Source: Candidatus Algichlamydia australiensis
GTDB taxonomy: Bacteria > Chlamydiota > Chlamydiia > Chlamydiales > JAJFMI01
Length of the DNA: 64,000 nt
Direction: 5' to 3'
Assembly (NCBI GenBank): GCA_033977065.1
Contig: JAXCHI010000003.1
Coordinates: 128,001-192,000 of the forward strand
This document shows, one piece after another, positions 1 to 64,000 of the stretch. Below the pieces are notes generated by a model. The model was not told where the DNA came from. It worked only from the letters and a program-made list of their open reading frames with translations, and made no database searches. The position numbers and the translations under genes are program-made. The number at the start of each line of letters is the position of its first letter. Position 1 is the stretch's first letter.

Positions 1-143
1 CGGAAAGAGCTGAGAAAATAAAAAAATTACGCGCACGTCTTTGCGCTTTTCGCGACTATACTTTGAGAAGATTTGGTAATTGTCCTAATTGGCTATATAA
101 AAAATAGACCTCGATTGTTATAATCAGGACAAAACGGGTGTAA

Positions 144-1064
144 ATGATTTTGAAAAGAGTTTTTTCTTGTCTGTTTCTTTTGCTTCTCTTTGCAGGATGC
201 GAAAAGAACCAAGCAGTTATCACAAATGTTGAAGAGCGTGAAGCAAATGTTGTCGTTGTTTTCTTAGAGAGCAAAGGAATTCCGGCAATGAAAGTCAAAG
301 CTGCCTCTTCTGAAGGAGCTGCTGCCGGCGATAGCACAAAGTCCATGTTCAACATTATTGTTCCCGAGACACAAGCTGTTGATGCAATGTCTTATCTCAA
401 CCAAGCGGGTCTACCAAGAAAGCAGGGAACAAACCTCTTGCAACTCTTTTCTAAACAGGGACTGATGTCTTCGGATAAAGAGGAGACGATTCGCTACCAA
501 GCGGGTCTTGCGCAGCAAATTACAAATATCATTTTGCGCATGGATGGCGTGCTCGACGCATCTGTGCAGATCTCTTTTCCTCCGCAAGAGACTCTTCCTG
601 GAGAAGAGCAGACAGAGCAGATCACAGCAGCTGTCTACGTAAAGCATCAAGGGATTTTTGAAGATCCCAACATGCAGATGGAGAGCAAGATCAAGCGTCT
701 AGTTTCAGGAAGCGTGTCAGGTCTTGATATCAATGATGTGACCGTTGTCAGTGATAAAGCGCGTTACACAGATATTGCGATCGATCAGCAAGCTGAGTGG
801 CTCTCTGATCAACCCCGTGAATATGTGAGCATCTGGTCAGTTGTTATGAGCCAGAGCTCTGCAGGCCGTTTTCGCTTTATTTTCTTTACACTCCTCTTCT
901 TTACATTCACATTTGTCATTTTGGCGGGTTGGATGGCGTGGAAGCTCTATCCCGTAATTAAAAGAAAAGGATTTAAAGAGATTTTGAATCCCAAACCAAT
1001 TTTGATGAAAGAGCTGCAGCCAGAAGAGCAGCCTGCTCCTGAACCTCCTGAAAGCGAGGGATAG
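144..1064 (+). CDS. sctJ: Type III secretion inner-membrane ring lipoprotein SctJ (CdsJ)
   Basis: Lipobox FAGC; YscJ-type motifs (EREANVVVVFL, GLP, F...GLM, MDGVLDASVQIS, IKRLVSGSV.GL); C-terminal TM helix; first gene of the sctJKLRST operon. Confidence 0.96.
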   Translation: MILKRVFSCLFLLLLFAGCEKNQAVITNVEEREANVVVVFLESKGIPAMKVKAASSEGAAAGDSTKSMFNIIVPETQAVDAMSYLNQAGLPRKQGTNLLQLFSKQGLMSSDKEETIRYQAGLAQQITNIILRMDGVLDASVQISFPPQETLPGEEQTEQITAAVYVKHQGIFEDPNMQMESKIKRLVSGSVSGLDINDVTVVSDKARYTDIAIDQQAEWLSDQPREYVSIWSVVMSQSSAGRFRFIFFTLLFFTFTFVILAGWMAWKLYPVIKRKGFKEILNPKPILMKELQPEEQPAPEPPESEG

Positions 1065-1070
1065 AGGCTC

Positions 1071-1880
1071 ATGGATTTTGTCCTAGCTCACTATCTGCAA
1101 ACTCTTACAGAAGAGCAGCGCAGCAAGCTTGCTTCTTATTATGAAGGGCAAATTCCAACTGTTGAAGATGCAGAAAAGCTCCCCCTCACAGAAGATATTT
1201 TGCGAAGCATTCATCCGAGTTGGCTAGAGCCTATTATTCATAATTTTAGCTATGGAGATAAGAGAGCTTTTCTTTCTGTGTTAACAGAAGAACAATCCAA
1301 AACAATAAAAGAGGAACTGCGTATCGAAGAGCCTCTAAAAGAGCCCTCTTCTCTTTTAACAAAGTTTCTTCTGCAAACATTGGCAAAAGCACTTTTAGAA
1401 GATGCGCCCCCCCTAGCTCCGCTAATTCCTAAGGCTCCTTTGAATGAACTTCTCAACCTGACAGAGCAGCAGTTGGAACAAGTATGTTCCTTTTTAGGAT
1501 TACACGATCTCGCATCAGACATAAAAAAAATCATTCAATCGGATAAGCTAAAAAGAATTGAAGAAATCCTTTCAGCTGATGAGAAGAAGCACTTAAAAGA
1601 GCTATTAAAAACAAAAGAAATTGTTACTTTTGGCTCTCTTAATTTACAAAATTGGGATGGAAAAGCAGAGAGTCTGCGTGAAGTCTTGCGAGCGCGGGGT
1701 CTAAATCGACTCGCTAAGGCGCTTTACAATGCATGCCCTACTTTGATCTGGCTTTTGACACACCGCATGGAAAAATCTCATGCAGAAATGTTGCAAAAGC
1801 TCTGCGTTGATCCAAAAAATGTGATGGCACAAGAGGCACTGCAGGAGCAAGTGATGACAATCATCAAGGAGTACTCATGA
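1071..1880 (+). CDS. T3SS sorting-platform protein, SctK/CT560-like
   Basis: Lies between sctJ and sctL as in chlamydial operons; IHPSWL and LGLHDLA motifs; helical protein. Confidence 0.7.
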   Translation: MDFVLAHYLQTLTEEQRSKLASYYEGQIPTVEDAEKLPLTEDILRSIHPSWLEPIIHNFSYGDKRAFLSVLTEEQSKTIKEELRIEEPLKEPSSLLTKFLLQTLAKALLEDAPPLAPLIPKAPLNELLNLTEQQLEQVCSFLGLHDLASDIKKIIQSDKLKRIEEILSADEKKHLKELLKTKEIVTFGSLNLQNWDGKAESLREVLRARGLNRLAKALYNACPTLIWLLTHRMEKSHAEMLQKLCVDPKNVMAQEALQEQVMTIIKEYS

Positions 1881-2506
1881 AACTCTTTTCTCTAATTGAA
1901 GATGGTGAAATCCACCTAGAAGAGGGAAAAAAAATTCTTACACAAGAGGAGTTTGCCACACTTTTAGACGCTAAAGGCGTTCTCGATAAAGCGAAAAAAG
2001 ATGCTGAGACCTATATGAAGGGTGTCAAGACGCGCGCAGCAAAACTACGCGTATCGGCAAAAGAGGAGGGTTTTGCTGAAGGACTTAACCGTATAAATGC
2101 TCAAATTGTCGCTCTTGATCAAAAAGTAAAAGAGATCGAGCATGAAATGCAAAAAAAGATCCTCCCTTTAGCATTAAAAGCAGCTAAGAAAATTTTTGGC
2201 CGTGAGCTTAATCTCTCTTCTGAAGCAATTGTCGACATTGTATTGCAAACATTAAAGCCTGTAAAAGAGAGTCACAAAATAAAAATTTTGGTGAACAAGG
2301 AAGACTTAAAAACTTTAGAGAAAGAGAAAGCAAAACTACGCGAAATGTTAGAATATGTAGAAATTCTCACACTTGAAGAGCGGAGTGATTTGGAAAAGGG
2401 AGATTGTATCATCGAAACAGAAGGTGGCATTATCAATGCGACACTAGAAAATCAGTGGCGCGCATTGGAGTCTGCATTTAAAACGTATCTAGAGCCGAAG
2501 AAATGA
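1877..2506 (+). CDS. sctL: T3SS stator protein SctL (HrpE/YscL family)
   Basis: AKEEGFAEG repeat motif; GDCIIETEGGIINATLENQW C-terminus; ATGA overlap with the upstream gene. Confidence 0.93.
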   Translation: MKLFSLIEDGEIHLEEGKKILTQEEFATLLDAKGVLDKAKKDAETYMKGVKTRAAKLRVSAKEEGFAEGLNRINAQIVALDQKVKEIEHEMQKKILPLALKAAKKIFGRELNLSSEAIVDIVLQTLKPVKESHKIKILVNKEDLKTLEKEKAKLREMLEYVEILTLEERSDLEKGDCIIETEGGIINATLENQWRALESAFKTYLEPKK

Positions 2507-3300
2507 GTAAAAAGATTCCTCTCTTTCTCTTTTTTGCCGTAATCCTCTTTACTTTCGCTCTTCCTGGTCAGGAGGAACTTCTCCCTGGCGCGCAAGATCT
2601 TTTGGCGCAGACAACAGGTAGTGACCCCTCTGAAGCGATGCCCAATGTGGTTTCACAAATGGCAATCCTCTTTGGATTCGCTATTCTTCCATTTGCGATC
2701 ATGCTTCTCACCTCATTTTTGAAGATGGTCATCGTCATGTCGCTCATGAGAAGTGCCCTTGGCGTGCAAAACTCTCCTCCTAACCAAGCGATTATTGGAA
2801 TTTCTCTGCTCCTAACTATCTATGTAATGGCTCCTACTGGAATTGCCATGTGGGAAGCCTCAGAAGAGCTACGAGAAAAAGCGCCCCCTGAGCTCTTTTC
2901 AGGTAAGTCTGCTGGATTTATGATCGCCATGGTGGATGTAACAAAAGAGCCTCTACGGCAATTTTTAGAACGCAATACCTACCCGCAGCACGAACGCTAC
3001 TTCTATCAACTTGCGTATAAAAATTTCCCTGAAAGTGTAAGGAAAAACCTTAAACTTAACGACTTTATCGTCCTGATGCCCTCCTTTATTACGACACAAA
3101 TTAAAGCGGCATTTGAAATAGGCGTCTTGATTTATCTCCCATTTTTTGTCATCGACCTTGTCACTTCCAACATTCTCCTTGCTATGGGAATGATGATGCT
3201 CTCCCCTCTCACAATCTCCCTACCCTTAAAGCTACTTCTTCTTGTGATGGTAGATGGCTGGACACTCGTAGTAAGAGGACTTGTTCTTACATATAGGTAA
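2503..3300 (+). CDS. sctR: T3SS export apparatus subunit SctR
   Basis: TSFLKMVIV..RSALGVQNSPPNQ and YLPFFVIDLVTSNILLAMGMMMLSP..ISLPLKLLLLVMVDGW motifs. Confidence 0.97.
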   Translation: MSKKIPLFLFFAVILFTFALPGQEELLPGAQDLLAQTTGSDPSEAMPNVVSQMAILFGFAILPFAIMLLTSFLKMVIVMSLMRSALGVQNSPPNQAIIGISLLLTIYVMAPTGIAMWEASEELREKAPPELFSGKSAGFMIAMVDVTKEPLRQFLERNTYPQHERYFYQLAYKNFPESVRKNLKLNDFIVLMPSFITTQIKAAFEIGVLIYLPFFVIDLVTSNILLAMGMMMLSPLTISLPLKLLLLVMVDGWTLVVRGLVLTYR

Positions 3301-3306
3301 TAAGAG

Positions 3307-3576
3307 ATGTTTCAAAGTGAAATTTATCAACTATCGTATCAAGCGCTTCTCTTGATTCTTGTTCTTTCAGGACCACCTATCTTAATTAGCATGACCTTTG
3401 GACTATTTGTTGCCGTTTTTCAAGCTGCAACGCAAATCCAAGAGCAAACTCTCTCTTTTACAGTAAAACTCTTTGCTGTCTTTCTTACGATCATGATCAT
3501 GGGAGGATTTTTAAGTTCACAGATCATGCAGTTTGCGGCAACTATTTTTGAAAATTTCTTTCGATGGGGAACTTAA
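3307..3576 (+). CDS. sctS: T3SS export apparatus subunit SctS
   Basis: GLFVAVFQAATQIQEQTLSFTVKL motif; 89 aa. Confidence 0.97.
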   Translation: MFQSEIYQLSYQALLLILVLSGPPILISMTFGLFVAVFQAATQIQEQTLSFTVKLFAVFLTIMIMGGFLSSQIMQFAATIFENFFRWGT

Positions 3577-4418
3577 TACCTGCAGAGAGCGGCTGGCTCT
3601 ACGCCATTTTTTCTAATCCCGTGATGACACCAAGTGGCGTTCTCACCATGTACCTTTTGATCTTTGCGCGCTTTGTCCCTGTTGTTTCGCAATGTCCTTT
3701 TTTGGGAGCAAAAGTTGCGCCAGCTCCTATTCGCATCGGCTTTGCTTTCTCCCTTGCCGCAGTTATTCTTCCTTTTTCTATTGCAGGAGCGACAAAGGAT
3801 GTGCCCTTCAATGCGAGTTTTGTTGGGTTAATTTCTAAAGAGATTATTATAGGTTTTGTTCTCGGTTATCTCTCATCTATACCATTTTATATGGTGCAGT
3901 CCTCAGGGATCTTAATCGACTTTCAGCGCGGCTCCTCCTCAATGATGCAGCAGGACCCTACTTTGCAAGGACAATCCTCACCTCTTGGAATACTATTTAA
4001 TAACATACTCATCGTAATCTTTTTTCAAATTGGCGGGGCATTCTATTTTATGAGTGCCATCTTTCAATCATTTGAAATTGTCCCTCCCAATGGATGGATA
4101 AGCGCAGCATTTTTCTCAGCTAAAATGCCGATCTGGCAAGAAATAACTGGGCTTATGCACCAAATCGTTGCGATATCCATACAGCTTGCTGCTCCCTCTC
4201 TCGTGGCAATACTAATGGCAGAAGCCTTTTTAGGAATCGCAAACCGTCTCGCACCACAAGTACAAATCGCTTTCCTTGGAATGTCCCTGCGCTCGCTCCT
4301 TGGCTTAGCGCTCCTCTTCTTAGGCTGGGCCTTTATCCTCAAACAGATGGGCTATGTGACTCTTGATTGGTTAAAAGAGCTTTTAAAACAGCTGATAAAT
4401 GTGAATCTTTCTTTCTAA
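3564..4418 (+). CDS. sctT: T3SS export apparatus subunit SctT
   Basis: Multi-TM protein with GILIDFQRG, LAAP and NRLAPQVQI motifs. Confidence 0.96.
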   Translation: MGNLIPAESGWLYAIFSNPVMTPSGVLTMYLLIFARFVPVVSQCPFLGAKVAPAPIRIGFAFSLAAVILPFSIAGATKDVPFNASFVGLISKEIIIGFVLGYLSSIPFYMVQSSGILIDFQRGSSSMMQQDPTLQGQSSPLGILFNNILIVIFFQIGGAFYFMSAIFQSFEIVPPNGWISAAFFSAKMPIWQEITGLMHQIVAISIQLAAPSLVAILMAEAFLGIANRLAPQVQIAFLGMSLRSLLGLALLFLGWAFILKQMGYVTLDWLKELLKQLINVNLSF

Positions 4419-4467
4419 ATGGATTACCTAAGATATTTAAGGTAGTTTAAAATTAGACCGGTAAAAC

Positions 4468-4502
4468 AAAAAAAAGCCTGGGCGATTTCTACCCAGGCTT
4501 TT
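4468..4502. terminator. Bidirectional intrinsic terminator
   Basis: A-run + AAGCCTGGG / CCCAGGCTT stem + T-run, between convergent sctT and the 4543..5043 gene. Confidence 0.85.
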
Positions 4503-4542
4503 AGATTTTTAAGCAATTAAGCAAGAAAATTTAGTCGCAAGC

Positions 4543-5043
4543 TTAAGCTGCGTCATCTTCTTTTGGTTTATTTGCTTCGTCTGCTTTTTCTTTTTCATTA
4601 GCTAATCTAGCTTCAGCACTAACTATTCTATCATCTGCAGCTTTAACTTCTTCTTCTGAAGCATCTTCTGCCAAGTCAGCCCTCGCTTGTTCAGCTGCTG
4701 CTAATTCCTCTTCTGCCTTTTTGACTGGATCTTCAGTTTTATCTCCTTCTTTTGTCTTCGCAAGACCTCCTAATCCTGGAATTGATGCAACTGCGTTTAT
4801 TACTTTAGTCGCAAGTCTGCTCACAAGTGATGCGTCCTCTTTTTCATCAGACAAATTTTTAGTTACGGCATCGGCTATTTCTTTAGGATCAGGTTTAGCT
4901 GTCCATCTTCCCAAAACAAATCCTGCAAAAAATGTCAGGCCTATTCCTACCACTAGAATTGTTGTTCCTTTTGGGTTCTCTGTAAAAAGCTTAATTGCAT
5001 GGTTGTTTGCATCTCCTATTGATTTCAACGCTGCTGAAGCCAT
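4543..5043 (-). CDS. Hypothetical membrane-anchored protein with acidic Ala/Glu/Lys coiled-coil tail
   Basis: One hydrophobic segment (TILVVGIGLTFFAGFVLG); AGGAG RBS; own consensus promoter and downstream terminator. Confidence 0.8.
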   Translation of the reverse strand: MASAALKSIGDANNHAIKLFTENPKGTTILVVGIGLTFFAGFVLGRWTAKPDPKEIADAVTKNLSDEKEDASLVSRLATKVINAVASIPGLGGLAKTKEGDKTEDPVKKAEEELAAAEQARADLAEDASEEEVKAADDRIVSAEARLANEKEKADEANKPKEDDAA

Positions 5044-5074
5044 ATGTATCTCCTGGTTTAGGTTTTAAGAGATG

Positions 5075-5103
5075 ATTATATAAAGAAAAAATCAAAGCGT
5101 CAA
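5075..5103 (-). promoter_or_regulatory. Sigma66/sigma70-type promoter
   Basis: Minus strand reads TTGACG-N17-TATAAT upstream of the 4543..5043 gene. Confidence 0.8.
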
Positions 5104-5162
5104 CATTTTTTCGTTAATAAATGAGAATAAGTTTGCTTTTGCAAACAGGGAAACTTTTGAGC

Positions 5163-5192
5163 AAAAAAAAACCTGGACATTACTGTCCAGGT
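5163..5192 (-). terminator. Intrinsic terminator of the porin gene
   Basis: ACCTGGACA / TGTCCAGGT stem followed by a T-run on the minus strand, ~30 nt after the stop. Confidence 0.88.
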
Positions 5193-5222
5193 CTCTATTC
5201 AAACCTTAAGCAAGGCTAAGAA

Positions 5223-6404
5223 TTAGAATCCAAAGCGGAACTTCAAAGTAAACCCTTGGATATTTAGATTTCCGTGGTTACCTTCTTCGTAGATTCCGTA
5301 GAATTGGTTCATATTCCACCATGCTTGCTCTTCCCATCCAGCTTGGATTTGGAAGTGGTAAGCATCGTCACATGACCACATTTCCCAACGTAGTCCTAAA
5401 CCTAGCTCTAGCACAGGAATGATTGTGTGGAATTCATTTTCTGTGTAGAAGTTTGTGTACGCTGCTGTGTTATCAGCTATGTTATCGTCACTTGTGTCAC
5501 GACGGCATGTTTGGAACTGACTCCATAGAGCAGATAGTGCTACGTTACCGTAGATTGCCCAACTTTTTGTGAAGTACCATGCAGTATCGAATCCTGTACG
5601 GATACCAAAACCCCAATAGTCCATCTCTTGCTTGATGCGAGTCAACTCTTCAACACCACCCTGTCCATCTGTAGTAGTATAAGAGTTCTCATATCTTTGT
5701 GACTGCCAGGTTCCTTTGAAACCGAAGTGTGGTCTCATTGAAAGATACTGACTTACAAAGAAGTTACGTCCAAGATTCAAATCAATTGTTTGGAAGTGTA
5801 GGTCCCAAGTAGTTGAAGCAGCTGTCAACACGCTGTCCGGAGCAAATAAGTTACCTGGTCCTACTGCACCAGCCTGGCGTGTAAACCAGTTTGGTCCAAG
5901 TCTTGAGGTATCAAAATCGGTAAAGCTTGTTGAATCTTTTGCATCATCTGTGAACAACCATGTGTACTCAGCTTTTACATCCCATGCATCGTGGTCAAGC
6001 ATCAAAGCTAGGTCCACTTTGAAACCAGGATCAAAACCAAAGTCAGGATGCTTTACGCTTCCTTTTGGAATTGTTGTGTTAGCTGTGCGATCGTTTACGC
6101 TTGCCCAGTTAGTCGCAGCATAAGCAAGACCCTCTTGACGAGCTGTCCAGTAAATAAAGTCCGCTGAGATAGCTAGGTCAACACCACAAGCTACTCTTGG
6201 TCCTGCTGGTGGCAGGAATGCCATGTTTAAGCAAAGTCCAGGCATGCCATAAGCTTCTTCGTCGCAAGGAGCGCAAGTTGGCGGTGGTGGACATTTTGGC
6301 GGACAACTCGGTGTACCACAGCCGGAAGAACCGCTGTTGTAATCACCGTTTAGGCCTGCACCTGTTAAAAGGAGCAAACCCGCTAAAGGTAACATTTTTT
6401 TCAT
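5223..6404 (-). CDS. Lpg1974/MOMP-like beta-barrel outer-membrane porin, paralogue 1 (Cys/Pro-rich N-terminus)
   Basis: Signal peptide MKKMLPL after a GGAG RBS (ATG 6404 preferred to the TTG at 6416); ADFIYWTARQEGL, PGFKV, LGRNFF, GWEEQAWW motifs; terminal Phe. Confidence 0.88.
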   Translation of the reverse strand: MKKMLPLAGLLLLTGAGLNGDYNSGSSGCGTPSCPPKCPPPPTCAPCDEEAYGMPGLCLNMAFLPPAGPRVACGVDLAISADFIYWTARQEGLAYAATNWASVNDRTANTTIPKGSVKHPDFGFDPGFKVDLALMLDHDAWDVKAEYTWLFTDDAKDSTSFTDFDTSRLGPNWFTRQAGAVGPGNLFAPDSVLTAASTTWDLHFQTIDLNLGRNFFVSQYLSMRPHFGFKGTWQSQRYENSYTTTDGQGGVEELTRIKQEMDYWGFGIRTGFDTAWYFTKSWAIYGNVALSALWSQFQTCRRDTSDDNIADNTAAYTNFYTENEFHTIIPVLELGLGLRWEMWSCDDAYHFQIQAGWEEQAWWNMNQFYGIYEEGNHGNLNIQGFTLKFRFGF

Positions 6405-6504
6405 TCTGTACTCCAACCCTATATGGTTTATTTTAATGTAATCTCCATGATTAACCTAAACAATTGATGCTGTCAACACCTTTTTTGTTTTGGCTATCAT
6501 TTTC

Positions 6505-6667
6505 GGAGACATCGAATAATGCATTCACCAACATTCTGGCCGAAAAATTCTTGAGAGCCCTATTTTTAATCTCTACCAATTTCAAAATATGTTGGTCGAG
6601 ATTTCCGACTAGCGCTTTTTGGACTTTTCAGCTCACCCTGTTGACAAAACAGTTGTTCAATGGCTCC
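6505..6667. repeat. Palindromic miniature element family A, diverged copy
   Basis: Imperfect terminal inverted repeats GGAGACATCGAATAA / TTGTTCAATGGCTCC; aligns along its length with 30752..30915 and the outer parts of 58270..58598. Confidence 0.7.
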
Positions 6668-6691
6668 TTCGCAAGCATTCTTGCAAATCTT

Positions 6692-6758
6692 GCGTAAGTA
6701 TTCACCAGGAGTCCTGGAATTATTTCCAGGTAGTCTACTTCCTGGAGAACACTTACGC
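6692..6758. repeat. Branched inverted repeat
   Basis: GCGTAAGTATTCACCAGGA pairs with TCCTGGAGAACACTTACGC (17/19); encloses an inner CCTGGAA/TTCCAGG hairpin. Confidence 0.75.
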
Positions 6759-6815
6759 GCAGAAAAAAGCAAAAAACCTTCTCCTGCCATTCAGGACCAT
6801 ACTAGCATAGTTGAA

Positions 6816-7898
6816 TTAAAAGTCTATACGAATTTTTGCTGTGAGACCATTCAGAGATAGATTTCCATGAGATGTTGGTTCATAAACGCGATAGAATTCG
6901 TTCATGTCCCACCAGTATTGCAGCTCCCATCCTAACTGAAATTGGTAGTGAAAGCGTTTTGTACATGAGAATCCTTGTGCACGAAGACCGAGCCCAATTT
7001 CTAATGCCGGAATCACAGTGTGAAACTCATTTTCCGTATAAAGTGACGTAGTTTCAGGCAGCGAGGGTACTGCAATATTTGCAAAGCGATCTCTTCGCAC
7101 TACCTCAAATTGTCCCCAAAGTGCTGAGAGTGCAAAGTTCCCATATAGGCTGACTGGCTTTGAAAAAAACCAATTTGTATTCAACCCCGCTCGCGGACCA
7201 AATCCCCAAAACTCTAAATCTTGCGTTATGCGCCACTGCCTCTGATCAGCAACGCCAAGAAGGCGACGGTAGCGTATCGAAAGATCTTGATCTTGCCAGG
7301 TTCCCTTAAACCCAAAAAATGGCCTTGTTGTGAGCCAGCTGCTCACAAAAAAGTTGCGGCCTAACTCGAAGTCGAGTGTTTGGTAGTGCAGACACCATCT
7401 GCCCCGCGCTTCGTTAAGGAGAGGATCGTCAGGTGTGAGTGGAAAGAGTCCTTGAGGAAACCAAGTGGCAGCAATCGCTGCATCTTCAATGGAGTTTGCC
7501 GAGATAGAGTTTTTCTGATCTCCTGTATAAAACCATGTATATTGAAAGTAAACATCCCAAAAGTCGTGATCTAGGTTAACTCCGAAGCCTGCTTTGAACC
7601 CAGGATCAAAGTCAAAACCGGGATGCACAACTTTTCCCTTTTTAACAGACTGTGTGGGATTTGCTCTCCATCCACTCGCTGCAAAGCCTAATCCATCTTG
7701 ATCCGCACGCCAGTAGATGAAATCTCCTGTAAAATAGATGTCTACTGGACAGCGTACGCGGGGACCCGCAGGAGCTGTTGATCTCTCATAGCGATGCTCG
7801 TGATACTCATCAATTTTACCGGGTGCAGGCATAGGAGGATGATCTTGATAAGCCATCATAAGTATCGGAAAAAAAGTAATGAGGCGCGAAAGTTTCAT
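6816..7898 (-). CDS. Lpg1974/MOMP-like porin, paralogue 2
   Basis: GDFIYWRADQDGL, PGFKAG, LGRNFF, GWELQYWW motifs; ends in IDF. Confidence 0.88.
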   Translation of the reverse strand: MKLSRLITFFPILMMAYQDHPPMPAPGKIDEYHEHRYERSTAPAGPRVRCPVDIYFTGDFIYWRADQDGLGFAASGWRANPTQSVKKGKVVHPGFDFDPGFKAGFGVNLDHDFWDVYFQYTWFYTGDQKNSISANSIEDAAIAATWFPQGLFPLTPDDPLLNEARGRWCLHYQTLDFELGRNFFVSSWLTTRPFFGFKGTWQDQDLSIRYRRLLGVADQRQWRITQDLEFWGFGPRAGLNTNWFFSKPVSLYGNFALSALWGQFEVVRRDRFANIAVPSLPETTSLYTENEFHTVIPALEIGLGLRAQGFSCTKRFHYQFQLGWELQYWWDMNEFYRVYEPTSHGNLSLNGLTAKIRIDF

Positions 7899-7901
7899 CT
7901 A

Positions 7902-8990
7902 TTAAAAGTCTAACCTCAGCTGAAAAGTCAACCCCTGCATGGTAAGGTCTCCCTGGTTTCCCTGTTCATAAACACGATAAAATTGGTTCATCTCCCACCA
8001 TACTTGGTGTTCCCATCCTAATTGCATCATGTAGTTATAGAGATTTTCATTAAAGCGTTTCTCCCAGCGTAGCCCTAAAAAGAGCTCAAGCACTGGGACG
8101 AGAGTGTGGAATGAGTTGCATGTGCGAAATGAAGAGAGCTCAGGTGCACTCCCATCTGTAGGAGCAAATCGATCGTTACGCTCTACATCAAATTCACTCC
8201 ATAATCCTGAAACAGCTGCTTTTCCAAGCAATCTAAACCAGCGATTGAGATGAAACGCTGCATCAAAACCCGTGCGTATTCCAAATCCCCAGTAGTCTAG
8301 TTGCTGTGTCATTCTGCGGAAAGTATTGTTTGCAACGTTTGGCAAGGCTTCATATGCCACTAAAAGGTGTTGCTTTTGCCAACTCCCTTTAAATCCGAAA
8401 TGGGGCCGTAGATCAAGTTTTCTACTTGCTCTTGATGTACGGGCAAACTCTAAGTCTATGGCGTTAAAATGTAAATCCCAACGGCTACGTGCTGATAAAA
8501 GGAGGGGGAAATCGGGCTCTAAAAGAGATCCTGGTGCTCCTTCTCTCATAAACCAGGTAGCTCCATCGCTTGTTGTCAAAGAGTTTGGGCTCTCCGTACT
8601 CGATCTCTTATCACCTGTATGTAGCCACGTATATTTCGACTCAATTTCCCAAGCATCATGTGGAATGCGTATTCCAAGCCCGACTTTAAAACCGGGTTCA
8701 AATGCAAAATCAGGGTGCTTAACACTGCCTCTGTTTGGGTCTTCTCCCAAAGCGTTACGCCACTTAGAAGCTGTATACCCCAAGCCATCAACGCGTGCTG
8801 TCCAATAAATGAAATCACCTGAAAGGTTGAAGGTCCAGCACTCCTCCTTCAAAGGGCTTCCACAAAAAAGAAGTGAAGGTCCTCCTGTTTCACAGATAGG
8901 ATCGGGAGGTGAAGGAGGTTCACAATGGTTGTATGCATTTTCTGCATGCAAAAAAGCAGAAAAGAGTAAAAACAGTAAACCTTTTTTCAT
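7902..8990 (-). CDS. Lpg1974/MOMP-like porin, paralogue 3
   Basis: Signal peptide MKKGLLF; GDFIYWTARVDGL, PGFKVG, GWEHQVWW motifs; ends in LDF. Confidence 0.88.
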   Translation of the reverse strand: MKKGLLFLLFSAFLHAENAYNHCEPPSPPDPICETGGPSLLFCGSPLKEECWTFNLSGDFIYWTARVDGLGYTASKWRNALGEDPNRGSVKHPDFAFEPGFKVGLGIRIPHDAWEIESKYTWLHTGDKRSSTESPNSLTTSDGATWFMREGAPGSLLEPDFPLLLSARSRWDLHFNAIDLEFARTSRASRKLDLRPHFGFKGSWQKQHLLVAYEALPNVANNTFRRMTQQLDYWGFGIRTGFDAAFHLNRWFRLLGKAAVSGLWSEFDVERNDRFAPTDGSAPELSSFRTCNSFHTLVPVLELFLGLRWEKRFNENLYNYMMQLGWEHQVWWEMNQFYRVYEQGNQGDLTMQGLTFQLRLDF

Positions 8991-8998
8991 ATTATCCC

Positions 8999-10093
8999 TC
9001 AAAAGTCAAACCTCAGCCGCAATGTAAATCCCTGCATTACAAGTGATCCATGATCTGTCTCCTCTAACACGCGATAAAGTTTGTTCATCTGGAACCAGCG
9101 CTGCTCTTCCCAAAGCATATCTATGGAGAGATGGTACAGACTGTTAAAAAACCAGACCTCACCACGTAATCCTGTTGCAAACTCCAAAACAGGTTGGATC
9201 GTATGAGTGCCGTTTTCCGTTCTAAAACGTACAAAATCGACTCCATTTGTTCCAATTCTGTCAGACCTTTGGACATCAAAGTAGCTCCATAAGCCTGAAA
9301 AGGCAACGTCTCCAATAAATGACCAATACTTATTAAAATGCCACGCACCATCAAACCCTGTACGCATTCCCAATCCGTAAGAGTCCTGTGTAATATGCAT
9401 GCGCTCTTCTTGCATCACTCCCAAATTTGTAACAGAGTCGTAATGGACAACATAATCTTGCTGCTGCCAAGTACCTTTCAATCCAAAATGGGGACGAAAA
9501 GAGAGATACTTACTAAAAAAAGAGTTACGTCCCAGTTCCAACTCAACTACTTGAAACTGCAACTTCCATTCAGCATTTGCTTTATAGGGAATAAAGTCCG
9601 AGTTGATACTCCCACCAATGTACCACGTGCGCTGCAGGTCAGTAGTCGCGCTATCGCGTGTGACAAATCTCTTTGTTCCTTTCGGTTGAATCCATGTGAC
9701 TTGTCCAAAAAGGTCCCAATCATCATGCTCAAGTGAAACTCCTAACCCAAACTTAAAGCCCGAATAGTATCGAAAATCAGGTTCGAAAACCTCTCCACGT
9801 TTTTCTGGTTCTATCCCGAAGTTTTGCACACCGCTTGTTACAAACTCAAGACCTGATTCACGCCCTGTCCAATAGAGGTAGGAGCCGGTCATAAAATACC
9901 CAGCTCCGCCTTTTACGCGTGGACCTGCGGAGGGAGTTGCGTAATATTCTAGCATTGCATCGCACGGTCTATGTAAAGCGACAGAACTTTCCCATGGGCA
10001 GCCACAAGCTGAGCCCGTTTGGCTCAAGCTTTGTTCGGAGTCTTTTTGTGCAAAAAGACAGACAGGAATTAGCAGAAAAAGTTTTCGAAACAT
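8999..10093 (-). CDS. Lpg1974/MOMP-like porin, paralogue 4
   Basis: Signal peptide MFRKLFLL (ATG 10093 preferred); YLYWTGRESGL, LGRNSFF, WEEQRWF motifs; ends in FDF. Confidence 0.87.
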   Translation of the reverse strand: MFRKLFLLIPVCLFAQKDSEQSLSQTGSACGCPWESSVALHRPCDAMLEYYATPSAGPRVKGGAGYFMTGSYLYWTGRESGLEFVTSGVQNFGIEPEKRGEVFEPDFRYYSGFKFGLGVSLEHDDWDLFGQVTWIQPKGTKRFVTRDSATTDLQRTWYIGGSINSDFIPYKANAEWKLQFQVVELELGRNSFFSKYLSFRPHFGLKGTWQQQDYVVHYDSVTNLGVMQEERMHITQDSYGLGMRTGFDGAWHFNKYWSFIGDVAFSGLWSYFDVQRSDRIGTNGVDFVRFRTENGTHTIQPVLEFATGLRGEVWFFNSLYHLSIDMLWEEQRWFQMNKLYRVLEETDHGSLVMQGFTLRLRFDF

Positions 10094-10168
10094 ACGGCAG
10101 TAGACCTTACTGTAGATGAGCAAAAACAATTTTTGCAAGACCAACATTTAATATAGGGAAAGAGAAAT

Positions 10169-10382
10169 AAAAAAAATGGCCACCATACCGAGTCGGGGTG
10201 CGCGTACCGACGCACCCCCGCTCCCCCTTGAGTTTCACCTCGCCATGCCAAATCGCGTGCTCGTCGGAGGGGCGTGCACAGCACTACCCCGTCCTCCTGC
10301 GCTGCAATTTTTCAGTGCCGATCTGAAACCGCGGAGCGTTCGGTCGCGCTTCGCGTCATCCCTCACGCGGCTAATTTTTTTT
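10169..10382 (-). repeat. Structured GC-rich element family D, diverged inverted copy
   Basis: Reverse complement aligns with the core 21376..21609 / 21783..22016 (e.g. TCAGAT.GGC..TGAAAAATTGC.G.GCAGGAGGA...GTAGTGCT.TGCACG...TCCGACGA). Confidence 0.8.
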
Positions 10383-10517
10383 ATTGAAGCGCGAAGCGAT
10401 TAACTGTTTTCAAAAAGTGTGGTATATGCGCGAAGCGGCGTGACGGCTTCATATCGCAAAGCAAAATCGGATTTTAGACGTCGTGGCAGTACTGCGTACG
10501 GCGTGGTGGCTGAGAGG

Positions 10518-10674
10518 GAGGCTTCGAATTGCTTTCATTCACAAAAAGAAAGATTTTTTTACAGAAAAAGTTTCTGCAGAGCGGAGCAAACTTTTTAAAG
10601 TTTGTATAGCTCGAAGAGCTTTTACTGGGGAAAAAGATGATTTTTGTGAGTGGAATGAATTTGAAGGCAGCCTC
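10518..10674. repeat. Palindromic miniature element family G (single copy in window)
   Basis: GAGGCT...AGCCTC ends; long stem TTCATTCACAAAAA / TTTTTGTGAGTGGA; central CAAACTTT-TT-AAAGTTTG hairpin. Confidence 0.65.
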
Positions 10675-10713
10675 GTAAATTTGATTTGGCGCAGCGAGAT
10701 GGAGACGAATATT

Positions 10714-11961
10714 TTAAAAAGATAATTCAGGCTGAAGTAAGAGCATTGTTTCTTTTAGCACTTCGGCAAACGTATCTACCTCTTCAGGCGTAGAATAAAT
10801 ACCAAATGATATGCGAGCAAGTGAAGTAATACCAAAACGTTTGAGAGTAGGCTGCGCACAAAGATGTCCCGTCCGTAGCGCAACTCCTTTAAGGCCCATA
10901 AGCGTTCCAATATCAAGGGCATGAAGACCCTCAACGGTAAAAGAGATGATCCCCCCTTTTTCTGGTGCTGCCCCCCAAATCTTCACCTCATCAATAGCCT
11001 GAAGCGCTTTTGTCGCTTTGAGGAGGAGTCTCTGCTCCCAATCGCGAATCTCTTCAAGCCCCCAGCGTGTGAGAAAATCGATTGCTTCACCGAGACCAAT
11101 TACCTGAGCAATAAGAGGTGTTCCTGCTTCAAACTTAAGTGGTGCACCTTGAAAAGTAGTCCCCTCAATGGAGACACGCTCAATCATATCTCCGCCACCT
11201 TGATAAGGAGGAAGCTCTTCTAAAAGTTCGCGTTTACCATAGAGAATTCCTACTCCTGTTGGCCCATACATTTTATGGCCTGAAAAGGCGTAGAAATCAC
11301 AATTGATTTTTTGCATGTCCAGCGGAATATGGCCTGCTGCCTGCGCCCCATCAATCATTACTTTTGCACCTACCGCATGCGCTGCACGGACAATCTCCTC
11401 GATAGGATTGCAAGTACCGGTGGTATTGGCAATGTGTGCAAGACTTACAATTTTGGTTTTAGGTGTCAGAAGTTTTTGAAATTTTCCCCAATCTAATTCG
11501 CCAGACTCTGTCATGGGAACCCACTTTAAAGTCGCACCGCGCTCTTTTGCCATAAGCTGCCACGGCACAATATTGGAGTGATGTTCCATCTCCGAGATCA
11601 GAATCTCATCGCCCTCTCTAATAAATTTTTTGCCAAATGAAGAGGCAACAAGATTAATTGAATCTGTTGTTCCACTGGTAAAAATAATCTCCTCTTCTTC
11701 TTTCGCATGAATCAGCTTCTGCACTTTGCGCCGCACTACAGAGTAGGTCTCTGTTGCTTTTGCAGCAATTTCATAAATAGCGCGGTGGACTGTTGCATAC
11801 TCTTCTGCGTAGAAATGACTCATAGCATCAATTACGCATGTAGGCTTGTGGCTTGTGGCAGCCGTATCGAAATAGATGAGAGGCCTGCCACTCATCTGCT
11901 TTTTTAAAATAGGGAATTCACGGCGCACCTCAGAGATGTCAAAATCATGTCTTGCATTCAT
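10714..11961 (-). CDS. sufS: Cysteine desulfurase SufS
   Basis: YFDTAATSHKP, EHHSNIVPW, FSGHKMYGPTG (PLP lysine) and RTGHLCAQP motifs. Confidence 0.96.
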   Translation of the reverse strand: MNARHDFDISEVRREFPILKKQMSGRPLIYFDTAATSHKPTCVIDAMSHFYAEEYATVHRAIYEIAAKATETYSVVRRKVQKLIHAKEEEEIIFTSGTTDSINLVASSFGKKFIREGDEILISEMEHHSNIVPWQLMAKERGATLKWVPMTESGELDWGKFQKLLTPKTKIVSLAHIANTTGTCNPIEEIVRAAHAVGAKVMIDGAQAAGHIPLDMQKINCDFYAFSGHKMYGPTGVGILYGKRELLEELPPYQGGGDMIERVSIEGTTFQGAPLKFEAGTPLIAQVIGLGEAIDFLTRWGLEEIRDWEQRLLLKATKALQAIDEVKIWGAAPEKGGIISFTVEGLHALDIGTLMGLKGVALRTGHLCAQPTLKRFGITSLARISFGIYSTPEEVDTFAEVLKETMLLLQPELSF

Positions 11962-13067
11962 AAAGACTCCGCTACAACTTTTTGCAGTGCCGTATCTTCA
12001 AAGAGTGTAAGAAGAAATCCTTTGAGGAGCATCTGCTTGCCTAATTTTTTTTCGATTCCACGTGTTTGTAAGTAGTGTAGGTAGCGCTTATCCACTTCGC
12101 TGACTGTTGCTCCGTGGGAAGCTTTAACATCATCCGCAAAAATCTCAAGATTAGGCTTGCTAAAAGCGCTTGCCTTAGGGTCTAAGAGAAGGTGGTTAGT
12201 GAGCTGGTAGGCGTCGGTAAGCAGAGCCTCTTTTTCAACATAAATTTTCCCTTCAAAGCTTGCTCGCGATCTGCCAGATAAAATATTTTTAAAGTGCTGG
12301 TGAGAAGTTGTTTTAGGAGCGATATGGTGAGCCAAAACGTTCACATGATGCTGCGCATCATCAGCTAATTGTGCAGCTCCTTTAAGCATTGCATCTGCTC
12401 TTTCTCCACGCAACTCTACGTTCACCTCTTCGCGTGCAATCCCTTCACCTGTTCTGAAGGAGTGGTTTTGTAGCCGCGCATTTTCATGGATACGCGCTTG
12501 CATTGTACCAAAAAAACGAGCTTGTTTCTCTAGGTGCAGGTGCTCCTCGATTAAAAGCTCCGCTCCCTTCTCAAGGGCGATCTCTGTTGACGAGAAGGTC
12601 CAACCACTCACTATTGTATTGCGATGCAGTTTTACTCTAGCTCCCTCTCCTAAAAAAATTGTGAGATGAGGAAACGCATTTTTGAGAAATGTTTTTGATA
12701 AATCCAGAGGCGCGTCCAGCTCCACTCGGGGAGGAATATAGAGGAAGAGCCCCTCTCCTGAAAGAGCCTTTGAAAGTTTTAGGAAGGAGCTCTCCCTTCT
12801 TTGGGAAAAGAAGAGCGAACCATACTGTTTTTTAGCTTGGGAGAGTGGAAGAGCAACTACAGGTTTTGGAAAAGAGAAATCGTAGTTAAGAGTCTCAAAA
12901 TCAGAAAGAGTCTCTTCATAGAGACTCTCAAGCGGAAAGTAGCGAAATGCATCCTCTTTTGGGTTGGGCAAACCTTGCTCTATAAAAGCCTCCCAACTAC
13001 GCCTCTGTTCGCTATCACGCTCCTCTTTTTCAAAAAGAGAGAACAAACTTTTCTCAAGAGCTGACAT
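11958..13067 (-). CDS. sufD: Fe-S cluster assembly protein SufD
   Basis: KPNLEIFADDVKASHGATV and YLQTRGI motifs; position in the suf operon; start uncertain (13067-13088). Confidence 0.92.
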   Translation of the reverse strand: MSALEKSLFSLFEKEERDSEQRRSWEAFIEQGLPNPKEDAFRYFPLESLYEETLSDFETLNYDFSFPKPVVALPLSQAKKQYGSLFFSQRRESSFLKLSKALSGEGLFLYIPPRVELDAPLDLSKTFLKNAFPHLTIFLGEGARVKLHRNTIVSGWTFSSTEIALEKGAELLIEEHLHLEKQARFFGTMQARIHENARLQNHSFRTGEGIAREEVNVELRGERADAMLKGAAQLADDAQHHVNVLAHHIAPKTTSHQHFKNILSGRSRASFEGKIYVEKEALLTDAYQLTNHLLLDPKASAFSKPNLEIFADDVKASHGATVSEVDKRYLHYLQTRGIEKKLGKQMLLKGFLLTLFEDTALQKVVAESL

Positions 13068-13794
13068 GCACATACCCCTCTCTTTCAAGCTCTAATGCGA
13101 GGCTAGCATCACCACTTTTTACAATTTTTCCATCAGCTAAGACGTGTACAAAATCGGGCTTGATGTAGTTAAGCAGACGCTGGTAGTGGGTAATCAAAAT
13201 GAGCCCTTTTTCCGGCTTCATTAGCTTATTAACCCCCTCTGATACAACTTTTAACGCATCGATATCAAGTCCTGAGTCTGTCTCATCTAAAATAGAAAAT
13301 TTGGGGTCTAAAATCGCCATTTGCAAGATCTCATTGCGCTTCTTCTCTCCTCCAGAAAAGCCTGTATTGAGGTCGCGCTCTAAAATGGTTGTGCGAAAAC
13401 CAAGATCCTTTGCCACATCCTCTGCTCTTTCTCGAAATTCTTCTGCTGAAAGAGGCTCTTCGCCCTTAGCTTTGCGATGCGCGTTGAAGGCTTGGTGTAA
13501 AAACTCAATATTTTGAATTCCTGGAATCTCGATTGGATATTGAAAACCCATAAAAAGTCCAAGGTGGGCGCGCTCGTCTGGTTCAAGCTCTAAAATATTC
13601 TGGCCCTCAAAAAGAATTTCTCCGCTTGTTACTTCATATTCAGGATCGCCTGAAATAATTTTAGCAAGCGTCGATTTGCCCGCTCCATTTGGACCCATAA
13701 TTGCGTGAATCTCACCAGGGTTAACACTTAGAGAGATCCCTTTCAAAATAGGTGTTTCTTCAATTTCTACGTGGAGATCTTTGATAATTAACAT
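13054..13794 (-). CDS. sufC: Fe-S cluster assembly ATPase SufC
   Basis: GPNGAGKST, FSGGEKKRNEILQ, LDETDSGLDIDAL and ITHYQRLL motifs. Confidence 0.97.
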   Translation of the reverse strand: MLIIKDLHVEIEETPILKGISLSVNPGEIHAIMGPNGAGKSTLAKIISGDPEYEVTSGEILFEGQNILELEPDERAHLGLFMGFQYPIEIPGIQNIEFLHQAFNAHRKAKGEEPLSAEEFRERAEDVAKDLGFRTTILERDLNTGFSGGEKKRNEILQMAILDPKFSILDETDSGLDIDALKVVSEGVNKLMKPEKGLILITHYQRLLNYIKPDFVHVLADGKIVKSGDASLALELEREGYVHVSS

Positions 13795-13795
13795 A

Positions 13796-15235
13796 TTAGC
13801 CTACGGAGTTTTCCAGTTTTAAAGTTAAAAGTTTCTCAGCTTCAACGGCAAACTCCAGAGGGAGTTCTTTGTAAACCTGCTTGCAAAAGCCGCTTAAAAT
13901 CAGCTGAATCGCATCCTCGTGAGAAAAGCCTCTCGAGCGTAAATAAAAGATTTGTTCCTCATTCATCTTGGACGTCGACGCCTCATGCTCTACTTCAGCT
14001 TGATCTGTAAACGTTTCAATATAGGGAAAAGTATTAGCAGAACACTCACACCCAACTAGCATCGAATCACACTGCGTGTAGTTGCGCGCTCCCTCCGCCT
14101 TCGCCCCCATCTTTACAAGACCTCGATAGGTATTATGCGATTGATCTGCCGAGATCCCTTTCGAAATAATTGTCGACTTTGTCTTCTTCCCTACATGATA
14201 CATCTTAGTACCTGTGTCTGCCTGCATTTTGCCGCTAGTTAGGGCCACAGAGTAGAACTCTCCGACTGACTCATCCCCTTGCAGAATACAGCTTGGATAC
14301 TTCCACGTAATTGCCGCACCTGCTTCGACTTGTGTCCAAGAAATCTTGGAACGAAACCCTGCGCAGCGTCCCCTCTTTGTGACAAAATTATAAATGCCAC
14401 CCTTGCCTGTCTTTGGATCACCTGAGTACCAGTTCTGAACGGTTGAATATTTAATTTCGGCACTTTTTTTTGCTACAAGTTCTACAACAGCTGCGTGAAG
14501 CTGATTCTCATCATAAGCGGGTGCTGTGCACCCTTCCAAATAGCTGACATAGGAATCTTCTTCCGCCACAATTAGCGTACGCTCAAACTGTCCGGTCTCC
14601 CGCTCATTGATGCGGAAATAGGTGGAAAGCTCAATGGGAGAACGCACTCCTTTTGGAACGTAGACAAAAGAGCCGTCTGAAAAAACAGCAGAATTTAAAG
14701 CGGCAAAAAAGTTATCTCCAATTGGCACCACTGTACCAAGATGCTCCTCAATAAGTTCGGGGTATTTTTGTACCGCTTCACTCATAGAGCAGAGTACAAC
14801 TCCCGCCTCTTCTAATGTTTTTTTAAACGTTGTTCCAAGCGAAACGGAGTCAAAAACAACATCGACTGCAACATTGGCTAAACGCTTCTGCTCGTCAAGC
14901 GGAATTCCCAATTTTTCAAACGTACGCAAGAGCTCAGGATCGACCTCATCTAAACTGCTAAGTTGTGGCTTCCCTTTTGGCTCAGAGTAGTAACGAATAT
15001 TTTGGAAATCTATAGGATCAATTTTAAGATTGGCCCACGAAGGCTCCTTCATCTTTTGCCACTTTTGAAAAGCTTTCAAACGAAAATCCAAAAGAAATTT
15101 TGGCTCATTCTTTTTTTGAGAAATGGCGCGAATAATCTCCTCATTTAGCCCTTTTTCAAAGGTCTCAGACTCAATATCTGTCACAAAGCCATACTTATAA
15201 TCGGCTCTCTCATCAAGAAGTTCTTGTGTTGTCAT
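13796..15235 (-). CDS. sufB: Fe-S cluster assembly protein SufB
   Basis: [41 protein letters not shown] and LEFAVEA motifs. Confidence 0.97.
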
Positions 15236-15254
15236 AAAAAAATCCTATGTGTAA

Positions 15255-15283
15255 AGGATACGTGGATGGTGAATCGAAGTCAA
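15255..15283 (-). promoter_or_regulatory. Promoter of the suf operon
   Basis: Minus strand reads TTGACT-N17-TATCCT. Confidence 0.65.
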
Positions 15284-15285
15284 CT

Positions 15286-15996
15286 CTAACTACCCCAAAG
15301 AGTAGCATAGATTTTCTCTAATTTTATGAAATCATTTTTTGTATCGATTCCAAGAGCTTCCCCATCAGTCTTGTTAACACAAATTTTTAATCCATTCTCC
15401 AAAAATCGAAGCTGTTCAAGATGCTCAGCCTTTTCGAGAGAAGAAGGGGGGAAATGCGCAAGCTTTCGCAAGGTCTCTTCTGTGTAAGCATAGATTCCAA
15501 GATGCTGAAAAAAAGTACTTCCATTATGAGGAATGGGGCAGCGCGAGAAGTAGAGAGCATGTCCTTGTCGATCTGTCACAACTTTCACCTTGTTAGGATC
15601 TGTAATCTGCTCTTTTTTTCTAATTCTTTTTTTTAATGTCCAGACATCTCCTCTACCCTGAAGGAGATCCTCGATCATTTTGGGAGTAATTAAGGGCTCA
15701 TCCGCTTGCCAATTGATGATCACATCACCTGAAATTTTTCCCCTCTCTACAAGTTCGGCAATACGCATTGTTCCACTAGAGCAGTTTTTGCAGGTGAGAA
15801 TCGCCTTAGCACCAAAAGAGCGAACAAGATCAAGAGTCTCCTCCGCATCAACTGCTACTACAATCTCGTCAAACGGGCATTTTTTTGCTGCCTCGTACGT
15901 CCACTGCAATAAAGATTTTCCTTGTAGCTCGGCAAGAATTTTTTTGGGAAATCGTGTTGAGTTTAACCTCGCTGGAATCACACAAACTTTACGCAT
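15286..15996 (-). CDS. kdsB: 3-deoxy-manno-octulosonate cytidylyltransferase
   Basis: IPARLNSTRFPKK, SGT.RI, INWQADEP, ALYFSRCPIP, HLGIYAY and LEQLRFLE motifs. Confidence 0.94.
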   Translation of the reverse strand: MRKVCVIPARLNSTRFPKKILAELQGKSLLQWTYEAAKKCPFDEIVVAVDAEETLDLVRSFGAKAILTCKNCSSGTMRIAELVERGKISGDVIINWQADEPLITPKMIEDLLQGRGDVWTLKKRIRKKEQITDPNKVKVVTDRQGHALYFSRCPIPHNGSTFFQHLGIYAYTEETLRKLAHFPPSSLEKAEHLEQLRFLENGLKICVNKTDGEALGIDTKNDFIKLEKIYATLWGS

Positions 15997-16005
15997 AAGC
16001 GCTCA

Positions 16006-17004
16006 TTATACCTCAACTGTTTCGCTTAGTCGAGCCTCCCACCAGCGAATTGTCTCCTTTAATCCTTCGCGAAAAGGTTTTTCAGGCCTCCAGTCTAAAG
16101 AAAATATTTTAGTCGGGTCGATTGCGTACCGAAAATCGTGTCCTGGGCGATCTTTTACATAGATAATACGCCCCTCTTTTTTACTACCTCGCACTTCACC
16201 AAAAAGCTCCACAAGTAGGTGGATCAGATCGCGGTTACTCCACTCATTTTCTCCTCCAATATTGTAAACTTCACCCGCACGCCCCTTCTCAAGAATCGCA
16301 TGCACAGCTTTTGCATGATCTTCGACAAAGATCCAATCCCGTACATTTTCTCCATTTCCATAAAGCGTTAATGGTTCATCGTTGATCAAGCGCTTGATCA
16401 TTTGAGGGATCAGCTTCTCTTCATGCTGTCCGGGGCCAAAATTGTTAGAGCTGTGCGAAACCGTTGCAGATATCCCGTAAGTTTTTATATAGCTGCGCAC
16501 AAGATGGTCTGAAGCTGCCTTCGATGCGCTATAGGGAGAGTTAGGACGATAGGGCGACTCTTCAGTAAAAACTCCTTCCGGGCCTAAAGCTCCGTAGACT
16601 TCATCGGTTGAGATGTGGTGAAAATGGATCTTTGGATGACGGCGCACAATTTCAAGAAGATTTGACGTTCCAATAACATTTGTCAGTAGAAAATCTTTCG
16701 GGCCCTCGATGCTGCGATCAACGTGACTCTCTGCTGCAAAATGCACAATAAAATCAAACTGCTCCTCGCGAAAAAGCGTAAAAAGTAAATATTCATCTTG
16801 AATATTCCCTTTTACGAAACGGTAGTGCTCCCCCTCTTCAATCCCATTTAAATTTTGCAAATCCGCAGCGTAGGTCATAGCATCAAGATTAATAATACGG
16901 CCAGAAAAATCTTTATCCTGCAACAAATGCTTTATGAAGGCAGAGCCCATAAAACCCGCACCGCCCGTTACTAAAATTTTAGCTTTTGATAAGTTCCTGC
17001 ACAT
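16006..17004 (-). CDS. rfbB: dTDP-glucose 4,6-dehydratase
   Basis: TGGAGFMGS, HFAAESHVDRSI, STDEVYG, PYSASKA and DRPGHDFRYA motifs. Confidence 0.96.
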   Translation of the reverse strand: MCRNLSKAKILVTGGAGFMGSAFIKHLLQDKDFSGRIINLDAMTYAADLQNLNGIEEGEHYRFVKGNIQDEYLLFTLFREEQFDFIVHFAAESHVDRSIEGPKDFLLTNVIGTSNLLEIVRRHPKIHFHHISTDEVYGALGPEGVFTEESPYRPNSPYSASKAASDHLVRSYIKTYGISATVSHSSNNFGPGQHEEKLIPQMIKRLINDEPLTLYGNGENVRDWIFVEDHAKAVHAILEKGRAGEVYNIGGENEWSNRDLIHLLVELFGEVRGSKKEGRIIYVKDRPGHDFRYAIDPTKIFSLDWRPEKPFREGLKETIRWWEARLSETVEV

Positions 17005-17818
17005 AATCTGACAGCCCCTCTTTCCAATCTCGCGCTACTATGAACTCTTGCGCTTTTTTTGTCGACAGAACAGAAAACTCCGGTCTTGCTGCTGCTGTCG
17101 GATACTCTTCAGATCGAATCTTCTCGATCGTCTCACATATTAAACTCTCTTCCGGTAACAGCTCCGCAATCACCTCTGCAAAACCGTGCCAGGAAATTTC
17201 TCCCTTTCCTGCAACATGATAAATCCCCTCCTGCTCTAATAAATCAAGCGTTGCTTTCGCCAAGTCATCCGCATAAGTGGGTTTTCCAACCTGATCTCCT
17301 ACAACACGCAAAGATTTTTTTTCCTGCAGTAGTCTGACCATTGTCTTCACAAAATTCCCTCGCCCTCGCCCAAAAAGCCAAGAAGTACGGATGATCAAAT
17401 TATGAGCGGAGATTTCTAAAGCGGCCTTTTCCCCTTCCCATTTGCTCTTACCATAAACAGAGAGTGGAGAGGGAGGATCACTCTCCAGATAAGGTTTTCT
17501 CTTTTTGCCATCAAAGACAAAATCTGTAGAAAAGTGGACCAACTTGGCGCTATTTTTCTTTGCAGCTAAAGCTAAATTGCGTACGCCTTCACAATTGACT
17601 TGATACGCTCTCTCTTCTTCCGATTCCGCTTTATCCACATCCGTGTAAGCTGCGCAATTAAAAACATGCGTATACCCAGTGATCGCATTTACAGCCTTCT
17701 CATTGCAAATATTGACCTCTTGCTCACCTGTTACAAAATAGTCAACAGAGAGCTTTGCAAACAGCTTTTCAAAACTATTTGCCAACATCCCCGACTTTCC
17801 AACAAGCCAAATCCTCAT
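16979..17818 (-). CDS. rfbD: dTDP-4-dehydrorhamnose reductase
   Basis: NCAAYTDVDKAE, STDFVFDG, YGKSK and DQVGKPT motifs; ATG 17818 overlaps the rfbC stop. Confidence 0.94.
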   Translation of the reverse strand: MRIWLVGKSGMLANSFEKLFAKLSVDYFVTGEQEVNICNEKAVNAITGYTHVFNCAAYTDVDKAESEEERAYQVNCEGVRNLALAAKKNSAKLVHFSTDFVFDGKKRKPYLESDPPSPLSVYGKSKWEGEKAALEISAHNLIIRTSWLFGRGRGNFVKTMVRLLQEKKSLRVVGDQVGKPTYADDLAKATLDLLEQEGIYHVAGKGEISWHGFAEVIAELLPEESLICETIEKIRSEEYPTAAARPEFSVLSTKKAQEFIVARDWKEGLSDYVQELIKS

Positions 17819-18369
17819 CCAAGAGCTTTTCTGAAAGAAGGACAAGCGAGATCACGATCAGAAACGACAACATGATCTATTGGCCAGCTAATACCGACCT
17901 CAGGATCATCGTAGCGAAAACCACGCTCCTCTTTTGGATCGTAATAATTGCTCACCTTGTACGTTACAATCGCCTCCTCACTTAGCACACAATAACCATG
18001 CGCAAAGCCTGCAGGAATAAAGAGCGATTTATGCTCCTGGTCATCTAAAAAGACCGCAAACCAGCGTCCAAAAGTTGGAGAGTCTTTTCGAATATCAACA
18101 GCAACATCGTAGATTTTTCCCTTAGCAACAGAGACAAGCTTTGCCTGTCCTGGTGAGCCCTGGTAGTGCATCCCACGAATGGTTCCTTTTCTTGACATTG
18201 CCCGATTATCTTGTACAAAGTCGCAATCAATCCCCCCTTCAGCCAACAACTCTCTGCGGTAACTCTCTAAAAAATAGCCGCGATGGTCTTTAAAAACCTT
18301 TGGCACTAGGATTTTTAAGCCTTGAAGGGCGAGGTCATGCACCTCTATCGTCTCTTCACACGTATTCAT
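17815..18369 (-). CDS. rfbC: dTDP-4-dehydrorhamnose 3,5-epimerase
   Basis: DHRGYFLE, QDN, RGMHYQ, QAKLV and GFAHGY motifs. Confidence 0.95.
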   Translation of the reverse strand: MNTCEETIEVHDLALQGLKILVPKVFKDHRGYFLESYRRELLAEGGIDCDFVQDNRAMSRKGTIRGMHYQGSPGQAKLVSVAKGKIYDVAVDIRKDSPTFGRWFAVFLDDQEHKSLFIPAGFAHGYCVLSEEAIVTYKVSNYYDPKEERGFRYDDPEVGISWPIDHVVVSDRDLACPSFRKALG

Positions 18370-18411
18370 AATACCCTAACAAATCAGTAATATGAATTTA
18401 ATCTACAACCC

Positions 18412-19146
18412 CTAGTATTTAATGCCAATGATTGAAGCGTTTCTTCCTGTTTTTTTTTCATCTCGGCGAAACGAAAAACAGAGATCTGGGTTGTCGTAAG
18501 AACAGATGCGCGAAAAGTGCAGGTGCTTTTCTTGCAAACCTAACTCTAACAGCTGCCACTTTGCAACGGCCCATAAATCAAAGTAGTTGGGTTTCACTTG
18601 AAATTGCCAAAAACTCTCCGGAAGTTCGCTTCGGTAATTTACAAATTCTCCTCGATTTTGCCCCAAACTTGGAGAGATGGAAACGCGCAAATCTGTAGGA
18701 GAACTTCCAAAAACCTCTTTCATCCTACGCACTATTTTCGCATAAATGTTTTGACACTGCCCTCGCCAACCTGCATGAGCCACTCCCACCGCTCTTCTCA
18801 CTGGATCATAGAAAAGTGCAACCTGACAATCAGCCCATGTCATCATCAGAGCAATCCCAGGAATATCTGTAATCAAACCATCGCAGTTTCCTACAAACTC
18901 AGTCGAATCTTCCTTGACGTGTGCAATGGTTGCACCATGAACAACTCCTCCCGTGATCCATCTTGAAAATCCTAAAGCTTCCGCCGCACGCCTGCGATTT
19001 TTCAAAACATTTTCCTTATCATCACCCACGTTTAAAGAGAAGTTTCCCTCGCTACGAAAAAAGTGTCCATGAGGCACTTCCATCTCCCTAGAGTGCGTGA
19101 ATTTTTTATTTATCACTTTGAAACCTATTTCTAATTGCGGTACCAT
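18412..19146 (-). CDS. pgeF: YfiH/PgeF family (peptidoglycan editing / laccase-domain) protein
   Basis: DGLIT, ADCQVALF, AHAGWRG and FSFRR motifs; start uncertain (19146 or 19083). Confidence 0.88.
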   Translation of the reverse strand: MVPQLEIGFKVINKKFTHSREMEVPHGHFFRSEGNFSLNVGDDKENVLKNRRRAAEALGFSRWITGGVVHGATIAHVKEDSTEFVGNCDGLITDIPGIALMMTWADCQVALFYDPVRRAVGVAHAGWRGQCQNIYAKIVRRMKEVFGSSPTDLRVSISPSLGQNRGEFVNYRSELPESFWQFQVKPNYFDLWAVAKWQLLELGLQEKHLHFSRICSYDNPDLCFSFRRDEKKTGRNASIIGIKY

Positions 19147-19172
19147 TGATGCATCTTAAGCAAAAAACTAAC

Positions 19173-21173
19173 ATGGGACTATCAACTTATTCAAGCATTG
19201 CCACTCCGTTTCTCTCCATTAGAATGTACGAAAGAGAGAGAACAATCCGCGCCGGAGGAAACCGCTACCTCCCGCTCCTTATGCAAATTTTGCAACTATC
19301 TACGGTAATCAATTTTGTAAACGAATCCGATGTCTTAACCCCACTTTTTGGCAGAGCCGTCAAACTAAATTCTGGCTATTTCATAATGGCAGAGATTGCA
19401 TTCGGGGTTTTTCTCCATCTATCCCCCATTAATAAACAGCTTAAAACACCTACAATTGTACCGGAAAAAACGATCAAAGGGGTAGATTTAGAAAATAAAA
19501 AATTTGTTGTTGTTATTCCCTCTCATAAAAAAAATCCTACTCGTGTTTCCAATGCTCTCTCAAGAGCCATTACACCTCTTGCGAATCAATTCGATGAGAG
19601 CACACCTGTATCTCGGACTGCGCTTCGGATTTTTAACAACATCTCAAATTTTAGCATGATCGTTTTATTCGCTACATCTTTCGGTCTTATTGCAAAGGGA
19701 GAACGAAGAAAAGGCGCTACAATTCTCGGAATTTTTGCCGCAAAAGGCGCCATAGAAACCGCCAACTCATTAGATAGAATTGCAGAGGTGTTTCGAGATC
19801 ATAAGTTTACATCTACTGGGGATCGAATAAAAAGCTTTTCAGATGCAATTGCTATTCCCCTTTCTCGTATTCGTTACCACTTCAACTCAATCTCAAAGAG
19901 AATCAGCGTCGTAAGAGCATATACAACACTCTATACAGGAGACGAATTAGAGAAGTTTTTTTCTGTTTTAGATTTAGCAAATGATCACTTTGGAAATCTA
20001 GTCTATCGCATTTACAAGTGGAGCCAAGGTGAGAAAAAAGATGCATACGTCAAGCAAAAACTCTACTCACCTGTAGAAAACCTTAACCACTGCGAAGTCG
20101 ATGAAACACACATTCAACAGGCAATCATTCTCCCCCCAGAGCCTGATCTTAATCTTGAAAAATCTCTTATTGAGCTCTACGATAAGACAACTTTTTCAGA
20201 TCAAATCTGCTTGGATAACCAGGAAGATAAAAAATTAATGAAAAAAATCATGGAGGGTGTGGTTAAAAACACTCCTGAATCCATACGAGCCTATGCTAAA
20301 GATGGAATCCGTTTGTTTATTCGAGGAGTGATTTGGCAGAAACCTATCGCTGGAAAAATGCGTTCTCAAATGGACTATGACAGAGTCCGCATTATGACAA
20401 AATGCCTTGTAGAAAAATTCCAAAACTCTAAAGATCCAAAACAAAAACCCTACATAGATCGAGCACTCTTCACGTTAGGCCTTCTAGGCCACTACTGTTC
20501 AGCGGGGTATTTTCGAGTTCTTGAACCTCTCTATTCAAGTTTTGTTGAGTCTAAATCGACAGATAGAAAAACAAAAATTCTCAACCTTTTAAGAAACACA
20601 AGACACAATATCCTTGATGGTAATTTTCTACAAAAAACCAATCCCTTACAAGCCTCGGTAGAAGACCCTAACGATATTGATTACCGAAATCAAACCCTTC
20701 TTGAAGACTACTGGCTTGCAAACGAACCTCCCACCTTTGGAGCACAAGCTGAATATGGAAATAACCTTAGCTGGATAAGCGTTGGAGTGCGCTATTTACA
20801 GTTCAAACCGTTGGAGAATCGAAGGAAACTCTACACTCCCCAAACTATCTGTGAAGCAATTAATGAAGATTTAGCTAATGAGCGGATAGTAAAAAAAGAA
20901 GAAACCGAAGAGATTCAAAGAAGTCAAGTGCCCATGGACGACTACCTGGAGTGGTTTGTTATGTGGCTCATGATAAGAAAAAACTATAAAAATAGAGATG
21001 ATGCCGTCAAGTTTTTTAACGATAACATCAAAATTGAAGAAGAGATCGCGCCCAACAATGAGGGAGAAGATTGGCAATATCGATACACAATTAAAGAGAA
21101 TTATCTTCGATTGATGCTTGTCGAGTTGGGAATCTTAAAAGTCCCAGAAGACTCTCCTTATCTGAAAAAATAA
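19173..21173 (+). CDS. Hypothetical protein, paralogue of 22391..24340; candidate effector
   Basis: Long ORF; N-terminus MGLSTYSSIA aligns with MNLSAFSSIA of the paralogue; N-terminal hydrophobic segments; GHYC motif. Confidence 0.8.
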   Translation: MGLSTYSSIATPFLSIRMYERERTIRAGGNRYLPLLMQILQLSTVINFVNESDVLTPLFGRAVKLNSGYFIMAEIAFGVFLHLSPINKQLKTPTIVPEKTIKGVDLENKKFVVVIPSHKKNPTRVSNALSRAITPLANQFDESTPVSRTALRIFNNISNFSMIVLFATSFGLIAKGERRKGATILGIFAAKGAIETANSLDRIAEVFRDHKFTSTGDRIKSFSDAIAIPLSRIRYHFNSISKRISVVRAYTTLYTGDELEKFFSVLDLANDHFGNLVYRIYKWSQGEKKDAYVKQKLYSPVENLNHCEVDETHIQQAIILPPEPDLNLEKSLIELYDKTTFSDQICLDNQEDKKLMKKIMEGVVKNTPESIRAYAKDGIRLFIRGVIWQKPIAGKMRSQMDYDRVRIMTKCLVEKFQNSKDPKQKPYIDRALFTLGLLGHYCSAGYFRVLEPLYSSFVESKSTDRKTKILNLLRNTRHNILDGNFLQKTNPLQASVEDPNDIDYRNQTLLEDYWLANEPPTFGAQAEYGNNLSWISVGVRYLQFKPLENRRKLYTPQTICEAINEDLANERIVKKEETEEIQRSQVPMDDYLEWFVMWLMIRKNYKNRDDAVKFFNDNIKIEEEIAPNNEGEDWQYRYTIKENYLRLMLVELGILKVPEDSPYLKK

Positions 21174-21185
21174 TTTTTTGTTAGT

Positions 21186-21351
21186 CTAGATAGTGTCGTC
21201 AAAAGGCTATAATCAGATTATTTTTCATGTTTGCAGCTTATTTTTGTGCAGAAATTGAAGCTGAATTTGTAAATTCCGCTTCATTTGAGCACAAAAATGG
21301 AGCCCAAACGTAAAAACAGGGTGATCAAAAGGATTTAACGACACTGTTTAG
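21186..21351. repeat. Palindromic miniature element family C, copy 1
   Basis: First 124 bp match 35098..35221 with one mismatch; begins at CTAG; imperfect terminal inverted repeat. Confidence 0.9.
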
Positions 21352-21646
21352 AACATGCAAAGTTTTCTGCAAAACAAAAAAAACAGCCGCGCAAGCGACG
21401 TGAAAGGGACCCTACCCAAAACGAAGTGGAGGGTGGGGAATGAACGCGCGATGCGCTCGATGGCTTCAGATTGGCTTTGAAAAATTGCGGTGCAGGAGGA
21501 AGAAGTAGTGCTTTGCACGGTTTTCCGACGAAACGCAATTTGGCATGCCAAGATGAAGCTCAAAGGGCAGCGGGGATTTGCCCGACTGTCTCTATTGGCT
21601 GTTTTTTTTAAATTAAACACTAATATTTTCTGTTACAGAGTACTAG
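21349..21646 (+). repeat. Structured element family D, copy 1
   Basis: 298-bp near-identical direct repeat of 21756..22053; core closed by an AAAACAGCC / GGCTGTTTT stem. Confidence 0.92.
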
Positions 21647-21755
21647 TACTCTGTAACAGAAAATTTTGCTATTCTTTTTAACGTCAAAGCCTTCGCATAA
21701 AAATGGATCCCAAACGTGAAAAGTAAAGCGATTGTATGTGATTGAAAAAGCTGTC

Positions 21756-22053
21756 TAGACCTTGCAAAGTTTTCTGCAAAACAAAAAAAAACAGCCGCGC
21801 AAGCGACGTGAAAGGGGCCCCTCCCGAAACAAAGTGGAGGGTGGGGAATGAACGCGCGATGCGCTCGATGGCTTCAGATTGGCTTTGAAAAATTGCGGTG
21901 CAGGAGGAAGAAGTAGTGCTTTGCACGGTTTTCCGACGAAACGCAATTTGGCATGCCAAGATGAAGCTCAAAGGGCAGCGGGGATTTGCCCGACTGTCTC
22001 TATTGGCTGTTTTTTTAAATTAAACACTAAGATTTTCTGTTACAGAGTACTAG
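21756..22053 (+). repeat. Structured element family D, copy 2
   Basis: 298-bp near-identical direct repeat of 21349..21646. Confidence 0.92.
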
Positions 22054-22057
22054 GGAA

Positions 22058-22185
22058 GTGATTCAGGAACTTTTCCCCAACGAGAAGATTGGCTCTTATC
22101 TAGCAGGCTCCTTTGCACAAAAGGGCGACAGTGAAAAACAGCATTACTACCTTGTTACAGGCAAAGAGCGATAAACTCTTCTTTT
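22058..22185 (+). pseudogene. Truncated duplicate of the gabD 5' end
   Basis: Translates as (V)IQELFPNEKIGSYLAGSFAQKGDSEKQH..., matching 24361 onward; premature TAA at 22172-22174. Confidence 0.9.
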
Positions 22186-22267
22186 CATTTTAGAACCGCC
22201 GAAAAAATGCCCGTGAGGAGTTTTTATCAACCCTGTTCCTGTAAATTCAATTTTTGTATTTGCGATA

Positions 22268-22296
22268 TTGACCATCAATCATCCCTATGATAAAAT
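22268..22296 (+). promoter_or_regulatory. Sigma66-type promoter
   Basis: TTGACC-N17-TAAAAT with an extended -10 TG. Confidence 0.7.
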
Positions 22297-22390
22297 CTAC
22301 GCAAATTAAAATAAAAAACAAACAGGAAAAGCTGAATAATTGCCCTCCTTAAAACTTTTTCGAAAGGAGCAGTTATTCAGAGTTTATGAT

Positions 22391-24340
22391 ATGAATCTCT
22401 CAGCCTTTTCAAGCATTGCTGAACCCCTAACATTTGTAAATGATTGTCAGGAAGAAAACACTTACCGTACAGGCCGATCCTACTATCTTCCTCTGATTTT
22501 TCAAGGCATAATTGCTTACAACACGATCACCTATGTTAACAGCACGGACTCACTTAAACTTCTTTTTGGTAGAACTGTAGAAATCCAATTCCGCTATTTT
22601 CTTATTACGCAAATTGCTATTGCTACTCTTTTAAATCTACCCAGTTGGAATAACTTCCTCAAAGCTCCTCGTATCGGACCGAAGGAAATTTATCATAATG
22701 GGGTTCCTACGATTTATACAAATGTCACCGAGAAAAAAGATCCTGGACCAACCGCTAAAAAGATTTCAAAGGTGATTTCACCTCTATCTAGTCAAATGGA
22801 GGGAAGCACACGACTTTCCAAAACTGTTTTCTTTATCCACGATAACATTCCAAGGGCTGCAAGAGTTGCAATGATTGCGAGCTCTGTAGGTCTGATTGCA
22901 AACGGATATCGTGTGAAAGGGGCTTCAGCACTGAGTGTGTTTGCACTAGAAGAAATAATTCATTTTTTGTACTCACTCGAGGAAATTGCGCAAAAATGCG
23001 ATCAGTACGGCTTGAATGCATTTGCAGAGAGAACAAGGGGATTTTCAAAAAAAATTGCTCCCCTACTTTCACAGTTTCGATTTAGGTTTTACAACCTTGC
23101 AAATAACATTGAGACATTAAACAACTATTATAAGGTTTATTCTGGAACAGGAGAAGGAAGACTTATCTCTTTGATTATGTTACTTGATAGGCATTTAGGA
23201 AATACAATTTACCAAGTTTACAAGTACGCTCAAGGCGAGCAAGAAGAGACTAGAATAGAGCAAAAATTGCATTCTCCTATTGAGGATATTGACGAATATC
23301 ACTGTGAGATAAATGAAGCACATATTCGTCCAATCTACTTGCCAAATGAGCCCAATTTAGATCTAAAAGACTCTCTAAACTCTCTTTATAAAAGAAGCAC
23401 GTACTCAGATGAGTTCTGCAAAATAAAAGCAAATGAAGATGATGTTTTAAAAGTAAAAATCCGAAAAGGAGAAGTAGAAAACTCTCCTAAAGCGATCAGA
23501 GAATACCTAGGAAAAGGCTTTGAAAAATTTGTAAATGCTGCCGTTAACCATAAACTTCAAGCAGGTGAACTCCGCACGCAAAAAGATTATGACAACCTAC
23601 GTATAATGATAAAATGCTGTGTAGAAAAGTGGTTAGAAAGCTCAAAAGAAAATGTTCCCGTTGAAATTCAAGATGCCTTATTCAATATTGGTCTTGTCGG
23701 TCACTACTGTGTAGATGGTCTCTTTCGTGTTGTAGAGAGTTACTACGCTTCGTTCGTAGATTCCAAAGCAATAGGAATTGATGCGAAGCTCTCGCATCTT
23801 CTGCGCACAATGCGACGCAACGTTCTTGATGGAGTGCTGACGGAGAAAACTAAGCCTGCAGCACGAGCTCTGCTCAACCCAGATGATATTCACTTAAGAA
23901 ACGAAATAATCTCTGAATTTTACTGGCTCGCAGGAGAACCTCTGACTTTTGGAGCTCAAGCATTCAGTGGAAATAAGATTAGCTGGTTCAGTGCCATCTT
24001 CTATCACACCTTTTACCACCCACTGGAAAAAAGACGGCAGCGCTACACTCCAAAAACCATCTGTGAAGCGATCAATGAAGATCTTCATAACGGTCAAAAC
24101 GCTACCATTCCATTTGATGAATACACGAAATGGTTTGGAAGATGGCTGGCTGAAAAACATAAAATCTCACAAACAGAAGGAGAGAACCGCTTCTATTCTG
24201 AATTTGTAGTTGAAAAAGAACTTGGCGATCCAGAAAACCCTGACTATCGCTACTCCATCAAAGAGAGTGCTCTCCTAATGATGCTTGTCGAGTTGGGAAT
24301 CTTAAAAGTCCCAGAAGACTCTCCTTATCTGAAAAAATAA
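22391..24340 (+). CDS. Hypothetical protein, paralogue of 19173..21173; candidate effector
   Basis: Collinear similarity to the upstream paralogue (YLPL, QKL.SP, GHYC..G.FRV.E, YWLA.EP.TFGAQA, YTP.TICEAINEDL); identical last 19 aa. Confidence 0.82.
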   Translation: MNLSAFSSIAEPLTFVNDCQEENTYRTGRSYYLPLIFQGIIAYNTITYVNSTDSLKLLFGRTVEIQFRYFLITQIAIATLLNLPSWNNFLKAPRIGPKEIYHNGVPTIYTNVTEKKDPGPTAKKISKVISPLSSQMEGSTRLSKTVFFIHDNIPRAARVAMIASSVGLIANGYRVKGASALSVFALEEIIHFLYSLEEIAQKCDQYGLNAFAERTRGFSKKIAPLLSQFRFRFYNLANNIETLNNYYKVYSGTGEGRLISLIMLLDRHLGNTIYQVYKYAQGEQEETRIEQKLHSPIEDIDEYHCEINEAHIRPIYLPNEPNLDLKDSLNSLYKRSTYSDEFCKIKANEDDVLKVKIRKGEVENSPKAIREYLGKGFEKFVNAAVNHKLQAGELRTQKDYDNLRIMIKCCVEKWLESSKENVPVEIQDALFNIGLVGHYCVDGLFRVVESYYASFVDSKAIGIDAKLSHLLRTMRRNVLDGVLTEKTKPAARALLNPDDIHLRNEIISEFYWLAGEPLTFGAQAFSGNKISWFSAIFYHTFYHPLEKRRQRYTPKTICEAINEDLHNGQNATIPFDEYTKWFGRWLAEKHKISQTEGENRFYSEFVVEKELGDPENPDYRYSIKESALLMMLVELGILKVPEDSPYLKK

Positions 24341-24360
24341 TTTTTTGTTAGTCTAGGGAA

Positions 24361-25794
24361 ATGATTCAGGAACTTTTCCCTAATGAGAAGATCGGCTCTT
24401 ATCTAGCAGGCTCCTTTGCACAAAAGGGCGACATTGAAAAACAGCATAATTCCCTAGTTACGGGAAAAGAGTTAAAAACTCTTCTTTTTGTCTCCGACAA
24501 ACAAATTGATGAAGCGCTGCAAGCAGCAAAGCTCGGCCATGAGAAGATGCGCTCTAAAACTGCTTTTGAACGGGCTAACATATTGGAAGAAATTGCCACG
24601 CTCTTAGAGCAGTATCGCGATTCACTTGCAAATTTGATTACGCACGAGATGGGCAAACCAATTAAACAAGCCAAGGGTGAAGTAGATTATACGATTGGAT
24701 ATTTTCGCTTTTTTGCTCAAGAGGCAACGCGCATTTTTGGTTTAGAAATCCCCTCTTCCAATCCATGTAAAAAATTGCGTACGCGCTTTGAGCCAATTGG
24801 CCCTTGTGCTGTGATCACACCCTGGAACTTTCCTCTTGCGATGGCGGGACGCAAAATTGCCTCTGCGATTGCTGCTGGCTGCGCTGTTATTGCAAAACCC
24901 AGTTCAACATCCCCTCTTTCACTGCTAGCTCTTGGTACGCTCTCTGCTCACTCATCTTTGCCAAAAGAGGCCCTCTCCATCTTGATTGGCGACACAGAAA
25001 AGATTAGTCACGCTCTTACTTCTTCATCGATCATTCGAAAACTCTCTTTTACAGGAAGCTGCGAGGCAGGAGAGTCTCTATACAGAGCGTGCGCAAAAAC
25101 AATGAAGAAATTGACTTTAGAGCTGGGTGGTCACGCTCCTTTTCTTGTTTTTGCCGACTGTGATATTAAAAAAGCAGCTATTGAGGCGGTTCAAGCAAAG
25201 TTTCGCAATGGTGGGCAGACCTGCATTTGCGCCAACCGCTTTTTAATCGAGCGCAAAGTGTATGAGAGCTTTGCAGAGCAGTTCACAAAGCAAACAAAAA
25301 AACTCCATGTTGGTGACCCTCTTGATGAGAGAACCGATCTTTCCTTTCATCTGCATCCCACATCCGTAAAAAAAGTGCCTCTTCATATCGAAAACGCTCT
25401 TGGCCACGGCGCAAAGTCATTGATGAGAAGCGGCCACCCCTACGAACCTGAAATTCTTCTCGACGCCAAACCCGAAATGCAGATTTTCCAAGAGGAGACC
25501 TTTGGCCCCGTTGCACCACTAATGCCTTTTGATCGTGAAGAAGAGGCGATTCATTTAGCAAACGATACACCTTACGGTCTTGCGGCCTATCTTTTTACCA
25601 ATAATCTGCAACGTGCAGAGCGCATAAGCGCTGCCCTAAACTTTGGAATTATTGGTCTTAATGATGGAGCGCCCAGCACTCCAAATGCTCCTTTTGGAGG
25701 AGTCAAAGCCTCCGGCTTTGGTCGAGAAGGCGGTCCATCAGGAATTTATGAATATTTAATGGAAAAAACAATTAGTTATGGAAATCTTGATTAA
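24361..25794 (+). CDS. gabD: NAD(P)-dependent succinate-semialdehyde dehydrogenase (aldehyde dehydrogenase family)
   Basis: ITPWNFP, SFTGS, LELGGHAP, KFRNGGQTCICANR, EETFGP and PFGGVKASGFGREGG motifs. Confidence 0.9.
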   Translation: MIQELFPNEKIGSYLAGSFAQKGDIEKQHNSLVTGKELKTLLFVSDKQIDEALQAAKLGHEKMRSKTAFERANILEEIATLLEQYRDSLANLITHEMGKPIKQAKGEVDYTIGYFRFFAQEATRIFGLEIPSSNPCKKLRTRFEPIGPCAVITPWNFPLAMAGRKIASAIAAGCAVIAKPSSTSPLSLLALGTLSAHSSLPKEALSILIGDTEKISHALTSSSIIRKLSFTGSCEAGESLYRACAKTMKKLTLELGGHAPFLVFADCDIKKAAIEAVQAKFRNGGQTCICANRFLIERKVYESFAEQFTKQTKKLHVGDPLDERTDLSFHLHPTSVKKVPLHIENALGHGAKSLMRSGHPYEPEILLDAKPEMQIFQEETFGPVAPLMPFDREEEAIHLANDTPYGLAAYLFTNNLQRAERISAALNFGIIGLNDGAPSTPNAPFGGVKASGFGREGGPSGIYEYLMEKTISYGNLD

Positions 25795-26656
25795 TAATCC
25801 TCTGCAAAGCTTGACCTTTGCTCTTATGATTTTTGCCCTCCTTAGCCTCTGGATTCACAAGAATTCCTACCTCTGGGGGACACTCTTTGGTACCTCCTAT
25901 CTGCTTGGCTCTATCGCGGGAATTCTCCAGCTTAACTCTCTTTTTGCTATCGTTCTTCTTCTTGGATCGTATCTCTTTCTCACAACAGAAGATCCCAAAG
26001 GCTGGCTGCGCCTCATTCCTACATCCATCATCACTCTCATCTCCTTCGGTTTCATCTTCCATCGCATTCCTGGCTTTACGAATTGGCTCCTCCTTCGCGA
26101 AGTTCAAGTTAGTCCTAACTCCTACCCTCACACCATTTTTTGGAATTACGACAAAGCCCTCTTAGGACTCTTTCCCCTAGCATTTACAATTCCCCTACTC
26201 AAAACCAAAGCCTCCATTAAAAAAATTCTCCCAAAAACACTTTTACTATCGGCTATTTCTATCGTCGTTCTTCTAGGCTTAAGTCTCTTTTTTCGATTTA
26301 TCTCCTTTGATCCGAAGTGGCCTCCCTACTTTCTTTATTGGGTAGTGGCCAATTTCTTCTTCGTCTGTGTTACTGAAGAAGCCTTCTTTCGCGGCTTTTT
26401 ACAAAAAGAGATCACGGAAGCTCTTCCTCACCGTCACTCCGCTTGGTTTGCCATCTTCTTTGTTTCTCTTCTCTTTGCCTTAGCACATCTCCCTTTCTTG
26501 CAAGATTTTCGCTACCTCATTCTTGTTTTCGTTGCCAGCTTTCTCTACGGCACGACCTATCACCTAACAGAGGCGATCGAGAGCAGCATCTTTGCACACT
26601 TCCTCGTCAACCTGCTACATATTCTAATTTTTACTTACCCTACGATGAAGCCATAA
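25778..26656 (+). CDS. CPBP (CAAX/Abi) family intramembrane glutamic endopeptidase
   Basis: Multi-TM protein with EEAFFRG, FALAH and H...N motifs. Confidence 0.9.
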   Translation: MEILINNPLQSLTFALMIFALLSLWIHKNSYLWGTLFGTSYLLGSIAGILQLNSLFAIVLLLGSYLFLTTEDPKGWLRLIPTSIITLISFGFIFHRIPGFTNWLLLREVQVSPNSYPHTIFWNYDKALLGLFPLAFTIPLLKTKASIKKILPKTLLLSAISIVVLLGLSLFFRFISFDPKWPPYFLYWVVANFFFVCVTEEAFFRGFLQKEITEALPHRHSAWFAIFFVSLLFALAHLPFLQDFRYLILVFVASFLYGTTYHLTEAIESSIFAHFLVNLLHILIFTYPTMKP

Positions 26657-26664
26657 GCATCGAA

Positions 26665-26730
26665 AGTTATAGCAAGTTATACATAGTTATAGTAAGATTC
26701 TGCTATAACTGCTTATAACTTGCTATAACT
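26665..26730. repeat. Inverted array of 10-bp units
   Basis: Three AGTTATA units then three TATAACT units at 10-bp period; the outer 17 bp form a perfect inverted repeat. Confidence 0.88.
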
Positions 26731-26951
26731 CAACTCAGGCCATGGACGAAATCAAAAATCCTTTGCCCTTCTTACGGACATATCGCATTCACAGTACCAT
26801 TATTTGACCAGTTCATGATAAGAACTATGCAAGACTGGAACCAGAATGAAATAATCTAGTAACTCAAATTGCTACCCCCTTCCCCCTCTGGAGAAGCTGG
26901 GCAGCAACTTCTAATTTAATTTTTACTTACCTCATAACCAGGTAAAATAAG

Positions 26952-26980
26952 TTGTATTAAATTGGTCATTAATGTAAAAT
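26952..26980 (+). promoter_or_regulatory. Sigma66-type promoter
   Basis: TTGTAT-N17-TAAAAT upstream of 27007. Confidence 0.55.
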
Positions 26981-27006
26981 ATTCTTAATTAACGAGTGTT
27001 TTTGTA

Positions 27007-27537
27007 ATGAATAAAATAAGTACTGCACTTTCCTATGTTCCGTTTTGGGGATGGAATCCAGCTAAATCTGGAGCAAGACTTATTTTACCTGGACATATCA
27101 ACCGCTTAGATACTTGCGGAAGTACTCTTCTTAGCCCCGACTACCTGCCTCTCTATCTCGGAACTGCCGCGTTGATTCAAACTTTTGTTGCAATTCCTTT
27201 TCTTGTTGCTCACGATCAAATTGAAAAGTTGGATAAGGATGTTTCAAGGGAATTACAGAAAAGTACAAAGATTCTTATCCCTTCGCCTCTATCCACTGCT
27301 GGAAAATGTGTTGCTGCAACTTCATTTGGCGTTTATGTTCTTGCTCATGTGCTCTTCTACCCCGGAAAAGCTAGAGGAATAATTGCTTTCCTCTCTCGCT
27401 TTAGTTTGGCTTTGGGGTTAGAACTTGCTTCTGTGGGTAGTTCAAAAAAAGATAAGCTGATTGGGATTAGCTGCACATCGTCTCTCTTCGTTGCGTGCGA
27501 AATTTGGATGCGCGTTTTTAAGAAAGATCTTACTTAA
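27007..27537 (+). CDS. Hypothetical membrane protein
   Basis: 176 aa with about four hydrophobic segments; promoter-like sequence upstream. Confidence 0.65.
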   Translation: MNKISTALSYVPFWGWNPAKSGARLILPGHINRLDTCGSTLLSPDYLPLYLGTAALIQTFVAIPFLVAHDQIEKLDKDVSRELQKSTKILIPSPLSTAGKCVAATSFGVYVLAHVLFYPGKARGIIAFLSRFSLALGLELASVGSSKKDKLIGISCTSSLFVACEIWMRVFKKDLT

Positions 27538-27880
27538 TAATCGTGAGGCCTTTGTGTTTCTTTTTTCCCGCAGGCGGAGCTGTTGGTGCTGTCCCACGAC
27601 TCTCCGTTAAGACTTGTTCAATTGCTTCATCTGGTGTAAGGCCTGTACTCGAAAGCTCCATCGCTTTGGCACGCTGCTCATTTGTAAATTGTCCGCAAAA
27701 GATTTGTTGGTGAGTAGCACTAAGAAGAGAAGCAAAGGCCTTTTGGTTCTCTGGAAGATATTCACACGCTGCAGATGTTCCTGGGCCCGATGGCTGATCC
27801 CCTTTTTTCAAAGGACAATCTGCTAGCAATGCACTTACTAAACTGACTAGTAATAAAATATTTCTCATAAAACTTCTCAA
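27530..27880 (-). CDS. Hypothetical exported protein
   Basis: Signal-peptide-like N-terminus (MRNILLLVSLVSALLA); three Cys. Confidence 0.7.
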   Translation of the reverse strand: MRSFMRNILLLVSLVSALLADCPLKKGDQPSGPGTSAACEYLPENQKAFASLLSATHQQIFCGQFTNEQRAKAMELSSTGLTPDEAIEQVLTESRGTAPTAPPAGKKKHKGLTIIK

Positions 27881-27949
27881 TATCTTTCCCCTGATATAGC
27901 ATACAAATAGAGAGTGAACAATAGCTCTTTTTTGAAAAAATTTGGCCTT

Positions 27950-28450
27950 ATGTCGAGACCGTACGAGTGCAACAGTTGCAAAAAACCTATTAGTGTTTTC
28001 TATAAAGAGATTACGGGAGAAAGCATTACACAGACAGAGATGTGTAAAGAGTGCCCCATTTTAGAGAAGAAGTTAAATCATGAAGCGTCGGCTGTTGCGC
28101 ACACGCAAGATCTCACTTGCCACTGCTGCCACACAAAATTTTCTGATGTGCGCATGGGCAGTGAGTTAGGATGTCCTGATTGCTACAACGCGTTTGAAGA
28201 TCTGCTTGCAGAAGAGTTGAAGGCGCGAGATCTTTTGCCTGCATCAGTTTGTGGAGCTCTGCAAACACGACCTAAAGCGCAGCTACACCAAGGGAAATGC
28301 CCTGAGAGATCAGAAGAGACGCCTCTACCCCAAAAACTGCAGGAGATGAATCAGGCGCTCAATCGCGCGATTGGGGAAGAAAAGTTTGAAGAGGCAGCTT
28401 TCTTAAGAGATCAGATCAAAAGTTTGATGGAGAAACAAAATGGAGAGTAA
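27950..28450 (+). CDS. mcsA: McsA (UvrB/UvrC-motif activator of protein arginine kinase)
   Basis: Four CxxC motifs including LGCPDCY; C-terminal UVR motif EKFEEAAFLRDQI; upstream of mcsB. Confidence 0.9.
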   Translation: MSRPYECNSCKKPISVFYKEITGESITQTEMCKECPILEKKLNHEASAVAHTQDLTCHCCHTKFSDVRMGSELGCPDCYNAFEDLLAEELKARDLLPASVCGALQTRPKAQLHQGKCPERSEETPLPQKLQEMNQALNRAIGEEKFEEAAFLRDQIKSLMEKQNGE

Positions 28451-29465
28451 ACTTCCCAATTTTTTTCTGGAAAACACGCCCTGGCAAAACGCGGAAAATT
28501 CTATTTGGCTCTCTACTCTTTTAACGCTGCGCCGTAATATTATTGGCTATCCTTTTTCAAAAAAATGCACTGCTTCTCAAAAGGCGCAATTAGAAGATGT
28601 TTTGGTCCCTTCTCTTTTGCAACTTCCTGAATTTGAAAATGGAAGAAAATGGTTGTTTAGTGCACTATCTCCTTTAGAAAAAGAGCTATTATTTGAACAA
28701 AAAGTATACCCAAGCAGTCCCAAGGATTCTGAAGAGAGTACGCTTGTTTTTGGAAGTAATGCACACGCTCTTTTGCACCATTTTGACCACCTCACTCTTT
28801 GCTTGAGAAGCAAAAGCTTTCATGAACTTGGACAGAGTTTGCAACGTGTTGAGGAAGCTTTTGAAAAGAGTTTGCCTTTCGCCTTTCATCCGCGCTTTGG
28901 CTATCTCACTGCAAAAATGCACGAATGTGGAAGCGGGCTCAAGATTAAGACTTTTATGCACTTGCCCGCTATGATCCACTTAAAAGAGGAGCTGCCTTCC
29001 CATCTTCACCTGTCAAATTTTACGGGGAGTAAAGAGGGCTTTCCTGGTGATGTGGTCGTAGTAAGCAACCATTTTACTCTAGGGCTTACGGAAGAGGAGA
29101 TACTCAAGGAGCTTTTTACAACATGTACTCACCTTAAAACAAAAGAGGAGCAGCTAAGAGAGAATTTAAATGGAGCACAAGAGTCGCATATCAAGGATCT
29201 TGTTACTCGAAGTATCGGGCTCTTAAAACACTCTTATGAATTGCACATTGAAGAGACTTTAGAAGCGTTGAGTCACGTAAAATTGGGACTGGGAATGAAG
29301 TGGATTTCAGGCATTGAAGAGAGTGTTGTCAACGATCTGCTCTTCCGCTGTCAAAAAGCGCATCTCTCTCTTACTCTTTCAATAGGTACAAATATGAGCG
29401 AGCTAACGCAAAAACGCGCTGCCTATCTCCATGAAAAAATGCACTCTGTAGAGTCAAGAATATGA
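28440..29465 (+). CDS. mcsB: McsB protein arginine kinase (ATP:guanido phosphotransferase family), divergent
   Basis: LRRNI.GYPF, FAFHPRFGYLT, G.GL....HLPA and SNHFTLGLTEEEIL motifs. Confidence 0.85.
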   Translation: MESKLPNFFLENTPWQNAENSIWLSTLLTLRRNIIGYPFSKKCTASQKAQLEDVLVPSLLQLPEFENGRKWLFSALSPLEKELLFEQKVYPSSPKDSEESTLVFGSNAHALLHHFDHLTLCLRSKSFHELGQSLQRVEEAFEKSLPFAFHPRFGYLTAKMHECGSGLKIKTFMHLPAMIHLKEELPSHLHLSNFTGSKEGFPGDVVVVSNHFTLGLTEEEILKELFTTCTHLKTKEEQLRENLNGAQESHIKDLVTRSIGLLKHSYELHIEETLEALSHVKLGLGMKWISGIEESVVNDLLFRCQKAHLSLTLSIGTNMSELTQKRAAYLHEKMHSVESRI

Positions 29466-30802
29466 AAAAAATTGCTGCAATTATTTTAATGGGCGGTGCG
29501 GGCAAGCGTTTTGGCTCAAGTATACCTAAACAGTTTCAACGTCTCTCTGGAAAGCCTCTCTATCTCCATACTTTAGAGAAATTTCTCTCTATAAATCTTT
29601 TCTCGGAAATTATTCTTGTCTGCCACCCCAATTGGATAGAAAAAGTGATCGCTCCAGAAGGAGTGCGGGTAGTTTCTGGCGGTAAAACCCGCCAAGAATC
29701 CTCCTTTTTAGGAGTTAGTGCAACCAAAAACACCATTGAAGCTGTTGTGATTCATGATGCGGTACGACCGCTCATTTCTGAAGAGATTTTACAAGAAAAT
29801 GTAACAGCTCTGCAGAAGTATGAGGCTGTGGATACTTGCATTCCCTCTACTGACACAATTGTCCATGCAAAAGGAGAGCAAATTGTTGCCATTCCTAAAC
29901 GTTCTGAATATTTGCGCGGACAGACACCCCAAAGTTTTTCAAAAAAACTTTTTTTAGAGGCGCATAAAAAGGCGCAGCGTGTGGGAATGGTAAATGCAAG
30001 CGATGACTGCCAGCTCATACTGCGATTGGGCAAAGCGGTACACGTGGTAGAGGGTGCGGAAGAAAATATTAAAATCACAACTCCCCTCGATCTCTATGTT
30101 GGTGAACAGCTGATGCGTCAGGCAATTCCATCTACAAGCTCTAAAGAGAGTCTTTCTGGAAAGCGCTTTGTGATTGCAGGTGGTAGTGGCGGTATTGGGA
30201 AAGAGATTTGTAAAAAATTAGAGCGGCTGGGTGCAATTGTGATTCCTCTTGCTCGCTCTACAACCCCCTTTTCAGCTGATCTAAGAAGATTTGAAGAGTG
30301 CCGCAAGGTCTTTACTCAAATTGGCGAGATTGATGGTCTAGTGCACGCTGTAGGCAATCTGCTAGTAAAACCTTTTGTTGAGTTTGATGAGACTGAAATT
30401 GAAGAGTTGTTAAAGGTCAATTTCAAAAGTATTCTCTACTGTGCGCGCTTTGCTCAAATCAAGAGCGGTGGAGACTTTTTGACCATTGCATCCTCCTCCT
30501 ATTACCGAGGACGAAAGGGTTACGGTATTTACTCTGCAGCAAAGGCTGCAGCTGTTAACTTCACGCAGAGTTTTGCAGAAGAGCGGCCCGATCTCAATGT
30601 CAATATTTGCCTTCCTTCCCGTACAAATACAGAGCTTCGAAGAAAAAACTTTCCCGATGAGAACGTAGAAGAGTTACTAGAACCACGCTTTGTCGCAGAA
30701 GAAGTGGTAAAAATATTAAAAAGAAAAGGTTCCATGGGAACATGGAACCTAAGCGGGACCCTGAATAACTCATGTACCGATTTCTCGGCTGAGAAATGCT
30801 AA
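29462..30802 (+). CDS. IspD/TarI-type cytidylyltransferase fused to an SDR reductase (Bcs1-like CDP-ribitol synthase)
   Basis: N-terminal half has GGAGKRFG..PKQF, IHDAVRP, GQTPQSF, NIKITT; C-terminal half has GGSGGIG, ASSSY.RGR, YSAAKAA. Confidence 0.85.
   Translation: MKKIAAIILMGGAGKRFGSSIPKQFQRLSGKPLYLHTLEKFLSINLFSEIILVCHPNWIEKVIAPEGVRVVSGGKTRQESSFLGVSATKNTIEAVVIHDAVRPLISEEILQENVTALQKYEAVDTCIPSTDTIVHAKGEQIVAIPKRSEYLRGQTPQSFSKKLFLEAHKKAQRVGMVNASDDCQLILRLGKAVHVVEGAEENIKITTPLDLYVGEQLMRQAIPSTSSKESLSGKRFVIAGGSGGIGKEICKKLERLGAIVIPLARSTTPFSADLRRFEECRKVFTQIGEIDGLVHAVGNLLVKPFVEFDETEIEELLKVNFKSILYCARFAQIKSGGDFLTIASSSYYRGRKGYGIYSAAKAAAVNFTQSFAEERPDLNVNICLPSRTNTELRRKNFPDENVEELLEPRFVAEEVVKILKRKGSMGTWNLSGTLNNSCTDFSAEKC
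30718..30750 (-). terminator. Intrinsic terminator of the tRNA-Glu/tRNA-Lys transcript
   Basis: Perfect 10-bp stem AGGTTCCATG / CATGGAACCT followed by TTTCTTTTT on the minus strand. Confidence 0.7.
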
Positions 30803-30915
30803 AAAAGATCATTTTCGACCTCCAATAACTGTTCACAGTTATTTACAGCCTCCAAATGAGCTTTTTTAGCATTTTCAACCCGAGCCATCAGCACAGCAGC
30901 TATCCAGGCTCTCCT
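30752..30915. repeat. Palindromic miniature element family A, uninterrupted copy
   Basis: Stem GAAATGCTAAAAAAG / CTTTTTTAGCATTTT; central AATAACTGT-TC-ACAGTTATT; homologous to 58270..58598 and 6505..6667. Confidence 0.85.
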
Positions 30916-30921
30916 CAAGTA

Positions 30922-30994
30922 TGAGGCTTGATGGGCTCGAACCATCGACCCTCTCCTTAAAAGGGAGATGCTCTACCAACTGAGCTAAAGCCTC
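30922..30994 (-). tRNA. tRNA-Lys(TTT)
   Basis: GAGGCTTTAGCTCAGTTGGTAGAGC..., anticodon arm TCTCC-CTTTTAA-GGAGA, T-loop GGTTCGAGCCC. Confidence 0.96.
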
Positions 30995-31000
30995 AAAAGC

Positions 31001-31075
31001 TGACCCCAAGGGGATTCGAACCCCTGTTATCAGGATGAAAACCTGGTGTCCTAGGCCTGGCTAGACGATGGGGCC
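31001..31075 (-). tRNA. tRNA-Glu(TTC)
   Basis: GGCCCCATCGTCTAG..., anticodon arm CAGG-TTTTCAT-CCTG, T-loop GGTTCGAATCC. Confidence 0.95.
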
Positions 31076-31148
31076 ATAAGTAGAGAGCATTATCTAACGC
31101 TCTCATACGTAGGATGCAACTCAGTATAGCGCACCCTAGCATTTTTGA

Positions 31149-31691
31149 TCAAACAACCAGAATATCTTTTTCTTTGGACTTTACCAATTCGTCTGCTTCT
31201 TTGCAGCATTTATCAGTAAGTTCTTGAATTTTCTTCTCTAGTCGCTTCTGATCATCTTCGGAAATGTCGCCACTGCTCTTCTGCTTACGCACAAGATCAT
31301 TCCCGTCACGGCGAATATTTCGAATGGAAACTTTTGCTTTTTCACCCTTCTCTTTTGCTTGCTTCGCCATATCTTTGCGCACCTCTTCACTCATTGGAGG
31401 AATGGGAACGCGTACAATATTGCCCTCTAAAATGGGTTGCAAACCGAGGGAGGATTTTTCAATCGCCTTCGAGATAGGTCCCGCTGTTTGCGCATCATAT
31501 GCTGTGACAACAAGCTGTCTATCGGCAACCGCAACAGATCCCAAATCGCGGATCTTCATGTTAGATCCATACACTTCGACAACTATTGAATCGAGCATAC
31601 CCGGATTCGGGCGATTGGTGCGCAAGTTGCGCAAATCTTCCTGAAGATGCCCGAGGGCATCTTCCATCTTTTTTTGAATCTCTTTTTCCAT
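31149..31691 (-). CDS. frr: Ribosome recycling factor
   Basis: LRTNRPNP, IPPMSEE.RK, AKVSIRNIRRD and IQELTD motifs. Confidence 0.96.
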   Translation of the reverse strand: MEKEIQKKMEDALGHLQEDLRNLRTNRPNPGMLDSIVVEVYGSNMKIRDLGSVAVADRQLVVTAYDAQTAGPISKAIEKSSLGLQPILEGNIVRVPIPPMSEEVRKDMAKQAKEKGEKAKVSIRNIRRDGNDLVRKQKSSGDISEDDQKRLEKKIQELTDKCCKEADELVKSKEKDILVV

Positions 31692-31696
31692 GGCTA

Positions 31697-32551
31697 TTAC
31701 ATCCCCAACTGCCAGCGCAAGAATGAGGTAAGCTCTAAAGTCTTTCCTTTTTTCTTCGCTTCAGCTGCCACAAATTTCTCCACACTCTGTGAAGGGTCTT
31801 TGATGTACTTCTGGTTAACAAGACACATTGCATCGATTGTAGAGCGGATTTTACCCTGCACAATCTTTTCTGCAATTTCTGGTGGCTTGTTGCCAGGAAC
31901 CTGGCTCATGGCAATCTCTTTTTCCTTCTCAATAACTTCGGCAGGTACAGCTGCATGATTGAGGTATTCAGGAGATTCAGCCGCAATGTGCATCGCAATT
32001 TCGCGAGCAAGAGCCGCTTCATCGCTGGCGCCTTTTAGCTCTGCCATGCAGACGATTTTTCCACCCATGTGTGAGTAGTGACCATAAGAGTGATTCTCTT
32101 TTTTCTCTACAAGCTCTACACGCTGAATGCGAATATTTTCTCCAATCCGCTGGATAATCTGTGCGCGCATCTCTTCCAAGGTTAGAGAGCTATCTTGAGT
32201 TGATTTAGCAGCCAAGAACTCTTCTGCGCTCTTCGGCTTAATCGCAAGAACTTCAATACCAACACTTTTGACAAAGTCAGCAAAAAGATCATTTTTTGCA
32301 ACAAAGTCTGTCTCTGCATTGATTTCGACAAAAGCAAGAACTTGATCATCTTCAAAGACGGCAATCACGCCCTCTTTTGTCTCGCGACCCTCTTTCTTTA
32401 CAGCAGAGGCCATACCCTCTTTGCGAAGGATTTCAATCGCTTTTTCAATGTCGCCTTCCGCCTTTTCTAAAGCTTGTTTACACTTTCCCATGCCAACGCT
32501 TGTGCGGCGACGCAATTCTTTTACTTGATCGGGAGTTACTTTTGTGCTCAT
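31697..32551 (-). CDS. tsf: Elongation factor Ts
   Basis: VKELRRRT..GMGKCKQAL, ETDFVAKN, IGENI and AMHIAA motifs. Confidence 0.97.
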   Translation of the reverse strand: MSTKVTPDQVKELRRRTSVGMGKCKQALEKAEGDIEKAIEILRKEGMASAVKKEGRETKEGVIAVFEDDQVLAFVEINAETDFVAKNDLFADFVKSVGIEVLAIKPKSAEEFLAAKSTQDSSLTLEEMRAQIIQRIGENIRIQRVELVEKKENHSYGHYSHMGGKIVCMAELKGASDEAALAREIAMHIAAESPEYLNHAAVPAEVIEKEKEIAMSQVPGNKPPEIAEKIVQGKIRSTIDAMCLVNQKYIKDPSQSVEKFVAAEAKKKGKTLELTSFLRWQLGM

Positions 32552-33324
32552 TCTTTCTCTCCTTCTTCTGCATCTTCAACAATCTCTTCTACTTGTGATT
32601 CAATCGTCGCCTCAGCTGTTTTTTTAATTTCAATACTCTTTGCAGCTTTTTTCTCGATAATTGCATCGGTCAGAGCGCCTAAAATCAATTTAATGCTTTT
32701 TAAAGCGTCATCGTTACAAGGGATTACGTGATCAATTGGATCGGGATCGCAATTTGTATCAACAAGTGCAAGAACAGGAATACCGAGTTTATTCGCTTCA
32801 GCCACAGCAATGTGCTCTTTGCTTGGATCAACAACGATAATCAAGCCTGGGGGTTTGCGCATAGCGCGAATTCCGCAAAGGTTGCGATCTAGTTTTTCCT
32901 GAGATTTTCCAAGAAGAACCATCTCTTTCTTTTTCAAACCTTCTCCGCCAGATGCGATCACCTTCTCGATCTGCTCTAACTTCTTTACAGAAGCACGGAT
33001 CGTAGTCAAATTGGTGAGCATACCACCCAGCCAGCGCTCAGAAACATAGGCTTCGCCCGCATTTTCTGCGCACTCTTTCACAACGCTTTTTGCCTGTTTT
33101 TTCGTTCCAACAAAAAGAATTTTTTTATGATTTTCAACAGCATCTTCGACCATTTCAACAGCAGTTCTGACTTGCTGCATTGTCTTTGCTAGGTCGATGA
33201 TACAAATTCCATTGCGCTCGCCGAAGATGTAGGGGCGCATTTTAGGATTCCAGCGACGCTTTTGGTGCCCGAAGTGCGCGCCACTCTCTAATAAGTCTTT
33301 TACAGTAATTTGTTTTTTAGCCAA
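32548..33324 (-). CDS. rpsB: 30S ribosomal protein S2
   Basis: GAHFGHQ.RRWNPKM, RWLGGMLTN, VDTNCDP and NDDA motifs; TTG start after a GGAGG RBS. Confidence 0.97.
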   Translation of the reverse strand: MAKKQITVKDLLESGAHFGHQKRRWNPKMRPYIFGERNGICIIDLAKTMQQVRTAVEMVEDAVENHKKILFVGTKKQAKSVVKECAENAGEAYVSERWLGGMLTNLTTIRASVKKLEQIEKVIASGGEGLKKKEMVLLGKSQEKLDRNLCGIRAMRKPPGLIIVVDPSKEHIAVAEANKLGIPVLALVDTNCDPDPIDHVIPCNDDALKSIKLILGALTDAIIEKKAAKSIEIKKTAEATIESQVEEIVEDAEEGEKE

Positions 33325-33447
33325 GTCTTGTCCCTCCTATTTGACATTGCGGAGCCCCCAATGGTGACCCCTTCGGCATCCTCAGCTCGTGAAGATTTCG
33401 ATCTTGGTTAGCGTTATTTTCTCTCCCACATGGGAGGAGATCTATTC

Positions 33448-33476
33448 AGGATAGCAGAAAAGGTTGGAGAATGCAA
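33448..33476 (-). promoter_or_regulatory. Promoter of rpsB-tsf-frr
   Basis: Minus strand reads TTGCAT-N17-TATCCT with an extended -10 TG; implies a ~115-nt leader. Confidence 0.7.
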
Positions 33477-33530
33477 GATCACATTTAAGAAATGATTGAC
33501 ACTCAGCAACAGAAAATTTTACTATCCCTT

Positions 33531-34959
33531 TTAACATGAAAAAACCTCACACCAATCGATAATTTTATCAAAATATTCGCTAGAAATAACCTCATTCGAA
33601 ACACCTCCCACATGAATTAGAATCGGTCGATATGTAATATGTTTTGGAATTTCTAGTTTCTTTATTTTTTGCTCCATTTCTTCTATTACCTCTTTGCCTA
33701 TGTTGTGAATAGAAAATTTAATCTCACATAAGAAAATTGCGCTTTTAGTTTGGATCAAATAATCAATTTGACATCCTTTTCTCTTCTTTGTAGTTGTTTG
33801 AAAAAAAGGACCGTCATGTAAGCAATCTGATGGAGAAATTTCTAAAATATTTAGAATTTCTTTGCGATTATGAATAACGAGATTTTCAAATTGTAATCCC
33901 ATAATCGATGCCCATTGTGTTTGGGCAAAAAGCGACCCCTCTTCATATTTACCTTCTATAATCTCTTTCTTTCTCGGTTCTATAAATTTTAGATAAAACC
34001 TCAAATAATTATCACTTAATCGATATTTTCTTAACCTGCTCATTTTATGAGTCTTTAAACTCCATGAAAAATCATCTGTTAAAAAGCCAGCTGTTACTAA
34101 ATCATTTAAATATTCTGAAATACTCCTCCCTCTATGTCTATTAATTCCCTTGCTAATTTCTTCTTGATTCAATGAATGGTTGTTAGCTAACAAAGATACA
34201 ATTTTCTTATATAAAGAGCTTCTTTTTTGAAAAAAGATCATGAAAAATTCTATCGAACTCATTAAACAACAGGCCCGAATCCATAAAACATAACTCTTTG
34301 AGATTTTGTTCTGCTGTTTTTTTTGGATCTATTTGATTTAAATATTTTGGAACTCCCCCTGTTACTCCAAGCACTTTTAATTTTTCAAAAGCTGAAACAG
34401 ATTTTTCTCTTTTACCCCAAAATTTTATACAATCTTTTATTGATAACTCTTTAAGACTCAGGATCAAATCTATACGACCAAAAAAACCTGTATTTTTTAG
34501 AATATTCTTATCAATCCAGCTTGAAATAGAGCTTGCAACTACCAAAACCAATCGAGGGTTTATCTCGAAGTGCTGGTCCCACGCAATTTTTAACTTACCA
34601 AGAAACTCTGGATCTTTAGCTCCAATCCATGAAATTTCATCTAAGACCAGTAAAACAGGACCTTTATCACATGCTTTTCCCAATACCCAAAAAATATCTC
34701 CCCAATCGTCTCCTGCTACAGATGGAAGACCTTGCTCTTTCATTTGTCTTACAAACTCTGATCTTTGCTTCTTTGCTGTAGTCTTCTTATTGGGTGGCAG
34801 TGCTGTAAATAAATATTTTTTTGAAAAGTCCTTTGAAAATTCGGTAATTAGGCGACTCTTTCCAATACGCCGTCTACCTCGGATCACAACAAAACTGGCC
34901 GATCTCCTTGATTCCCTGCCCCTTAACAGCTTTAACTCTTTTTCTCTACCTATAAACAT
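33531..34959 (-). pseudogene. AAA ATPase - winged helix - PD-(D/E)XK nuclease-like gene, split by a frameshift near 34225
   Basis: 5' ORF has MFIGREKEL, GRRRIGKS, LVLDEI, TGGVPKYL; 3' ORF has YRLSDNYLRFY, GLQFE, QID...CEIK. Removing one base from the T6-C-A6 tract joins them as ...DLFSKRSSLYKK. Confidence 0.82.
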
Positions 34960-34962
34960 TCA

Positions 34963-35094
34963 TACCCCTAAATCGTCTTTTTCCATTTTAAGGGTATGTT
35001 TTTTTGCATTTATTTTCTACCCTTAAATCGTCTTTTTCCATTTTAAAGGTACGTTTTGCGAATTGGTTTTCTTACCCTTAAATCGTCTTTTCCA
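34963..35094. repeat. Array of 34-bp palindromic repeats at 55-bp period
   Basis: TACCCYTAAATCGTCTTTTTCCATTTTAARGGTA at 34963 and 35018; truncated third copy at 35073. Confidence 0.9.
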
Positions 35095-35097
35095 CAT

Positions 35098-35264
35098 CTA
35101 GATAGTGTCGTCAAAAGGCTATAATCAGATTATTTTTCATGTTTGCAGCTTATTTTTGTGCGGAAATTGAAGCTGAATTTGTAAATTCCGCTTCATTTGA
35201 GCACAAAAATGGAGCCCAAACATGAAAAATAAGATGGTTGTATGCTTTTGACGACGCTATCTAG
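35098..35264. mobile_element. Palindromic miniature element family C, copy 2 (MITE-like)
   Basis: CTAGATAGTGTCGTCAAAAG ... CTTTTGACGACGCTATCTAG terminal inverted repeat (19/20), with CTAG at both ends. Confidence 0.88.
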
Positions 35265-35306
35265 ATGGAAACGAGAAAAACTAGCAATAATTTAAACAAA
35301 AAAATG

Positions 35307-35377
35307 AGCGCCTGATCAGAATCGAACTGACACTAATAGCTTGGAAGGCTATTGTTCTACCATTGAACTACAGGCGC
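35307..35377 (-). tRNA. tRNA-Gly(TCC)
   Basis: GCGCCTGTAGTTCAATGGTAGAAC, anticodon arm ATAGC-CTTCCAA-GCTAT, T-loop GTTCGATTC. Confidence 0.95.
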
Positions 35378-35535
35378 GCAGTTACAGAGCATCATCGCAC
35401 AATCGCTTTTTTTCTGACAAGTATTCTAGCGCTCTATAATAAATTAAAATTATTAATATTATTATTAATTATTTTAATCGATTTTTTATCCAAAAATTGA
35501 TAGAATAGAGTCTCGAAAAACATTTTTTTTACATA

Positions 35536-38500
35536 ATGGTCGCTATAAATTTAAAAAATTGCCTCAACACAGCAAAGAAGGTCCCACAACTTCCTAAAGC
35601 TGTAAAAACTTTTGTTGAAGAGGAGGTGCGTAGTGCAAGCCGTTACTTTAATCCTAAGCGCCATGAGGGTGTAGATAAGGTTTTTCAAACGGCTAAAAAA
35701 GCTTTTTCCTTCCTTCCCATCTTCCCTAAAGGCCGCGCAATTTTTTTCGGCGAGGGCCGAGTCTCAAAATGTTTAGAAAAAATCCATAGCGCTCTCTCCT
35801 CTAAACTTTCTATCCCAGCTAGCCGTGATGTTGAAGACTCTACCGGTGTCGCCTCTTTGAGAGAACAGTCACACTTGCGCAAAACTCATCACAAACTTCC
35901 TGTTGACCGCAAGACATTTTCCGCTTTTTATGGCTCTCGTGTTGAGAAAATGCGCGCCCCTTTTGCTCAAGCAGTTGATATGCTCAAAAACTTCCTTGAG
36001 GGGAAAAGAGATGGGGCCTTTTTCGCTGAACGTGCTGCTAGCCTGTTACAAGCAAAAAATAGTGAAACAGAATTTGTTACCTACGCAAAAAGAGTTGAAG
36101 GAAATGAAGCACAAAATACGTTTGTTTTAGAAAATGCGCGTCTGCTTCATCAACAAGTTGCGGCTCTTGATAAAAACTCTACTCCTATTTTCCACTTTGG
36201 TTCTGTTGCTTACGCTAAAAAGACTACTTCTGAACTTTTATCAAGTATCACTGGGGTGGATAAAGCTTCGAAAGAACAAAAACAATTCTTAGAAGGAGAT
36301 CTTCACGTTTTAGCCCATGAGCTTACACGAAAGTTTCTCGACCCTATCGAGAAAGAGGTAAAACAACCCAGCGAACGTTTAGAGAAACTGGCAGAAGACC
36401 TTCAAGCAAAAATGCCGAGGTTTTTAGACGGTATCCCGTCTGCTACAAGAGATCTTTTCTTAAATGTTTTGCGAAAACGCCTCTTTGGTAGGCCGGCTCC
36501 AGATGGTGTAGCAAAGCTTTGCGATACTTTCTGCGACGAGTTAATGAAAAATGGCTTGGAAGAGACTTTAGAAGAGTACATTCTTGCTACTCTATCCAAC
36601 TCAAGGGAGTTTGTGGACCAGCACTTCAATGATTTTCGCTATTTTCTCTCTCACCACTTGAATGCACCGTTAAAGGAGTTGATTGCTGAAAGTTCTCTGC
36701 ATCTTGAGTCAGACAAACGTTTCTGGATGGAGATTAACAAACAAGAAGATGGAGCCTATACGCTGCGTCTTTACACTAACGATCGCGACGGTATCGCGCA
36801 CCCACTTAATCATCTTGAAAGCGGGATTCACTACCCTCTCATCTTCTCAGGCATTCCTGCAGAGAAGATGTCGAGTGAATTTTTTGAGCAGCTCATCGCT
36901 TTCCAAACATATGATCTTTGGGACAAAGAGCGCACGATCACACTTGATGATCTCTACACCTATCTGACCCTCCACTTGGGAAAAGAGGCCGAACCATCTA
37001 ACCCTTCCACAACACTTCCCAACTCTGCTGTTGATGGTGATAATGCGATTGACTGGCTACAGAATTATGTTCATCATCACTGCCTAGGCAATGAGGAGGA
37101 TTTCTCTCTGCTCTTTGAGTACCAGATGCCTCTTGAATTTTTGCAAAATCTCTGGACCAAGATCAAAGAAGAGCCTAAGCAATTAAAAGAGTCTTCGCTT
37201 CGTAGAGAGCTAAAAGGCGTTGTTGAAAGGCTAACCAATGTGGGTTTAAACCTTCATGAAAAAGGAAAAATTTCAGATGGAGAATTAACCGCTCTTTTTG
37301 GAACAATTCTCGATGTAAATGAGGCTCTCAAAACAGAGAAGAAAGCAAAAAGTGAAGCGTATGAGGTGCGTCGATCAAATATCATTCCTGAAGATCTGCA
37401 GCATGTTCTTGCTTACATCATGGACAAAACGGGACTCTCTGCAAGCTCTTTAGAAGGGGTGCGTACTCTATTGATGTCTCTTCTTGGTGAGGATTTTGGA
37501 AGTGATTTTGATGCCCTGGTTGAGGAATTTCTTTTTGATTTTAACAGAACTAAGAGCACCGAAAAGGAGTATGAATCATCATTTTCTTATGCTGCGTGGA
37601 GAAAAACTTTTTCTGGTCTTAATGATCGTGTAAATGTGGCTGATTTAGCTCTTATGACAACGTTTAGAGCTGCTGTTTGTATTTTGACGGTTTTAGCCTA
37701 CTCACAGAAAGCCTATCTTTTCCAATGGCTTGTGAACAGCTGCCTTTCTAGTCTCACTGGAAAAATCTCTTTTAAGGTAGCTCTACTCATCGTTACTTTT
37801 GGCCCAAGCGTGTGTCAAGAGCTTCTACCAAAAGAGCTTCATGAACCTCTAATTGCTGCCTATGATCTCTTCTTTGAAGTCTACACCTATCTTAGAAATC
37901 GCATTCTTCTTACTGGTCTGCGTGCTGCTTTTCACGGAATATTAGCATTGAAACTCCACCCAAAATTGAGTGAAGAGGGTTTAGAAACGGCAAAGAAGTA
38001 CTTGAGAAAAGGGGTATCGCATGTATCTCATGGCGTAGAGGTCTCCTACGATTTAGATGTAGAAAAGAGCAGTAAGCCATTCTCTGTTCCCCTTCCTACG
38101 GAGCAAGCGTTTCAAACTGAAGAGAGCTCACCTCCTGCAACTTGGGATCTACCTAGGCCTAAAAAAATTCAGCTAAACCCTCAAAATTTAGTAGGTCATC
38201 TTGAAGGTATCGTAAGCAATCTTGACCAAATAGAAAAAGAAGGCTCTTACCAGAGAGATGTGCAGACGCGGAGGCGTGAAGCTCTTGCTTATATTCACGG
38301 TGCTATCCTAAATCTTCCCTTACCAGGAAGAGGTGAAGGAGGTATTTGGAAAGAGATCCAACATCCACATTTAGCTTTGAATCACGTAGAGCGAATTCTC
38401 GATAAGTTCACACATCTTGTCAGCGCTCAAAAACATACACATGATGGAGCTACTGAGAATATCATCTCCCTCCATACCCTTTTTGCCATCACAGCAGAAC

Positions 38501-41500
38501 TAGCAAAACAGACCTCTGATTCGGCTCTTGATCAAGACTTTGTCCCTAATGCACACCTCTTTGAGGAGTGGTTGAGTAGCCCCGCACTCACGATCTCAAA
38601 CCAACCTCTTCTTGCAAGAGCTAAAGAACTTGAACTCTTCTTTAGTAAAGATAAACAAGAGGGGCAGGCGCTTTTTAACTTCCTAAAAGATGCGGAAAAA
38701 AACCCTTATATAAAACAAAATTTGGAATTTTTCCAAACCTATGTTGACCCAGGAAAAGTTATCCATACTGCTGATCTTCTGATCATGAATCCTAATTTAG
38801 GAGAGATGCAAACTTTAATAGAAAAGTTTGGAAGGGGGCCTAAAACCGCCGGACTGCAAGCGTTAGATTCAACTTTAGTAGAGATGCTCAATCTGACAGA
38901 GCAATTTGAGGAGGTAAAAGAGGAGATAGGGAGGAGAAAACAGGCAATAGAAAGAGCTCTCTCAACACATTGCAATGAGCACGATCTTCAAAAACGCCTT
39001 CTTCCTTTAGGGCTTAGCCTTCTACAAAAAATACAAGAGAGCGCAAGGTCCTACACCCACTTTGATCATGACAAGCAGAAAATTGATAAGCGCTCAAGTG
39101 ATGTGGCCATCTATCCATTCAGCCTAGCCTTAGAAAAAGTTCAAGAAGCTGGGGATGGGGCCGTAAATAGCGTAGATGATGATCACTTAAAAAAAGTAGT
39201 AGACTGGCTCGCAAGAGGAATAAAAGGAGCCGCGCGCTATTTTGGAACAGCATACAAAATCACAGGCACTTTGCCCGATCATAGCGAGCTTCTTGATACA
39301 GAGAGGGGGCTAGCAAATAGATTTACAGGTGTATCATTTGACCTGCAGTCTATTCACGATTCACATGAGCGCAATAGCCAGTTTGGCTTGCAAGTCGCAG
39401 AGATGCTAGTAAAAGCAAAGACTCTTTCTCAAGCGGAGATCATGCAAGATGACTCCTCTTTCGACACGCTTTCTCGTGAAGAGAAATTTTTGCTTGCGAT
39501 GGCTGCCCGACATAGCTCTGATCAAATTGTGCGCTGTATGGACTTCTTTACAAGTGGAAGAGGGCGCCTCTCACAGCAGCGCTATCGCACTCTTTTTGAA
39601 ACTCTGATGAATAATGAGTCTGCTATCAAAGCAGCCCTGGAAGACGAACCTGCAATGATAGAGGTTGTTGGGGCGTTTTTCGATGAGGCAATTCAACATT
39701 TCCTTGAAAATGATGACTACGCTACAGCTCTTTTCTTAGCAAAAACAGGTTTTGACCATCTGGTGCACTCCTCTTTCTATGCGGAAAATGCGAAGGCGCA
39801 CTTCCCTAATTTCCGCGCAATTATTCGCGAGCAGATTCTTCCTAACTTTCGCGCGCAAGCGACCCTTAAACCAATTGGTTTGATGGAAGATGGCTTTGTT
39901 GGCTCACTTCTCTATCTTACTTCTCTCTACTCAAATCTTATTCCTGATAGCAGCGAAAAAGAGGTCCTACTCGATCTTGCACGTTTGCACTTTGCGCGCA
40001 CTCCAATGGCCTGGAAGGAGCTTGAGAGTGAGGCTTCTGCAAAACCTCTTCGTACACTCTACATGTGGGAACCCTTGATCCACGACGCAATTCAAAATGA
40101 TTCCGTCTTCCGCAATACTCTTCTTGATACTCTGGTTGCAGACCGAGGTGGAGAGGTAACAAACGGCCCATGGGAGGGGGATTTTCCACGCTACACAAAA
40201 GGGGCTCAAACACTCTCTTTAGTCCCACAGGAGTTTGCAAAAAATGGAATTACTACTAGCATTGCTCATGCAAAAGTCTCAAAATGGGTAGGTGAAAAGT
40301 TAGGCCCCTGTCGCGAGATCTCTGATGGCACATTTATCTTTTCAAATTCAGACGTTGAAGCCAAGTTCCTTGGTAAAAATGGTTGGCTCATTACGCGTAA
40401 GCTTGATGGCAAAAATTTCCGCCTCATTACAAATACAAGAGGGCTTCCCGACTTTGTTTCTCAGGATCCAAATAGTGCTCTCTGGATCGAACAAAAATCC
40501 CTTGAGCCGATCATCTATTGCATGAAAGAGGGAAAAGTTGTCACAACTCATCACGCAAAAGTTGTAAATGACGATTTAGAAAATCCCACGCTTGAGATCA
40601 CTAAAACATCCCCCCTCTCCCTAGACCAAGCAAAGTTTAGTGGACTCGCTCCTCTTCACTGGTTCCAATCATCAAAAGATACACGCGTTGAAACAGAAGG
40701 AGAAAAAGTTAAAAAGATTGCGTTTCCAAAAATGGGTTTAACTTTTGAAGTCGATAAGAGTGATCACGCCATTTCAACAGATGGATCCACACCTGGATTC
40801 TGGATCGCTAAACAACAGAAAGTTTCAAGCCTTGTCCCTTTTGCAAACACGCTTCTTCTTGAAAATGAGCGCGGCGAGAAAAAAGCGCATATCATAGCCA
40901 ACAACTTTAAAGAGCTTTTTGCATCCTATTTGGTTACCAAAAGCTTAATGTTTAATCGTGATGGATTGTACAAACTGGGAAATCTCATCACACTATTTTT
41001 GTTGGATCTTGGAGCTGATGCGCCAAGCTCTAGTTCTGTAGTTCCTCTCGCAATTTCTGAAAATATAAAAAAGCTTCTCGAAGAGGCGAAATTTTTCGAT
41101 GCGGAGAGTCGCAAGATGTACACTTACGATCTTGATGAAAAGGGTCAACTTCAGAGCCAAGAACCATGCGCGATTGCCTACCTTGCTCTTTTTTATGTTG
41201 TAAATGGCCAATTAGACCAGCTCTTTCCTATTGTGAAACAACTCGACCTCTTGAGCCACACCAGCTCGTTTCCAGAGGAGCTCTTTCCCCTTCTCGATAC
41301 CATTGTTCTTTTTCTCTCTTTACGAAAAGGCAAAAAAGCAACAGAGCTTCTTCTAAAACTAACCGCTATGCGTGAAGCAAATAGCGTTTTACACCAAGAG
41401 GAAATCCCAGCCGCCAATCGAGGAAATAGACTCCTCTGGTTAATTGTCCAGAGCAACTACAAAAGTTATTTGGAAAGCAAAGAAAGTTCTCTAAATGAGT

Positions 41501-44500
41501 TTGAAGAGCTCTACATTTTAAACTCGATTAGTCGACAAAACCGCGAGTTTTCTCACACAAACACGGCTCTCAATAGCGAGCTTGAACAGTTTGGTCTTGG
41601 CAATTTTGTTGAGAGCATGGCTATGCTTCCCTCTCTTGCAAGACGCTATCAAGTCCTGCGCGCACAATTTGAGCAAGGAAGCACTTGGCGCCTAAAAGCG
41701 GAAAAATTGATTGTGAACACACTATTTGGGGAGGGCCATCCCAAATTAGTCTCTTCAGATGGAAAAGTCGCTCCTATCTCAACTTTTAGAAAGATCTCTC
41801 AAGCTTTTCATCAACTCTTCCGCTTTGCTAGGAACAACTGCAAAGATTATATCGAGATTGAGAAAGATCTCAGAGCAGCAATTCATTTTGACACCACTGT
41901 TTTAGACCCTAATGACTTTGAATATTTTACCAGCCTTCATCTATCTCCATCAAATTTCACAAAATCATTTCTCAAGGAACATTTTTTTATACTCTACCAC
42001 CTTGCTTGTAACGAGTTACCTGAAGGATGGCGAGGTAATCGTGAGAGAGAACAGCTTTTTGCAAACAAAATCGCAGAACTCCATCGTGCGATGTCTCTTA
42101 CTGTTGGACGCTTTAAAGATCCAGAATCTCGAGCAATTTGGCTCACTCTTCAAACAGCTGTTGAACAGACCCCTCTTCACTCTCTGCTTGGCTCCTCTTT
42201 AGCTTATCTTCTTTCGATGAAACAGAGACCGATTGCAACTGGTACTAAAACGGTTGTTGCTGCTTATAATAGCTCCGCTACAGCTCTTCTACTAGAAAAG
42301 CTTCAAGAGATGCCTCTGCCTGCTGCTACAAAAGATTTTATTGAGAGTCTGAAGAGTTCCGTTCCCTCTTCTGCTGAAGCTCTTCTTCACTCTTTGAGTG
42401 ACAAAGGGCTACGACCGGCATCTATTGCCTTCTTACGCTCTTTAAAAAAGCTGCCCCTAGCACATGAAACGCTCCAATTTATTGCTTCGCTTGAAAAAAT
42501 TCCTCTCCCCACAACGCAGTTTACAACTCTTCCTAAAGCTACAGAACTAAAATCTAAACGTGATCAAGGAAGCACCAATCTCGACTATGATTTTTTAATG
42601 ATAGAACTTGGAAAAGTTGTCAAATGTTACCTAATTGAACAGGCAGGAAAAGCTTCTCTTCATACGGTTACAGGATACAAGGTTTTAGACTCTAAACTCG
42701 ATGCACTAAAAGCTGCTGGTGTCGCTACTTTGGGAACTACATTTTCCGGGCTTAAAGTCTTGAATCAGGTCGGAATGAATATCGGCTTATTGAAGGCACA
42801 ACTTGTCACCTATTTTACCATAACAAGAACCGCTGCTGCCCTGAATGCTGTTGTCGACCCTGTAGCAGAGCCAACTCCTCAAGCCTCCTCAAGGCAGCTC
42901 TCAAAAGAGACGATTTCTCAGATGAATCAGCGAGAGCGTGCGATCTCTAATTTGCTTAGCCAAATTTCTGAAGAGTATTTTGATAAAGAGAACATTCCTG
43001 CAACCGCTGAAGAGCATCTTCAACCATTTGATGAGGATGATGAAGCCTCCGTAAAAGAAGCCTTTGAGAGGCTCAATGAGAGTCTTCACGCCTTTTACTC
43101 TAAGCATCAACCTGATGGCACACGCTACCACTTAAAAAAGAAAAAGTATGCCGTTGATTTAATGCGCTCACTTCATACGCTACAGGGCGAGCTTTCAACC
43201 CATTTAGCAAAAGAGCGTGCAGCAATTGTTGAATTCGTCAATCACGTCCATATCGATTCACTGGATCCGATTGAAAAGCTTGTTGCCGATACACAAAAAA
43301 CAAGAGAAGAGCGCGATCTTACTTTTGAAGATATCTCTATGCTCTTTGCCCAAGAAAATGATGCAAAACTTCTTAAAATTTCGCACATGCAAGAAGAGGA
43401 TTTAAGTGAGATGAAGCGCCGCCTCTACCTCTATCACCTCTCTGCCTCGCGCTGGCAGTTCCTCTTCGATCGCATTGGTGAGCTTTCTGAAAAGCCAACA
43501 GCTGAAGAACTCGACCAGATCGGCCAAGAATTAAATCGCGAGCGCACTTACAAGTTTAATAACTCAAGCGAGCGCGTTGTGCGAGGTATGCTTCTCTTTG
43601 AATCCAAAGATAATGTGCTATTACGCGGGCCACAAGCAAGGCAGCTAGAGAGAGTGCTGCGCAGTGAACACCGCCGCGTAGTAACAGGATCAAAACCAGG
43701 CTCAGGAAAAACCTCTATCAAGATGGTAGAAGCTGCAAAAAACAAGGCTGATGGCGAGCATCTTGTGCTTAACATCTGGCCGAAAGAGACAGCTGAGGAG
43801 AATACCAAAGTAACAGCTGAGAAATTTAACAAAATTTATAATCAAAAAACAAGTGCCTTCACAATCACGCGTTCGAGCTTCAAAACAGTTGAAAGTCTTA
43901 TCCACTTCTTCAACTACCTGCGAAGCGCCGCCTCAAGTGGGCGTGAACCGATCAACATGACAAAGGAGAGCTTGCAAGCGCTAGAGCTCAATATGCTTGA
44001 AGCGGGTCTAAATGAAGAGAAAGAAAAATTTTCCATCTATAGGAGAATTTTACATTTGATCCATGAAAAAGGCTTTGCCAACTTCGATGAAGCGCATTCG
44101 GCTTACAATCCTAATAAAAAGCTCATCTACCCCTTCGGTCCTCCCTCAACTCTCCCTAAAAATGAGATAGGACTCATCACCGAAATTCTTGGCCATTACG
44201 CTACAATCAGCCAAAGAGTCGCGCTGCCAAAGAAACTCTCTCTTGAGGAGTACAAAAAGAGATTCCTTCCCTCTCTTGCTCGCACAGTTGCAGCACGCAG
44301 CAGCTGGGACTTTACAAGTGAAGAGCAGAGCGAGCTTGTAAAATACTTCACTGAGGAAGCCGAAGAGATCCCCGGTTTTATTACCCAAAGCCCCTATCGA
44401 GGTGAAGTTGCAGCTGCAAAAGGAGTGATTACCTCGATTTTATCCCACTCATTAAACAAAATCCCTAACGTTGACTTTGGCCGTTCAAAAGAGGGGAATG

Positions 44501-46755
44501 GAGAGGTTGCCAAGCCAAGTAGCGGTAACGAAAATGTTACTGAACAGGAGAATTTGGGAAATCCACGTGAAGCTTTAGTAAAGTCGGGTCTTCTCTATTT
44601 GCATAGACGTCTCTCAGATGATCAAATTGAAAATCTAATTGAAATGTGGCGCGAGAAAGCGCGTTCAAAAGCACAAGACAATGGCACGTTTGCTGAAAAT
44701 ACACAAGAGGTAAGACTCTTTAAAGAGTGCTGTGGAGGAGTATTCCATCTCTTCCACTTCTCTGATGCAGATCGCGCGACCATTTATGGAAAAATTCGCG
44801 CAAGTGATCGCGCAACGCTCTACTATTTAACCCACAAAATTGCACCTCAGATTACTTTTTATAAAAAAACCCTTGCTCACAATCCCATGAACTTTGGTTC
44901 CATGACACAGCGTTCATTGGGATATACCGCTACGCAAAAAGGAGGGACTTATCCAAATAAAACTGAGGTTCTTCACGATCCTAAAGAGGATGGGGAGAGC
45001 TTAGATGCATTAGCGCGCGCTGCACAAGAAGTGGGAGGTATCCGCATCTTAGAAGCAAGCAGCCCTCATGCACTGCTAAATGAGGCAGTCGAAATCTTAA
45101 AAAAAGATCCAAGTATTCGCATCTACACAGATCGAGGCGCACACGCTAACGGAATTCCCGACCGAGAGGTAGTGCAAGAGCTTTTGAAATGGACAAAGGG
45201 CGGCGTTGTCTTCTATGAGAAGGGAAGTTCTCTTATCTGGGAAAAAGGAGCAAGCGAGCCAGTCCCTATTAGTCAAGGCACTTCTCCTCTAAAAGATCGC
45301 CTGACCTATTTTTCGCAGCCACAAACGTTTGCTGCTGATGTAAAACAAACCCCTGGAACAAAAGCCATCTTAACCATTTCCGAAGAGACGACTCTCAGTG
45401 AGCTTGTGCAGGCGTTTGGACGCAACCGAAATGGAAAGAACATCTTTGTCATGACCAAAGACGTACGCGATCGCATGACGAAAAATCAGATCCCCTCCAT
45501 TCGTGAAATCATTCGCTATGTCACAAGAAATGAGGCAGAAGAGGCTCTCGAGAGTAATTTTCAAGCGGATATTTTAAAAATGCAAGATCTCTTGCGTAGT
45601 AGAGTGCTAAATAAGATGCGCACGACAATGACCGATTGGCAAGCCCTGCGAATTCTTAAGCAAAACAAAAGCGTCTTCTTAAAAAGCGAAGAGAGCGATC
45701 CATGGAAGCTCTATGGTCAGATACGTAGAACTACTTCTCCTGCCAACTTCTTTAATGAGTTGCGCCATCAGGTGTTAAGCGATGCAAAAGAGACAGCTCT
45801 TTTCTCTGATGAAGAGATCTCTGCAATTGATACTGAATTAAGAGGACTTGGGCGTGGTACTTATCCAAAAGAGATTTATAGTTATCACGATCAAAGTGGA
45901 CGCATTACTGCTCATCTTAGAGATTTAGGCAGCACTGTTGAAGTCCAAGAGCAACAAGAGCAATCACAACAGCACCAATTGCGCGTTGCTGTGAACGTTA
46001 ACGAGCAACAAAAACGTGTGGAAGTTCCACGTCAGAAGCAGCCATCCTCTCCATGGCCAAGCTGGGTGACTCCTCTAAACCTTGAGAGTTGGTTTAAAGT
46101 CTCTTCCGCCCCAATATTTGGAGCCCCTCCAGTTCAAAAGAGCTTCGGATCACAAGTTCTCGGGATGATAGCAAACGCCCCCGTGCCCAATATCTACTCA
46201 CTTAAAGATGTGCTCATAAAATCGGGGAATCGCCACGCAAAAAAAGTAGCAGAAGATCTAAGCCCTTTCATCTACTCCACAAACAATATAACGCCGTTGG
46301 GTGATAGTGGAAGGAAAGAGGTGCAGCCTTTTGGTCCGTATCAAATTCCCCCTGGGGAGCTTCTTTTAATCCAAAAAGAGGGCGATGATCCACGACTGCT
46401 GCTTGTAGATCAAGATGAGGCGCAGTTTTGGCGTAAGCAGATACGAGAAAATCGAGACACAGAGACCAAATTCTCGCTTGTCAACATAGCAAATGGAGCC
46501 ATTCTTGTAGGAAGTGCGCTTGATGACCCAAGAATTTACACAGCGCTTATGCAACTGCGCTTTCTTCGTGGAGATACACACTTCCCCCTAGATGAGCCTG
46601 ACTCCTTAGAGCAGTGGGTTAAGAGGAACCCGCGTGAGAAGGAGCGCTTCTTCAAGTTTGTCCATGGCTTCCATGGAAAAAACCCTCTTGAAGGGAGCTT
46701 GTTGGAGGCAATCTTTGAAGGAATAAGTAAGCCTTCACCTCCCCTACGTGCATAA
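35536..46755 (+). CDS. Giant protein (3739 aa) with a DUF3638-like SF2 helicase/ATPase module
   Basis: Uninterrupted 11.2-kb ORF; PGSGKT, NFDEAH, YTDRGA, YFSQPQTFAAD, QAFGRNR motifs and a QEQQEQ tract; collinear with the next ORF. Confidence 0.85.
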   Translation: MVAINLKNCLNTAKKVPQLPKAVKTFVEEEVRSASRYFNPKRHEGVDKVFQTAKKAFSFLPIFPKGRAIFFGEGRVSKCLEKIHSALSSKLSIPASRDVEDSTGVASLREQSHLRKTHHKLPVDRKTFSAFYGSRVEKMRAPFAQAVDMLKNFLEGKRDGAFFAERAASLLQAKNSETEFVTYAKRVEGNEAQNTFVLENARLLHQQVAALDKNSTPIFHFGSVAYAKKTTSELLSSITGVDKASKEQKQFLEGDLHVLAHELTRKFLDPIEKEVKQPSERLEKLAEDLQAKMPRFLDGIPSATRDLFLNVLRKRLFGRPAPDGVAKLCDTFCDELMKNGLEETLEEYILATLSNSREFVDQHFNDFRYFLSHHLNAPLKELIAESSLHLESDKRFWMEINKQEDGAYTLRLYTNDRDGIAHPLNHLESGIHYPLIFSGIPAEKMSSEFFEQLIAFQTYDLWDKERTITLDDLYTYLTLHLGKEAEPSNPSTTLPNSAVDGDNAIDWLQNYVHHHCLGNEEDFSLLFEYQMPLEFLQNLWTKIKEEPKQLKESSLRRELKGVVERLTNVGLNLHEKGKISDGELTALFGTILDVNEALKTEKKAKSEAYEVRRSNIIPEDLQHVLAYIMDKTGLSASSLEGVRTLLMSLLGEDFGSDFDALVEEFLFDFNRTKSTEKEYESSFSYAAWRKTFSGLNDRVNVADLALMTTFRAAVCILTVLAYSQKAYLFQWLVNSCLSSLTGKISFKVALLIVTFGPSVCQELLPKELHEPLIAAYDLFFEVYTYLRNRILLTGLRAAFHGILALKLHPKLSEEGLETAKKYLRKGVSHVSHGVEVSYDLDVEKSSKPFSVPLPTEQAFQTEESSPPATWDLPRPKKIQLNPQNLVGHLEGIVSNLDQIEKEGSYQRDVQTRRREALAYIHGAILNLPLPGRGEGGIWKEIQHPHLALNHVERILDKFTHLVSAQKHTHDGATENIISLHTLFAITAELAKQTSDSALDQDFVPNAHLFEEWLSSPALTISNQPLLARAKELELFFSKDKQEGQALFNFLKDAEKNPYIKQNLEFFQTYVDPGKVIHTADLLIMNPNLGEMQTLIEKFGRGPKTAGLQALDSTLVEMLNLTEQFEEVKEEIGRRKQAIERALSTHCNEHDLQKRLLPLGLSLLQKIQESARSYTHFDHDKQKIDKRSSDVAIYPFSLALEKVQEAGDGAVNSVDDDHLKKVVDWLARGIKGAARYFGTAYKITGTLPDHSELLDTERGLANRFTGVSFDLQSIHDSHERNSQFGLQVAEMLVKAKTLSQAEIMQDDSSFDTLSREEKFLLAMAARHSSDQIVRCMDFFTSGRGRLSQQRYRTLFETLMNNESAIKAALEDEPAMIEVVGAFFDEAIQHFLENDDYATALFLAKTGFDHLVHSSFYAENAKAHFPNFRAIIREQILPNFRAQATLKPIGLMEDGFVGSLLYLTSLYSNLIPDSSEKEVLLDLARLHFARTPMAWKELESEASAKPLRTLYMWEPLIHDAIQNDSVFRNTLLDTLVADRGGEVTNGPWEGDFPRYTKGAQTLSLVPQEFAKNGITTSIAHAKVSKWVGEKLGPCREISDGTFIFSNSDVEAKFLGKNGWLITRKLDGKNFRLITNTRGLPDFVSQDPNSALWIEQKSLEPIIYCMKEGKVVTTHHAKVVNDDLENPTLEITKTSPLSLDQAKFSGLAPLHWFQSSKDTRVETEGEKVKKIAFPKMGLTFEVDKSDHAISTDGSTPGFWIAKQQKVSSLVPFANTLLLENERGEKKAHIIANNFKELFASYLVTKSLMFNRDGLYKLGNLITLFLLDLGADAPSSSSVVPLAISENIKKLLEEAKFFDAESRKMYTYDLDEKGQLQSQEPCAIAYLALFYVVNGQLDQLFPIVKQLDLLSHTSSFPEELFPLLDTIVLFLSLRKGKKATELLLKLTAMREANSVLHQEEIPAANRGNRLLWLIVQSNYKSYLESKESSLNEFEELYILNSISRQNREFSHTNTALNSELEQFGLGNFVESMAMLPSLARRYQVLRAQFEQGSTWRLKAEKLIVNTLFGEGHPKLVSSDGKVAPISTFRKISQAFHQLFRFARNNCKDYIEIEKDLRAAIHFDTTVLDPNDFEYFTSLHLSPSNFTKSFLKEHFFILYHLACNELPEGWRGNREREQLFANKIAELHRAMSLTVGRFKDPESRAIWLTLQTAVEQTPLHSLLGSSLAYLLSMKQRPIATGTKTVVAAYNSSATALLLEKLQEMPLPAATKDFIESLKSSVPSSAEALLHSLSDKGLRPASIAFLRSLKKLPLAHETLQFIASLEKIPLPTTQFTTLPKATELKSKRDQGSTNLDYDFLMIELGKVVKCYLIEQAGKASLHTVTGYKVLDSKLDALKAAGVATLGTTFSGLKVLNQVGMNIGLLKAQLVTYFTITRTAAALNAVVDPVAEPTPQASSRQLSKETISQMNQRERAISNLLSQISEEYFDKENIPATAEEHLQPFDEDDEASVKEAFERLNESLHAFYSKHQPDGTRYHLKKKKYAVDLMRSLHTLQGELSTHLAKERAAIVEFVNHVHIDSLDPIEKLVADTQKTREERDLTFEDISMLFAQENDAKLLKISHMQEEDLSEMKRRLYLYHLSASRWQFLFDRIGELSEKPTAEELDQIGQELNRERTYKFNNSSERVVRGMLLFESKDNVLLRGPQARQLERVLRSEHRRVVTGSKPGSGKTSIKMVEAAKNKADGEHLVLNIWPKETAEENTKVTAEKFNKIYNQKTSAFTITRSSFKTVESLIHFFNYLRSAASSGREPINMTKESLQALELNMLEAGLNEEKEKFSIYRRILHLIHEKGFANFDEAHSAYNPNKKLIYPFGPPSTLPKNEIGLITEILGHYATISQRVALPKKLSLEEYKKRFLPSLARTVAARSSWDFTSEEQSELVKYFTEEAEEIPGFITQSPYRGEVAAAKGVITSILSHSLNKIPNVDFGRSKEGNGEVAKPSSGNENVTEQENLGNPREALVKSGLLYLHRRLSDDQIENLIEMWREKARSKAQDNGTFAENTQEVRLFKECCGGVFHLFHFSDADRATIYGKIRASDRATLYYLTHKIAPQITFYKKTLAHNPMNFGSMTQRSLGYTATQKGGTYPNKTEVLHDPKEDGESLDALARAAQEVGGIRILEASSPHALLNEAVEILKKDPSIRIYTDRGAHANGIPDREVVQELLKWTKGGVVFYEKGSSLIWEKGASEPVPISQGTSPLKDRLTYFSQPQTFAADVKQTPGTKAILTISEETTLSELVQAFGRNRNGKNIFVMTKDVRDRMTKNQIPSIREIIRYVTRNEAEEALESNFQADILKMQDLLRSRVLNKMRTTMTDWQALRILKQNKSVFLKSEESDPWKLYGQIRRTTSPANFFNELRHQVLSDAKETALFSDEEISAIDTELRGLGRGTYPKEIYSYHDQSGRITAHLRDLGSTVEVQEQQEQSQQHQLRVAVNVNEQQKRVEVPRQKQPSSPWPSWVTPLNLESWFKVSSAPIFGAPPVQKSFGSQVLGMIANAPVPNIYSLKDVLIKSGNRHAKKVAEDLSPFIYSTNNITPLGDSGRKEVQPFGPYQIPPGELLLIQKEGDDPRLLLVDQDEAQFWRKQIRENRDTETKFSLVNIANGAILVGSALDDPRIYTALMQLRFLRGDTHFPLDEPDSLEQWVKRNPREKERFFKFVHGFHGKNPLEGSLLEAIFEGISKPSPPLRA

Positions 46756-46790
46756 ATATTAAATTTTAAATTTACACTATGAAGATTAGA

Positions 46791-46819
46791 TTGAAATTCT
46801 TGCAATTTTGTGCTAAGAT
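46791..46819 (+). promoter_or_regulatory. Promoter of the second giant gene
   Basis: TTGAAA-N17-TAAGAT with an extended -10 TG. Confidence 0.55.
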
Positions 46820-46845
46820 AGGTGCACAAAATTTAAACTCTGCTC

Positions 46846-49800
46846 ATGTTTAATACGATCATTCGAAATAGCTGGGATTCTTTGCAAGCATTTGGTAAAC
46901 AAGAGTTTACGCAAGCAAAGCGCACATTCTCTGTCAGCCCGGCATTGAATACGCTCCGCTCGATTTTTAACCGCGCTATTTCCTTCCTCCCCCATTTTAC
47001 AAAGGAGGCGGCATCTCACGAAACAGAAACTGAAAAAGATCCAGAACTTGCCGCATTTATAAAAGAGATCAAAGAAGCCCTCTACTCAAATTTTTCTATT
47101 CCTGATCTGCCGCGACACTCTTCGACACAAACCCGTATTAACTCGATTAAGGAAAAATCTTATCTAAGGCAAAAACACGATGCAATCAAAGTTGATCGCG
47201 AAGTACTCTCTGCATTTTTTGGTCATACACTTCAGCACCAAAAAAGTCCCTTTAATGCCGCGTTAACTTTTCTATCAGAATTTACAAACAAAAAAAAAGG
47301 GCAAAACCCTCTTAATTCAAATATTACCTCAGCTATTCGTAATGCCAAAGAGAGCGAACTCGAATTTACTGAAGAGATCAGAAATGATTCTATAAAAAAT
47401 GAGGAACAGAAAAGGCAGAGACTTTTGCGAAAAGCGCAGGATTTAGCTGACCTGATGCCCCTTCTTGAACAAGAAAGTCCATTTTTTATCTTCGGAAAAA
47501 CATCCCAAGAGGCAGCCTTCCAATCAACTCCTCTTACTGAGTATCTTTTCAAAGACATGCTTCCCGAAGAGTACCAAGATCTCTTAAAAAATGATGGTAA
47601 AGGCCTCTCTGAGAAAATCCAAGCTAAGATCTTAGAGGCGGTTATTTATCCAGAAGAGGGGGAAACTTCTTCCGACTCCCCTATTGCGCAGCTGAACCAA
47701 TACTACCAGACGATTATTACAAGAATTCAAGGCCCTATTACGGCAATCTTTCCGAAGAAATTATCTCAAACAATTATTGAGAAGACAAGTGAAAGTCTGC
47801 GAAGACGTATTTTTGGCAAATCATCTCAGGAAAGTGACAGAGTTTTGGCTGAGAAAGTATGGGCAGAGTTGCAAAACAACGGTCTTGAACAGACTCTTAA
47901 CCACCTTTTGCACGATGCTCTTGTAGAATCTCAAAGTCTAGTCATGGAGCATATCCAAGATATTGCGGAATCGTTTGTTCAAAAAATGGGCAAACCGATG
48001 ATGCAGGGGCTCTCCTCTTTCGGGATCAACCTGCAGCCTGATGAGAAGTATTGGATTGAGATTCAAAAGGGTAAAAATGGCAAATTTAACTTAATCCTCT
48101 ACTCAAACGATTTGGGGTCAAGTGTCCATCCCATGATTAAGAGTGGCAATAAAAAGGGATACCATCTTCCTCTTGTCTTTTCAAACATTGAAATTGGGAA
48201 CTTAAGTCAAAAATTTTTCTATCAACTGCTCGCATTTGAGGCGAGTCCTGCGTGGGGACAGGGAGTTTCATACACTTTAGCAGATCTTCATCAACACCTC
48301 CTTAATCATCTTGGCAGTCCTGATTCGGCAAGTAGTAATACGATTATTACCGATTCCCTCCGACCAACTGATCGTCCTGCTGATTTGTTAAATATTTATC
48401 TCCACTATCACTCCATCAAAGCGTCTCGTAATGATCAGATAAAAATGTCTCGTGATGAGTACACAAAACGCTACCAATACGAAATGCCTCTTAGCATTTT
48501 ACAAAACTACTGGCAAGAGGTAAAAAAAGATCAAAAGGTGCTGAAAAAGTTTACAGTCCGCACAGAGATAAAACGTCTTCTAAAAAAGCTTACCAGGTCT
48601 GCCCTTTCTCTTAATCATTTGAGAAAAGTCTCCGATGAGGAGTTAACTTCTCTTTACGGTACAGTCTTAGAGGTACAAGAAGCCTTTGATGCTACTGCAG
48701 AGAAAAAAGACCCTTACCCCACAAAGCCCTCCCTTGTTGTTCCCGAGCAGATGCAAGGCCCCATTGCTGAACTGATGAACAAAAGAGGTTTTACTCTCTC
48801 CCATGTAGAAGGCATTCGCTCGACACTTGTCGGAATTCTGGGAGATGAAATAGGAGGAGTCTTTGACTCTGTCTGCGATGAAGTCCTTCCTGAGCTTGCA
48901 CAAGATTCTGGCATTCAGATTAAAGGCCTTAAAAACTTTTCCTACGCCTCGTTGCGCAAAATTCGTGAAAATCTTGATTACACAGATTGGGATATTCTCA
49001 CCCCGTTCTTTGGCCTTGCCAAAACTCTCTCACTTCTTCTCACCTACACTTCTGTCAAACTGCAAGAGAGTCTCTTGGAAAAAATGTTGCTTAAATTTTT
49101 CCCCAAGCTAGCGGTCTACACTACCTTTACCAACCGCCACTTGGCGATGCTCCTCATCTACTTCGGTCCCTCCTTCTGCAAAGCCTACCTTCCTAAAGAT
49201 CTCTATGAAGGAGTCTTTGCTCTCTACGAGCTCTGCATTGAAATCTCTACCTATATCAAACGCCGTATCTACTTTTTGCTCATCCGCAGTTTTTTAAAAT
49301 ACGCACTCGGTAAAGAGAGAGTGGAGCAGGTCCACCGTGTTGCGGAAAAGTTATCTCAGCAGGTCACGCGCGAAGGAGAGCTCTCTTTTGACTTTCCCGA
49401 CGATGCTGCAACAAAAAAAGAATTTACAATCATTAAGCCACAACCAGTAGAGATCTCTTCGGAATCAACCCTTGAGGTAGCAGAAGCCCCAGAGTCAAGA
49501 GAACAAATCAATACTAGTAAACTTCCAAGACTTCGAGCCAATTCCTTTTCACAAGCTTTCCTTGATGCTTTCTCTAACAAAGCTTTTCTTAATTGTTACG
49601 AAGTTGACGCCTTCTGTCTTCGTTATTTTGTAAGAAAGGCAGAAGGCATTCAAAGTGAAGAGGTTGATCTAGAAGAAATTACAAATACTTCGCAACTACC
49701 GAGATTCCAAACTGATTTTTTTCCACTCGTTCTGGAGCTTTTACATCCTGGACGCCTTTTGTCATACCCCCGTAATTATTCACCTATCGACACTATTTTA

Positions 49801-52800
49801 GTAGAGCACCTTGATTATACTCGAACTGCCATTGAAGAACTTGAAAAAGATCAAGGACTGGGGCGTAGCAAAAAAAGACGCAAAGAGGAAGCTCTTTGGT
49901 ATCTTCATGAGTTTGCGCGTGCCCTTCCAGCTGGAGGTTTCCTCTGGAAAAATGTGAATTATCCTACCCTAGTCTTAGAGCGATTCCATACGATTCTCAG
50001 CCAATTCTCTAGACTTGTTCATGAAAAAGAGAACCTCACTCCAGAAGAGATTGCCGAAAATGTTGCCACGCATTACACCTTATATGCTGCAATTTTAGAA
50101 GTGGCAAAACTGGATCCACAATCCGGCTTAGGAAATCAGCTTCCGCCAACTGATCACTTGGGATACTTTCTACATAGCCCGGCATTGAAAATCTCAAACA
50201 AAAAAACCTATACTCAACTAATGCGGGTTGCTACCTATTTTGGTTGGGATCTAGATACACCCTACAAAGGTTACGATTTTGAAAAAGACCCTGAACGAAA
50301 AGAGTACGAAGGTAAAGATCTTACTTACAAGGGAGCTTCTTCGTGGTCGTGGGAATCATTTAATATAAGCCTACTCCCAGAGCTAGGAAGGCCTGTAGAA
50401 GGAAGCGCGGAAGAGAGTGTGGCAAAAAAAATTGCACTTTTTTCTCAGACTTTTCCTCTCTTCAGTAGGGAACAAATTTTAGAATCAGACCCTCCCTTAG
50501 AGCAATCTCTCCATTTACTAAAAAAGAAGCTACTGAAAGAGGAGAGAGTCGATCAGGTAAGCGATCTTTCTCAAAAGAAAAAAGATCAAATTGAAACCTT
50601 TAAGTGCCTCATGGAAGAGCACTCGGATAAAATGGATCCACGTAAAGGTATTCTTTCTCGCTCATTCTATGTAGCAAGGTTTGCTCACAAACTCTCTTTT
50701 GAAATCACTTCTTGGAGCCTACCTTCTAACGAGAGCTTTCATAAAAATGCTCATACCCTGGGGATGTATTCAGAAATTCACTATCCTTCGGTGACCCCCC
50801 AAAAAACTTTATGGGGGCGCACGATTGGTTCACTATTTTCAGGTGAAAAAGTGACAATTGGGATTTCCAACTTCAAAAGTAGCGGCAGCTCTGCTCATAA
50901 AAATAGCATTGGGTTAAGACTTCACAGTAACTCATCAGATGAGAGCTTAGCTATCGCGCGACACTCTCTTGCATTCCCTACCACAAAGTCGCAAAGCGAA
51001 CTCGTTTTTCATCCTACTGTCACTCTAGACAATGAAAATGAGAAAAAGGAAATTAAGAGAGATGAAGCTCAAGACCTTACAAGAGAAGAGACTTTTTTGA
51101 TCGAGATGATCAATCTCGATCCTTCCGATCAAATGATTCGTGCCATCAGCTATTTCGGTCTTGCTCTTCACCGCCTTGCAAAGCCTGAAAATCGCACTCT
51201 ACTTCGTCTCTATTTGCTCGATTTTAAAGCGGTAAATAAACAGCTAAGGCAAAGACGTGAAATCATTCAAGATTTAGGAGAATTTTTCCAAAAAAGTTGC
51301 GATTACTTTCTGCAGTTTGAAGATTTAGATGCTTTTTTAGAGATGTCAGAAATAGGTAGGGATTTATTCATGCACTGCGAGCGATTTGATCCCGATGTCG
51401 CTAAGTATTTTCCCGACTTCAAGAAGTTGATTCGAGAAAATAGAAAAGATCTTTGTAAATCTTATCCCTTTTTAATCAAACACTACTCAAATACAGAGCC
51501 CGATAGTGGAAATGATGAGGCAATGCTTGATATTGCACGAATTTTCTACTCCAATATTTGGGATCAGCCCATCGACCTTAAGTCAAATGTTCCCTACTTA
51601 TGGGAACCTCTGATCGTAGAAAAACTCCAGTCAAATCAAGAGTTCCGCAATCAGGTTTGTAAAGGGATTTTAGAAGATAGGGGTCAAGCCTCCCCTTCTG
51701 GAAATTGGGTGGGAGCATTTCCGAACTTCCGAAATGGTCAACATCAAATCACTTTAAAGGGAGTAGAACAACCAAGAGAAGTTGATCCCAAGACCCAAAT
51801 ACTGAATAGATTAAAAGTAGAATTGCATGAAGACTTAGGGAAATACCAGCAACAAAATCCCTCACGCTATGTTTTCCCAGAAAGCGGTATCACAGTAGAA
51901 TTTCAATCGGACCAGGAGCCTACTCTCACACGTAAAATAGATGGAAAAACCTTTCGATTTTTAAAGAATTACAAAAGAGATAGTTTTCCTTTTCTTCTCT
52001 CGACAGATAGCACGCTTTGGATAGAAGAGAAGACAGAGACTCCAATCATTCATGAAATGCGTAAGGGAGAAGCTGTCTCTACATTCCAAGCCAAAGAAGT
52101 TGAGGATGGACCCAATAGACGTGTGCTTGAAATCAAAAGTAGCAGTGAATACTCCCAGCATCTTACCGATCACGATCATAACCTCACTCTTTTAAGCGGG
52201 TTCCAACCTTTAGATAGCATTGAAATTTCTATAGAAGAGAGGAATCAGAAGAAGAGGATGAAACGTATTCGCTTCTCAAACCTTGGTCTCTCATTTGCCA
52301 TTAGAAATGGCCAAGCCTTTTCTGACGATGGAGCCACACCTGGATTCTCCATCAGCAAAAGACAGAAGCATCCCGCACTGCGGTCTCTGCCCAACTATCT
52401 TCTTCTTGAAAGCAGCGAAAACAAAAAAAAGGTTCATCTTACCCCCCTCCACATAGGCGAACTTACTGGCACCTACTTTCTTAAAAACATTGGAAAGATT
52501 CCCACTTCACCATTTGTAAAAAAACTTCTTATGGGTCTTGTAGAGAGCCCAATCAAAGAAGAGCGCAAATATTTAACTTACAATTTGGATGAAAATGGGA
52601 AGTTAGTTGGGACAGACGCTTACGCCATTACCTACCTGATCCTCTTCTATTTAGCGGATGGCAAATCAGAAAAAGCACTTGAGCAATTTGAAAAGTTAGA
52701 GATGATGGGGCGTATCACCCCTTTTCCTGCAGATCTCTTCACTTTAATTGACACCCTTACCTTTCTTCTGACCTTCTCAAAAGAAGAGAGGCTTAAAACC

Positions 52801-55800
52801 CTCCTTCTTAAAGTCGCTGCGCTGCGACAAGAGAATATCCTTCTACAACCGCACTCTTCCCCGATAGAAAAGAGCCCTTTTGAACCTTTTCGCTGGCTCA
52901 TCCTGCAAATATTCTATATGAACTATTTGAAAAACCATATAGAGGGCCTAACCGACTTTGATGAGATCTTCCTTCTTAAAGCGATCTCTTCTCAAAGCAA
53001 AGAGATAACAGAAGATCTTCTTAGCAAATTTAAATCCGATTTTTTTGTAATCAATTGGTTAAAAGAGATGGGAAGTAATTTTCTCTCTGAGCATCTCGTA
53101 ATGATTCCTCGTGTTGCTAAACGCTATCACGCCCTGCGGGAAAAACACGGAGAGGGAAGCCTATGGAGCCAACGAGCTGAATCCCTTTTCCTTCACCTCT
53201 TTTTTGGGAAAAAGGCGCCTCAGAGTTTGCAAATCGATTTAGAAGCTGGTACTCGTCTGCCTGAGCTCAAAATTCGAGCCAATCGCATCAATCAACTTTT
53301 TGAGTGCGTAAGAGAGTTTGAACTCAACGCCGCACTCCTTCATGCAAAAGATTCTATAAGTTACGAAACATTAAAGAGTCTTTTTTCAACAAATGATTTC
53401 ACTGATATTCCTATTCTTACTCCACCTTTGCTCACCCCCAATTTTATTAAAAAGAACTTCTTCTATCTCTACCATTTAGCACGCAATCAGCCGCCAAAAG
53501 GCTGGAAAAAAGATCGGGATAAAATGGAAAACTTCGAGGAACAGGTTAAAAGATTTGATGATCTCCTTCCCATGATTGTTGGACGATTTAACGATCCCAT
53601 GACACAAGCGCTCTTCATTATCTTGCAGACTGCCATCCATCGCTACACCGTACGAACACTTCCGAACGCCGAGTTACTACAAAATCTATTTACTCTTACG
53701 CAAGAAACCAAAGAGATAAAAAGTGAACTACTCTCGGTAACTGAAGAGCTTGAAAGTCTTGAGTCTGCCGGTAGCCAATTTTCAGATGAGTGGAGCGCCC
53801 TGTCCCAAAAAGAGAGAGAACTCAAGGACAAACTCAACGAAAGAAAATACGAAGAGAAAGATCCTGAAACTGTATTGAATGAACTTTTAGAAGGAATGCG
53901 CCTTACAACGCAGAATCTTTTTGCTCTTAAATCCATCGGAAAAGTAACCGGTCTTGATCAAGCCCTTTCAGGAAAAGGAGCACTGGAAATTCTAGCAGAG
54001 GTGGCTAAAAAAGCTGCAATGAAACTCTTTGCCAATGACCCTAGTCGTTTAGTGCAAACCGCTTCTCAACTAGGTGTAAATTTGGGGCTATTGGCAAGCA
54101 CTAATGTAAGCCACATCCTTAGAGAGGCATACAATGAAGAAAAAGAGGCGATTAGGAAGAGACTTCTCTTTGAAAAGAGTACTGTAATTGAAAACAAGGA
54201 ACATCCTTCTGCTCAATTAACAGAATCGATGGAGGAGAGAGAGTCTCACATCACTGCACAGCTACAAAAAACTTTTGATGAGTTTTTTGTAGCTGAAGAG
54301 CGATCTACTTCTCCTCCTGTCCAAGCAGAACCCTTTGAAATTTACTCAGATGGTGAAGAGTCCACAAAAGAGGCCTTTCAAGAGTTAAACAAAAGCTTAA
54401 AAGATTACTACGCCCGCCCCCACCTCAAAAAAACCTCTTACCGACTGAAAGAGGGTAAAAGAGAAAATGAACTCTTACACTGCCTAACTCAATTTCAAAA
54501 AGCCGCTTCTGCCCAAGTTGAAAAAGAGTGCGACTATATCACGCGTTACGTAAATGAACAAATACAAGAGGAGCAAATCGATATAAAAGTCGAGCTTGCA
54601 AGAAAGAAGATGAAACCTCAAATGCGTACTCTTACATTTGATGAGATCATCAAATTTTTCATTCAGGGTGAAGATGAAAAACTCTTGGGTAATAGAGGAG
54701 AAGAGATTACGGATGCCAAGAAAGAACAACTTCTTCACATAAAAGAACGTCTTTATCTCTATTTGATTACCACTTCGCGCCTACAATTCTTTTTTAGTAG
54801 ACTAAAAAGCTTTTCCAGCGACTCTCCTGAACTGCAGATACAAAAAATCGGTGAAGAGCTAAAACGCAAACGAGTCTACGGTTTTAAAGACCAGCCAGAA
54901 AGACTCATTCTTGGAAAACTCGCTTTCGAACTTTTCACGCCAACAATGCTTTGGGAAAAACCTGTGTCGCAGATCGATAAGATGCTCTTAAGCTCGCACT
55001 ATCGCCTCGTTCTTCAACTCATTATGGGAAGCGGAAAAACTTTCTACGGGATCCCGATTACCGCTTTCTATGCGGCAGATGGCAAGAACTTAATAACCAA
55101 CATATGGCCAAATGCAACAGTAGACGACCATACAAAAGCGACTGCAGAGCGATCCTACGCAGACTTTGGCCAAAAATCTGCTGCCTTAAATATTACCCGC
55201 AGAACATTTTGGGATAAAGAGTCACTTTCTGCCCTCCGCTATCAACTCTTAAGAGCACAGTCACAGCACGAGTATTTAAACTTAACTAAAGAGAGCGCAC
55301 AAGCCTTAGATCTCTCTCTTATAGAGAAAGGTTTAGAAGCTCTAAAGCTGCGCAAAGCAAATAGACCCGCTAGTAAGACAACAGAAGAGTTTGGGTATCT
55401 GCGTCGCACTCTTGCACTACTTCGTAAAAAGGGAAAAGCTAATTTCGAAGAAGCGCACATCGGTTTTCAAAGAAAAAAAGAGCTTAAATATCCTCTTGGA
55501 CCCTCAACAAAACTGCAAGAAAATTATGTTTCTCTCATATCTCAAATTTTTATGCTTCTTGTTGATGACCCTGAGTTGTTAGCAATCACCAAAATCAAAG
55601 CTCCTAAGCCAATCCCTATTCCAGAAAGTGTGTATAGAAGAGACGTTCTCCCTTCGCTTGCTCAAAAAGTCATAGATTTTTTTGATTGTTGGAAGCTTTC
55701 AGAGGAAGAAAAAGTGATTGTCCTCGACTATATTGAAGGACGGGCAAAAGAGATTCCTGAAGGTATTTTAAGCAACTCCCATTATAAAAAAGAGATTGAC

Positions 55801-58272
55801 CTTGCAAAGGGAACGCTCACTACCTTGATCCCCTTTGCTTTAGGGAAAACTCTCCACGTAGACTTTAACCCTTCAGAAAAAGGAGATGGTGAGTACGCCA
55901 AGCCGTCAGAAGGCAATAAAAACACTCAAGAGCGATCCTCTATCCGCAGTCCCTACGAAACAGTCGTAAAAACTGCAATTCAGCTCCTACATGATCGCCT
56001 TGGAGAAGAACAAATTCAACGTCTTATTGCTCACTGGAGAGATCAAGCCCGCTCATTTCAAACCAAAACTGGATTCGATAAAAATAAATCTGAAGAGGTC
56101 AAACTTTTTAAAAAAATCTGTGAAGGTTTTGATCTTTATACATTTACCAATGAAGAGAAAGAAGAGATTTACAGAAAGATAAGGGATAGCGATCAAGCAA
56201 CTCTTTATTATTTAACCCACATTATTTCCCCTGATATCCGTTACTTTCCTAGAAATATTTCAAGTAACTCAGCTAATGCCGCTTCAATGTTCTCTTCATT
56301 CTTCGGTGACACTGGTACCCCTTATAATACAGGCTCTTTTCCGATTGATACAAAAACTATTTATGATCCAGGAACAGATGGTGAGAGCGTTCACGAAATG
56401 GAGCGTGTAACACAAAAAGCTGAGAGCATTCAAGTCCTTAAAAATGAAGATCCTCAAAAGATTGTAAAAGAGATTATTGATGCCATTTTTGATAAGGATC
56501 ACAACATACGCGCCTTCATTGACCGCGGTGCTTGTGCAAATGGCATAGCAAGTATTGATGTAGCGCAAAAGCTCATAGAGTATATCGAAGAAAAACGCCC
56601 CGATCTTGATGGCGTCGTATTCTCTCATGAAGGTAAATTAAAAATATGGAAGAAGGGCTCCAAGAAACTTGTACCTTTTTCAAAAAGCACTATTTTTAAC
56701 AACCGCTATCTCGCCTATTTCCCGCAACCCCAAACATTTGGTACTGATATCCCACTCCCACCAAATGCAGTTGGAGTGGTATCAATTTCTACAACCACTA
56801 CTTTCAGTGAGTTAGCTCAGGCATTCTGGCGAATGCGGGGTATTGTTAAGCAGAATCAACGTGTTGTCTTTGTGATGACAAAAGAAGTAAAAGAAGCAAT
56901 TGGATCCGATTCTCCTAAAATGCGAGATATAATCACTTTTACGAAAAAAAATGAATCTATAAGCAATTGTGAAGACAACTATTTTGCCGACATTCTAAAA
57001 ATGCGCGATGTGGTTCGTTGCGCTGCACTTAGCAAAATACAAGAAGCCAAAACAGAAAAAGAAGCCCTTGATCTGCTCGAAGAATTTCAAGATTTATTTA
57101 TTGATGAAATCACACAAGATCCCTCCAAACTCTTTGGTTTAATTGATGCCTATGTCTCACCAGAAGAAGTTTTTAAAAAGTTACGCGACAATCTCAATGG
57201 AAGGATTCAACGCTCTAGCTTTACACCTGTGGAAAGAGTGATTTTGAAGGAGAAGTTAGAGCAAATTGGGACAGGACTCTACCCCGAAAAAGTTCACAGT
57301 TATACTAAAAATGGAGATTTAATTGTTGAACGCCTAGATGATTTAGGAGTAGATGCACAAGTCACTGTAAGTCAAAACTGTGATGTGGAGTTTGAAGAAA
57401 AGCAAGAACAGGAAGAAGAACAAGAGCAAGAGACGAATATAAATGTAGACGCTGAAAAAGAAAACGATATACCTGATGGCAAACCAAGACCCCAAACCTA
57501 TATGCCTTGGAAAGAGTGGCTCAATCCTACAAAAATTGACGACTGGTTTGAACCTGTCGAGCCACCTGGGGAATTTACTGTCTCTTCCACATTAATGGAC
57601 TTTATGGATATAGCAGCAGGAAGAGACTGGCAGAGCCATCACAGTGGAAATGTTGCGATTTTCCATATGAAAGATGTCTTAGGGCATGCAACCGCTGAAG
57701 AGAGCGTTGCAGTTGCAGAGACCTTTACCTCGATGATCTACTCGACCAATAACATCTCTTACATGATCTCCCCTGACAGAAGTAGAATAGAACCTCTGGG
57801 CTCTTATCAAGTTCCGCCACAAGAGGCTCTTGTGATTAAAAAAAATGGGAAAACAAGACTCTTATTACTCGACCAAAACGAAGCCAAATTTTGGCGCAGA
57901 AAACTACAAGAAGATCGCGAAAACCGGCACGAAAGAGATAAAGAGGTAAAAATTTGCTTGTTGGACATCTCTACACAAATGGTAGGCGCTCAAGGAAAAA
58001 ATACGTTTACCAAAGAAGAGCTGCAAAAAGTCGATCTACAACGCGCAATTGTCCAAGCCAAATTTATGCGTGGGGATGTGCATTACAGTGATGAAGAGCT
58101 AAAACGCTTAGCTCTTTGGCTAAAAAAAGAGACGAAGCCAAAAATGGACTTTTTCCACTATGTGCACCGGTTGCACAAGCGGAACTCCTATGGAGGAAGT
58201 CCTCTACAAACTTTGGTTCTCGAAATCGAGCAAGAGAAAGACACAGCAAAGAAAGTTCCCCTGCCTGCCTAG
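46846..58272 (+). CDS. Giant protein (3808 aa) with a DUF3638-like SF2 helicase/ATPase module
   Basis: QLIMGSGKT...AADGKNL (DUF3638-like as recalled), NFEEAH, GDTGTP, FIDRGA, QTFGTDI, QAFWRMRG and EQEEEQEQE motifs. Confidence 0.87.
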   Translation: MFNTIIRNSWDSLQAFGKQEFTQAKRTFSVSPALNTLRSIFNRAISFLPHFTKEAASHETETEKDPELAAFIKEIKEALYSNFSIPDLPRHSSTQTRINSIKEKSYLRQKHDAIKVDREVLSAFFGHTLQHQKSPFNAALTFLSEFTNKKKGQNPLNSNITSAIRNAKESELEFTEEIRNDSIKNEEQKRQRLLRKAQDLADLMPLLEQESPFFIFGKTSQEAAFQSTPLTEYLFKDMLPEEYQDLLKNDGKGLSEKIQAKILEAVIYPEEGETSSDSPIAQLNQYYQTIITRIQGPITAIFPKKLSQTIIEKTSESLRRRIFGKSSQESDRVLAEKVWAELQNNGLEQTLNHLLHDALVESQSLVMEHIQDIAESFVQKMGKPMMQGLSSFGINLQPDEKYWIEIQKGKNGKFNLILYSNDLGSSVHPMIKSGNKKGYHLPLVFSNIEIGNLSQKFFYQLLAFEASPAWGQGVSYTLADLHQHLLNHLGSPDSASSNTIITDSLRPTDRPADLLNIYLHYHSIKASRNDQIKMSRDEYTKRYQYEMPLSILQNYWQEVKKDQKVLKKFTVRTEIKRLLKKLTRSALSLNHLRKVSDEELTSLYGTVLEVQEAFDATAEKKDPYPTKPSLVVPEQMQGPIAELMNKRGFTLSHVEGIRSTLVGILGDEIGGVFDSVCDEVLPELAQDSGIQIKGLKNFSYASLRKIRENLDYTDWDILTPFFGLAKTLSLLLTYTSVKLQESLLEKMLLKFFPKLAVYTTFTNRHLAMLLIYFGPSFCKAYLPKDLYEGVFALYELCIEISTYIKRRIYFLLIRSFLKYALGKERVEQVHRVAEKLSQQVTREGELSFDFPDDAATKKEFTIIKPQPVEISSESTLEVAEAPESREQINTSKLPRLRANSFSQAFLDAFSNKAFLNCYEVDAFCLRYFVRKAEGIQSEEVDLEEITNTSQLPRFQTDFFPLVLELLHPGRLLSYPRNYSPIDTILVEHLDYTRTAIEELEKDQGLGRSKKRRKEEALWYLHEFARALPAGGFLWKNVNYPTLVLERFHTILSQFSRLVHEKENLTPEEIAENVATHYTLYAAILEVAKLDPQSGLGNQLPPTDHLGYFLHSPALKISNKKTYTQLMRVATYFGWDLDTPYKGYDFEKDPERKEYEGKDLTYKGASSWSWESFNISLLPELGRPVEGSAEESVAKKIALFSQTFPLFSREQILESDPPLEQSLHLLKKKLLKEERVDQVSDLSQKKKDQIETFKCLMEEHSDKMDPRKGILSRSFYVARFAHKLSFEITSWSLPSNESFHKNAHTLGMYSEIHYPSVTPQKTLWGRTIGSLFSGEKVTIGISNFKSSGSSAHKNSIGLRLHSNSSDESLAIARHSLAFPTTKSQSELVFHPTVTLDNENEKKEIKRDEAQDLTREETFLIEMINLDPSDQMIRAISYFGLALHRLAKPENRTLLRLYLLDFKAVNKQLRQRREIIQDLGEFFQKSCDYFLQFEDLDAFLEMSEIGRDLFMHCERFDPDVAKYFPDFKKLIRENRKDLCKSYPFLIKHYSNTEPDSGNDEAMLDIARIFYSNIWDQPIDLKSNVPYLWEPLIVEKLQSNQEFRNQVCKGILEDRGQASPSGNWVGAFPNFRNGQHQITLKGVEQPREVDPKTQILNRLKVELHEDLGKYQQQNPSRYVFPESGITVEFQSDQEPTLTRKIDGKTFRFLKNYKRDSFPFLLSTDSTLWIEEKTETPIIHEMRKGEAVSTFQAKEVEDGPNRRVLEIKSSSEYSQHLTDHDHNLTLLSGFQPLDSIEISIEERNQKKRMKRIRFSNLGLSFAIRNGQAFSDDGATPGFSISKRQKHPALRSLPNYLLLESSENKKKVHLTPLHIGELTGTYFLKNIGKIPTSPFVKKLLMGLVESPIKEERKYLTYNLDENGKLVGTDAYAITYLILFYLADGKSEKALEQFEKLEMMGRITPFPADLFTLIDTLTFLLTFSKEERLKTLLLKVAALRQENILLQPHSSPIEKSPFEPFRWLILQIFYMNYLKNHIEGLTDFDEIFLLKAISSQSKEITEDLLSKFKSDFFVINWLKEMGSNFLSEHLVMIPRVAKRYHALREKHGEGSLWSQRAESLFLHLFFGKKAPQSLQIDLEAGTRLPELKIRANRINQLFECVREFELNAALLHAKDSISYETLKSLFSTNDFTDIPILTPPLLTPNFIKKNFFYLYHLARNQPPKGWKKDRDKMENFEEQVKRFDDLLPMIVGRFNDPMTQALFIILQTAIHRYTVRTLPNAELLQNLFTLTQETKEIKSELLSVTEELESLESAGSQFSDEWSALSQKERELKDKLNERKYEEKDPETVLNELLEGMRLTTQNLFALKSIGKVTGLDQALSGKGALEILAEVAKKAAMKLFANDPSRLVQTASQLGVNLGLLASTNVSHILREAYNEEKEAIRKRLLFEKSTVIENKEHPSAQLTESMEERESHITAQLQKTFDEFFVAEERSTSPPVQAEPFEIYSDGEESTKEAFQELNKSLKDYYARPHLKKTSYRLKEGKRENELLHCLTQFQKAASAQVEKECDYITRYVNEQIQEEQIDIKVELARKKMKPQMRTLTFDEIIKFFIQGEDEKLLGNRGEEITDAKKEQLLHIKERLYLYLITTSRLQFFFSRLKSFSSDSPELQIQKIGEELKRKRVYGFKDQPERLILGKLAFELFTPTMLWEKPVSQIDKMLLSSHYRLVLQLIMGSGKTFYGIPITAFYAADGKNLITNIWPNATVDDHTKATAERSYADFGQKSAALNITRRTFWDKESLSALRYQLLRAQSQHEYLNLTKESAQALDLSLIEKGLEALKLRKANRPASKTTEEFGYLRRTLALLRKKGKANFEEAHIGFQRKKELKYPLGPSTKLQENYVSLISQIFMLLVDDPELLAITKIKAPKPIPIPESVYRRDVLPSLAQKVIDFFDCWKLSEEEKVIVLDYIEGRAKEIPEGILSNSHYKKEIDLAKGTLTTLIPFALGKTLHVDFNPSEKGDGEYAKPSEGNKNTQERSSIRSPYETVVKTAIQLLHDRLGEEQIQRLIAHWRDQARSFQTKTGFDKNKSEEVKLFKKICEGFDLYTFTNEEKEEIYRKIRDSDQATLYYLTHIISPDIRYFPRNISSNSANAASMFSSFFGDTGTPYNTGSFPIDTKTIYDPGTDGESVHEMERVTQKAESIQVLKNEDPQKIVKEIIDAIFDKDHNIRAFIDRGACANGIASIDVAQKLIEYIEEKRPDLDGVVFSHEGKLKIWKKGSKKLVPFSKSTIFNNRYLAYFPQPQTFGTDIPLPPNAVGVVSISTTTTFSELAQAFWRMRGIVKQNQRVVFVMTKEVKEAIGSDSPKMRDIITFTKKNESISNCEDNYFADILKMRDVVRCAALSKIQEAKTEKEALDLLEEFQDLFIDEITQDPSKLFGLIDAYVSPEEVFKKLRDNLNGRIQRSSFTPVERVILKEKLEQIGTGLYPEKVHSYTKNGDLIVERLDDLGVDAQVTVSQNCDVEFEEKQEQEEEQEQETNINVDAEKENDIPDGKPRPQTYMPWKEWLNPTKIDDWFEPVEPPGEFTVSSTLMDFMDIAAGRDWQSHHSGNVAIFHMKDVLGHATAEESVAVAETFTSMIYSTNNISYMISPDRSRIEPLGSYQVPPQEALVIKKNGKTRLLLLDQNEAKFWRRKLQEDRENRHERDKEVKICLLDISTQMVGAQGKNTFTKEELQKVDLQRAIVQAKFMRGDVHYSDEELKRLALWLKKETKPKMDFFHYVHRLHKRNSYGGSPLQTLVLEIEQEKDTAKKVPLPA

Positions 58273-58598
58273 GGAAACCCTGAACAAGTCATGCACCGAT
58301 TCCACGGCCGAGAAATCCTAGAAAAGATTATGAACCTATCCAACTAAAGCTGCTTTTGAAATTTTTTCTCAGTTTTGAGAAGGATTTTGGGATCTTTTTG
58401 AAAACAACTTAATTAAGTTGTTTGAAAAAATAGCTCAAAATCCAGCCAAAAATGTGGAAAAAGGCAAAAGCATGTTTAGTTGGATAGGTTCATCTTCAAC
58501 CTCCAATAACTGTACACAGTTACTTGCGGTCTCCAAATAACCTTTTTTAGAATTTTCAGCTCGTGCCATCGGCACAGCACTTATTCAGTCTCTCCCTA
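58270..58598. repeat. Family A element interrupted by a family B element
   Basis: TAGGGAAACCCTGAACAAGT ... ACTTATTCAGTCTCTCCCTA ends; the two halves align with 30752..30915. Confidence 0.85.
58330..58493. mobile_element. Palindromic miniature element family B, copy 1 (MITE-like)
   Basis: Perfect terminal inverted repeat ATGAACCTATCCAACTAAA; central palindrome AAACAACTTAATTAAGTTGTTT; one mismatch to 62122..62285. Confidence 0.92.
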
Positions 58599-58630
58599 AG
58601 AGAGTGTCTTCGAATGACCAAAGATGAGAC

Positions 58631-58659
58631 TTGACTCAAGCTCCTAACACTCTCACAAT
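58631..58659 (+). promoter_or_regulatory. Promoter of pbp2
   Basis: TTGACT-N17-CACAAT. Confidence 0.55.
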
Positions 58660-58665
58660 AGGTTT

Positions 58666-61629
58666 GTGAGAAAGAACGTTCCCCAAAAAGCTACCTCCGT
58701 ATTGCACTTCTTCATTGTGTTGCTGGTTCTTATTGGGGTGCGTGTTGGGCATCTAACCCTCTTTAAGCACGATGAGTACGAAGAGCGCGCCCGCAAACCC
58801 CAACGGCGCGAAGTCATGCAAGCTGCACATCGGGGAAGCATCTGTGATCGCTTTGGCAAACCCCTTGCGATCAATCAACAAGAGTACCAAATAGCAATCC
58901 TCTATGATGCGATTCGCGCTATCCCGAGAGTTAAATGGGATCGCTCCGGCAAAAAACCGAAAAAGCAGTTTGCAAGACGCGATTACATAGAACAACTTTC
59001 GAAATTACTGGGTGATACTTTAAATCAGGATCCCCTCGATATCGAAGATCGCATCTACTCTTACGCCGCTCTCTTTCCCTCCCGCCCCTACCTCCTTCAG
59101 GGAAACCTCTCCGAATCTCTCTACTACCGGTTAAAAGCTTTAGAAAGAGAATACCCCGGAATTCATATGCAAAGAATTCCCAAACGCTACTACCCAGGGG
59201 GCCCTGTAGGTTGTGATGTCATTGGCTACATGGGCGCCATTAACCGCCCTCGTCTCTTTGCCATTACTCATGAGATCAAAGAGCTCAAAACTTTTCTGAA
59301 AGAGCGCGAAGAGGGACTTACTCCCCCCCTCCCCAAAAACTTTACTAGCGTAAAAGAAGTTTGCCAACGCATCAGTGAACTTGAAGAGCGCGCCTATTCA
59401 CAAAACAGTTTTATTGGACGTAGCGGAGCAGAGGGAAGATTTGAGGAGGCTCTACGTGGCCGCGTAGGACAGACAGACTTTGAAGTGGACCGCGAAGGCC
59501 GCTATATTCGCAAACTTCCTGGAGAAGTGGAAGCAGATGCAGGGGAAAGGATCTCTCTTTCCCTATCTGCTGACCTGCAAGAGTACGCAGAAAAACTTCT
59601 AGCTTACAGTGAGGCTGTGCGAGAGGAGCGCTTTGTAAGCGCTGGAAAGCAGCACGCAAAAGTGCCAGCGCCCTGGATCAAAGGAGGCGCCATCATTGCC
59701 ATGATCCCCACAACAGGAGAAGTAGTAGCGCTTGCCTCGTACCCTCGCTATGATCCCAATGACTTCATTCAAAAAAACACTCCTAACATTCACAAATGGT
59801 TAGAGAGTCCTACTTATACAGCACAAATATGGAATGGAGAGAGAGATTTGGAGCGCGAGTTTTATTCCATGAAAAAAAAGGAGTATTACACGCAAAGTCG
59901 CAAGATGACCTGGGAGTTCTTTTTAGAACGCGTATTCTCAACAAAGAGTCCTCTGAAGGAAAAAATTCTCTCCCTTACCACCATGCAAGAAGTCTTTGAA
60001 CTGCAAGAAAAAGAGGAGATCCCTCTCCTCTCTCTTCTTGTCAAAAAAGAGGAGATTTCAGAGGAGCTGCGCAGCGCTCTTTCTCTCCTATCCCCCTCCG
60101 AATACCGGGCGCTCTGCCAAATAAAAGTTTGCCTTGAAAAGCAAGCCAAAGAGGCGGCAAAAAAAGAGTTCCACATAAAGGAATTTCGCAACTGGCGAGA
60201 TGAGCACTTTGCAGCTTACCTCAAAGAGAAGCGCGCCATCGAAAAAGAGAATAAACAAGTCGAGCGCCCCTTCCTAGACTATTTGAAAAGTAAAGAGCGG
60301 AGTCTTTTTTCTGCTTTTTGGGAAGAAAACAAAATAAAACTTCTTCTTCAATATCTTAGCCATACAGAGGAGGCGAAGGCGCAGCAACTTCTGCAGCATT
60401 TGCAATCACTTCCTGAAGACCTTCAAAAAGAATCATTACAAGCCATGCGCTCTTTTGAAGAACTTCCATCAAATCTACAAAAGTTGGCTGGACACTTTGC
60501 CAAACAGCCTTTTGGCTATTTGAGCTCGTACGGCATCCACCAGGCGACTCCCCAAGGGTCTATTTTTAAACTTGTCACTGCCTATGAGGCAATGCGTCAG
60601 CAACTTCTTGCGCGTAAAGAGGTCAATCCTCTTACCCTTATCGATGACTATCGGCCCTACCAAAAAACGCAGCGCGGCCCAGTTCTTGGATTTACAACAA
60701 AAGGTGAAAAAATCACGCGACGCTACCGTGGAGGTACACTCCCTCGCTCACGTCTAAACATAGGGCGTATCGATATTGAGAGTGCTATCGAACGTTCAAG
60801 CAACCTCTACTTTTCTCTACTTGCTGGAGATATTCTTAAAGAGCCAACAGACTTGATCGCTGCAGCAAAAGAGTTTGGTTTTGGCAAACGCACCGGCATC
60901 GAGCTCCCAGGAGAGTACAGAGGCATTTTACCGCGCGATTTGCGTGATAACCGCACAGGTCTTTACTCCCTTGCCATTGGACAGCACACCCTCTCTGTTA
61001 CTCCCATTCAAACCGCGCAGATGCTCTCTACCATTGCCAACGGAGGCCAACTCCTTAAACCGCAAATCATTTATAGTCGTAAAGGAGAGAAAAAAGAGAA
61101 CCGACCCTTCACTGCACAAAACTATCTCTACCAAGAAGAGCTCCAAAATATTGGTATTACCTTTCCTCTCTTTACCCAAACAAGCTCAGAGAAAACGATC
61201 CCTTACCTTATCAAAAGCCAGCCTGAAATCAAACATGAGCTCTACATGCCAGAAGCCTTGCAAAAAACCCTTCTTAAAGGGATGGCAAACGTTGTTCAAG
61301 GAGAGAAGGGCTCGGCACGTCCCAGCCGTATTCGCACACTCTACGAGCACGCTCCTTTCCTTCGAAATTATCTCGCCCTAAAACACCAGCTCGCTGGAAA
61401 AACATCAACTGCAGAATTTATCTACAGACCGACTTTAGACCGTGAAGAGGCTTTGAAATGCAAAGACATCTGGTTTGGAGGAATTTCTTATAACCCTGAC
61501 TTTGATCATCCAGAACTTGTTGTTGTAGTCTATCTACGCTTTGGCGATTATGGGAAGGAGGCTGCTCCTTTAGCTTCTGAAATTATTCAGAAGTGGAGAG
61601 AGTTGCAAAAGAGCGCACCACTTCTTTAA
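58666..61629 (+). CDS. mrdA: Penicillin-binding protein 2 (chlamydial long form)
   Basis: N-terminal TM; RGSICDRFG, RYYP, G.SG.E motifs; transpeptidase motifs GSIFK (SxxK), SSN (SxN), IGQ, GKTSTAE. Confidence 0.9.
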   Translation: MRKNVPQKATSVLHFFIVLLVLIGVRVGHLTLFKHDEYEERARKPQRREVMQAAHRGSICDRFGKPLAINQQEYQIAILYDAIRAIPRVKWDRSGKKPKKQFARRDYIEQLSKLLGDTLNQDPLDIEDRIYSYAALFPSRPYLLQGNLSESLYYRLKALEREYPGIHMQRIPKRYYPGGPVGCDVIGYMGAINRPRLFAITHEIKELKTFLKEREEGLTPPLPKNFTSVKEVCQRISELEERAYSQNSFIGRSGAEGRFEEALRGRVGQTDFEVDREGRYIRKLPGEVEADAGERISLSLSADLQEYAEKLLAYSEAVREERFVSAGKQHAKVPAPWIKGGAIIAMIPTTGEVVALASYPRYDPNDFIQKNTPNIHKWLESPTYTAQIWNGERDLEREFYSMKKKEYYTQSRKMTWEFFLERVFSTKSPLKEKILSLTTMQEVFELQEKEEIPLLSLLVKKEEISEELRSALSLLSPSEYRALCQIKVCLEKQAKEAAKKEFHIKEFRNWRDEHFAAYLKEKRAIEKENKQVERPFLDYLKSKERSLFSAFWEENKIKLLLQYLSHTEEAKAQQLLQHLQSLPEDLQKESLQAMRSFEELPSNLQKLAGHFAKQPFGYLSSYGIHQATPQGSIFKLVTAYEAMRQQLLARKEVNPLTLIDDYRPYQKTQRGPVLGFTTKGEKITRRYRGGTLPRSRLNIGRIDIESAIERSSNLYFSLLAGDILKEPTDLIAAAKEFGFGKRTGIELPGEYRGILPRDLRDNRTGLYSLAIGQHTLSVTPIQTAQMLSTIANGGQLLKPQIIYSRKGEKKENRPFTAQNYLYQEELQNIGITFPLFTQTSSEKTIPYLIKSQPEIKHELYMPEALQKTLLKGMANVVQGEKGSARPSRIRTLYEHAPFLRNYLALKHQLAGKTSTAEFIYRPTLDREEALKCKDIWFGGISYNPDFDHPELVVVVYLRFGDYGKEAAPLASEIIQKWRELQKSAPLL

Positions 61630-61990
61630 AATAGGTACGTTCATTTTTTGATCTACAAGATAAAGCACTTCCTCCATAACTGCAGACTATTCCGAAAATT
61701 TCAGATCTTTCAGAAGTGGAGAGAACTGAAAAAAGGCGTAGCACTTCTTTGAAATAAATATGTCTCATTTTCTTAAGCTGCCTAATGCATCGAGAATGAT
61801 ATTGATCAAAACCTTCAGGAAGTTCCTTAGGTGAAAGACGGGCTTTTACTTCTTGGCAACGTTCAATTCTTTGAGCTAACAAATCTATAGATTTAAGTAC
61901 TCTTTCCGTAACTGTAGAACGTTTTAAAAATTTTACATCTGAAGGGGTTAGTAACAAAGGTATTGTTCTGTTTGAAATCCCGCGTGGCAT
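61583..61990 (-). CDS. Hypothetical protein
   Basis: 135-aa ORF filling the gap, overlapping the pbp2 3' end; no recognised motif. Confidence 0.5.
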   Translation of the reverse strand: MPRGISNRTIPLLLTPSDVKFLKRSTVTERVLKSIDLLAQRIERCQEVKARLSPKELPEGFDQYHSRCIRQLKKMRHIYFKEVLRLFSVLSTSERSEIFGIVCSYGGSALSCRSKNERTYFKEVVRSFATLSTSE

Positions 61991-62121
61991 AATGTATCAA
62001 TCGAGTTTTGTTTTTGATTAGAATGAATCTTAATACACTTCAAATTTAAAAGGGAAGCTATTTTATTCTTTTCTTATTAGCTCTCTATTTTTTAGTGATA
62101 AAAAACCTCTGTAAACGAGGG

Positions 62122-62285
62122 ATGAACCTATCCAAATAAAGCTGCTTTTGAAATTTTTTCTCAGTTTTGAGAAGGATTTTGGGATCTTTTTGAAAACAAC
62201 TTAATTAAGTTGTTTGAAAAAATAGCTCAAAATCCAGCCAAAAATGTGGAAAAAGGCAAAAGCATGTTTAGTTGGATAGGTTCAT
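62122..62285. mobile_element. Palindromic miniature element family B, copy 2
   Basis: 164 bp; differs from 58330..58493 at one base; AT at both ends. Confidence 0.92.
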
Positions 62286-62335
62286 GTTAGAGAACTTGAG
62301 TTGATTAGAAGTATAAGCACGCGCATGGTAAAATA

Positions 62336-63301
62336 ATGGCAGATATGGCCATAAAGAAAAAAAGAGTTTTTATTACCGGAATTGCTGGGTTTATTGGTAT
62401 GCATACCGCTCTAGCATTGCAGGCACGCGGCGATGAAGTCTTCGGCTGCGATAACTTTAACTCTTCTTACGATCCTGCTCTAAAATTTGCACGCAAAGAA
62501 AAACTTCAAGAGGCAGGAATTGCAGTTTTCCAAAAAGACATTCATGATTTAGAGAGCCTCAACAACTGCACCCACCTTGTTCACCTAGCTGCGCAGCCTG
62601 GCGTACGCTACTCTGTACAACACCCCGAACAAGTGATGAGTGCAAATATGAATGGTCTCATTCACATACTTGAGCTCTTAAAAAATTCCGGAGCAGAGCT
62701 GATCTTCGCCTCTTCTTCTTCTGTTTATGGACAGAATGAAAAAGTCCCCTTTGCAGAATCTGACGTAACAATCCACCCCTCCTCTCTCTACGCCGCCACC
62801 AAAATGGCGGGCGAGCTCATCTGCCATAGCTACCACCACCTCTATAAAATTCCCATGCGTTTGCTGCGCTTTTTCACCGTCTATGGTCCGTGGGGTAGAC
62901 CCGACATGGCCTACTATCTCTTTGCTGACGCGATTGCAACCAACCAACCAATTCAAGTATTTAATCATGGGAAAATGGAGCGCGACTTCACCTACATCGA
63001 CGATATTGTTCAAGGTATTCTAGCGTCTATTGACGCCAACTTTGCTTTTGAAGTCTTTAACCTGGGAAACTCACACACAGAAACTTTAAGCACTTTCATC
63101 TCATTGATCGAAGAGAAGATGGGAAAGAGAGCTGAAAAAAACATGTTACCCATGCAGAAGGGCGATGTGACACGCACCTTTGCCGACATTTCCAAAGCAG
63201 AAAAATTATTGGGATTTTCGCCAAAAGTCCCACTTGATGAAGGTCTTGATCACTTCGTGAACTGGTTCAATGCGCAGACAACCCTTTCGCGCTCCTCTTG
63301 A
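62336..63301 (+). CDS. NAD-dependent epimerase, UDP-glucuronate 4-epimerase type
   Basis: TGIAGFIG, HLAAQPGVRYS, ASSSSVYG, YAATK, RFFTVYGPWGRPDMA and RDFTYIDD motifs. Confidence 0.9.
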   Translation: MADMAIKKKRVFITGIAGFIGMHTALALQARGDEVFGCDNFNSSYDPALKFARKEKLQEAGIAVFQKDIHDLESLNNCTHLVHLAAQPGVRYSVQHPEQVMSANMNGLIHILELLKNSGAELIFASSSSVYGQNEKVPFAESDVTIHPSSLYAATKMAGELICHSYHHLYKIPMRLLRFFTVYGPWGRPDMAYYLFADAIATNQPIQVFNHGKMERDFTYIDDIVQGILASIDANFAFEVFNLGNSHTETLSTFISLIEEKMGKRAEKNMLPMQKGDVTRTFADISKAEKLLGFSPKVPLDEGLDHFVNWFNAQTTLSRSS

Positions 63302-63957
63302 GAAAGCTTCGCTCTTTTTAGCTCCGCGCAAATCTTTTCTAATAGGCGAATCTGACTCTCTTTGCTTCCCTTGCGTTTATCACCGCGCTTGAGAGGAAAC
63401 GCTTTTTGAATCTTTTCGATCATTACACGCGGTTTTTCACCCGCATACGCCTCAACAATCTCAGCTTTTTGCTCCACCTCACCTTTACGCGATGCCAAAA
63501 CATAAGCCGCCTTCAGCGGCAAAGCCTTAAACTTTTCCTTTAAAGTGTCGTCGGGAAGAGCCTCATGCAACTCATAGTAACTTAAAATATTATACGCTGT
63601 GCGTTTTGAACCAAAAGTTTTAATAAGCCAATCCGTGAACGTACTCTTGCCATCACCATAACGTCGCAAAATCTCGCGCGCCTTGGTCAAACGCTCACCA
63701 ATGAGAATCAAACCCTGCTTATTGATCGAGCGTACCTCAGCAGTGATGTTTTGCACTCTTGCTATATCGCGCTTAACCTCAAAAGCAGAAATATTTTCAG
63801 CCCCCTCCAAAAGAAGAGCTTCAATCTCTTGCGCCTCCTTTTCAGAAAGCGTTGACAAGTTAAAAACAGAAGAAAAACTATTGACTTGCGGGAGTAAATT
63901 CAAATTCCCCTTTTTAGGAGCACTTTTTTTAAAAAAAGCAGACGCTTGACTAGACAT
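63250..63957 (-). CDS. CT583 / pGP6-D family protein
   Basis: ITAEVRSINKQG.ILIGER, F..WL...FG..RTAYN.L.YYE and AYVLASR motifs of the chlamydial family. Confidence 0.88.
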   Translation of the reverse strand: MSSQASAFFKKSAPKKGNLNLLPQVNSFSSVFNLSTLSEKEAQEIEALLLEGAENISAFEVKRDIARVQNITAEVRSINKQGLILIGERLTKAREILRRYGDGKSTFTDWLIKTFGSKRTAYNILSYYELHEALPDDTLKEKFKALPLKAAYVLASRKGEVEQKAEIVEAYAGEKPRVMIEKIQKAFPLKRGDKRKGSKESQIRLLEKICAELKRAKLSQEERERVVCALNQFTK

Positions 63958-64000
63958 GAACACCTACTTCAATTCGCGATAAAAACTCCTCTCCAAGCTG
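63950..64000 (-). CDS. 3' end of a probable ParA/MinD (CT582-like) gene, truncated by the window edge
   Basis: Frame reads QLGEEFLSRIEVGVHV* and overlaps the CT583-like start; the ParA call rests on chlamydial gene order only. Confidence 0.45.
   Translation of the reverse strand, partial: QLGEEFLSRIEVGVHV

Follow-up and report, generated by a model that had tools for sequence, protein, structure and literature searches.

A structured arm of an old chlamydial MITE family preserved between the suf cluster and a porin gene of Candidatus Algichlamydia australiensis, a candidate two-way terminator

The window analyzed here is a stretch of 64,000 nucleotides from contig JAXCHI010000003.1 of Candidatus Algichlamydia australiensis (assembly GCA_033977065.1), whose genome comprises 1.80 Mb in 7 contigs, with 42% G+C and a completeness of 93.4%. 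The genes at the locus are all on the minus strand: a SufBD-like ORF of the suf cluster (11958-13088; PF01458), the last gene of this cluster, encoding a sufS-like class-V aminotransferase (10714..11961; PF00266, E 1.5e-145), and a gene for a porin-like outer membrane protein of the Legionella_OMP family (8999..10093; Pfam PF05150, E 1e-20). Alignment of the porin locus with that of a congener indicates that the porin likely starts at the ATG at 10093 and not at the longest-ORF start at 10147. Between the sufS-like and porin genes lies a solo structured arm, also on the minus strand (10169..10382). Its 5' side is abutted by an unrelated repeat of ~125 nt, here called X (10425..10709, minus strand), which was delimited with 10383-10720 as the blastn query to the genome and the congener loci; it is split by an insert of ~165 nt into 10679-10709 and 10425-10515, and it also abuts three other arms of type B (see below). 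Between the T-run of the arm and the porin start codon is a promoter-like TTGCAA-N18-TACAGT (10109..10138, minus strand), which may be the porin promoter; it is missing from a 16-18-nt consensus scan because it fails the match thresholds of that scan. In the alignment of the 3' flanks, TTGCAAAAATTGTTTTT, which forms part of this promoter-like site, is kept in both species between arm and start codon.

Read on the minus strand from 10382 to 10169, the arm begins with AAAAAAAATTAGCC and finishes with GGCCATTTTTTTT, exactly as delimited in the original prediction. Its definition rests on the sequence, the minimum free energy (MFE) fold, homology, covariation and the closing helix P1, which is clamped by A8...T8 and pairs 10382-10367 with 10183-10169. 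The arm contains three hairpins, all on the minus strand: a small one on the 5' side (10355-10345), the long P3 in the center (10330-10231), whose apex is GTGC-TGT-GCAC, and the extended P4 on the 3' side (10218-10195). On the 3' side of P4, CCCCGACTCGGTA is a relic of an ancestral transposon end; the 10-kb copy itself now has no transposon ends. With its short 5' hairpin, it belongs to what is here called type B.

The arm had been described as a diverged homologue of two cores at 21376..21609 and 21783..22016. This holds in a MAFFT alignment of the three (mean column identity 79%), in nhmmer (E 9.4e-20, 70.7 bits for the 10-kb copy against the 21-22-kb cores) and with the covariance model R1, which covers P3 and P4 in 165 positions and gives the 10-kb copy 162 bits. 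The predicted pairing-preserving replacements are present in the alignments: GCTTCA/TGAAGC becomes GTTTCA/TGAAAC, TTGGC/GCCAA becomes TCGGC/G(G)CGA, and AAATTGC/GCAATTT acquires a U.G pair through GCGATTT. Likewise, the GTGC-nnn-GCAC apex does not vary among the aligned copies, the CGGG..CCCG hairpin is lengthened to GGGGGTGCG..CGCACCCC in the 10-kb copy, and the hairpin near the 5' end takes another form there than in the 21-22-kb cores. A protein-coding reading was rejected on the indels and the lack of a common frame among copies, which differ by indels that are not multiples of three, such as the 13-nt extension of P4.

The element had not been recognized as a tmRNA, RNase P, SRP or 6S RNA, and Rfam 15 bears this out. 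At gathering thresholds, the whole window gives only three tRNAs, none of them at the element. At E<=10, the interval 10000-10600 gives two chance-level matches, both outside the element, and 21200-22200 gives 28 matches, all far below gathering, the best of which are miRNA models on the end palindrome of the mini-transposon described below (inverted-repeat junction). The G009 elements described below and the L161 element give no match at E<=0.1, HEARO included. Known Rfam families (tmRNA, RNase P, SRP, 6S, HEARO, riboswitches) were rejected, as no model matches near its gathering score.

In its own genome, the arm is present in 17 full copies at 95-100% identity and in about 12 partial or diverged ones. 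When copies are aligned with their flanks, the homology exceeds the core and runs up to the inverted ends GTACTCTGTAACAGAAAAT. Both of these inverted repeats surround 14 of the 17 full copies, and the remaining three have one recognizable repeat. Between the repeats there are 366-368 nt in 11 copies and 484 nt in one; two further copies, with a nested insert, have 442-443 nt. The same ends delimit 14 short elements as well, whose repeats are 126 nt apart, and the GTACTCTGTAACAGAAAAT end is found at 83 sites in the genome at <=3 mismatches. In the window, a complete 405-bp element (21646..22050, plus strand) has the inverted repeats 21646-21664 (GTACTCTGTAACAGAAAAT) and, as the complement, 22032-22050, carries the arm 21783-22016, and is flanked by TA within CTAG at 21643-21646 and 22050-22053. 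Its left TA is common with the preceding element, which contains the young arm copy 21376..21609 (plus strand; type A, with a larger 5' hairpin) and has its right inverted repeat at 21625-21643 and a left end of a variant type. TA, within CTAG in this genome, flanks nearly all copies, and adjoining elements have one TA in common. Such abutting elements with a common CTAG would fit insertion at TA within CTAG with duplication of the TA, but the TA may equally be the outermost bases of the ends.

The young copies are passengers of a DNA mini-transposon of ~405 bp with terminal inverted repeats, that is, a miniature inverted-repeat transposable element (MITE): small, non-coding, multicopy, and bounded by terminal inverted repeats. 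On a crude ORF map, all copies are intergenic except one in a doubtful 160-aa ORF, and the 17 young copies are distributed as 4 sense, 4 antisense, 5 convergent and 4 divergent with respect to genes. This absence of an orientation preference counts against the terminator reading taken up below. The available part of the paper on this organism mentions 11 transposases and no small repeats (PMC11317633). A literature search, as far as the accessible texts go, found nothing on MITEs of chlamydiae or Parachlamydia.

BLAST with the core finds matches in 3 of 41 genomes: this one, the congener and, with one weak match, a third. R1 matches 10 of the 151 genomes of the order Chlamydiales, again including this one, over seven family codes. 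G009, a genome of another chlamydial family (99% complete), has 75 R1 matches at E<=0.01, most of which are (-,+) head-to-head pairs that form the inverted arms of foldback elements. Each G009 element consists of two inverted arms with P2, P3 and P4 each, and its ends, TAGACATGTCGGG, are TA-flanked. An alignment of 12 of these elements shows sharp ends, TAGACATGTCGGGG...CCCCGACATGTCTA, and the two ends of a pair lie about 450-600 bp apart, or 45-320 bp in shorter forms that are truncated or minimal. The TAGACATGTCGGG motif occurs at 44+51 sites in G009 when up to 2 mismatches are allowed; its reversed control gives 11+12. Because the G009 elements terminate there, CCCCGACT, which is conserved in the window cores, is the old transposon end; next to the three-hairpin arm, this end reads ...CCCCGAC(A/T)TGTCTA. 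Single elements with the same end as those of G009 are found in the genomes G103 and G148. With respect to genes, 18 of 19 G009 elements face at least one gene 3' end (11 tandem, 7 convergent, 1 divergent). In the congener, the units form head-to-head pairs with a gap of ~20 nt, enclosed by relatives of the MITE ends of this genome, and the paired arms are ~75% identical to each other with the fold kept in both.

A pattern scan of public genomes, checked with R1, gave at least 28 matches among the 80 loci listed; many pattern matches are due to chance in GC-rich genomes, and only R1-confirmed loci were used. The R1-confirmed matches listed come from records that their submitters labeled Chlamydiae, Rhabdochlamydiaceae, Parachlamydiales and Verrucomicrobia. 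Five of these genomes have 1-12 R1 matches each, and one element is a near-perfect foldback with 285-nt arms that are 96% complementary and 42 nt apart. The family consists of old non-autonomous DNA transposons (MITEs) of chlamydiae, whose ~230-nt arm is made of the hairpins P2, P3 and P4. In the genus of the window, the arm gained a fourth, closing helix, and a second MITE later took up this unit and gave rise to the 17 near-identical copies. Of the interpretation in the original prediction, the multicopy structured element stands, with its 17 full copies and its covariation; a mobile RNA or an independent family of RNA genes does not, as the young copies ride a DNA mini-transposon. The observation was confirmed, and the interpretation was partly right, the element being the arm of a DNA mini-transposon.

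Covariation was assessed on 14 distinct copies from this genome and the congener, aligned with MAFFT, for which the RNAalifold consensus contains 42 pairs. Standard pairing is found in 94.3% of the cells, against 88.2+-0.6 in column shuffles. The predicted covariation is present: 16 of the 42 pairs have changed on both sides, against 8.5+-1.6 after shuffling, and none of 500 shuffles reaches 16. When the partners were slid by 1-3 columns as a control, 30-48% were paired and 1-6 pairs were changed on both sides. In 53 arms from five genomes, both-side changes occur in 30 of 42 pairs (19.0+-1.8 shuffled) and in 228 cells (71.5+-7.3 shuffled), neither value being reached in 500 shuffles, although these counts lean toward the covariance model because the alignment was fitted to it. 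For P2, RNAalifold recovered only the 4-bp base from the 5' parts aligned with MAFFT, and compensated variants were recognized by eye (CUGCGACA/UGUCGCAG, CUGCAUCA/UGAUGCAG and CUGGAGC/GCUCCAG). The fold is real and has been maintained by evolution through compensatory change.

The fold also has a preferred strand. The original prediction had stated that G-U pairs favor one strand, minus for the 10-kb copy and plus at 21-22 kb, and the wobble cells of the 14-copy alignment agree (G.U 45, A.C 4). All copies from genomes other than G009 give 51 and 8, and those of G009 give 41 and 60; in this last genome, two fixed pairs hold 46 of the A.C cells and one pair holds 14 of the G.U cells. A clear strand bias is therefore seen within the genus, and a weak one outside it. 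Of the 53 arms, 42 fold better as the sense strand. For the young copy, the MFE is -104.4 kcal/mol in sense and -79.9 kcal/mol in antisense, and for the 10-kb copy -97.0 and -83.2 kcal/mol, respectively. The corresponding z-scores (-7.75/-6.44 and -4.29/-3.96) differ less than the energies, so part of the MFE gap is due to base composition.

The 10-kb arm has a counterpart in the congener. There, the porin orthologue, at locus L036 (tblastn, 77% identity over residues 59-382), also has a type B arm upstream, at the same distance and with the same extended P4, and the gene upstream of that arm encodes a TrkH-like transporter, against the sufS-like gene in the window. Among the copies of the two genomes (the congener being 76% complete), only the porin locus is common to both; the copies at C2:229916 in this genome and L042 in the congener have common neighbors and a different position. 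The 10-kb arm was inherited from the common ancestor of the two species at the same site upstream of the porin. Of 197 aligned bases, the orthologous arms have 163 (83%) in common, whereas identity falls to 48.1% at third codon positions of the porin and to 52-53% (gaps counted) in the arm flanks. Identity is 74/84 in the paired columns and 67/89 (75%) in the unpaired ones. Six pairs differ between the two arms: four have changed on both sides and are still paired, and two are one-sided mismatches in the window copy. These values indicate that the solo arm has been kept under selection for pairing, and the arm comparison is the strongest single evidence for selection on the fold at the locus. 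In a tree of the copies, 1 of 11 inner branches is well supported and the 10-kb copy and L036 are not recovered as sisters, so that part of the apparent compensation may stem from conversion from paralogues.

These data bear on the view that there is no function at all, the pairing being a by-product of the evolution of palindromes through template switching or gene conversion and the 10-kb copy being junk. A mobile and palindromic family whose copies insert at random would agree with it, as would the weak strand bias in G009 and the decay of two copies in this genome (C4:148689 and C2:248629), which have long branches and 56-72% identity. Neither of the two processes, however, would be expected to favor one strand as the G.U and A.C counts in the genus do. 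Moreover, the unpaired parts are conserved too, the syntenic copy has retained much more identity than silent sites have, and P1 is kept with compensation over ~190 nt. Such a by-product is very unlikely in our judgment.

A partner gene of the kinds that the original prediction proposed to look for (transposase, HUH nuclease, TnpB or reverse transcriptase) did not turn up in the genomes searched. In this genome, RVT_1 (PF00078) and Y1_Tnp (PF01797, HUH) have no match; the TnpB zinc-ribbon (PF07282) has none in this genome, the congener, G009 or G148, and one in G103, a genome with a single arm. DDE_3 was found in none of this genome, the congener, G009 and G103, and the IS630-type elements of G148 have no family ends. 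The multicopy proteins of this genome form four small clusters, of which the sole transposase belongs to the IS5 family and has other ends. No end pairs at IS-like spacing were found in this genome or in G009, and a wide arm pair in the genome G155 encloses a lipoprotein-like ORF and no transposase. None of these searches found an autonomous element with matching ends and a transposase. Two classes of known elements were rejected in this connection: an IS200/IS605 derivative (PATE) or TnpB/IscB guide RNA, on the symmetrical ends and the lack of Y1 and TnpB in this genome, and a retron or group II intron RNA, on the absence of RVT_1 matches there.

It can be asked whether the fold serves the transposon, either in cis, as a structure of single-stranded DNA or of RNA that a transposase or a host factor recognizes, or as an element RNA needed for mobility and read outward like the TnpB right-end RNAs, with the 10-kb copy as a relic. 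The distribution of P2-P4, kept in several chlamydial families and in records labeled Verrucomicrobia, points this way, as do the subterminal position of P4, directly before the conserved end CCCCGACATGTCTA, the sense strand, which is always directed outward in (-,+) pairs, and the congener's paired arms, which keep the fold at ~75% identity. On the other hand, none of TnpB zinc-ribbon, Y1/HUH, RT and DDE_3 has a gene in the own genome, neither TnpB nor DDE_3 is found in G009 despite its 75 matches and its completeness, and arms around a transposase gene were never seen, the wide pair of G155 holding the lipoprotein-like gene instead. Nor would a relic be expected at 83% identity with silent sites at 48%. 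We regard this explanation of the 10-kb copy as rather improbable. More doubtful again is a related proposal, in which the arm would be an undescribed transposon-borne RNA of chlamydiae and of genomes labeled Verrucomicrobia, read outward like the RNAs that guide or regulate TnpB, IscB or IS110 elements, with a partner protein of its own and a domesticated copy at the porin that serves the host.

The features specific to the genus suggest another role. There, P1 is formed by an A-run and (C/T)AGCC pairing with GGCT(G/A) and a T-run; in all 12 full-length copies of the two genomes at least 10 of its 14 positions are paired, and the variants CAGCC/GGCTG, TAGCC/GGCTA and CTAGCC/GGCTAG are compensated. 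A T-run of at least 5 lies 15-16 nt after CCGAC in 9 of 12 genus copies, compared with 11 of 38 arms in G009, where the distance is variable. On the sense strand, only the long-range P1 abuts T8. The sense-strand "terminator" is unconventional, as its closing helix spans ~190 nt. All three loci scanned have an intrinsic-terminator pattern in antisense, a hairpin followed by a T-run (10351-10370; 21399-21386 and 21807-21794; 1621-1639 of L036), which consists of the 5' hairpin and then the complement of the A-run. A pattern scan of the minus strand from sufS (10714) to the arm found no other terminator-like site.

Because the arm is clamped by this A8...T8 helix in the genus, it is read here as a two-way terminator or insulator. 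Transcripts of the suf operon, on the minus strand, would fold P2-P4 as RNA, and P1 would close just as the U8 tract is made, so that transcription would stop before the porin promoter. In the opposite direction, the small hairpin and the complement of the A-run would act as a textbook intrinsic terminator. With stops in both directions, the element would insulate the suf and porin units. A two-way stop of transcription is most likely the function of the solo arm, as far as sequence features can tell. Taken together, the arm belongs to an old chlamydial MITE family, is stranded and constrained at its present site, and would act as a two-way terminator or insulator between suf and porin, a reading to which we assign a probability of about 0.55.

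The same locus could be viewed as a domesticated gene for a trans-acting sRNA, with its own promoter and an RNA of ~215 nt that ends at U8 and acts, for example, in envelope or porin regulation. This is unlikely, although several features are in line with it: the fold is kept at the orthologous locus with four compensated pairs, wobble pairs favor the sense strand, unpaired stretches are conserved (67/89), the 3' end is a T-run, and three copies of the family adjoin porin paralogues. The region upstream of the arm argues otherwise, since a consensus scan found no sigma-70-like promoter site there in either species, identity in the 5' flanks is 52% with gaps, and the head-to-head pairs of the congener leave ~20 nt between their 5' ends. 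The arm is also carried by the 17 recent transposon copies, which are placed at random with respect to genes.

The two-way terminator reading accounts for the solo arm in the genus and does not cover the whole history of the fold. P2-P4 and the conserved unpaired stretches go beyond the needs of termination, and the G009 arms keep the fold without a fixed T-run, so that termination cannot have been its original role. In the family as a whole, the fold may have a part in mobility or be an RNA that the element encodes; in the first case, it would point to an unknown cofactor of transposition.

The usual view of small non-coding transposons is that of simple hairpins with constraint at their ends only. 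In the family described here, the arms keep a multi-helix fold across chlamydial families, and one immobilized arm has been preserved while silent sites became saturated. Mobile DNA would here have furnished a reduced intracellular genome with a structured regulatory module, either a terminator/insulator or an RNA, in a case that is concrete enough to be tested. In addition, R1 is a tool with which annotators can recognize dozens of GC-rich intergenic "orphan" islands and spurious ORFs in chlamydial genomes and either label or mask them.

Several known systems resemble the family in part. Bidirectional intrinsic terminators consist of an A-tract, a GC-rich stem and a T-tract. The arm likewise has A8...T8 around a GC-rich closing stem, an antisense hairpin with a T-run, and a position at an operon end; unlike them, its closing stem in the sense direction encloses a structure of ~190 nt, and its inner helices are conserved well past the needs of termination. 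The right-end or omega RNAs of TnpB/IscB (HEARO) are large folds at a transposon end that are read outward, and non-autonomous copies of them exist. The large conserved fold at the element end and its outward reading are shared, but genomes rich in copies of the family have no TnpB/IscB-type gene, its ends are symmetrical and inverted with TA flanks, unlike IS200/IS605, and it has neither a HEARO or other Rfam match nor an evident variable guide segment.

REP/BIME, ERIC/IRU and RUP/BOX sequences and the Rickettsia palindromic elements act at the RNA level as 3' stabilizers or attenuators where they have been tested. They too are palindromes repeated outside genes, often between convergent or tandem genes, but they are much shorter and simpler than the arm and have other ends. 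RAYT (Y1) transposases mobilize REPs, whereas this genome has no Y1_Tnp gene. The Correia elements of Neisseria (CREE/NEMIS), like comparable bacterial MITEs that duplicate TA, are small non-coding TA-flanked MITEs, whose transcribed copies fold and can terminate or alter the expression of neighboring genes. Like the chlamydial family, they are multicopy and intergenic, have TA-flanked inverted repeats and lack a transposase of their own; there is no sequence similarity between the two. A Correia element forms one hairpin from its two ends, whereas the ~230-nt arm has three or four helices of its own, with a fold kept by covariation across chlamydial families and, as a solo arm, at an orthologous locus. 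The present analysis links the MITE and foldback forms, measures the covariation across genomes and identifies the constrained solo copy in synteny.

The solo arm, a copy of the ~230-nt multi-hairpin core of the small non-coding transposon family, lies at window 10169-10382 on the minus strand, next to a porin gene of the Legionella_OMP family (window 8999-10093, minus strand). The longest open reading frame of this porin gene begins at 10147, separated from the arm by 22 nt. Alignment with the corresponding locus of the congener points to the ATG at 10093 as the probable true start, and automatic annotation may therefore over-extend the gene into its promoter region. Arm-family copies adjoin three porin paralogues of this type, the other two being outside the window, at C2:2170-3336 and C3:96458-97615 of the same genome (G000), a number that may not exceed chance.

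A small repeat of ~125 nt, here called X and unrelated to the arm family, is located at window 10425-10515 and 10679-10709 on the minus strand. Its motifs are GATTTTGCTTTGCGATA and CCGCTTCGCGC, and at least 15 copies are present in G000. The window copy is interrupted by an insert of ~165 nt, which was also found at C3:370885-371089 of G000. Four arms of type B, the form with a short 5' hairpin, have repeat X immediately on their 5' side, namely the window copy, the arms of loci L036 and L043 in the congener G001, and the arm at C2:54329 of G000.

Young arm copies are carried by a ~405-bp TA/CTAG-flanked element (MITE), two of which form the pair at 21 kb. The canonical left end is absent from the first of these, and its left part (window 21188-21330) contains a palindromic segment of ~120 nt that is inverted relative to the copy at C2:95681-96199 of G000. 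Nearby, at ~21170-21187, a degenerate end-like stretch, ATTTTTTGTTAGTCTAG, directly follows the stop codon (21173) of the ORF at 19146-21173. At locus L161 (1955-2750), from a public genome record, a stretch of ~76 nt comprising an element end and its flank occurs in three tandem copies beside a near-perfect foldback element.

An IS5-family insertion sequence of 1110 bp, with the domains DDE_Tnp_1_5 and DDE_Tnp_1, is present in G000 as two copies that are 99.8% identical (L104 646-1755 on C2 and L107 492-1601 on C3), together with fragments. One copy lies ~800 bp from a MITE. The IS5-family ends, GGCCTTGTTGCGTAAATAGC, were compared with the MITE ends in G000 and did not match them.

In another genome with covariance-model matches (G155, contig C14), two arms stand head to head at L228 1048-2411, and the usual short centre of arm pairs is replaced by an ORF of 235 amino acids (1358-2065) with a predicted lipoprotein-like signal peptide. 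The arms may carry this ORF as a passenger gene, in the manner of a mobile insertion cassette.
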